11,540 bases of DNA from a virus (lineage: Duplodnaviria; Heunggongvirae; Uroviricota; Caudoviricetes): positions 1-11,540 of IMG/VR virus record IMGVR_UViG_3300029762_000045. The stretch is one strand, 5' to 3'. The translations under genes and the position numbers were made by a program. Shown here one piece after another: positions 1-11,540 of this stretch. A model generated the notes under the pieces. It was given only the letters and a program-made list of their open reading frames with translations. It did not search any database and was not told the DNA's origin. How positions within the stretch are numbered: the stretch's first letter is position 1; the number at the start of each line of letters is the position of its first letter.

Positions 1-260
1 TATCGCCAGAACGCCAGCCCGATTTCCTTGCTGAATCCACGAACCTCTGGCAGGTACATGGCGTGGCAATCGAATGTCAGCGGCTGAATCTCCTGATAGT
101 AAACAATGCCGCCGAACTGCCCGTGCACGTTCACCTCAAAGTAACGGCAATCATGTTTATAGTCGTATCCATCACCGTTGTTGCTCCCGGCAATAATGTC
201 AGGGTGATTTCCGACTGCTTCGATCAAGTCGATGTTTCGCGTTGGTTTGAACTGAATCAT
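1..260 (-). CDS. Partial CDS, 5' end of the gene downstream of the tail needle (P22 gene 14 position); runs off the window
   Basis: Minus-strand ATG at 258-260 overlaps the needle stop (TAATG junction). The frame is open for 86 codons to the window edge, giving [38 protein letters not shown]... Assignment is by synteny only; I do not recognise the sequence itself. Confidence 0.55.
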   Translation of the reverse strand, partial: MIQFKPTRNIDLIEAVGNHPDIIAGSNNGDGYDYKHDCRYFEVNVHGQFGGIVYYQEIQPLTFDCHAMYLPEVRGFSKEIGLAFWR

Positions 261-1213
261 TACTGCTCCGCGATTATCTTGATGGTTGTGGCAGTAAACG
301 CCGCCCCATTTGACTGAATAGTTAACGTACTGCCATTTGTGGCAAGAAAGCCGTCTTTATCCACGCTGAAGAACGTAGCTAACAGGATGTTGTCGGTTGT
401 TGTCGCCGCATTACGACTGCTGACCAGTGTGTCAGGAACAGAGCCGGAAAAGGTTAGCTGCATTGACCTGTTTGCGGTTCCGCTGGGCCACGTCCCGACA
501 ATCGACAGCTTGAAGAACAGGGTTTTGTTCTCGTTGAACACAACCATCTTGTTGTTAACGGTGTCGAAGAATGGTGCCAACGAGCCGGATGACGGCGTGA
601 GCGTTTTCAGCAGGCTAACAAGGTTGGTCGGCGCTGTCGGGATGGTTACAGATACGCCAGAGTAAACAACCTCTGATTTCTTGCGCGTGGTGGCATACTC
701 AAGCGCAGATATTCTTGTTGAGTGATCACCAACTGTGCTTTGTAGCGTCGAAATACTTCCCTCTGCCGCTGTGAGCCTGGTATCAAGTGCGTCGATATCG
801 GTTGTATTCTGAGTTATGCGCGCATCATGGTTTGCTAACTCAGATTCATTGGCAGCAATTCGCGTCTCGTGATCAGCCAGCTCTGTTTCAGCAGCCGTAA
901 TCCTTGTTTCATGATCTGCAAGAGTGCTTTCCGCTGCTGCAATTCTATTTTCATGATTGATGAGAGTTGCTTCAGCAGCTTCAATTCTGGATTCATGGTC
1001 TGCAAGGGTGACATCCTGCTCATCGTTCCTGACCTGTGCATCATAAGCGCCCTGTCCGGCCTCGTTGGCCTTGTTAGCCACATTACCAACATCAGTACCC
1101 TGTGCGATAACGTAAAGCAGATACGACTGCGAGAAGATATTGCGTGGAAGGATTGATGTATCGAGCCGCGTAGCCTGGATGATCACCGGCACATTGAGAT
1201 TCGAATCCGCCAT
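260..1213 (-). CDS. 26: Tail needle protein (P22 gp26-like N-terminus, coiled-coil shaft, extra C-terminal knob domain as in Sf6/HK620-type needles)
   Basis: 317-aa ORF. The N-terminus [25 protein letters not shown]...[13 protein letters not shown] closely matches the P22 gp26 N-terminal domain as I recall it. It is followed by 14-residue repeats and a roughly 150-aa Ser/Thr-rich C-terminal domain absent from the 233-aa P22 gp26. Start overlaps the gp10 stop (TAATG). Confidence 0.9.
758..1009. repeat. Tandem ~42-bp (14-codon) repeats inside the needle gene, encoding the coiled-coil shaft
   Basis: Protein units [14 protein letters not shown] / [14 protein letters not shown] / [14 protein letters not shown] / [14 protein letters not shown] / [14 protein letters not shown] / [14 protein letters not shown]. 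On the DNA, related 42-bp blocks recur at about 840-881, 882-923, 924-965 and 966-1007, for example gtttcatgatctgcaag versus gattcatggtctgcaag. Confidence 0.7.
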
Positions 1214-2631
1214 TACTCAATCCTTATCTGGCAGCCAGACAGAGTGACAGGTGACTTCGTGATAACGCGCAATTTGAAGCCGACATTTTTCCTGATGCGC
1301 CCGACTCGCTTCCACAAAACGCGTTTGTCGTAAACGAACGGTTCATTCTGCTCAATAATCTGCTCACGCCCGTAATTTATGCCGTCAGTGGTTGCAGAGA
1401 GGAACAGGCGGTCGGCGTACTGAGCTACGCCAGTGGATGATTCCACCTCCAGATCGAAGCATCTGGCGTTATCCGCTTTGAACAGTGGAGTAAACAGCAG
1501 GTGTTCCTGTTGCTTGTCGTACTGGCTGCTGATGTCGAATTGCAATTTCCCGGTCACGGACTCCAGTTTATCGCCGCACGTTATCTGATTGCCTTCGTAA
1601 ATGAAGTCGATAGCGCGGTACACATCGTCATACAGTCCTGTTTTCAGCACACACCATTGCGGACCATTGGTGCTTGAAGATGCGTCGTACACGAGGACGT
1701 GGCGCGCAAGATGGATAATCAGCAACTCATGAGCATCAAATCTCAGAGACTCCATCACGCCATCAGCCAGTTCATCAGCAGTGTAGGAGCGGAGGATTTT
1801 CTCAATGCTCGCGCTGGCGATTGGTGATACCTGACCGGAGCCTATGATGTATACAGACGGCGCACCTGTTGCCGGATTGCTGATGAACGCATACGAGTCA
1901 GCAAACGGCGTTTTGCAGTAAGTCCCGGCAATGCCTTTCTGCACCATCAGTGATGGCTGTGCGACATACAAAGCGGCACCAACGGTGGTTGCACCTGTCA
2001 GGGAAAAATATTCAATCGTCGATGAGCCAAAGCAGACGATGAAGTCTCGCCATGTACCTATGCCGATGATGCCGTCCGGCTGAGACTCGGCACGATATTG
2101 TGCACTGTAGCGGTCAGGATGCGATTCATCTTCAAGGTCAGTGATAAACCATGAATCAGTGCCGTCTTTTGACCACGCATAACGCCCACGTAAGCGCGTA
2201 ATGTCGCGAACTGAACCTAACTCATACTGAGTGAATCCACTGTCTGTAGGCCAGTTTGAGACGGTTTTAACCGTGCCATCATAGCGATACTCGACCAGTT
2301 GACCATTAACGCCTACCGCCTGTGATGTCCGACCATGCGCCATTGATACACGACCACTTCCGGCAACGTCACCGACTTCACTTTCTCCTTTGTACAGCTT
2401 GCCACCACACACACGATAAACAGCACTCTGCGCCATGTTGTACTCGACGCCTCGCGATACTCCGTTCACATCAGAACGTTTGGCAATGCCCGGGAATGAG
2501 CGAAGATATCCGCTGCTGTTGAGGATTTCTTTGGGTGTAGCCAGCATATTCACTGGCAGATAGTCGATATAGTCGGCGTTTAGAAAGTCTTTGCCGACAC
2601 CTTTCATAAGCGGAAGTTGCTGAATCGGCAT
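1213..2631 (-). CDS. 10: Tail hub / head completion protein (P22 gp10 homolog)
   Basis: 472-aa ORF, the same length as P22 gp10, in the gp4-gp10-gp26 order. Start overlaps the gp4 stop (TAATG). Confidence 0.9.
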
Positions 2632-3131
2632 TATTCGCTCCCGTTATCGCAAGGTTCCTTCCGGTGGAAGTAATTCCAACCGTTCCACTTCGCCAACTGG
2701 TTACCGCTACCAACAGGCATACGGTTTGGATAACCGGACTTACATTTAGCGGCTTTTGCTCTGTCCATTGCAGACAGTTTGACGAGTCGCTCTTTCCCAT
2801 ATCTGGCAGTGGTTATAAGTTTTGCTGACGCTTCCAGCGCATAATCTGGAGCAATGCGGCAGGCAAGGTTGAAAATGACGGCATTGATAGCGTTATTTGA
2901 CAAACCGTGCTCATCGCCAGGATCCGGAGCGACATCTGCATCAGCAAAAATGTAGCCAACGTTGATACCAGGTGACGCATCACCGCCAAGCCATTCAGCC
3001 ATCATCATTTCAAGGTCGTTGACGCCGTCTTCCATAGACTGCGGTTCGACATCGGTTAACGTGGCATTTGATGCCACACCGAGCTTACGTAATGCCGCAA
3101 GAACTAAATCACCCTTCGTTGTCAGGTTCAT
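2631..3131 (-). CDS. 4: Tail adaptor / head completion protein (P22 gp4 homolog)
   Basis: Start chosen at the internal Met ([33 protein letters not shown]...), which aligns with the P22 gp4 N-terminus [33 protein letters not shown] as I recall it and gives 166 aa. An AAGGCGG Shine-Dalgarno-like motif lies upstream. The longer ORF start at 3197 would overlap the upstream gene further. Confidence 0.88.
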
Positions 3132-3702
3132 CTGCTGCCGCCTTAGGTTTTCGACTAGGCTTTTTACGCTGTTTTTCTTCTGGCTCTGGCTCTGCAATAG
3201 CCGGACGCAAACTCAGGAGTCGTCCAAGAACATCATTTGCTTCATGGCCATCCCACTCTTTCCCGAACTCAAGCTCAGTACCTTCAGGAAGGAACTCGAT
3301 TTCTTCAACAGGTAGGTGATAAGTGATTTCGCCTTCTGGAGTGGTGATACCAGCAATGATCCAGCCATCCCACTCTTCACCGTCACTGTGTTTGCGAGAC
3401 CACCACGAAAGCTCAGCGTAAGCATGCATCAGCGATGAGAAGAGGCGCACTCGGTGAGCGTAAAGCTCGTTAAAAGTGTGATAACCGTCGGACACTTCGC
3501 CCATATCAACTGGGGAAGTTTCACCTCCGCCAACACTCCCAATTTGATCACCAACAAGAGGATCATCAGGAACATCGTCAGGGTGCTTATACCAGCCATT
3601 TGATAAGTGCACAGCTACATCATCAGGATCAACGGTTTTCGTTTTCAGCTTGCGCCCCCAGATTTTGGTATCTCCGCCAGCCTGAAAAATCATTACGCTC
3701 AT
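3109..3702 (-). CDS. Hypothetical protein, 197 aa, acidic and Trp/Asp/Pro-rich with a Lys/Pro-rich C-terminal tail; extra gene between coat and gp4
   Basis: Open frame with ATG at 3700-3702 preceded by GGAGAT 6 nt upstream, beginning [19 protein letters not shown]. The listed ORF extends to 3882 but that portion overlaps the coat gene and lacks a start signal. The 3' end overlaps the gp4 start by 23 nt. No family recognised. Confidence 0.7.
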
Positions 3703-3711
3703 TGGTATCTC

Positions 3712-3740
3712 CAATAGAAAAGGGAGCCGAAGCTCCCTCT
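3712..3740 (-). terminator. Intrinsic terminator-like hairpin immediately downstream of the coat gene
   Basis: Minus-strand RNA reads AGGGAGC-UUCG-GCUCCCU (7-bp GC-rich stem extendable to 9 bp, UUCG tetraloop) followed by UUUUCUAUU. It lies between the coat stop (3746) and the next start (3702). Confidence 0.55.
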
Positions 3741-3745
3741 GGTTA

Positions 3746-5041
3746 TCACGCAGTCTGGTTAGGCAGACCAACACCAATTGCCTCTGGTCGTACAGCACAT
3801 GCTGAATACCACACAGCAATACGGCACTTACCAGACAGAGTGTTGATATCACCCTGCGTTGCGAAGATGCCGTTAACACCAATGCCAGGAATGCTGAAGG
3901 AAGACGTTTTCATGCCAGCAAACAGTTCATGGGTTACCGGGATCGGCTGAGACAGCAGACGGATTGAGTCATCAGCCCAGAACACGTTAGCGGTGGTTGT
4001 TGCCACGTTCAGAACGTTTACCGGAGTGGTATCAGCAAGAGAGGTGTTTACGTTAGCGTAAGCCTTCTCTTCTTTTGTCAGTGACGCGTCATCCAGTGCA
4101 ATCGGCTTCGGCGTGATTTCGATGTGAGTACCATCGATCACACGGGTGATTGAGAAAGTCGCATCATCAGTCAGCACGTTCTTCGCCATCTGAGACAGGA
4201 ATTTCACACCAGTGAAGCTGATTTTGTCGCCGCGCTTAAATCCGGTGGTGGAGGATACGGTCACCGTTGCAACACGGTTGTCGACGTTCTCCTTGTTACC
4301 ATCGGTATCAAGGGTGTATGCCTGCGGCTTAAACTTCTGCGCTCCAGTCACAGTTACACCAGTAGCGGTTGACTTAGTAACTGCCGGAAGTTTCGGTGAG
4401 CGAAGAATTTCATCAAAGCCAGCAATCTGACGCTGAATAGTACCGTTGCGATACGCTTCTTCAGGAACGCGCCCAAAGATGTCACCATCTACCAGGTTGC
4501 GGCCTGCTTTGCGGTAATCGTCAGGGTTCAGGAAGTAACTGATGCCCATATCGCGGTTTAGCTCACGGGAGAACATCAGGCGCTCTGCATCAGACACAAA
4601 ATCCCAGCCAGACAGGCCAGTAGATGGACCAATTGCGCGGGTATCGTGAACAACAAGTGAGCCCATTTCGGTTGCCTGTTTGGCAATTGCTGACTCAATG
4701 TTATTCGCCAGTTTTTTGGCGGATGCCTGGATGCGGCGACGGTAAGAACGCTCATCACGCAGGTCATCTGCACGAAGCTCGAAGAAATCGTTATCCGGAT
4801 CACCCATGTTGCATTTCACGGAGAGTTCCAGAATCCCGGTTGCGTTGCCAGTTAAATCCCAGCCAGTCTGGGTTGGAGCTTCCTGCTCAACAGGCATCCA
4901 CACGGTGTTGCTTGAACGCTGCATGGATTCTGCCGGAGGGGTGTATTTTGTCACTTTGGACGCCATTGGCGTCAGGTTCTGGACGGTTTCGATGATTTCA
5001 TCCAGAGCATACGTGACCAGTTGACCTTCATTTAATGCCAT
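3746..5041 (-). CDS. 5: Major capsid (coat) protein (P22 gp5 homolog)
   Basis: 431-aa ORF starting [20 protein letters not shown], with high identity along its length to P22 coat protein as I recall it. Start overlaps the scaffold stop (TAATG). Confidence 0.95.
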
Positions 5042-5952
5042 TATCGAATTCCTTTATTCAGTTGCGCCTTAAGCTTGCGGTACGTCTCTACATCCCCTTT
5101 GTTTGCTGCCGCCTCCATCTGCTTTTCAATCGCAGAGATATTTGCAGCAACAGCATGTCCCTGAATGGGTTCATCAGGTAACGGGGCTTCTGAAACAGGC
5201 TTGGCTCTAGGCTTGAGAGTTAAACGCTCTGACAGTCGAGTGAGTTCAATCAGCGCTGATTGCCCGTCCATCGCCAGCAACTGGCGTGTTTTCTCAGGAT
5301 TAGCACCAAGGTGATACATGAGAGCGGCGGATTTCTCCGGGAAGAGGCGCATGATGTCGGCACCGACTGCTGGCGGCACCAGTTGCATGAATGCATCCTC
5401 TTTCTCCTGATAGTCAGGGATATTGAGCTTTTCCGCTGCGTCGTAGTGCTTACGGGCTGCCTCGACGTATTGCGCTGATTGCTGGGTGAACTCCTGAGTT
5501 TTGCGACCCTGCTCGGCAACAGCCTGGCTTCGTGCGTCCATAGCCTTGATCTGCCATTCACTGTTTGCCTTCTGGAAGGCAGCCAGTGCGCGGCTCTGGT
5601 CATAGTCGTACTTAGCCAGTGCATCTTCGGAAAGATAATCGTTAGGGTCTGGTTGTTTTGGTAACTCAGGGTTCACCCGCAGGTGCTCCGGCAACTCTCC
5701 ACGCTTAACCGCTTCCATCTGCTGCTCAAGCTCACGCTGGCGTTTGCGTTCGATGCGGCGACGGGCAAATTCAGCATTAGTTGCCGGGTCTTGTTTTGGT
5801 TTCTCATCGTCTTTCAGGACAATCTCGAAGCCTTCTTCCTGACCTGCGTTGTCGTTGGCATTATCGACAACTAAGCCATCAGCAGATGCCGCTGCATGAT
5901 TGCCGGGCAGGGTTAATTCTTCAGAAGCCTGAATGTCGGTGGTTTGGTCCAT
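5041..5952 (-). CDS. 8: Scaffolding protein (P22 gp8 homolog)
   Basis: 303-aa ORF, the same length as P22 gp8, with recognisable similarity ([21 protein letters not shown]..., C-terminal ...[11 protein letters not shown]...). Sits between portal and coat. Confidence 0.95.
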
Positions 5953-5965
5953 GATTAACTCTCTC

Positions 5966-8131
5966 TTATTGAGGTGTCTCGGCTACTCCGCCGGAGGGGA
6001 TTTGAACTTGACGCATAAGATTCGCGAAATCCATGCGTTGTGAATGAGTCTGGTCTGCATCTTTAAGAAGCAGCTCAGCGTTAGCACGAGCATCTTTGCT
6101 GCGCTGTTGCTGGAATTGACCTACGAGCTTGAGGTACTCACGCAGTTCTGCCTGCTTGTCGAGGTCCATATTGTTGAAGATTTCTGCAATCTTCGCGGCG
6201 TTGAGTTGGTTTTGGGCTTCAACCTTGGCAGCTTCAACCTGAATCTGCGCCTGTTGGTTCTCTGCCTTGAGCAATTCAGCCTGACCTTGCAGAAGGATAC
6301 CCTGCGCCTGAATTTGCTCTGCTGATGGCTGCTGCGGCTGTTGTTGTGCCTGCTGTACCATCTCCATCTCTTCAGGTGTTTCTGGTTTCTTCAGCCCCAT
6401 CATCACCAGTTGCTTGTTCGCGTACTCTCGCATCATCTCGACGCCTTTGCCGTCAAGCAGCGTGAAGTATTGCAGCATCAGCATCTGGAACTCTGGAGTA
6501 CCTTGCGGAACCTTGGTGAGCAACTCCTGAATCTCTGCGCGGTTCTGTTCCTTCATGCTCTGGAAGGATGGTCCGACGTCTGTATAGCACTCATAGCGAC
6601 CGCGAATGTCGTTGAGTGTGACCACATTGCCGGACTGGTAATCGACAACTTGCGCATAGAGTTGAACGTCTTTCTCGCTTCCATCTTCAAGTGTCAGCGT
6701 TACATGACGAGGAACGTCATAAATATCGTTGACCATTGAGGCATAAATCTCGCCATCACGTCGCATTGCGGTAGCCAGGTTATCCTGAAACACGTATGTC
6801 TCAAGGTCTGCCCGCATGTTCAGTTGATTGACGGTATCGAAAGCGACCTGACCATTTGCCGCCTGCGCATCCACGCCAAGACTAGCCACCTCTTTCACTG
6901 CGTTGGTGGCAGCCTCAAGCATGTAAGCGTTGGCTTGCGGCACTTCAGGGTTTTCCATGTAGGAGATTGGACCAATCGGCAGGTCGTTACCGTTTTCATC
7001 GGCCTTGTTCTGCAGATAGTACGGATAGTCATCATTTCCACCGTACATATATTCGTAGCCTTCGATTTGCTCAGGGAAGAAGGTAGGTTTCTTCTTCGGT
7101 GAACGAGCAACAATATCGGCGTTGAACGACATAATCATGTTACGAAGGCGCTGACCGTCTTTCGTCAGCCTTACCACTCCTTCGTAGCACTCCTTGTCAC
7201 CAGCGAATGACCATTCGCCATACACTGGAACGATTGGGATATGCTCTCCAGCTATCTTCTCGCGGTCTTTCAGTATCTGCGTGCAGGTGACGATCGACTT
7301 ATACACACGCCGACGCTTCACCTTGCGCTCTGCTACCTTAATGAATCCACGATTAGCCAGGTCGTCGATGACGTCTTTGATATCCTGCTGGTAATAGCTG
7401 ACCGGCTCGCCTGTCAGCGGGTCGCGGTAGATGAAGACCTTCTCCTTCTTCTCTTCTACCTCGTAATACTCAGCGACGTAGACGACATCATTCGACACCC
7501 ACGGGAATAGCCATGTATCGTTAGGATTCTGGAAAGATGGCAAGGTATCCGGGTCAATACCGTAATCCTCTGCGAACTCTTTCCAGCCATTGCGCGACAA
7601 GGCGTTAATCACCGTGCAATGCTTAGCGTCGCTCTTATCCATCTGCTTGCTGTTGGCGTCCCATATAACGTGTGAGCAAGCTTCATGGATTGGCAGGCGT
7701 CGGATTACCTGATTGTTGCTTGTTGGGTCGTTGTCTTCGTACTGCGTGACCAGACGCCATGCACCAACGCCGGACTCTATCTGCTCACGAACGCCAACGT
7801 TAACGGCAATTTTTGCCGTGTTATGGCGCATATCAGTACGATACATCCCCATCAGCACATCGGCAGCATCAGGATTAGCGCCGTCTTTTGGTCTGAAGAG
7901 AACGTCGATAGGGTTCCGGCGCATCTCTGCGACCAGCTTCCTGACCACCGGGCGGACAACATCGAATTGTCCGCGATATTGCAGGGTGGTGTAGTTTGAT
8001 AGCCAGTCATCCCATTGCGACACTCGGCTAAAATACAGGTCATTTGTCGCCTCGGTTCTGGCTTCATCGCTCGCCATCCAGTCTGCGTCAAACTTACACA
8101 GAATGGAATTGAGTCTGTTTTCGTCGGCCAT
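5966..8131 (-). CDS. 1: Portal protein (P22 gp1 homolog)
   Basis: 721-aa ORF (P22 portal is about 725 aa) with a Gln-rich C-terminal helical region typical of the P22 portal barrel. Immediately follows the large terminase. Confidence 0.95.
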
Positions 8132-9631
8132 TTAAGTTCTCCGTGCGATGGGCCTGATTGGGGCTGGTATCTTTTTCTCTTTTGGCTTTTTGATGTCGCG
8201 CATCATTTTTGCGAAGCGGCGCATCATGTATGCATAGCGAACGGCGGATAGCACGTCGTCGTTAAGCTTGACGATTTTCCCGTTTTCATCACGGTGATAG
8301 AGGCGGAACTCCTCAAAGAATGGCTCACAGGTGTTGAATACTTTGAAGCGACCGTCGAGCATCATGTCTCGCAATTCAGTGATGCCAGGCTCAACAGCAT
8401 TACCGCCATCAGGCCATGTCGCATGCTCCTGCAACATCATAAAACCAGCGTCCGCGTACTGCCATTTGAGCTGCTCACCGCCGCCCTTCTCGTGCTGGTT
8501 TCCGTCATGAGGCCATGCGGTTGGCACTTTATGCGCCCATGATTTAACGGCTCCCCATGCCTGAACGGCTGTTTTTTCTTTCGCCTTCCAAACGCGTGAA
8601 AGGTAGATTATGTCTGCGTCCTTATCCCACCAAAGCTGAACCTGCGCCTGTGGGTGATCCCATCCGAAATCCATCCCGCCAATTACGTAGAAGTGATCAG
8701 GACACTCGAACGGCTGACACTTAATTGTCTCTTCCGGTATCTGGAAGATTCGACCACTACCCATCGTAGGAATACCGCGAGCACGCGCCTCTCTCTCATG
8801 CTCAGGATAGGATGCGATGATTTGCTCTTTCTGCTCGTCGGTGTAGTGCTCAGCGTCATAGATGGTCATGTTGACCACTTTCTGCGACTTGCTGGGATTC
8901 TTCAGGAACTTGGTAACAACGTCAGACATCCCCATCAGCGGGGTAAACGTCAGAATTGAGAATTGCCCGTATTTGTTGGTACGGGTAAGACCTTCGCCAT
9001 AAATGCTGTATGGTGGCTCTTCGTCAAACCACACGCCGTGGATTGTGTCACCCTGCCAGCGAGCGCGGCCTTGCGAGTATGGTTTGAAGTAGCAGATTGA
9101 AATGCCATCTTCAACGCCATCAGCCGTGTGATGCTTAACCAGAAGATGATCAACAAGGTTCGGAAAGAAAGGAGACTTCTTCCAGCTAATGATGTCTTCT
9201 TTAGGTATGGAACCGTAGCCTGGCTCATCATTCTCTTCGATACGACCACACAGGATGCGTTGAGTCGTTTTGGTTACAGTCTCGTTTGTCTCGCCGCCAA
9301 TCCAGAAGACAACAGGCTCATAGAAACGCTTACCTTTCCACTCCCCACCATATTTACCATCAGCCGGATAGCCTTTTGTTCCCGGATAACGCCCGGTAAG
9401 GTGAAACGCGACTTCAGCAGCCCCAGTAAATGACTTACCAAGCTGGTTACCAGCCATAAAACAGCGCTCTGGATAGTCATGCCCGGCGTCGATGAACTCA
9501 CGCTGTTTGCTGTATGGCGTAAATTCATATAGCAGGTGTGTGTTCCGGTAGTTCTCTTCTTCTTCGAGTAGCTCGAGCAATTCGATTTGCTCTTCGTCGC
9601 TCAGGTTATCAAGAATCGCGTCCAGTTCCAC
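8132..9631 (-). CDS. 2: Terminase large subunit (P22 gp2 homolog)
   Basis: 499-aa ORF, the same length as P22 gp2, starting [28 protein letters not shown]. Overlaps the 3' end of the small terminase by 23 nt. Confidence 0.95.
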
Positions 9632-10097
9632 GGTTGAATAGCTCCTTGATACGAGAGCGTCGCTTATCGCGATCTCCCTTATCAGGTGTCACGTCTTCAA
9701 CTTGCGACTGCTCTTTGAGGCCCAAATCACGGGCGATGATGTTAGCGTTGAGAAGGTCAGCGGCTGCGCCAGAGAATTTCTGGTCGTAGATGACCTGCTC
9801 TGCTCGCGTAACGACTTCAGATAAATCTTCTCGCAGGCGATATGTGCGCCATGTTTCAAGCGTCACATCAATGAACAGAGTGAGGCCTGTAATAGTCATC
9901 GCTCGCATCTTGGCGATAGGCTCTTGTATCACTTCACCCTGATACGAGAACGCCTTCATCTCCCATAGCGGGTTAGCTTCTACCCACTCGAAGTATTCAC
10001 AACAAGCAGCCCACAGCGCCTCAGGCGATTCGAATTTAGGATTTCGCCCATGACTACTGCGGGCCTCCCAAAATCGGTTGCCCTTTGGTGCTGCCAT
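9609..10097 (-). CDS. 3: Terminase small subunit (P22 gp3 homolog)
   Basis: [50 protein letters not shown]... is essentially the P22 gp3 sequence. Start placed at the second ATG to give 162 aa as in P22; the ORF track begins two codons earlier (MNM, 10103). Confidence 0.93.
9805..9830 (-). other. pac site (headful packaging initiation site) inside the small terminase gene
   Basis: Minus strand reads GAAGATTTATCTGAAGTCGTTACGCG, encoding gp3 residues EDLSEVVTR. This matches the P22 pac sequence as I remember it (about 22 bp, GAAGAtTTATCTGAAGTCGTTA), at the expected place in gene 3. Confidence 0.7.
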
Positions 10098-10120
10098 ATT
10101 CATCTCACTTAATTGTCATT

Positions 10121-10300
10121 TCAGGTTAAGGACTCTTTCGCGCCTTCAATCAGTGACTGCTTCAGCAATTCGAGTGTGCCAATCGCCTCGCATAAACTGA
10201 TTTCACCATCGTAATCATGGATGACGCTTTCAAGTCGCTCGTATAGCTCTTGAGTAATTGGGAATTTCTTCTCCTTACCAAGATCAACGACGCTTGTCAT
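10121..10300 (-). CDS. Hypothetical small protein, 59 aa, acidic and predicted helical
   Basis: ATG at 10298-10300 with AGGA 8-11 nt upstream; TGA stop at 10121-10123, 17 nt before the terS start region. Translation MTSVVDLGKEKKFPITQELYERLESVIHDYDGEISLCEAIGTLELLKQSLIEGAKESLT. Below the 60-aa cutoff of the supplied ORF track. Confidence 0.5.
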   Translation of the reverse strand: MTSVVDLGKEKKFPITQELYERLESVIHDYDGEISLCEAIGTLELLKQSLIEGAKESLT

Positions 10301-10309
10301 AGAGGATTC

Positions 10310-10597
10310 CTATAATTTTGAATATCCAGACTCAAATACCTCAGCAGGAGAATATGATTCATATCCATCCTCATAGACAACGTAATAGCCTCCAGACATT
10401 GGTCGGTGCTTACAGATATATTCCGCGCTAACATCAAATGCTGCGTATTTCTTATCATCCGGATGAATAATTGCCCCATAACTAGAAGAGCCAGTCTTAC
10501 CAGACTGATCTGGGTTTGGCTTATGTTCTATAGAGCCAATCTTCAGGGCGCGAACTTTTTTGTGGCACTGGTATCTCGGCATTTCTTGTTCAGTCAT
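10310..10597 (-). CDS. Hypothetical small protein, 95 aa, with two Cys-His-containing motifs
   Basis: ATG 10595-10597 lies 3 nt after the stop of the upstream ORF, with GGAG 10-13 nt upstream. Translation MTEQEMPRYQCHKKVRALKIGS...YICKHRPMSGGYYVVYEDGY... No family recognised. Confidence 0.6.
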   Translation of the reverse strand: MTEQEMPRYQCHKKVRALKIGSIEHKPNPDQSGKTGSSSYGAIIHPDDKKYAAFDVSAEYICKHRPMSGGYYVVYEDGYESYSPAEVFESGYSKL

Positions 10598-10600
10598 CTC

Positions 10601-10843
10601 TTACACTCCGGTAGTGAACAGGTCTAACGCTTCCTTCGATTTACGCACCGCTTCGATAGTGCGGGTCGTGATATCTGAATTAGCGCCGCCTGACTGGAAG
10701 TGAATTTTGAATAGCTCAAGCTTCAGCTCATCAGTGCCAATGAATTGAAATGCTTCTTCTGCGGCTGCGTTCTGGTTCATGACCAGTTTGTAAATCTCTA
10801 ACTGGAATTTCTGTTCTTCAGTCATGGGAATAATCTCTGCCAT
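10601..10843 (-). CDS. Hypothetical small protein, 80 aa
   Basis: ATG 10841-10843 with GGAG about 7-10 nt upstream; first gene of a tightly packed three-ORF run leading into terS. Normal GC content. Confidence 0.6.
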   Translation of the reverse strand: MAEIIPMTEEQKFQLEIYKLVMNQNAAAEEAFQFIGTDELKLELFKIHFQSGGANSDITTRTIEAVRKSKEALDLFTTGV

Positions 10844-10950
10844 TGTTGGCTCCGTTTATCCGTTAAAAGGGATATCAGTTAAGTTATCCCGTGTAGGGTA
10901 TAAGCCATTATCAAAGCCACTCTGTAGGGAATGGCTTTTGTGATGGCAAT

Positions 10951-10972
10951 AAAAAAGGCCGACTTAGCGACC
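10951..10972 (-). terminator. Putative intrinsic terminator downstream of the AT-rich small gene
   Basis: Minus-strand RNA reads GGUCG-CUAAGU-CGGCC (5-bp stem including one G-U pair) followed by UUUUUU, beginning 18 nt after the TGA stop at 10990-10992. Confidence 0.4.
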
Positions 10973-10989
10973 AATTTAATAATTAATTA

Positions 10990-11232
10990 TCAATAATGTG
11001 GGAATTGGTTACTATTTTGCAAGATAACCCAAGATGGGCGAAACAAGTCAAAAACATTGATGCTTAACAGGGCTTCATTTATTGATTTTTTTTCATCCGC
11101 AGAAACTCCGCGTCCTGCATTTGACATTACAAGCTGACCATTAACTATTTCACTACATTGTTTTACATAACTACCTGGCGGCATTGATTGAAAGTTACAT
11201 GTACCATTTATTATTTTATCAATTTCACTCAT
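10990..11232 (-). CDS. Hypothetical protein, 80 aa, in a markedly AT-rich segment (moron-like)
   Basis: ATG at 11230-11232 with GAGG 8-11 nt upstream; TGA stop at 10990. Visibly A/T-rich relative to the flanking structural genes. Translation MSEIDKIINGTCNFQSMPPGSYVKQCSEIVNGQLVMSNAGRGV...; no signal peptide. Confidence 0.55.
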   Translation of the reverse strand: MSEIDKIINGTCNFQSMPPGSYVKQCSEIVNGQLVMSNAGRGVSADEKKSINEALLSINVFDLFRPSWVILQNSNQFPHY

Positions 11233-11451
11233 ATCAACCTCGTCTAGTTGTTCGTCATAGATTCAGTGGCTGGCGGTGACGATTCCGCTTTTCGGGAGCT
11301 ACCCTAGCCACTGTTTTATTCTATCCGATGTCTTTCCATCAGTCCGCCACCACAAAGAATCTTTTTTGCCATAAGGCTGGAGGTTCATCTTTCAGTGGCT
11401 GCCAGTGTTATTTCCCTACTTACTGGCTTGGGTTGTTTCGCTGTACTGCCG

Positions 11452-11540
11452 TTAATTAGTGAGTCCGGGGATTACGGTTTGCCCGTGCTGTTCAAGGCGT
11501 TCAATTCTCGCCAGTAGCTGAGGCTTCTTAATTTTTCCCC
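11452..11540 (-). CDS. Possible 3' end of an upstream gene (partial, identity unknown)
   Basis: One minus-strand frame is open from the window edge for 28 codons (...GKIKKPQLLARIERLEQHGQTVIPGLTN) to a TAA at 11452-11454; the other two frames stop within a few codons. Too short to identify. Confidence 0.3.
   Translation of the reverse strand, partial: GKIKKPQLLARIERLEQHGQTVIPGLTN

Follow-up and report, generated by a model that had tools for sequence, protein, structure and literature searches.

A P22-like Escherichia phage tail needle of the known HS1 type, with a shaft that differs in length among relatives by whole heptads

A gene for a P22 gp26-family tail needle of the HS1 subtype of the Sf6 class, almost certainly from a P22-like (Lederbergvirus-type) Escherichia phage or prophage, is present in the window (the whole stretch of 11,540 nucleotides that was analysed), and among relatives of its product the coiled-coil shaft differs in length by whole heptads. 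The needle type is already known: its architecture, the structure of its knob and its lack of a role in host specificity were published in 2013 (Leavitt et al., PMC3741392). The role of the plug, the fold of the knob, its glutamate binding and its effect on ejection kinetics are taken here from the literature, while the identity to HS1 and Sf6, the anatomy of the repeats, the allelic series with its DNA junctions and the module boundaries were computed in this study. In the part of the literature that was covered we found no description of the allelic series, of its junctions or of a fitness effect of needle length, and nothing specific on a repeat-recombination mechanism or on a role of core histidines in needles.

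Identity and architecture of the needle

An earlier note, made from the sequence alone, had placed the needle reading frame at 260-1213; these coordinates stand, with the gene on the minus strand, its ATG at 1213 and its stop codon at 262-260 (Table 1). The stop codon overlaps the ATG of the next gene by one base (TAATG). The gene lies between homologues of gp10 and gp14 on the same strand, with start and stop codons overlapping, and this order is identical in the P22, Sf6, HK620 and HS1 loci. The gp10-type product is annotated at homologous loci as a packaged DNA stabilization protein and, by analogy, is the tail hub whose channel the needle would plug. Matches in the PDB (4K6B, 3RWN, 2POH and 5BU5 by phmmer) are joined by matches to PHROG 1219 "tail needle protein" (E 2e-59) and PHROG 1030 "tail needle knob" (E 2e-136). 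Because solved homologues are 98% identical, the protein presumably forms a trimer, is incorporated into the virion and binds glutamate.

Table 1. Features of the tail needle locus (positions in the window)
Feature	Position	Strand	Evidence
Tail needle gene (P22 gene 26 / Sf6 gene 9 homologue), HS1 type, 317 aa	260..1213	-	ORF list; PDB, Pfam and PHROG matches
Conserved N-terminal plug domain, helical hairpin, codons 1-67	1013..1213	-	Identity to Sf6 gp9 98.5%, HK620 gp26 97%, P22 gp26 83.6%
Five tandem 14-residue (42-bp) units, codons 68-137	803..1012	-	Unit layout, heptad register, TRF, lag-42 test
Distal shaft, codons 138-172	698..802	-	Layout comparison with P22, Sf6 and HK620; phmmer; AlphaFold
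Neck and Sf6-type knob, codons 173-317	263..697	-	About 98% identity to 4K6B/3RWN; PF16532
Module unlike nearest-backbone phages, about codon 77 to stop	261..983	-	blastn against fetched loci; whole-window phage search
Upstream neighbour, gp10-type tail hub ("packaged DNA stabilization protein")	1213..2631	-	PF11134, E 4e-299; homologous-locus annotation
Downstream neighbour, gene 14 homologue (DUF2824), cut by window end	1..260	-	PF11039, E 1.6e-29

The closest named relative is the needle of HS1, a prophage of E. coli HS (EcHS_A0316), which has the same 317 aa and the same three-part architecture; 310 of 317 residues are identical (97.1% DNA identity), with 95.9% identity in the flanking gp10 and gp14 genes. 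The seven substitutions (I21V, N89H, D100E, A107D, T138A, S211T and A269S) leave all glutamate- and phosphate-contacting residues conserved, and the HS1 needle shares the shaft of 15 to 16 heptads with five DHExRI units. The published HS1 needle has 317 aa, 16 heptads (11 in Sf6 and P22) and a helical region of about 210 Å (PMC3741392). Counted from NDEQD to YATTRKK, our shaft has 15 heptads and that of Sf6 has 10, the same difference of five as the published 16 versus 11.

Sf6 gp9 (Shigella phage, 282 aa, 3RWN) occupies the same gene position, is built from the same DHExRI unit type and is 97.9% identical over its last 144 residues, but its shaft is shorter by five heptads (35 residues, about 52 Å), has three DHExRI units against our five, and is without the heptad GSISTLQ present in our needle. 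P22 gp26 (Salmonella phage, 233 aa, 2POH/3C9I) has a homologous plug and the same plug and needle role, and its residues 68-130 correspond collinearly to residues 68-81 plus 124-172 of our shaft; it has two DHExRI units, exactly three (42 residues) fewer, and ends in a triple beta-helix and inverted coiled coil unrelated to our knob. HK620 gp26 (233 aa, 5BU5/5BU8) shares the plug, and its residues 69-106 resemble shaft segment 125-162, the second phmmer stretch to that needle; unlike our needle it has a P22-type tip without a knob, of which it is subtype A (PMC3741392).

The plug itself is recovered against the P22 gp26 structures with E of about 4e-42, and against 2POH, 3C9I, 4ZXQ and 8EAP with E of 1e-27 to 1e-43; an AlphaFold monomer model has low confidence over this region. 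In the Sf6 cryo-EM structure the N-terminal hairpin of the needle plugs the tail hub (PMC9728967). The earlier claim that the first 65 or so residues match P22 gp26 is borne out at 83.6% identity, but the label "P22-type N-terminus" is imprecise, since the plug is common to the whole family and nearest to Sf6 and HS1.

The needle was also said to be mosaic, and its body does behave as a swapped module. Over 261-983, blastn of the window found no DNA similarity to APC_JM3.2, HK620 or P22, although APC_JM3.2 comes nearest to the window in its head genes; similarity to the nearest-backbone phages resumes precisely at the start of gene 14. The head genes of the window (gp4, coat, scaffold, portal and terminase) form a module that matches phages of the APC_JM3.2/IME10 type and has no DNA similarity to HS1 except a weak 157-bp match in gp4 (72%).

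No evidence speaks against the identification as a needle.

The knob and host range

The C-terminal domain matches Pfam PF16532, "Sf6-type phage tail needle knob" (Phage_tail_NK), along the entire profile (1-175 of 175; 356.5 bits against a cut-off of 27), and over residues 165-317 (153 residues) it aligns at about 98% identity with both knob crystal structures, that from HS1 (4K6B, E 1e-89) and that from Sf6 (3RWN, E 8e-89). The HS1 knob, for which 4K6B is the crystal structure, is itself 99% identical to that of Sf6 (Leavitt et al. 2013, PMC3741392). In HS1 numbering, the L-glutamate-contacting residues E181, K235, S283, D285, L290 and K312 (PMC3741392) are all present, as is the distal triad S266-R267-N268. 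AlphaFold predicts residues 179-316 of the monomer to be beta-rich. By analogy with 4K6B and 3RWN, the knob is a TNF-like jellyroll trimer that would bind L-glutamate. Public annotation already uses the name "tail needle knob protein" for such needles.

A Ser/Thr-rich C-terminal domain absent from P22 gp26 had been proposed, and this is what we found: Ser plus Thr make up 27.6% of residues 173-317, the last 144 residues are 10% identical to the P22 tip, and the P22-type tip (triple beta-helix plus inverted coiled coil, residues 141-233 of P22 gp26) was not recognised in our C-terminus. The suggested alignment to known needle knobs likewise returned strong and conserved similarity to those of Sf6 and HS1. 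Of the proposed Sf6/HK620 likeness only the Sf6 half survives, as HK620 has no knob (6% identity over the last 144 residues).

That the knob is a receptor-binding domain for the host envelope, making the needle together with its shaft length a hotspot of host-range variation, seems to us improbable. The idea has some appeal. The needle projects past the tailspikes and should contact the outer membrane first (PMC3741392), phages that are otherwise alike have exchanged its body as a module, and the same paper describes a resemblance of the knob fold to the receptor-binding knobs of adenovirus and PRD1; an Sf6-specific role of the knob on Shigella was left open by Leavitt et al. (PMC3741392). However, when P22 was given the knob of HS1 or Sf6, its infection of Salmonella stayed normal, its host specificity did not change and only its K+ release became slower, and the authors thought it unlikely that the knob acts in host specificity (Leavitt et al. 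2013, PMC3741392). The knobs of Escherichia and Shigella phages diverge by no more than 4.9% (PMC3741392), and across our best 80 IMG/VR loci they are 97 to 100% identical and among the least variable parts of the needle, a near-invariance that is the opposite of what a diversifying receptor-binding domain would show. One and the same knob occurs next to tailspikes of 446 to 901 aa, and needles of both main lengths go with tailspikes of about 450 to 900 aa, the length class of the needle being unrelated to that of the tailspike (Mann-Whitney p = 0.95). The near-invariant knob, its many tailspike partners and the published swaps thus speak against the host-range hotspot put forward in the earlier note.

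Layout of the shaft repeats

Of the 15 heptads of the variable shaft, ten (two thirds) belong to five 14-residue, two-heptad units in residues 68-137, all clear copies of the consensus xxL(A/I)(D/N)H(E/D)xRIxxxx. The heptad register is clean across all 15 heptads, with L or I at core position a, H and A alternating at d, E at e and R or T at g, and the H, E, R and I/L positions of the unit are invariant in 15 homologues of 74 to 98% identity. AlphaFold predicts one continuous helix over residues 42-175 of the monomer, with block-mean pLDDT of about 90 to 98 over residues 61-160. The distal shaft is collinear in layout with residues 96-130 of P22 gp26 and comprises a degenerate sixth unit (residues 138-151), the odd heptad GSISTLQ (152-158) and a seventh, related neck unit (159-172). 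A count of at least six units, as first proposed, is therefore generous: five are clear, the sixth is degenerate and the seventh only related.

The units had further been described as visible 42-bp repeats in the DNA. This holds for the periodicity, as the DNA identity at a lag of 42 is 0.567, compared with 0.305 ± 0.032 in 5000 codon shuffles (z = 8.3), but only about three copies are detectable by Tandem Repeats Finder (42-bp period, 3.0 copies, positions 887-1010, 69% matches, score 116). Pairwise DNA identity among the units spans 33 to 76%, the maximum being that of units 1 and 3. The five-unit array is kept in homologues at 74 to 80% protein identity, including those of Klebsiella aerogenes and Serratia marcescens, which indicates that the array is old and mostly stable rather than a rapidly expanding repeat.

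Length variation among relatives

Among the best 120 of about 2500 homologues, the shafts of 109 of 113 relatives consist of whole heptads (6 to 19), and length differences are in-register gains or losses of 14, 28 or 49 residues. Relatives of 289, 303, 317, 331 and 345 aa (at least 88% identity) form a series with 3, 4, 5, 6 and 7 contiguous DHExRI motifs, respectively. The 345-aa allele is our needle gene with exactly 84 bp duplicated in tandem and joined within the shared stretch CTTGCAGA(C/T)CATGAA; with the duplication removed, the two differ at 1 of 365 shaft positions. The 289-aa allele carries an 84-bp deletion between units 1 and 3, the same pair as in the 345-aa duplication, and one 303-aa allele has lost 42 bp at a junction in CGCGAAT. 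Among these best 120 of about 2500 homologues, the junctions distinguish at least 12 separate gain or loss events.

Such variants recur but are uncommon. Every one of the 79 IMG/VR loci that were parsed has a needle of either 282 or 317 aa, and a 66-nt query for the unit-4/5 junction of the 303-aa allele found one exact and one diverged match in 5426 complete E. coli genomes. Junction queries for the 289-aa allele and for the duplication are confounded, since they match ordinary units or join two pieces, and a scan of species-representative genomes yielded 9 loci, too few for allele statistics. A match of needle length to tailspike length was considered and rejected: in 53 IMG/VR loci with complete tailspikes the medians were 682.5 versus 682 aa (Mann-Whitney p = 0.95).

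The earlier note had suggested that the tandem repeats allow the needle to change length by unequal recombination or slippage, and had made this depend on repeat number varying across relatives. The allelic series and the exact 84-bp duplication and deletion at the same units strongly support repeat-mediated change, and the number of DHExRI motifs does vary from 3 to 7, even though two lengths still dominate. We infer the mechanism itself solely from its end products.

It is very unlikely that the rare alleles are artefacts of short-read collapse or expansion of the repeats, or of wrong gene calls. Some entries may well be: the 345-aa and 338-aa alleles occur on one contig each, so that an assembly error is possible for the former; entries of 324, 288, 285, 298 and 394 aa have normal shafts and are evidently alternative start calls or fusions; and the four off-phase shafts (73, 86, 97 and 104 residues) are all singletons. 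Against this, the units (42 to 84 bp) are below typical read length, the indels always preserve reading frame and heptad phase, and many alleles recur, with contig counts of up to 16 to 17 for the 303-aa alleles, up to 8 for 289 aa and up to 12 for 254 aa; the 331-aa allele, a duplication of the same kind as in the 345-aa allele, is on 5 contigs. One 303-aa junction is moreover found at 100% identity in the complete genome CFSAN061770.

Hardly any credence is left for a reading of the 14-residue periodicity as a mere convergent heptad signature of coiled coils with no DNA repeat, and of the length classes as replacements by unrelated shaft modules: most unit pairs do have low DNA identity (33 to 64%), Tandem Repeats Finder detects few copies, and some 282-aa and Citrobacter needles have clearly different, HK620-like shaft segments, so that module replacement also occurs, but units 1 and 3 are 76% identical in DNA, the lag-42 identity lies 8.3 SD above codon shuffles, the motif L..DHE.RI..AE far exceeds a plain heptad pattern, and alleles differ by exact 42- or 84-bp indels within near-identical DNA, seen as clean unit-sized gaps in alignments.

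A comparable lengthening is seen in 4LIN (300 aa), which aligns to residues 1-184 of our needle (E 8e-48) and in which a block of the P22 helical core appears twice, a lengthening similar to that of the natural 331- and 345-aa alleles; the block repeated there belongs to another part of the P22 shaft, and its tip is of the P22 type. Its PDB entry is named just "Tail needle protein gp26", and we take it to be an engineered, laboratory-made elongated P22 gp26 fibre.

Proposed working and implications

Plugging of the portal and tail channel and its release at infection are known from published work (PMC9728967, PMC3741392). Within such a scheme, residues 1 to about 60 would form a helical-hairpin plug inserted in the hexameric gp10 tail hub, where it would hold packaged DNA inside the head. 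A single long helix is predicted from about residue 42 to 175; it would trimerise into a coiled coil of about 200 to 210 Å, with L(a)-H(d)-I(a)-A(d) as the core of each unit. The distal tip, residues 173-317, is probably a TNF-like jellyroll knob, whose solved homologues bind three L-glutamates. At infection the tip would be placed to contact the outer membrane first, after which the needle would be expelled and the channel would open; what the tip would tune is how fast DNA is delivered, not which host is infected. The 42-bp units, for their part, could serve as substrates for in-register unequal recombination or slippage at shared stretches of 7 to 15 bp, by which whole units of about 21 Å each would be gained or lost with the heptad phase unbroken.

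More tentatively, the shaft might be a heptad-quantised variable-number tandem repeat (6 to 19 heptads, a range of about 135 Å; the published needles span 11 to 16, PMC3741392) whose lengths are selected for an envelope dimension, such as O-antigen or capsule depth or tailspike geometry, or for the timing of ejection, and whose invariant histidine at core position d could confer sensitivity to pH or ions. We consider this full proposal doubtful, and any fitness effect of needle length is presumed.

The needle gene itself is another copy of a known type and nothing new. Its shaft is a clear-cut natural case of a coiled coil whose length appears to change by whole two-heptad units, through recombination at short homologies. 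Should length influence the kinetics of infection or reach across the envelope, the shaft would offer a simple feature to engineer for control of DNA delivery by podoviruses, and it would be a warning, too, for annotation pipelines that split length variants into different proteins.

Identity of the tail needle

The needle encoded in the window is the published HS1-type tail needle: it was described from prophage HS1 of Escherichia coli HS (PMC3741392), the same 317-amino-acid allele is present in phages Gally, JEP4, and vB_EcoP-720R6, and its RefSeq name is "tail needle knob protein"; therefore, the object is already known. Only 7 residues separate it from the HS1 needle (NC_009800, positions 320115 to 321068; 317 amino acids), the DNA identity being 97.1%, and it retains all residues named for HS1 as contacting L-glutamate (E181, K235, S283, D285, L290, and K312) as well as the distal S266-R267-N268 triad. 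The knob matched PF16532, "Sf6-type phage tail needle knob," in Pfam with 356 bits (cutoff, 27), and PHROGs matches were to "tail needle knob" (E value of 2e-136) and "tail needle protein" (2e-59).

The earlier note, made from the DNA alone, described a P22-type N terminus, a repeat-built shaft, and a knob of the Sf6 or HK620 type, and this description was largely accurate. Residues 1 to 67 have 83.6% identity to P22 gp26 and 98.5% to Sf6, the plug being a family-wide domain, and P22 gp26 (2POH and 3C9I) was matched over residues 1 to 139 (E value of ∼4e-42). The Ser/Thr-rich C-terminal domain is indeed absent from P22, since its 145 residues (27.6% Ser plus Thr) have 10% identity to the P22 tip. 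In a search of solved structures, residues 165 to 317 matched the HS1 knob (4K6B; ∼98% identity, E value of 1e-89) and the proposed counterpart, the Sf6 gp9 knob (3RWN; ∼98% identity, E value of 8e-89). The HK620 needle (5BU5) matched residues 1 to 79; the HK620 tip is P22 type and lacks a knob, so that part of the proposal does not hold. In the published description of HS1, the N-terminal virion-binding domain is 98% identical to that of Sf6 and the knob, a TNF-like jellyroll fold, is 99% identical (Leavitt et al. 2013, PMC3741392).

Features of the needle gene and its neighbors in the window
Feature	Position	Strand	Description
Tail needle ORF	ATG 1213, stop 262-260	-	317 aa; sole ORF at these coordinates
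Core His, one per shaft unit	803..1012	-	codons 73, 87, 101, 115, and 129; heptad position d
gp10-type tail hub gene	stop overlaps needle start		472 aa; PF11134, E 4e-299
Gene 14 homologue	ATG overlaps needle stop		DUF2824
WDGH-domain ORF	3109..3702	-	197 aa; PF25311, E 1.4e-39; phrog_3769, unknown function
Four small ORFs upstream of small terminase gene	10121..11232	-	
Small ORF	within 10121..11232	-	59 aa; phrog_3546
Small ORF	within 10121..11232	-	95 aa; phrog_11049
Small ORF	within 10121..11232	-	80 aa; DUF2560; also in P22 (as ORF80) and HS1
Small ORF	10990..11232	-	80 aa; no Pfam or PHROG match

Genomic context and module exchange

The remaining window corresponds to a P22-like late operon, encoding gp4, the WDGH-domain protein, coat, scaffold, portal, and the large and small terminase subunits. 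Recombination has joined two module types in the window. Positions 1 to 2636 (gp14, needle, and gp10) have 95.9% identity to HS1. Outside this segment, HS1 matches only a 157-bp stretch of gp4, weakly (72%), and two short segments past 10.6 kb; its DNA has no match to the coat-to-terminase block. The head genes of phages APC_JM3.2 and IME10 have ∼96 to 98% identity to the window, and the coat-to-small-terminase block (3708..10103) is 97.8% identical to APC_JM3.2, the needle bodies being unrelated. No DNA similarity to APC_JM3.2 was found at positions 261 to 983; therefore, a different module makes up its needle body (about codon 77 through the stop), and its 233-amino-acid needle is of the HK620/P22 type. 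Such exchange is usual among P22-like phages (PMC3741392).

The WDGH ORF occupies the slot between the coat gene and gp4, where P22 carries ORF69 and HS1 a 62-amino-acid ORF, and at its 3′ end ∼23 nucleotides are shared with the start of gp4. Its DNA had no match in APC_JM3.2, P22, or HS1, and the ORF resembles a moron-type insertion. Positions 10104 to 10605 and 10923 to 11321 likewise matched nothing in the DNA of P22 or APC_JM3.2.

Knob-type needles in other hosts

As of 2013, reports of this knob type were confined to phages of Escherichia and Shigella (Leavitt et al., PMC3741392). We observed knob-type needles in prophages of Klebsiella aerogenes, Serratia marcescens, and two Citrobacter species (proteins P0064, P0067, P0069, and P0072; genome loci L093 and L094) and in Klebsiella phage phiKp_30 (LC768498.2). 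The Citrobacter needles join an HK620-like shaft segment to the DHETRI neck and the knob. Aeromonas and Corallincola (loci L095 to L099) encode free-standing knob proteins of 167 to 172 amino acids (46 to 52% identity to the knob studied here) with a short N-terminal extension only and no coiled coil, matching the "outside" homologues of Leavitt et al. (PMC3741392). Among E. coli O157:H7 and O55:H7 hits (H63 to H73), many genomes match only nucleotides 507 to 952 of the gene, its knob half, at ∼94% identity. They probably correspond to the small needle-bearing remnants of P22-like prophages noted by Leavitt et al. (PMC3741392), in which the gene may be truncated or may have a diverged 5′ half.

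Needle function and host range

The suggestion that the knob and repeats form a hot spot of host-range variation runs against the evidence. The knob is nearly invariant across the 80 IMG/VR loci closest in knob sequence, the same knob is paired with tailspikes of 446 to 901 amino acids, and needle length class showed no link with the length of the tailspike (P = 0.95). In published experiments, P22 bearing either the HS1 or the Sf6 knob still infected Salmonella normally, mutations affecting glutamate binding had no visible effect, and tip changes slowed K+ release; the authors assigned the tip an effect on the kinetics of delivery and not on host specificity (Leavitt et al. 2013, PMC3741392). 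Our observations on the knob agree with a role other than specificity. At the opposite end, the N-terminal hairpin has been shown structurally to act as a plug in Sf6 (PMC9728967).

Shaft repeats and predicted structure

From residue 68, the shaft comprises five 14-residue units, a degenerate unit, the odd heptad GSISTLQ, a further unit, and YATTRKK before the knob. Identity at a lag of 42 bp was 0.567, compared to 0.305 ± 0.032 in codon shuffles (z = 8.3); therefore, the periodicity is not due to chance. Of the six or more units that the earlier note describes as still visible as 42-bp DNA repeats, TRF recovered only 3.0 copies (positions 887 to 1010; 69% matches). Units 1 and 3 share 76% DNA identity, and the remaining pairs share 33 to 64%.

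In the heptad register, position a is L or I, d alternates between H and A, e is E, and g is R or T; no substitution at the H, E, R, or I/L positions occurs among 15 homologues with 74 to 98% identity. AlphaFold predicted, for the monomer, a single helix over residues 42 to 175 followed by a beta-rich domain (residues 179 to 316), with block-mean pLDDT values of ∼90 to 98 across residues 61 to 160. The 134 predicted helical residues would extend ∼200 Å, in line with the ∼210 Å predicted for the HS1 helical core, which has 16 heptads versus 11 in Sf6 and P22 (Leavitt et al. 2013, PMC3741392).

Each unit places a His in the core, with Ala occupying the next d position, and this His is among the invariant residues, as are the Glu and Arg after it. 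Stacked His layers in a trimeric core could serve in ion binding or a pH response; the literature searched contained nothing on core His in needles.

Variation in repeat number

The repeat count is not invariant among relatives. Among the best 120 cluster representatives of the protein search, needle lengths were 254, 268, 282, 289, 296, 303, 310, 317, 331, 338, and 345 amino acids, the few others evidently being alternative start calls. Shafts comprised whole heptads in 109 of the 113 needles that could be delimited (6, 8, 10, 11, 12, 13, 14, 15, 17, 18, or 19 heptads), and the 4 off-phase shafts were all singletons. The latter (P0053, 309 amino acids with a shaft of 97; P0049, 298 and 86; P0055, 285 and 73; P0005, 316 and 104) stem from 1-, 4-, or 5-residue offsets at repeat junctions; candidate explanations are sequencing error, gene defects, and coiled-coil stutters or stammers that are tolerated.

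The heptad layouts show clean unit-sized events. In the HS1 series, 303-amino-acid needles arose by two distinct 14-residue deletions (fusing units 1 and 2 or units 4 and 5), with a third junction in P0039; 289-amino-acid needles by two distinct 28-residue deletions; the 268-amino-acid needle by a 49-residue deletion joining unit 4 to the neck unit; the 345-amino-acid needle by a 28-residue duplication; and the 331-amino-acid needle by a duplication plus a deletion. In the Sf6 series, deletions of 28 and 14 residues gave 254 and 268 amino acids, duplications of 14 and 28 residues gave 296 and 310, and a 28-residue block is triplicated in the 338-amino-acid needle.

At the DNA level, the 345-amino-acid allele is the window's gene plus an exact 84-bp tandem duplication, with its junction within CTTGCAGA(C/T)CATGAA, common to units 1 and 3. 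The 289-amino-acid allele has an 84-bp deletion between these units, with its junction in CATGAA, and one 303-amino-acid allele has lost 42 bp, the junction lying in CGCGAAT. Unit-sized gains and losses, including a duplication and a deletion of the same size at the same units, bear out the idea that length changes between the repeats, probably by slippage or unequal recombination. With the duplication removed, the window's gene and the 345-amino-acid allele have 1 difference in the shaft, compared to 19/189 in the plug region and 26/400 in the knob region; therefore, the gene is also mosaic internally.

The variants are rare. Among the 80 IMG/VR loci closest in knob sequence, 56 of 79 parsable needles had 282 amino acids and 23 had 317, and in 40 rows spread over 1,104 matching E. 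coli records, 317 and 282 were the only lengths, the other rows being knob-only remnants and P22-type needles matching the N terminus only. One 303-amino-acid junction occurs in 1 to 2 of 5,426 complete E. coli genomes, and the five-unit 317-amino-acid architecture is kept in divergent homologues (74 to 80% identity), including those of Klebsiella aerogenes and Serratia marcescens. Therefore, units have been gained and lost repeatedly, in 12 or more events, but needles of two lengths are strongly favored. The remaining interest of this needle lies in its heptad-quantized allelic series and a possible link to length selection.

Follow-up and report, generated by a model that had tools for sequence, protein, structure and literature searches.

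An optional WDGH domain in the gene between coat gene and gene 4 of P22-like phages, with a possible role in counter-defence

Background

Orf186 of the Salmonella phages L and ST64T is the closest described relative of the gene studied here, and has been annotated since the genomes of these two phages were sequenced. It lies between the coat gene and gene 4, and further counterparts are gene 6 of epsilon34 and g341c and ORF54 of ST104. The phage L genome paper, which is the only relevant literature found on orf69 or orf186, gives orf186 as "detailed function unknown" and does not list it as a virion component. Phage P22 has ORF69 (69 aa) at the same position, one of the short alleles of 65-88 aa that make up phrog_1175. 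Phage L also has the capsid decoration gene dec. Like the long allele described below, dec is a late gene that only some P22-like phages possess, but it differs from that allele in both slot and sequence.

Tad2 (PF11195), Sequestin (PF21825) and Acb2/Tad1 are small phage accessory domains that occur alone or strung together in multi-domain proteins, as the WDGH domain also does. Sequestin was found by the same fusion logic that is followed here, and was then verified as a sponge for 3'cADPR (bioRxiv 10.1101/2025.07.12.664507). The enzymes Acb1, Apyc1 and Acb5 degrade signals instead, and the residues that matter in Acb5 are W38, R10 and H61 (bioRxiv 10.1101/2025.07.12.664507). WDGH is likewise small, with invariant His, Arg and Trp, and might work in the manner of these enzymes, but it has no sequence or fold similarity to them.

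Results

The junction gene and its signals. The window, which is the whole 11,540-nt stretch of DNA that was analysed, carries every gene on the minus strand (Table 1). A sequence-only reading had described a 594-bp ORF of 197 aa between the coat gene and gene 4, with a terminator-like hairpin and its own GGAGAT ribosome-binding site, and all three elements are present. The ORF runs from an ATG at 3702-3700 to a TGA at 3111-3109. The hairpin (GGGAGC-UUCG-GCUCCC, 3737-3722) starts 8 nt downstream of the coat stop codon (3748-3746) and is followed by UUUUCUAUU (3721-3713), and the GGAGAT at 3712-3707 has the ATG 4 nt downstream. The intergenic space is 43 nt in all, and no sigma-70-like promoter was found within it. 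The 66-nt stretch containing the hairpin folds with -20.3 kcal/mol (z = -2.36); a simple terminator scan did not flag the hairpin, and in the record of phage L it is labelled a terminator. In a DNA alignment of the window with L, P22 and APC_JM3.2, the other three phages keep the hairpin with a stem that is changed yet still paired (GGGGC/GCCCC), a case of covariation, and all four have a purine-rich site at the position of the ribosome-binding site.

Table 1. Features of the coat gene/gene 4 junction in the window
Feature	Position	Strand	Basis
Coat protein gene (P22 gp5 homologue, 431 aa), upstream boundary	3746..5041	-	PF11651 P22_CoatProtein, E=5e-166; ORF list
Terminator-like hairpin GGGAGC-UUCG-GCUCCC with U-rich tail	3713..3737	-	Sequence, folding
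Ribosome-binding site GGAGAT of junction gene	3707..3712	-	Sequence
Junction gene (197 aa + stop)	3109..3702	-	Translation; phrog_3769 full length; identity to L Orf186
N-terminal mini-domain, aa 1-45	3568..3702	-	Protein alignment; phrog_1175/phrog_3769 cross-matches; AlphaFold
Acidic Gly/Pro-rich disordered linker, aa 46-67	3502..3567	-	AlphaFold; DNA alignment
WDGH domain, aa 68-165	3208..3501	-	PF25311; conservation in 150 cluster representatives; domain model
Disordered Pro/Glu, then Lys/Pro-rich tail, aa 166-197	3112..3207	-	Protein and DNA alignments; short/long allele pairs
Decamer CCTAAGGCGG in tail coding region	3138..3147	-	Invariant columns in four-phage DNA alignment
Gene 4 (head-to-tail adaptor, 166 aa)	2631..3131	-	PF11650 P22_Tail-4, E=1e-58; phrog_637

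The first 23 nt of gene 4 overlap the end of the junction gene in a different frame, and the same overlap is seen in P22 and L. The decamer CCTAAGGCGG is probably the Shine-Dalgarno site of gene 4, with its AAGG 9 nt before the ATG at 3131; the DNA encoding the tail would then hold this putative site as well as the start codon. The overall layout, with the gene between coat gene and gene 4, after the hairpin, and with its 3' end overlapping the start of gene 4, is the same in P22, L and APC_JM3.2. The junction ORF is a real gene, since its frame is preserved in homologues of as little as about 53% identity and since the WDGH domain differs from that of phage L with a dN of 0.19 at saturated synonymous sites (no dN/dS ratio is given because of this saturation). 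The gene belongs to the late operon, downstream of the coat terminator, and its WDGH segment is under purifying selection. Some close E. coli copies are pseudogenes, and frameshifted copies exist.

Kinship with P22 ORF69 and L Orf186. By its alignments, the junction ORF is a long, WDGH-bearing allele of the P22 ORF69/L Orf186 family. The protein matches phrog_3769 (E=7e-100) and also phrog_1175 (E=3e-13), and its N-terminal 50 aa alone match both. P22 ORF69 in turn matches the long-form phrog_3769 over residues 1-45 (E=6e-9), and the mini-domain pattern of the ORF69/Orf186 family, M..G...W/G...GW..HP, is present in the window protein. Orf186 of L and ST64T, also a member of phrog_3769, has the same slot, the same hairpin and the same four parts, and the L protein is 62% identical to the window protein over residues 1-167 and 76-77% identical in the WDGH domain. 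The window differs from L and ST64T in host lineage, as it belongs to a type of E. coli prophage that is inserted beside a tRNA-Arg gene, with yfdC adjacent, and its protein has a longer linker and an E. coli-type tail, as in the short allele of APC_JM3.2.

The sequence-only reading had gene 4 directly following gene 5 in P22, which is wrong, as ORF69 occupies that slot; all P22-like phages carry a small ORF69-type gene between the coat gene and gene 4. An extra gene had been proposed on this basis. Relative to P22, only about 125 middle residues are extra and the gene as a whole is not. A P22 homologue at this junction had been named as an observation that would speak against an insertion, and ORF69 is such a homologue in part, in its N-terminal 45 residues and its tail.

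Short and long alleles. The short alleles share with the junction gene its position, hairpin, ribosome-binding site, mini-domain, basic tail and overlap with gene 4, but the WDGH domain and most of the linker are missing from them; those of E. coli have a variable (Pro-Glu)n repeat there instead. Complete E. coli genomes with the junction numbered 217, of which 173 have the short allele and 42 the long one, and the WDGH segment is missing from P22 and from about 80% of the E. coli prophages with the junction. Protein and DNA alignments of the window, L, P22 and APC_JM3.2 show the hairpin, ribosome-binding site, N-terminal module and tail in common and the WDGH segment as different. Three closely related pairs of short and long alleles (P0257/P0036, P0311/P0018 and P0278/P0043) have N-terminal modules of 67-89% identity and near-identical tails, the sole difference between closely related alleles being the in-frame WDGH segment. 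The WDGH domain, of about 100 residues, is present as an in-frame cassette inside an acidic Pro/Glu linker in a minority of these phages, and its gain or loss has occurred repeatedly. P22 does without the cassette, which is therefore dispensable. Both alleles circulate in prophages of E. coli, Salmonella, Cronobacter, Serratia and Hafnia. A 90% cluster of 1929 members is not a count of the junction protein, as it includes gp4 sequences.

Protein anatomy. The junction protein consists of an N-terminal mini-domain, an acidic linker, the WDGH domain and a basic tail. It is acidic and rich in Trp, Asp and Pro as had been noted (pI 4.68; 7 Trp, 17 Asp, 14 Pro), and the motifs named from the sequence are in place (SWWSRKH at 99-105, WDGW at 111-114 and WDGH at 150-153, plus the Lys/Pro-rich tail). 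The mini-domain, common to the short alleles including P22 ORF69, is modelled by AlphaFold as a beta-hairpin, strand and helix (pLDDT 79-88), with invariant G9, G36-W37 and P41. A profile search with it matched 373 clusters, and among the 120 matches listed, all short (47-86 aa), there was no cargo besides WDGH. The linker falls below a pLDDT of 50 at residues 48-63. In the DNA alignment the WDGH insertion/deletion has its left breakpoint region in this linker and its right one in the tail, which short alleles also have. The WDGH domain itself (pI 4.5) is modelled with a pLDDT of 93.7 as a long helix, three strands and two short helices.

The WDGH family. The protein had been said to match nothing recognisable. 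This does not hold, since WDGH is a known family that now has a Pfam name, PF25311, and this is the sole Pfam match of the window protein (E=1.4e-39; 134.8 bits against a gathering score of 27; residues 68-165 on model positions 1-97 of 97). The signature residues are present as W150-D151-G152-H153 and S71-D72-G73-Y74-H75-T76-F77 ... H83-R84 (SDGYHTF..LY.HR). The domain has 27 near-invariant positions across 150 diverse cluster representatives, among them S71, D72, H75, T76, E79, H83, R84, W100, S102, H105, D107, Y128, H129, W150, D151, G152, H153 and R161. The near-invariant polar residues kept across bacterial phyla are five His, three Asp, two Arg, Ser, Tyr and Trp, and such conservation across phyla is more in keeping with a conserved small-molecule site than with binding to a single host protein. 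The family comprises 3653 cluster representatives at E<=1e-3 and is found in phages of Listeria, Bacillus, Streptococcus, Lactococcus, Staphylococcus, Klebsiella and Erwinia, also in early operons and in jumbo phages. In pneumococcal phages the WDGH gene is flanked by the portal and minor capsid genes.

The PDB, searched by sequence and by profile, gave nothing below E=0.1, and weak matches there to PARG and to antibodies are due to chance. Foldseek with the full-length model gave nothing below E=1 against the PDB. Against BFVD, Foldseek gave only other WDGH proteins. NCBIfam had no matches for the window protein and neither did PADLOC, as expected for a tool that models defence systems. The literature search yielded nothing relevant on the WDGH domain or PF25311.

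Partners and neighbours in other phages. Pfam partners among the 150 WDGH representatives are Sequestin (six), Lar (three), and a Tad2-like domain, an Acb2/Tad1 hairpin, YodL, RNase_T and DUF551 (one each). An anti-defence partner was recognised in only about 11 of the 150; most representatives stand alone or are fused to uncharacterised segments, and a Pfam scan of the other recurrent partner segments found nothing. The fusions are arranged as Tad2-WDGH-Sequestin (P0101), WDGH-Tad2 (P0208), Sequestin-WDGH (P0143), WDGH-Sequestin (P0077, P0083, P0106) and Lar-WDGH (P0234), and this varying domain order implies that they arose independently. A partner module at the N-terminus of P0106 (KKPVVIEAFQF...GDWII...YPCKPDIF) may resemble the Acb4/N4 gp49 family; Pfam did not confirm this, and the likeness is left out of the argument.

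Three loci (L008, L016 and L017) have a Tad2-like gene directly upstream of a WDGH-Sequestin gene, one IMG/VR locus has an Acb2/Tad1-hairpin neighbour, and the WDGH gene of Bacillus phage Nate overlaps a NADAR gene. At another locus (L009) the WDGH gene lies among DNA methyltransferases. The triple fusion in a Serratia prophage (L006) likewise belongs to the late operon, where lysis genes and terminase flank it. Neighbours at 26 diverse IMG/VR loci are heterogeneous and include glycosyltransferases, DnaB, dCMP deaminase, dUTPase, dNMP kinase and RecT. Fusion or adjacency to known sponges is a property of the family and not of the window gene itself, whose product belongs to none of the described sponge families (Tad1, Tad2, Acb2, Acb4, Sequestin, Lockin). 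WDGH was also considered as the Lockin or Acb5 of the preprint by Tal et al., and rejected: it agrees with neither in description or phage distribution, and neither WDGH nor its motif is mentioned in the supplements to the preprint on Sequestin, Lockin and Acb5 (bioRxiv 10.1101/2025.07.12.664507).

Discussion

It is possible that in the long allele of the ORF69/Orf186 gene the WDGH cassette acts as an accessory counter-defence module on a nucleotide-type small molecule, a reading that we favour tentatively and place a little short of probable. It draws on the optional nature of the cassette and on the repeated fusion or adjacency of WDGH to anti-defence domains. Cargo of an accessory or moron kind, anti-defence being one example, was among the earlier proposals, and this part fits better than a decoration protein, by association, given the same optional cassette and anti-defence partners. 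In such a scheme WDGH would most likely bind or hydrolyse a nucleotide-derived small molecule, candidate ligands being the immune signals made by TIR or CD-NTase proteins and other compounds related to ADP-ribose or NAD. Being made together with the capsid proteins, it would be present at the point in infection at which such systems are set off. The more specific proposal, that PF25311 is an undescribed counter-defence family with an unsolved fold that sequesters or cleaves an immune signal of nucleotide type (an ADP-ribose compound made by TIR proteins being the most plausible), and that P22-like phages deploy it as an exchangeable in-frame cassette in a late head-module gene, made along with the capsid proteins that set off such systems, is more speculative and we consider it somewhat doubtful. 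Several observations weigh against a counter-defence role. Anti-defence partners are recognised in few representatives, PADLOC and NCBIfam have no match and the PDB no relative that would anchor a chemistry, the domain is acidic, and pseudogene copies occur. Known sponges are usually expressed early, whereas the junction gene is late. The mixed neighbours at the 26 loci would be just as well explained by a role in nucleotide metabolism or by a general early-accessory role.

Nucleotide metabolism or host takeover is accordingly the main alternative, in which WDGH would take part as an accessory enzyme, such as a nucleotide hydrolase, or as a binder, and would have no direct anti-immunity role. 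The abundance of invariant His, Asp and Arg points to catalysis or to a bound metal, the neighbours include PAPS reductase besides dCMP deaminase, dUTPase, dNMP kinase and DnaB, and WDGH is fused to a DEDD exonuclease (P0240) and to a nucleoside deoxyribosyltransferase-like DUF4406 (L089). We nevertheless regard this role as unlikely, because the recognisable partners are mostly anti-defence (Sequestin, Tad2, Lar, Acb2/Tad1), one would not expect to meet a housekeeping-type metabolic enzyme as an optional in-frame cassette of a head-module gene, and the searches turned up no known nucleotide enzyme that resembles the domain. It is much less likely that the junction ORF acts only in translational coupling to gene 4 and as a spacer after the coat terminator, with WDGH as a neutral or selfish passenger. 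The invariant CCTAAGGCGG in its 3' end and the overlap with gene 4 would suit such a device, as would the frameshifted copies and the short alleles, which have little beyond the N-terminal module, Pro/Glu repeat and tail. However, the low dN at saturated dS, the near-invariant positions across diverse representatives and the occurrence of WDGH in thousands of clusters in unrelated contexts speak against a passenger, and the N-terminal module is itself a conserved mini-domain that is predicted to fold. We give this explanation very little weight.

The other main proposal was a protein that decorates the capsid, or some further accessory protein of the virion, based on the belief that dec of phage L sits in the same slot. 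In L (AY795968), dec is at 552-956, directly upstream of gene 3 (small terminase), and the slot between coat gene and gene 4 holds Orf186, so that the proposal loses its support. The window contains no dec homologue, and the junction protein has no similarity to Dec (BLASTP, E=1.1). In favour of a virion protein are the location inside the head-assembly module here and in L, the late operon, the pneumococcal WDGH genes beside the portal gene, and the mass spectrometry of L virion preparations, which found nine further phage proteins left unnamed in the main text (PMC8022706). Against it, P22 and most related E. coli prophages do without the domain, the authors of the L paper class orf186 as of unknown function and not as a virion component, and WDGH occurs in early operons, in jumbo phages and in non-structural fusions with cytoplasmic sponge domains. 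The decoration protein is rejected on these grounds, and a virion role of any kind is improbable. Least probable of all is a moron expressed from the prophage that protects the lysogen, as a superinfection exclusion or defence gene. A ribosome-binding site of its own after a terminator-like hairpin is frequent in morons, but the 43-nt space has no sigma-70-like promoter, PADLOC gave no matches, and many strictly lytic phages have WDGH, among them Listeria P100 and the Bacillus and Klebsiella jumbo phages.

As a genome feature the junction gene is ordinary. What is added here is that the "extra gene" is an optional domain cassette inside a gene common to all P22-like phages, and that the WDGH family is large, with thousands of clusters, has no structural relatives and recurs in fusions with verified Thoeris and CBASS sponges. 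This evidence is of the same kind as that which recently led to Sequestin. The circulating short and long alleles provide natural isogenic pairs for tests of function. If WDGH is indeed an anti-defence domain, a widespread new family would be added to those described, and head-module slots would be able to carry such cargo.

The coat/gp4 junction gene

Every long ORF of the window lies on the minus strand, in a P22-type late module. Closest to it are E. coli Lederbergviruses, APC_JM3.2 and IME10 among them (~96% identity), and identity to P22 is ~81%. Near-identical junctions are also found in E. coli prophages, one of them adjoining a tRNA-Arg gene next to yfdC. The identical 197-aa protein is recorded from four metagenome-derived contigs. 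Its 90%-identity cluster also includes gp4 sequences, so the 1929 members are not a count of WDGH proteins.

Positions of the late-module genes in the window
Feature	Positions	Strand
Small terminase	9609-10103	-
Large terminase	8132-9631	-
Portal	5966-8131	-
Scaffold	5041-5952	-
Coat	3746-5041	-
Junction gene (window protein)	3109-3702	-
gp4	2631-3131	-
gp10	1213-2631	-
Tail needle, Sf6-type knob	260-1213	-

The tail needle is a second mosaic difference of the module from P22. It has 317 aa with repetitive coiled coil ('ADHETRI...' repeats) and an Sf6-type knob (PF16532, E=2.5e-107), while P22 gene 26 has 702 bp (~233 aa) and the APC_JM3.2 gene in the needle position is similarly short. The head-to-tail adaptor gp4 is named 'recombinase RmuC' in many database records, including that of APC_JM3.2 (L003 2879-3379); this looks like an annotation error copied between records.

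The sequence-only reading placed the junction ORF correctly, together with its ribosome-binding site (GGAGAT) and the GC-rich UUCG hairpin and U-tract, and the motifs and composition of the protein are as it described. The premise that P22 gene 5 leads directly into gene 4 is wrong, since the 69-aa ORF69 occupies that slot; in APC_JM3.2 it holds an 88-aa ORF. Phage L has Orf186 there (62% identity to the window protein) and not dec as first supposed; dec is immediately upstream of gene 3. The protein had been said to match nothing recognised, but it matches the Pfam 'WDGH domain' PF25311 (E=1.4e-39) and, over its full length, the long-form family phrog_3769; in NCBI annotation, 'WDGH domain-containing protein' is already the pipeline's name for such genes. 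Of the proposed insertion, what stands is the WDGH segment, which is extra in the window and L; with ORF69 in the P22 slot, a whole new gene is not. The window protein has all the tested defining features of the Pfam WDGH and Orf186/ORF69 families; the gene family is thus a known one, though no function has been assigned to it.

The junction gene is real, because homologues of 98% down to ~53% identity keep the frame and the WDGH part has a dN of 0.19 against phage L, where synonymous sites are saturated. Alignment of four junction proteins and their DNA gives a common frame of hairpin, ribosome-binding site, an N-module of ~45 residues (invariant G9, G36-W37 and P41) and a basic tail; in the window and L, N-module and tail are set apart by a linker plus the WDGH domain. 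Residues 1-45 of P22 ORF69 match the long-form phrog_3769 (E=6e-9), and the first 50 residues of the window protein match the P22 short-form family phrog_1175 (E=7e-9). In the AlphaFold prediction, N-module and WDGH domain fold separately (pLDDT 79-88 and 94-97, respectively), with a disordered linker between them and a disordered tail. The tail-coding DNA overlaps the gene 4 start and contains, 9 nt ahead of that gene's ATG, the invariant decamer CCTAAGGCGG, a putative Shine-Dalgarno site for gene 4. It is solid that the window carries the conserved ORF69/Orf186 junction gene as its long allele, and equally that the WDGH cassette is optional, under selection and in the late operon, with the 3' end of the gene coupled to gene 4.

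P22, L and APC_JM3.2 all keep the hairpin, with a stem that is changed yet still paired, and the phage L record labels it as a terminator. A simple terminator scan of window positions 2900-4000 reported no site. The hairpin at 3713-3737 (GGGAGC-UUCG-GCUCCC plus UUUUCUAU) appears to satisfy the scan's stated rules, and its assignment as a terminator is based on fold, conservation and the phage L annotation.

Short and long alleles

A presence/absence polymorphism is seen, as an in-frame WDGH cassette: among the 217 complete E. coli genomes that have this junction, the matches cover the long allele in 42 and the short in 173, and some copies are frameshifted. A profile search with the N-module found 373 protein clusters; the 120 matches listed are all short forms (47-86 aa), none with a different cargo. 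Gain, loss or exchange of the cassette must therefore have happened several times, and the breakpoints lie in the linker rich in Pro and Glu. Phage particles can thus be made without WDGH.

The cassette decays in some lysogens. In an E. coli CUVET17-972 prophage (NZ_CP115370.1; L007 20297-20692), with a 99.2% identical junction, the WDGH gene is annotated as two pseudogene fragments, and the proteins P0253 (63 aa) and P0264 (with a frameshifted tail, 85 aa) resemble broken L-type alleles. E. coli short alleles of 74-86 aa (APC_JM3.2, L003 3427-3477; P0285-P0371) have a variable-length (Pro-Glu)n repeat at the cassette site. This repeat may be what recombination or slippage acts on when the cassette is gained or lost.

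The WDGH family

At E<=1e-3 the family has 3653 representatives of 50%-identity clusters, and it occurs in many unrelated phages, among them Listeria P100-like, large Bacillus, pneumococcal, lactococcal and staphylococcal phages as well as jumbo phages of Klebsiella/Serratia. In a set of 150 representatives, about 27 positions are near-invariant, including five His, three Asp, two Arg, Ser, Tyr and Trp. Among viral predicted structures, only other WDGH proteins match. No mention of the domain was found in the library searched, and the phage L genome paper gives orf186 as function unknown.

Pneumococcal phages (Streptococcus phage phiARI0285-2, L004 3899-4294) encode a 131-aa WDGH protein between the portal and minor capsid (SPP1 gp7-like) genes, a second, unrelated case within a head-assembly module. 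Five representatives (P0124, P0140, P0151, P0177 and P0238) have two separate matches each to the WDGH query and appear to carry a tandem double domain, which could hint at a pseudo-dimeric function.

Most WDGH proteins have no recognisable partner, but where partners occur they are of many kinds. The Pfam partners in the 150 representatives are Sequestin (PF21825; six), Lar restriction alleviation (three), and Tad2-like, Acb2/Tad1 hairpin, YodL, DEDD exonuclease and DUF551 (one each). The architectures include Tad2-WDGH-Sequestin (P0101), WDGH-Tad2 (P0208), Sequestin-WDGH (P0143), WDGH-Sequestin (P0077, P0083, P0106) and Lar-WDGH-zinc ribbon (P0234); because domain order differs, the fusions arose independently. 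Tad2 and Sequestin are verified sponges of TIR-derived cADPR signals, and Sequestin was found precisely through its fusion to Tad2 and Acb4 (bioRxiv 10.1101/2025.07.12.664507). A Serratia prophage has the triple fusion in its late operon, with the lysis cassette on one side and terminase on the other, and in another locus (L009) the WDGH gene lies amid three DNA methyltransferases.

At three loci, from a group of phage contigs of roughly 20-60 kb, a Tad2-like gene (~295 aa) is directly upstream of a WDGH-Sequestin gene (L008 5071-6870; L016 and L017 4057-5786), in a rightward operon beside repressor-type HTH genes. This looks like a small anti-Thoeris gene pair. In Bacillus phage vB_BanS_Nate (L005 3845-5045), gp134 is the WDGH gene and shares 56 nt with the beginning of the NADAR-family gp135. 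NADAR proteins have ADP-ribose adducts as substrates, and the overlap fits an ADP-ribose/NAD theme but is no proof of one.

Possible functions

Of the roles first proposed for the protein, decoration does not hold up: no similarity to Dec was found in the window protein, which is not its homologue, no dec homologue was found in the window, and phage L has dec upstream of gene 3. A virion role is thus very unlikely. Accessory or anti-defence cargo fits the optional cassette and the anti-defence fusion partners. A moron expressed in the lysogen is highly improbable, with no promoter-like site found in the 43-nt intergenic space, and a neutral passenger is likewise highly improbable. A non-immune role in nucleotide metabolism or takeover is unlikely but draws on the neighbours in 26 diverse IMG/VR loci. 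These are heterogeneous (glycosyltransferases, DnaB, RecT, one Acb2/Tad1-hairpin protein) and include dCMP deaminase, dUTPase and dNMP kinase; DUF4406, which is nucleoside-deoxyribosyltransferase-like, is among the fusion partners.

That WDGH is a counter-defence domain in general is the leading reading, though tentative and just short of even; that it is a new family manipulating immune signals is possible, at lower confidence. As a counter-defence module, it would sequester or hydrolyse a small molecule of nucleotide type. Such a target is suggested by the polar and aromatic residues that stay invariant from phylum to phylum and by the recurring ADP-ribose-related partners (Tad2, Sequestin, Acb2/Tad1, NADAR). 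The window protein is a sequence member of none of the described sponge families, but its working mode may be similar to that of sponges or signal-degrading enzymes. Late structural proteins trigger several signalling defence systems, so being made alongside the capsid proteins would be well timed against them. On the strength of its fusions, this large phage domain family, which has no structural match, becomes a candidate for anti-defence, and the short/long allele pairs make its function directly testable.

Follow-up and report, generated by a model that had tools for sequence, protein, structure and literature searches.

Prophages related to phage P22 carry a variable gene slot in the late operon, with the lysis cassette on one side and the gene for the small terminase on the other. 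In phages P22, HK620 and Sf6, the slot contains orf80 and orf59c, which lie adjacent to each other with a 1-nt gap, are read in different frames, and have no middle ORF between them. Other occupants of the slot are dec in phages L and ST64T, and a gene of the Acb4 family (gene 66) in Sf6.

A second group of described proteins is related to the middle gene of the locus reported here, orf95. [quoted passage not shown] The report by Tal et al. gives fusion to a known sponge as its discovery criterion (bioRxiv 10.1101/2025.07.12.664507). We compare both groups with a locus in which three small ORFs of the slot share a single reading frame.

Results

Reading frame and junctions

The window, that is, the whole stretch of 11,540 nucleotides that was analysed, contains on its minus strand three ORFs in one shared frame: orf80 (10843–10601, 80 aa), orf95 (10597–10310, 95 aa), and orf59 (10300–10121, 59 aa). 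Their stop codons are TAA (10601–10603), TAG (10310–10312), and TGA, respectively, and the spacers between the ORFs are 3 nt (GAG) after orf80 and 9 nt (GAA TCC TCT) after orf95. All five segment lengths are divisible by three, and therefore the three ORFs are colinear in a single frame, as the sequence-only reading had stated. The SD-like motif that it had described at each restart was also located: GGAG at 10853–10850 for orf80, GGAG at 10609–10606 for orf95, and AGGA at 10311–10308 for orf59. At the first junction (10598–10603), where the orf80 TAA and GAG precede the orf95 ATG, the SD of orf95 falls within the final orf80 codons. At the second junction (10301–10312), where the orf95 TAG and GAA TCC TCT precede the orf59 ATG, the SD of orf59 overlaps the orf95 TAG.

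A common frame was found in 3 of the 11 adjacent same-strand gene pairs of the whole window, against an expectation of 1/3, and two same-frame junctions in succession are expected approximately once per ten gene triples. The colinear frame of orf80, orf95 and orf59 is not beyond chance. The downstream neighbour, terS (9609–10103), encodes a small terminase of the P22 gp3 type (Pfam GP3_package, E = 4e-33; phrog_606). Its true start is most likely the ATG at 10097 (MAAPKGN..., 162 aa) and not 10103, and 162 aa is the length in both P22 gp3 and the PGAP annotation.

We consider that orf80, orf95 and orf59 are probably independent small accessory genes that are separately translated, and that their shared frame is coincidental; from the sequence evidence, we give this reading a probability of roughly 85%. 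It agrees with the three coupled small genes preferred in the sequence-only reading. Every ORF starts with an ATG behind an SD of its own and represents a separate, independently distributed family, PGAP annotates the three as separate CDS, and all three are under purifying selection (dN/dS 0.04–0.41).

The insert and the arrangements in relatives

In blastn analysis of the window, homology with P22 (L003), HK620 (L182) and a further locus (L107) stopped at 10606 and restarted at 10279. The 326-nt segment between these breakpoints (10280–10605) replaces 27 nt of the P22-type locus and runs from the last orf80 codon and stop through the whole of orf95 and the 9-nt spacer to the seventh orf59 codon. 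The megablast matches to P22-type phages fell into two pieces, with 57% query coverage.

The arrangement varied among the relatives. In phage Dewey, orf80 is followed across a 2-nt gap (TAA-AC-ATG) by orf95, which is out of frame, and then by a different gene. Phage Bas106 has a Rha-like gene followed by orf95 and orf59, and the gene order is reversed in L039, a locus represented by one contig. The junction TAA-NNN-ATG is kept in loci L040, L041, L042 and L046, and the genes that follow orf95 are unrelated in Dewey and in L040–L042. The 139 distinct locus sequences included 48 of the P22 type, 30 of the window type, 1 of the Dewey type, 1 with reversed order, 11 with orf95 alone, and 5 with orf80–orf95 without an intact orf59; these counts are not prevalence estimates, because the three proteins served as baits to draw the IMG/VR sample. 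Among 5,426 complete E. coli genomes, the whole arrangement was present in 49 and parts of it in 2,490. The alignment of related P22-like loci, which had been proposed as a check, showed the three ORFs in different relative frames and independently distributed.

Identity of the outer genes

The statement that none of the three proteins is recognisable did not hold, as each could be assigned to a family. The product of orf80 (10601–10843) is a DUF2560 protein (phrog_571; Pfam PF10834, 147.7 bits against a cut-off of 25, E = 1.1e-43, model positions 1–72 of 72) and is the homologue of P22 orf80, HK620 hkbM and Sf6 gene 67. Its nucleotide identity to P22 and HK620 is 96–99%, its dN/dS is 0.04–0.41, and its homologues were found in Enterobacterales only. 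The product of orf59 (10121–10300) belongs to phrog_3546 (E = 2.4e-41, positions 1–59 of 59) and is the homologue of P22 orf59c, HK620 hkbN and Sf6 gene 68, with synteny to all three phages. All 72 of its homologue clusters are stand-alone proteins of 37–72 aa from Enterobacterales. The AF2 model of this two-helix protein is a helical hairpin (H17–28 and H36–58; pLDDT 77), for which Foldseek gave no fold match in the PDB. The middle gene, orf95, belongs to phrog_11049. NCBIfam gave no match for orf80, orf95 or orf59, and the literature on DUF2560, orf59c and hkbM/N yielded nothing functional.

Natural stop-loss alleles, split gene and readthrough

Because the layout is in frame, losing either stop to a one-base change joins two neighbouring ORFs; in natural E. 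coli prophages, fusion alleles of this kind are found sporadically. A 158-aa orf95–orf59 product, in which the TAG is changed to CAG, GAG or TGG, was present on 7 contigs and was verified at the DNA level. These contigs encode five distinct fusion proteins, compared with at least 1000 contigs that carry the exact orf95 protein. The 158-aa alleles sit in otherwise intact prophages, and one of them was seen twice, in separate sequencing runs. Each fused allele is a single-base variant that falls within the separate-gene population (identity above 97%) and occurs on 1–2 contigs. A 177-aa orf80–orf95 product (TAA to CAA) was found on one contig, from the protein record alone, and carries the 78%-type orf80 allele; none of six orf80–orf95 stop-loss variants constructed from the most frequent orf80 allele was found by exact look-up.

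The presence of fused reading frames on a few contigs, together with colinear ORFs that have just stops and one to three spacer codons between them, fits the earlier suggestion that two nonsense mutations broke up one ancestral gene of approximately 240 codons, which would make the ORFs pseudogene fragments. However, the fused alleles are rare, near-identical stop-loss variants (on 7 + 1 contigs, whereas the separate gene is on at least 1000). No stop-to-stop ORF spanning two modules was found in 218 loci, and no 240-aa three-module product among 5.8 billion clusters. Moreover, each piece represents a separately distributed family: P22, HK620 and Sf6 have orf80 next to orf59c, out of frame and without orf95, and unrelated phages carry orf95 homologues alone or beside other partners. 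Both this independence and the SD, ATG and purifying selection of each ORF argue against pseudogene fragments. The arrangements in P22/HK620/Sf6, Dewey and L039 refute the twofold split, and we regard it as almost certainly wrong.

Regulated readthrough was the other alternative that had been raised. A programmed readthrough of the TAG, and perhaps of the TAA, would give a minor fused product such as orf95–orf59, and the in-frame layout would be maintained for it. Frame and spacer lengths are indeed shared by all 30 distinct sequences of the window type and by L046, whose proteins are 12–27% diverged; however, the frame relation is absent wherever the junction differs, as with the 2-nt gap of Dewey and the 1-nt gap of the P22 type, and the 3-nt and 9-nt spacers are conserved among close relatives because of common descent. 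The persistence of fusion alleles in intact prophages means that a fused protein is at least tolerated, and C-terminal fusion is the commonest architecture in the orf95 family (58 of 146 representatives). Against this, orf59 is unlike any partner domain of the orf95 family by hhalign, phmmer and fold search, and the genes after orf95 in Dewey and L040–L042 are unrelated. The TAG and the next ATG lie just 9 nt apart, too close to fit a stimulatory structure between them; no Rfam family was found in the region at the gathering score, and no tRNA in the window. With the frame varying across relatives, the proposal gained no support, and we consider it very improbable. From the sequence and the comparison with relatives, we infer that the three genes are translated separately, without readthrough.

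Family and structure of orf95

The orf95 gene (10310–10597) encodes a stand-alone 95-aa protein, which is predicted to be a beta-barrel (OB-like) (AF2 model, pLDDT 80.6). It matched phrog_11049 (E = 1e-54) and had no match in Pfam or NCBIfam; its dN/dS is 0.04–0.17. The family comprises 3,537 representatives at 50% identity (E ≤ 1e-3), and its near-invariant polar residues, H12, K13, H64, D77, S81 and S83, are conserved across phages with unrelated capsids. Some homologues elsewhere are located among replication or early genes. A tblastn search with orf95 against isolated phages returned just 15 records. The family is far better represented in metagenomes and prophages than in isolated phages. 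Identity of orf95 with Lockin was set aside by description: as described, Lockin is a beta-rich hexamer absent from INPHARED, whereas orf95 is present in INPHARED phages.

The top Foldseek match of orf95 in the PDB was Dec of phage L (6e3c, E = 4.4e-4, TM 0.62). The orf95 profile also matched Dec in the PDB (E = 0.024), and hhalign aligned orf95 with Dec residues 7–96 (probability 89%, E = 2e-6). In a membership test, orf95 was found to have the N-terminal OB-fold (Dec residues 12–89). The protein ends at residue 95, which is the end of the C-terminal helix of the OB domain, and the next gene, orf59, encodes the helical hairpin. The C-terminus of Dec had no match among 189 extensions of the orf95 family.

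The closest solved structure is a decoration protein from the same slot of a sister phage, which speaks for a structural role, in which orf95 would be a capsid decoration or cementing protein like Dec, that is, a structural late gene and not a cytoplasmic accessory. The fold and sequence-profile matches, the Dec-like order of secondary-structure elements, the slot shared with dec of phages L and ST64T, and the place of the orf95 gene in the late operon are consistent with this role; however, orf95 does not have the trimerising spike that makes Dec a tripod, and its relatives occur as fusions with cytoplasmic signal sponges and with the RyR Tad sponge. The near-invariant polar residues of the family are kept across unrelated capsids but not in Dec. 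A homologue in Ralstonia phage GP4 is located between the portal and major head genes, while the GP4 capsid structure reports just gp2 and gp1 (PMC9698820), and other homologues are placed among replication or early genes. We consider a decoration role for orf95 quite unlikely.

Fusions with immune-signal sponges

By hhalign, orf95 matched the N-domain of CB1 gp68 (probability 94.5%, E = 7.5e-8, gp68 residues 2–71). The RyR Repeat12-like gcADPR-binding domain was absent from orf95, which has the N-type domain only. Among the best 147 of the 3,537 family representatives, the Pfam partners were Sequestin (five), Acb4 (three), Tad2 (three), Acb2/Tad1 (three) and DUF2158 (one), so that immune-signal sponges account for 14 of the 15 recognisable partners in this unbiased sample. 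T7 gp5.9 and Uma2 partners appear in a length-biased set of orf95 relatives. What these Pfam families stand for was taken from bioRxiv 10.1101/2025.07.12.664507 and 10.64898/2026.06.04.730250. Because the orf95 domain is found fused to known sponges, as in the discovery criterion of Sequestin, it is a candidate for counter-defence testing.

The three ORFs themselves had no match to sponge Pfam models at E ≤ 1, their only Pfam match being DUF2560. A cryptic Sequestin-, Acb2- or Acb4-like helical sponge in orf59, with orf95 and orf59 as a split fusion, was rejected, as phmmer, hhalign and Foldseek were negative. In phmmer analysis, orf59 had no significant match among all 189 N- and C-terminal extensions, and when the orf59 and orf80 alignments were compared by hhalign with the fusion-partner clusters (for orf59, the nine largest clusters of the 189 extensions), the probabilities were below 1% throughout.

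The anti-defence role of orf95 would rest on guilt by fusion. By this reasoning, orf95 may be a cytoplasmic counter-defence accessory protein, either a self-associating module or a ligand binder, and not a capsid decoration; we put the chance of this somewhat below even. The late operon is not the usual place for early-acting counter-defence genes, which counts against such a role, as does the negative Thoeris test of the gp68 N-domain.

Discussion

Our results suggest that three separate genes were brought into one frame by recombination. In this scheme, orf80 and orf59 are the resident pair of the slot, and the 326-nt module with orf95 has recombined between them, bringing its own junctions, TAA-GAG-ATG upstream and TAG-GAATCCTCT-ATG downstream. 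The frame is colinear solely because the gap lengths of these junctions happen to be multiples of three. Translation of each gene would begin by coupled re-initiation, at an SD and ATG of its own, on a polycistronic late mRNA. The shared frame itself is unimportant, being an ordinary outcome where genes are tightly packed and an accessory-gene slot undergoes mosaic recombination.

The locus nevertheless provides a small concrete case in which stop-loss point mutations turn in-frame neighbour genes into fusion proteins in natural populations. A more far-reaching proposal is that an undescribed counter-defence family (more than 3,500 clusters at 50% identity, without a Pfam model) includes orf95 as a stand-alone protein, shares ancestry with the capsid-binding OB domain of Dec and acts as a fusion hub for at least five sponge families, that stop-only junctions show the birth of such fusions, and that orf95 or a fused allele neutralises a bacterial defence. 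We consider this proposal doubtful. If it is true, one point mutation would suffice for such fusions, and the natural 158-aa and 177-aa alleles already exist. The middle gene, orf95, points to a very large phage domain family without a Pfam or NCBIfam model, which links a capsid decoration protein to sponges.

The N-terminal domain of RyR Tad (CB1 gp68) belongs to the same family as orf95, and the motifs YQxHKxVWA and GYxVVY...SxSP..F..G are common to both. In contrast to orf95, the gp68 domain is shorter, is without the central loop, and is fused to an RyR-Repeat12-like gcADPR sponge domain. Multi-domain sponges resemble this architecture in that relatives of orf95 carry a C-terminal sponge: Tad2 in P0007, Sequestin in P0029, an Acb2/Tad1 hairpin in P0026, and Acb4 in P0014. 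Unlike these known sponges, orf95 itself matches none of the models for Tad2 (PF11195), Acb4 (PF13876), Sequestin (PF21825) and Acb2/Tad1 (PF24729).

Dec of phages L and ST64T (6e3c) has an OB-fold domain homologous to orf95, with 24–25% identity, and the order of secondary-structure elements reported for it, b0-b1-b2-b3-a-b4-b5-a (PMC6449081), is the same as in the orf95 model. In these P22-like phages, dec is found in this slot as well, next to gene 3 (terS) on its upstream side. The two proteins differ in that the C-terminal trimerising three-stranded beta-helix spike of Dec (approximately residues 90–134) has no counterpart in orf95, and Dec lacks the H/K/H/D/S residues that are conserved in the orf95 family.

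The closest counterpart of the outer genes is the pair orf80/orf59c of P22 (hkbM/hkbN of HK620; genes 67/68 of Sf6). These are orthologues of the outer ORFs, with 96–99% nucleotide identity outside the insert, and they stand in the same order and likewise immediately precede gene 3 (terS) in the late operon. In our locus, orf59 differs in its first 7 codons and begins MTSVVDL, where P22-type phages have MVRVINL. In P22, HK620 and Sf6, the two genes are 1 nt apart in other frames with nothing between them, whereas here a 326-nt module with orf95 lies between them.

Three coding genes sharing one frame

The three ORFs upstream of terS lie on the minus strand at 10843–10601 (orf80, 80 aa, stop TAA), 10597–10310 (orf95, 95 aa, stop TAG) and 10300–10121 (orf59, 59 aa, stop TGA, followed by terS). 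The spacers of 3 nt (GAG) and 9 nt (GAA TCC TCT) place all three in one frame, exactly as the sequence-only reading had claimed. Its claim of a Shine-Dalgarno-like motif at each restart was also borne out: GGAG precedes orf95 (10609–10606, minus strand, within the 3' end of orf80) and AGGA precedes orf59 (10311–10308, minus strand, overlapping the TAG of orf95), while GGAG is found before orf80 as well (10853–10850, minus strand). Pairwise dN/dS was 0.04–0.41 for each ORF, indicating that all three are real coding genes. The colinearity is statistically unremarkable, since a common frame is found in 3 of 11 pairs of neighbouring genes on the same strand in the window (portal/terL plus both junctions at issue), which is the expected one third; two such junctions in succession are expected in about one of ten gene triples.

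The three proteins had been considered unrecognisable, but each matched a profile family: orf80 is Pfam DUF2560 (E 1e-43) and phrog_571, orf95 is phrog_11049, and orf59 is phrog_3546. No Pfam or NCBIfam model matched orf95. Megablast against phage genomes identified the outer ORFs as orf80 and orf59c of P22, hkbM/hkbN of HK620 and genes 67/68 of Sf6; the matches to these phages fall into two parts, with a gap at the middle ORF. DUF2560 is restricted to Enterobacterales, as are the homologues of orf59, every one of which is a stand-alone protein of 37–72 aa. The setting is a late operon, as read from an E. coli prophage 98.9% identical to the window, with the order antiterminator, holin, lysozyme, Rz, small ORF, KilA-N, DUF2560, orf95, orf59, terS (162 aa), terL and portal; PGAP calls three separate CDS for the ORFs in that prophage. 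The terS gene is listed at 9609–10103 (minus strand), starting at 10103 (MNMAAPKGN...); P22 gp3 and PGAP in the same prophage start it at the second ATG, 10097 (MAAPKGN..., 162 aa).

Comparison of related loci

The sequence-only reading had left open an ancestral gene of about 240 codons split by two stops, and proposed a comparison of P22-like loci, which revealed differing relative frames. In P22, which lacks orf95, the stop of orf80 and the start of orf59c are 1 nt apart and in different frames. Phage Dewey has orf80 followed after 2 nt by an orf95 homologue (68% identity), which is likewise in another frame, and an unrelated gene comes next. Against a P22-type locus (orf80-orf59c without orf95), homology stops at 10606 and restarts at 10279, so that a module of 326 nt, comprising the final codon of orf80 with its stop, the whole of orf95, the spacer and seven new first codons of orf59, stands in for 27 nt. 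These breakpoints indicate that the shared frame is a property of the module's junctions and not a relic of one long gene; together with the out-of-frame neighbours, the insert refutes the split-gene alternative.

We fetched 215 IMG/VR loci with the three proteins as baits and classed 139 distinct sequences, in which the class counts show variety, not prevalence: 48 P22-type (1 nt, frame +1), 41 with orf80 but neither orf95 nor orf59, 30 with the order and frame of the window (3 nt and 9 nt, stops TAA and TAG), 5 with orf80, 3 nt and orf95 but no intact orf59, 1 Dewey-type, 1 with orf95 upstream of orf80, and 11 distant orf95 homologues in other contexts. No fetched locus contained a stop-to-stop ORF covering two modules. 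Part of the region is matched in 2,490 of 5,426 complete E. coli genomes, the whole arrangement in only 49. Some prophages with the window's gene order have a truncated orf59, by a premature TAG after codon 37 (L150) or a disrupted N-terminus (L151), which suggests from sequence that orf59 may be dispensable.

Several loci showed further rearrangements. In three of the five orf80-orf95 loci without an intact orf59 (L040–L042), orf95 is followed by a 123-aa ORF (L041, 2300–2671) with a HEACH (HExxH) metalloprotease-like motif, which gave no match in a Pfam scan, and then by a 58-aa lysine-rich ORF, so that orf59 is replaced. In phage Bas106 (L001), a Rha-like gene takes the place of most of orf80, ahead of orf95 and orf59; only the last 32 codons of orf80 are left downstream of it (501–604). 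An E. coli protein of 148 aa (P0059, NCBI) joins a Rha N-terminal domain in frame to the final 47 residues of orf95. In both cases the recombination junctions fall within small genes.

Stop-loss alleles

A search of 5.8 billion protein clusters with the readthrough translation as query revealed five 158-aa proteins that are 97–99% identical to orf95 + X + ESS + orf59 (X = Q, E or W). In the contigs encoding them, TAG is changed to CAG, TGG or GAG within otherwise intact P22-like prophages, and the TGG allele was seen in two separate sequencing runs. A 177-aa orf80-Q-E-orf95 protein (P0467; TAA to CAA) was found on one contig by exact look-up of the protein record; the same look-up for six such variants on the commonest orf80 allele found none. 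Natural loss thus occurs occasionally at both stops, and because of the in-frame layout each loss yields a fusion. The 158-aa alleles occur on 7 contigs, against at least 1000 for the exact orf95 protein. Such fusions account for well under 1% of occurrences and lie one base from the separate-gene form, and nothing marked them as ancestral or selected. A single 140-aa orf80-orf59 fusion originated from a frameshift in a P22-type locus, and no 240-aa product of all three ORFs was found in the 5.8 billion clusters. The 90%-identity cluster of orf95 also holds 80-aa DUF2560 proteins, bridged by the single fusion P0467, so that its stated size (275) mixes two unrelated families.

Regulated readthrough, the other option raised earlier, gained no positive sign: the window contains no tRNA gene, no Rfam family matched the three-ORF region, and just 9 nt separate the TAG of orf95 from the next ATG.

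These results point, with a probability of roughly 0.85, to three separately translated accessory genes in a variable slot flanked by the lysis genes and terS, in which orf95 would be a mobile insert within the resident pair orf80/orf59c. The finding is an ordinary one, of known P22-type genes and an inserted accessory gene that is in frame by chance; the natural stop-loss fusion alleles are mildly new.

Other features of the window

An 80-aa ORF at 10990–11232 (minus strand) had no Pfam, PHROG or NCBIfam match. A promoter-like site precedes it (11237–11210, 10/12) and a terminator-like hairpin with a T-run follows (10972–10957), and it looks like a self-contained inserted gene at the position of KilA-N or Rha in related prophages. 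Just upstream is a full-length match to int-alpA RNA (Rfam RF02996; 11252–11314, minus strand; 42 bits against a gathering threshold of 35.8, E 5e-6). The ORF at 3109–3882 (minus strand), flanked by the coat gene and the gp4 homologue, has a WDGH domain (PF25311, E 2e-39); with the listed TTG start it runs into the end of the coat gene, so that its true start probably lies further in. The Sf6-type tail needle (260–1213, minus strand) carries a C-terminal knob (PF16532, E 3e-107), and its coiled-coil shaft contains a long run of near-repeats of heptad-like units (ADHETRI / ANHDARI).

The orf95 family and its partners

HMMER against 1.84 billion representatives found 3,537 relatives of orf95 at E<=1e-3 and 1,216 at E<=1e-10. 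The best 146 of the 3,537 comprise 62 stand-alone proteins, 58 with a C-terminal extension, 24 with an N-terminal one and 2 with both. A Pfam partner domain was recognised in only 15 of the 147 best relatives scanned: Sequestin (PF21825) in five, Acb4 (PF13876), Tad2 (PF11195) and the Acb2/Tad1 hairpin (PF24729) in three each, and DUF2158 in one. T7 gp5.9, a RecBCD inhibitor, and Uma2 were also present as partners in the first search, a length-biased set. Tal et al. (bioRxiv 10.1101/2025.07.12.664507) identify PF13876 with Acb4 and PF21825 with Sequestin, a Thoeris sponge that was found through its fusion to Tad2 and Acb4. Neither orf59 nor orf80 showed profile similarity to the partner domains. 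The size and fusion pattern of the family are mildly new. Other occupants of the slot are Dec in phage L and, in Sf6, gene 66, an Acb4-family member (PF13876 at E 4e-35) that immediately precedes genes 67 and 68.

Judging solely by the slot and the partners fused to its relatives, we tentatively propose that orf95 may have a cytoplasmic, counter-defence-associated role. The fusion of its relatives to sponges favours this role, as do the near-invariant residues (Y9, H12, K13, K19, H64, D77, S81, S83), of which the polar ones are shared by phages with unrelated capsids, and the location of homologues elsewhere, mostly among early or replication genes.

Comparison with known systems

The N-terminal domain of RyR Tad, the anti-Thoeris sponge gp68 of Pectobacterium phage CB1, matches the orf95 family (hhalign probability 94.5%, E 7.5e-8). 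This domain crystallised as a domain-swapped dimer and, on its own, had no apparent activity against type I Thoeris (bioRxiv 10.64898/2026.06.04.730250); this sole experimental datum on the domain is negative and concerns one defence system. Among the BFVD matches are phage proteins annotated as RyR-domain and MazG.

The structure-based search proposed earlier was run with models of orf95 and orf59. The orf59 model, a predicted two-helix hairpin, found no fold match in the PDB, while the AlphaFold2 model of orf95 (pLDDT 80.6), a predicted small beta-barrel with two helices, best matched the phage L decoration protein Dec (6e3c; E 4e-4, TM 0.62, 24% identity). The sequence profile backs this match weakly (E 0.024) and hhalign better (probability 89%, E 2e-6), over Dec residues 7–96, its OB-fold capsid-binding domain. 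The secondary-structure elements published for Dec (PMC6449081) follow the same order as in the orf95 model, and in phages L and ST64T dec fills the same slot, just ahead of gene 3. An orf95 homologue also lies in the head-gene region of phage GP4. A Dec-like capsid decoration role is nevertheless an improbable, though live, rival: orf95 lacks the trimerising spike of Dec, and the GP4 capsid structure reports only gp2 and gp1 (PMC9698820), both of which favour the counter-defence-associated role. A 164-aa family member, gp96 of Pseudomonas phage Dolphis (L229, 3489–3983), is annotated as "capsid decoration protein" despite its location among small hypothetical genes of early type; a remote Dec hit, and not evidence, is the probable source of the name. 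The polar invariants H12, K13, H64, D77, S81 and S83 are not conserved in Dec, whereas the residues of the structural core (P, GGY, FE..Y) are kept in both, and the homology of the orf95 family to the Dec OB fold is likewise mildly new.

Follow-up and report, generated by a model that had tools for sequence, protein, structure and literature searches.

The moron concept reportedly goes back to Juhala and colleagues and to Hendrix and colleagues, both in 2000; bor and lom of phage lambda and gene 15 of HK97 are examples. The locus described here raises the question of whether a small AT-rich gene in a prophage late region belongs to this class, and whether the expression signals around it are its own. 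The window, that is, the whole stretch of 11,540 nucleotides that was analysed (IMGVR_UViG_3300029762_000045:1-11540), comes from a P22-like (Lederbergvirus-type) E. coli prophage and comprises its late region, in which all genes lie on the minus strand (Table 1). The original prediction read the gene, here called ORF80, as a moron with a ribosome-binding site and a terminator of its own. We consider it likely that ORF80 is a horizontally acquired moron operating as proposed below, which is carried as cargo in a pre-built slot consisting of a -10-like TAGAAT element, an int-alpA leader RNA, and a shared terminator. The moron reading holds with respect to variable presence, foreign composition, mobility, and the existence of a terminator. 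It has to be amended in three respects: the terminator and the leader belong to the slot and not to the gene, a promoter and expression in the lysogen are presumptive, and the unit includes a structured RNA that was already catalogued.

ORF80 resembles the morons of lambdoid and P22-like phages in being an additional gene which close relatives lack and which lies between conserved ones, and in its deviant composition, compact layout, downstream terminator, and candidate promoter. It differs from classical morons in that the candidate promoter is weak and in that the terminator and the 5' leader are common to different cargo genes. A structured RNA leader is no part of the classical moron description. 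The predicted placement upstream of the terminase genes needs a qualification: three small genes, DUF2560 and two ORFs of 95 and 59 aa, intervene before the small terminase gene. These two ORFs (10121-10597, minus strand) are themselves of a low-GC, accessory type (the 95-aa ORF has a GC content of 41.7% and a GC3 of 35%) and match PHROG 11049 and PHROG 3546, neither of which has an assigned function.

Table 1. Coordinates of the features in the window, counted from its first nucleotide
Feature	Position	Strand	Remarks
Coat gene	3746-5041	-	Gene order in the window: coat, scaffold, portal, TerL, TerS
Large terminase (TerL)	8132-9631	-	
Small terminase (TerS)	9609-10103	-	gp3-type, PF16677
DUF2560 (hkbM) gene	10601-10843	-	
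Inserted cassette	10923-11321	-	Relative to the empty site of CUS-3; pairwise BLAST boundaries
Terminator-like hairpin	10951-10972	-	GGUCG-CUAAGU-CGGCC + U6; a weakened copy of the slot terminator
ORF80	10990-11232	-	80 aa, 8.9 kDa, pI 5.6; ORF call
Hairpin H3	11235-11250	-	Predicted (MFE fold); CAACU (11250-11246), loop AGACGA, GGUUG (11239-11235)
Shine-Dalgarno sequence	11241-11238	-	GAGG, 5 nt ahead of the ORF80 ATG
Site 2	11244-11240	-	GACGA in the H3 loop; second complement of the H2 loop
Site 1	11257-11252	-	UGACGA in the 3' tail of the Rfam model; predicted pseudoknot partner of the H2 loop UCGUCA
int-alpA RNA (Rfam RF02996)	11252-11314	-	cmscan, 63 nt
P1 stem	11314-11307 with 11270-11263	-	int-alpA, MFE fold
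Hairpin 1 (H1)	11304-11294	-	int-alpA, MFE fold
Hairpin 2 (H2)	11288-11273	-	int-alpA, MFE fold; loop UCGUCA, 11282-11277
-10-like hexamer	11318-11323	-	TAGAAT, 3 nt upstream of the first P1 base; read from sequence
Rha-family gene, 3' end	beyond about 11452	-	Runs off the window

Composition, coding status, and distribution of ORF80

ORF80 has a GC content of 34.6% and a GC3 of 24.7%, compared to a GC content of 49.8% for the window and to values of 0.50-0.53 (GC) and 0.51-0.59 (GC3) for the structural genes within it. It is the lowest-GC 243-nt stretch of the window (z = -5.8 versus non-overlapping windows); equally low values occur in 30 of 11298 windows of this size, every one of which overlaps ORF80. 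The low-GC block stops at the start codon, since the 89 nt upstream (11233-11321) have a GC content of 49%, and the inner segment specific to ORF80 (10973-11228) reaches 32.4%. Both GC content and GC3 confirm a gene much more A/T-rich than its neighbors. A ribosome-binding site had been proposed as well, and is present as a GAGG Shine-Dalgarno sequence with the start codon in a conserved register behind it.

The pattern of substitutions shows that ORF80 is a real protein-coding gene under purifying selection. Two homologs (P0002 and P0003) share 73-75% amino acid identity with it; dN/dS is 0.17-0.19, and 27-29 of the 46-49 nucleotide differences fall at third codon positions. When equally many changes were placed at random, no trial gave as few amino acid changes as observed, and about 85% of the trials introduced a stop codon. 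A frame of 79-80 codons is intact in 18 of the 19 fetched loci, which represent two insertion sites, so that the ORF is conserved as coding sequence. Frameshifted alleles form a minority. The coding strand contains an A8 run (11093-11086), and one allele (P0005, 15 member sequences) encodes a 52-aa product ending in DEKKINK, as expected from A9 instead of A8; in another (P0006/L029), the frameshift lies earlier in the gene. These alleles could be slippage mutants or sequencing errors.

As originally stated, the protein lacks a signal peptide and a recognizable family. No matches were obtained in Pfam, PHROGs, PADLOC, NCBIfam, or a PDB profile search, and neither a signal peptide nor a transmembrane segment (maximum KD19 1.10) nor an enzymatic motif was detected. 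An exhaustive phmmer search of 1.84 billion representatives returned P0003 as the only accepted relative; the remaining matches were long proteins hit in 4-13 stretches each and were discarded as composition artefacts. Searches of 50,697 phage GenBank records (blastn in distant mode plus tblastn) and of 185,579 species-representative genomes gave no match, and none of the protein, phage, and genome searches revealed a homolog outside Enterobacteriaceae. ORF80 is present in 16 of 5426 complete E. coli genomes, where it is annotated only as "hypothetical protein"; the DUF2560 flank occurs in 2548 of these genomes (full-length in 889) and this leader in 51. E. coli WP4-S18-ESBL-08 (NZ_AP022095.1, 1506079-1506321) has a cassette identical to that of the window.

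The ORF80 product is predicted to be soluble and mostly helical, with two invariant cysteines (C12 and C26). AlphaFold2, run on an alignment of four sequences, gave a low-confidence model with four helices (pLDDT 65), and the best Foldseek match of this model among the viral structures of BFVD had an E value of 1.6. For a small soluble helical protein encoded in a slot of this kind, binding to a host or phage protein is the most plausible mode of action, and would serve exclusion, anti-defence, or host takeover. Readings as a toxin-antitoxin component or a membrane protein were dropped, as there is no hydrophobic segment, partner ORF, or PADLOC match.

The cargo slot, its terminator, and its flanks

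ORF80 lies in a hypervariable slot between the lysis (Rz)/Rha genes and DUF2560/terminase. CUS-3 has no cargo there: conserved sequence ends at 10922 and resumes at 11322, and its two flanks are separated by 18 bp. In Sf6 and Huey, the slot is occupied by a different gene of 127 aa (gene 66 in Sf6, Phage_gp49_66, PF13876), with boundaries at 10944/11327. An unrelated 89-aa ORF is found in the Salmonella phage BIS08P22 with boundaries at 10972/11229, that is, homology to the window extends up to the first base of the terminator stem and starts again at the start codon. The metagenomic prophage L015 contains a DUF551 gene with boundaries at 10972/11235; its leader, which ends at 11235, is 98.6% identical to that of the window, and its terminator, which starts at 10972, is 98% identical. 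The DUF551, Sf6 gp66, and BIS08P22 proteins show no sequence similarity to ORF80. All three occupy the same position, from Rz/Rha to DUF2560 (hkbM), and the DUF551 and 89-aa cargos also have the same leader and terminator as ORF80.

Unrelated ORFs are swapped in exactly between a leader and a terminator that are 87-99% identical. Among 37 leader instances in the P22-type slot, the cargo is ORF80, DUF551 (71 aa), the 89-aa ORF, a 101-aa ORF, or a fifth ORF, and the same terminator follows the cargo wherever downstream sequence exists. Since different phages place unrelated ORFs between the same two elements, both probably act as expression signals and as homology arms for exchange.

ORF80 has also moved as a cassette, as indicated by a second location of its relatives. 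P0003, the 73%-identical homolog, lies between a Q-like antiterminator gene and the holin gene in L014-L017, accompanied by a related leader and terminator; homology to the window covers 11294-10946 and so takes in the ORF, the terminator, and a portion of the leader. The Q-holin interval of lambdoid phages is a slot for accessory genes and holds the stx genes in Stx phages. P0003 sits exactly in this slot, just after the late terminator, unlike ORF80 of the window, which is found at the other end of the lysis cassette. Taken together, the shared-flank boundaries and the second-site homolog identify the low-GC segment 10973-11228 as the cargo and the leader, with 49% GC, and the terminator as constant parts of the slot. 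Separate acquisition, as originally suggested, is supported by the deviant GC content, the absence from collinear P22-like phages, and this second insertion site in another prophage context.

The claim of a gene-specific terminator could be upheld only in part. A hairpin followed by U6 is indeed present after the ORF, with a stem (10972-10957, GGTCG/CGGCC) of five pairs including one G-U, a 6-nt loop, and T6 at 10956-10951. It is a constant part of the slot which unrelated ORFs share, and is not the gene's own. A stronger form, GGTCGCT(C/T)AGGCGGCC + T6, follows ORF80 alleles and unrelated cargo ORFs at other loci, including the DUF551, 89-aa, and 101-aa ORFs in other prophages. The copy in the window is weak, at about -6 kcal/mol and z = -0.5, and terminator-like sites number 4 in 2 kb versus 1.9 +/- 1.4 in shuffled sequences, so a single site is not beyond chance. 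The comparison across loci shows that the window terminator is a decayed copy of a conserved slot element.

Several further features were observed in the flanks. Just upstream of the DUF2560 gene, the conserved flank contains a strong hairpin of 10 bp (10913-10938, minus strand) with the arms AAAGCCAUUC/GAGUGGCUUU and no U-run after it. Its counterpart in CUS-3 is GAGACCAUUC/GAGUGGUCUC, so three pairs are changed on both arms with pairing kept. On the other side, a 126-nt block (11327-11452, minus strand) is 97-99% identical in CUS-3, Sf6, Huey, and L016, and is retained with or without a Rha gene upstream. The records of epsilon34 and g341c label this region "similar to the N-terminus of ST64T orf118" or GIY-YIG nuclease, and the block could be what is left of a gene interrupted when the cassette was inserted. 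An ORF of 29 codons (MNLQPYGKKDSLWWRTDGKTSDRIKQWLG, 11388-11299) enters P1/H1 of the int-alpA RNA and stops at the conserved UAG of GGCUAGGG. In Huey (L004), the slot cargo homologous to Sf6 gp66 (382-762) and a neighboring gene (997-1497) were deposited with the putative label "anti-CRISPR protein".

The int-alpA leader

The region upstream of ORF80 matches the int-alpA RNA over the full model (1-71) with 42.0 bits versus a gathering score of 35.8 (E = 3e-7 to 8e-7). The MFE fold reproduces P1, H1, and H2 (-28.8 kcal/mol, z = -2.4). The window leader shares with RF02996 the P1 stem, the two inner hairpins, the conserved CUAG and CGAAAAGCGG, and a pseudoknot between loop and 3' tail. It differs from the namesake in context, as it is found in the late region between Rha and ORF80, directly 5' of an unrelated ORF, and not with integrase/alpA; the motif is absent from the intA-alpA context of CP4-57 in E. 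coli K-12. In addition, the comparative data point to a cis-acting leader that reaches past the Rfam model and includes a third hairpin as well as, at the Shine-Dalgarno sequence, another site complementary to the loop. The whole leader comprises about 80-90 nt and continues as far as the Shine-Dalgarno sequence, with its end 3 nt ahead of the start codon.

The motif originates from a survey of 224 candidate RNAs (PMC5737381) and has the Rfam type "Gene; sRNA"; the main text of the survey does not mention it. The searchable literature assigns no function to it, and the sole other paper that mentions the motif merely lists it.

Matches above the gathering threshold were also obtained in L001, L002, L005, L007-L009, L011, and L015. 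A leader of ~85 nt with 72-89% nucleotide identity is found in phages of Enterobacter, Edwardsiella, Pantoea, Klebsiella, Pseudomonas, Shewanella, and Vibrio, in whose annotated records its end usually abuts a gene start. In IMG/VR, a pattern scan recovered 95 distinct instances. Behind each of the 69 distinct phage leaders, a Shine-Dalgarno sequence and an ORF start follow at a short, fixed spacing (about 20-45 nt from P1), and together the leaders precede 66 distinct proteins of 34 unrelated families, which include DUF1376, DUF551, HNH endonucleases, Bro-N, and many orphans. The 21-base core occurs exactly, and with the same architecture, in Acidobacteriota, Planctomycetota, Bacillota, Alpha-, Beta-, and Gammaproteobacteria, and Desulfobacterales. 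The leader is far more conserved and widespread than ORF80. In bacterial contigs (L149-L193), the core GGCTAGGNTNGNTNCCGAAAAGCGG mostly precedes an ORF, among them an integrase-like and a GIY-YIG-like gene; such conservation across phyla is unusually strong for an RNA core of roughly 25 nt.

The H2 loop has two complementary sites in the leader, about 25-30 nt (site 1) and 12-16 nt (site 2) ahead of the start codon. Site 2 lies in the loop of H3, and the GAGG Shine-Dalgarno sequence straddles this loop and the 3' arm, with its last two Gs in the arm. When non-overlapping complements of at least 5 nt between P1 and the start codon were counted for 47 H2-loop classes from phages and bacterial genomes, 44 had at least one and 31 at least two. 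In 1000 permutations of the loops, the means were 12.3 (at least one) and 2.5 (at least two), and the maxima 22 and 9. An earlier permutation test limited to phages likewise placed the complementarity of site 2 above every permutation. H3 itself is thermodynamically marginal (mean z = -0.66). A qualitative catalogue of hairpins nevertheless contains 28 different inner-stem sequences in which loops complementary to the H2 loop recur. MAFFT combined with RNAalifold predicted no pairs in the 33 nt before the start codons, because the alignment is not structure-aware, and this approach was replaced by the permutation tests and the hairpin catalogue.

Leaders that sequester the Shine-Dalgarno sequence in a pseudoknot are known from the preQ1-II and SAM-II riboswitches. 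The window leader resembles these as a small 5' leader with a pseudoknot that adjoins the ribosome-binding site and in which alternative pairings involve the Shine-Dalgarno region. The likeness is a functional analogy only, without sequence or structural homology, and membership in either class is not claimed.

Based on these features, we tentatively propose, at somewhat less than an even chance, that int-alpA is a promoter-proximal, cis-acting translational leader and not a trans-acting sRNA. As proposed, it would be larger than the Rfam model and would reside in a portable, cargo-swapping slot with a shared terminator, with cargo exchanged at points that lie no more than a few nucleotides from the start codon. 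The same tentative proposal includes a choice of the H2 loop between a decoy and the Shine-Dalgarno hairpin loop, and a distribution over phages and prophages that extends from Proteobacteria to Planctomycetota and Acidobacteriota, in which ORF80 would be one rare cargo.

Expression of the cargo and competing explanations

The -10-like hexamer TAGAAT upstream of P1 has, at a spacing of 17 nt, a best -35 element of CGGACT (11346-11341) with 3/6 matches, and a scan for consensus promoters called no site upstream of ORF80 in the window. In this region, the scan yielded 4 matches versus 3.2 +/- 1.5 in shuffled sequences. A match of the type TTGATA-16-AATAAT (11237-11210) was rejected as the ORF80 promoter because of its overlap with the start codon and its AT-rich surroundings, in which matches of this kind are to be expected. 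Across 55 independent contexts upstream of int-alpA, -10-like hexamers pile up at starts 15-10 nt before GGCTAGG, with 3-7 contexts per position from -15 to -10 versus about 1 elsewhere. At the position aligned with TAGAAT, L013 has an extended -10 element, TGaTATAAT. Expression of ORF80 from its own promoter is plausible for the window site from these sequence comparisons. At the second site (L014-L017), the cassette comes immediately behind the late terminator (L015, 4882-4906), has the late promoter upstream and no -10-like element, and its leader has diverged below the Rfam threshold. Own-promoter expression is hence not a constant property of the gene; the second-site arrangement would fit late-operon read-through rather than lysogenic expression.

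The late operon of P22-type phages is transcribed via gp23/Q antitermination. During lytic growth, ORF80 would, given its position, be transcribed by read-through of the antiterminated late operon. In the lysogen, its own weak sigma-70 promoter at the window site probably permits a low level of transcription, the continuation of which into the packaging genes would be restricted by the terminator. The leader would then set the translation of the following ORF, with the H2 loop alternating between site 1, a decoy just after P1, and site 2 in the loop of the Shine-Dalgarno hairpin.

Another possibility is that ORF80 is a passenger of the late operon, which has no promoter of its own, is read only during lytic growth through the late promoter antiterminated by Q/gp23, and is flanked by hairpins that the modified polymerase ignores. 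It would in this case be an accessory gene of the lytic cycle and not a moron expressed in the lysogen. ORF80 is part of the late operon and has its orientation, the promoter scan is silent upstream of it, and the second-site cassettes lack a -10-like element downstream of a late promoter, all as this explanation would have it. RNA-seq of the P22-like prophage Gally in strain LF82 detected no lysogen-expressed morons (PMC9928086), which points in the same direction; Gally has a different cargo in the slot, so its transcriptome says nothing direct about ORF80. Against a passenger stand the position of TAGAAT in a register enriched for -10-like hexamers over 55 independent contexts, and the extended -10 element of L013 at the same position. 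Moreover, constant read-through would make the conservation of a terminator immediately behind the cargo difficult to account for. On balance, we regard the passenger explanation as rather unlikely.

Two other explanations shift attention away from the gene. The int-alpA RNA could be a trans-acting small RNA that is the functional unit, with ORF80 as an incidental or decaying neighbor; its Rfam type, the far greater conservation and spread of the leader, and the existence of truncated ORF80 alleles agree with this. The purifying selection on ORF80 does not, nor does the lack of a terminator between the int-alpA motif and ORF80, nor the overlap of the second loop-complementary site with the Shine-Dalgarno hairpin. 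A Shine-Dalgarno sequence and start codon also follow at a fixed distance in most bacterial instances, and it is because the ORF start keeps this distance in all 69 phage leaders that a cis leader is favored; this explanation, in which the RNA and not ORF80 is the functional unit, is very improbable. Finally, ORF80 could be spurious, i.e., an AT-rich non-coding spacer or remnant that is open by chance, as it is a short, AT-rich orphan with a low-confidence AlphaFold model and no homolog outside Enterobacteriaceae. Such an origin is scarcely credible in light of a dN/dS of 0.17-0.19 over 46-49 differences, of which random placement would usually create a stop codon, of a frame maintained in 18 of 19 loci at two insertion sites, and of a start codon in conserved register behind the Shine-Dalgarno sequence. 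The preferred reading thus remains that of a moron carried as slot cargo.

ORF80 itself is an ordinary prophage accessory gene and not surprising. The int-alpA motif, catalogued since 2017, now represents the constant 5' boundary of swapped cargo genes, and the two covarying loop targets of the leader, one of which lies at the ribosome-binding site, make its mechanism directly testable. Should the leader prove to gate the translation of accessory and early phage genes in general, it would provide a handle for the systematic finding of cargo genes and would help to explain how these genes stay quiet or are switched on. In the related prophage L013, a match to isrJ, an Hfq-binding sRNA in Rfam, was additionally found at 2323-2401 on the plus strand (44.2 bits versus a threshold of 37), just downstream of a Q-like antiterminator gene.
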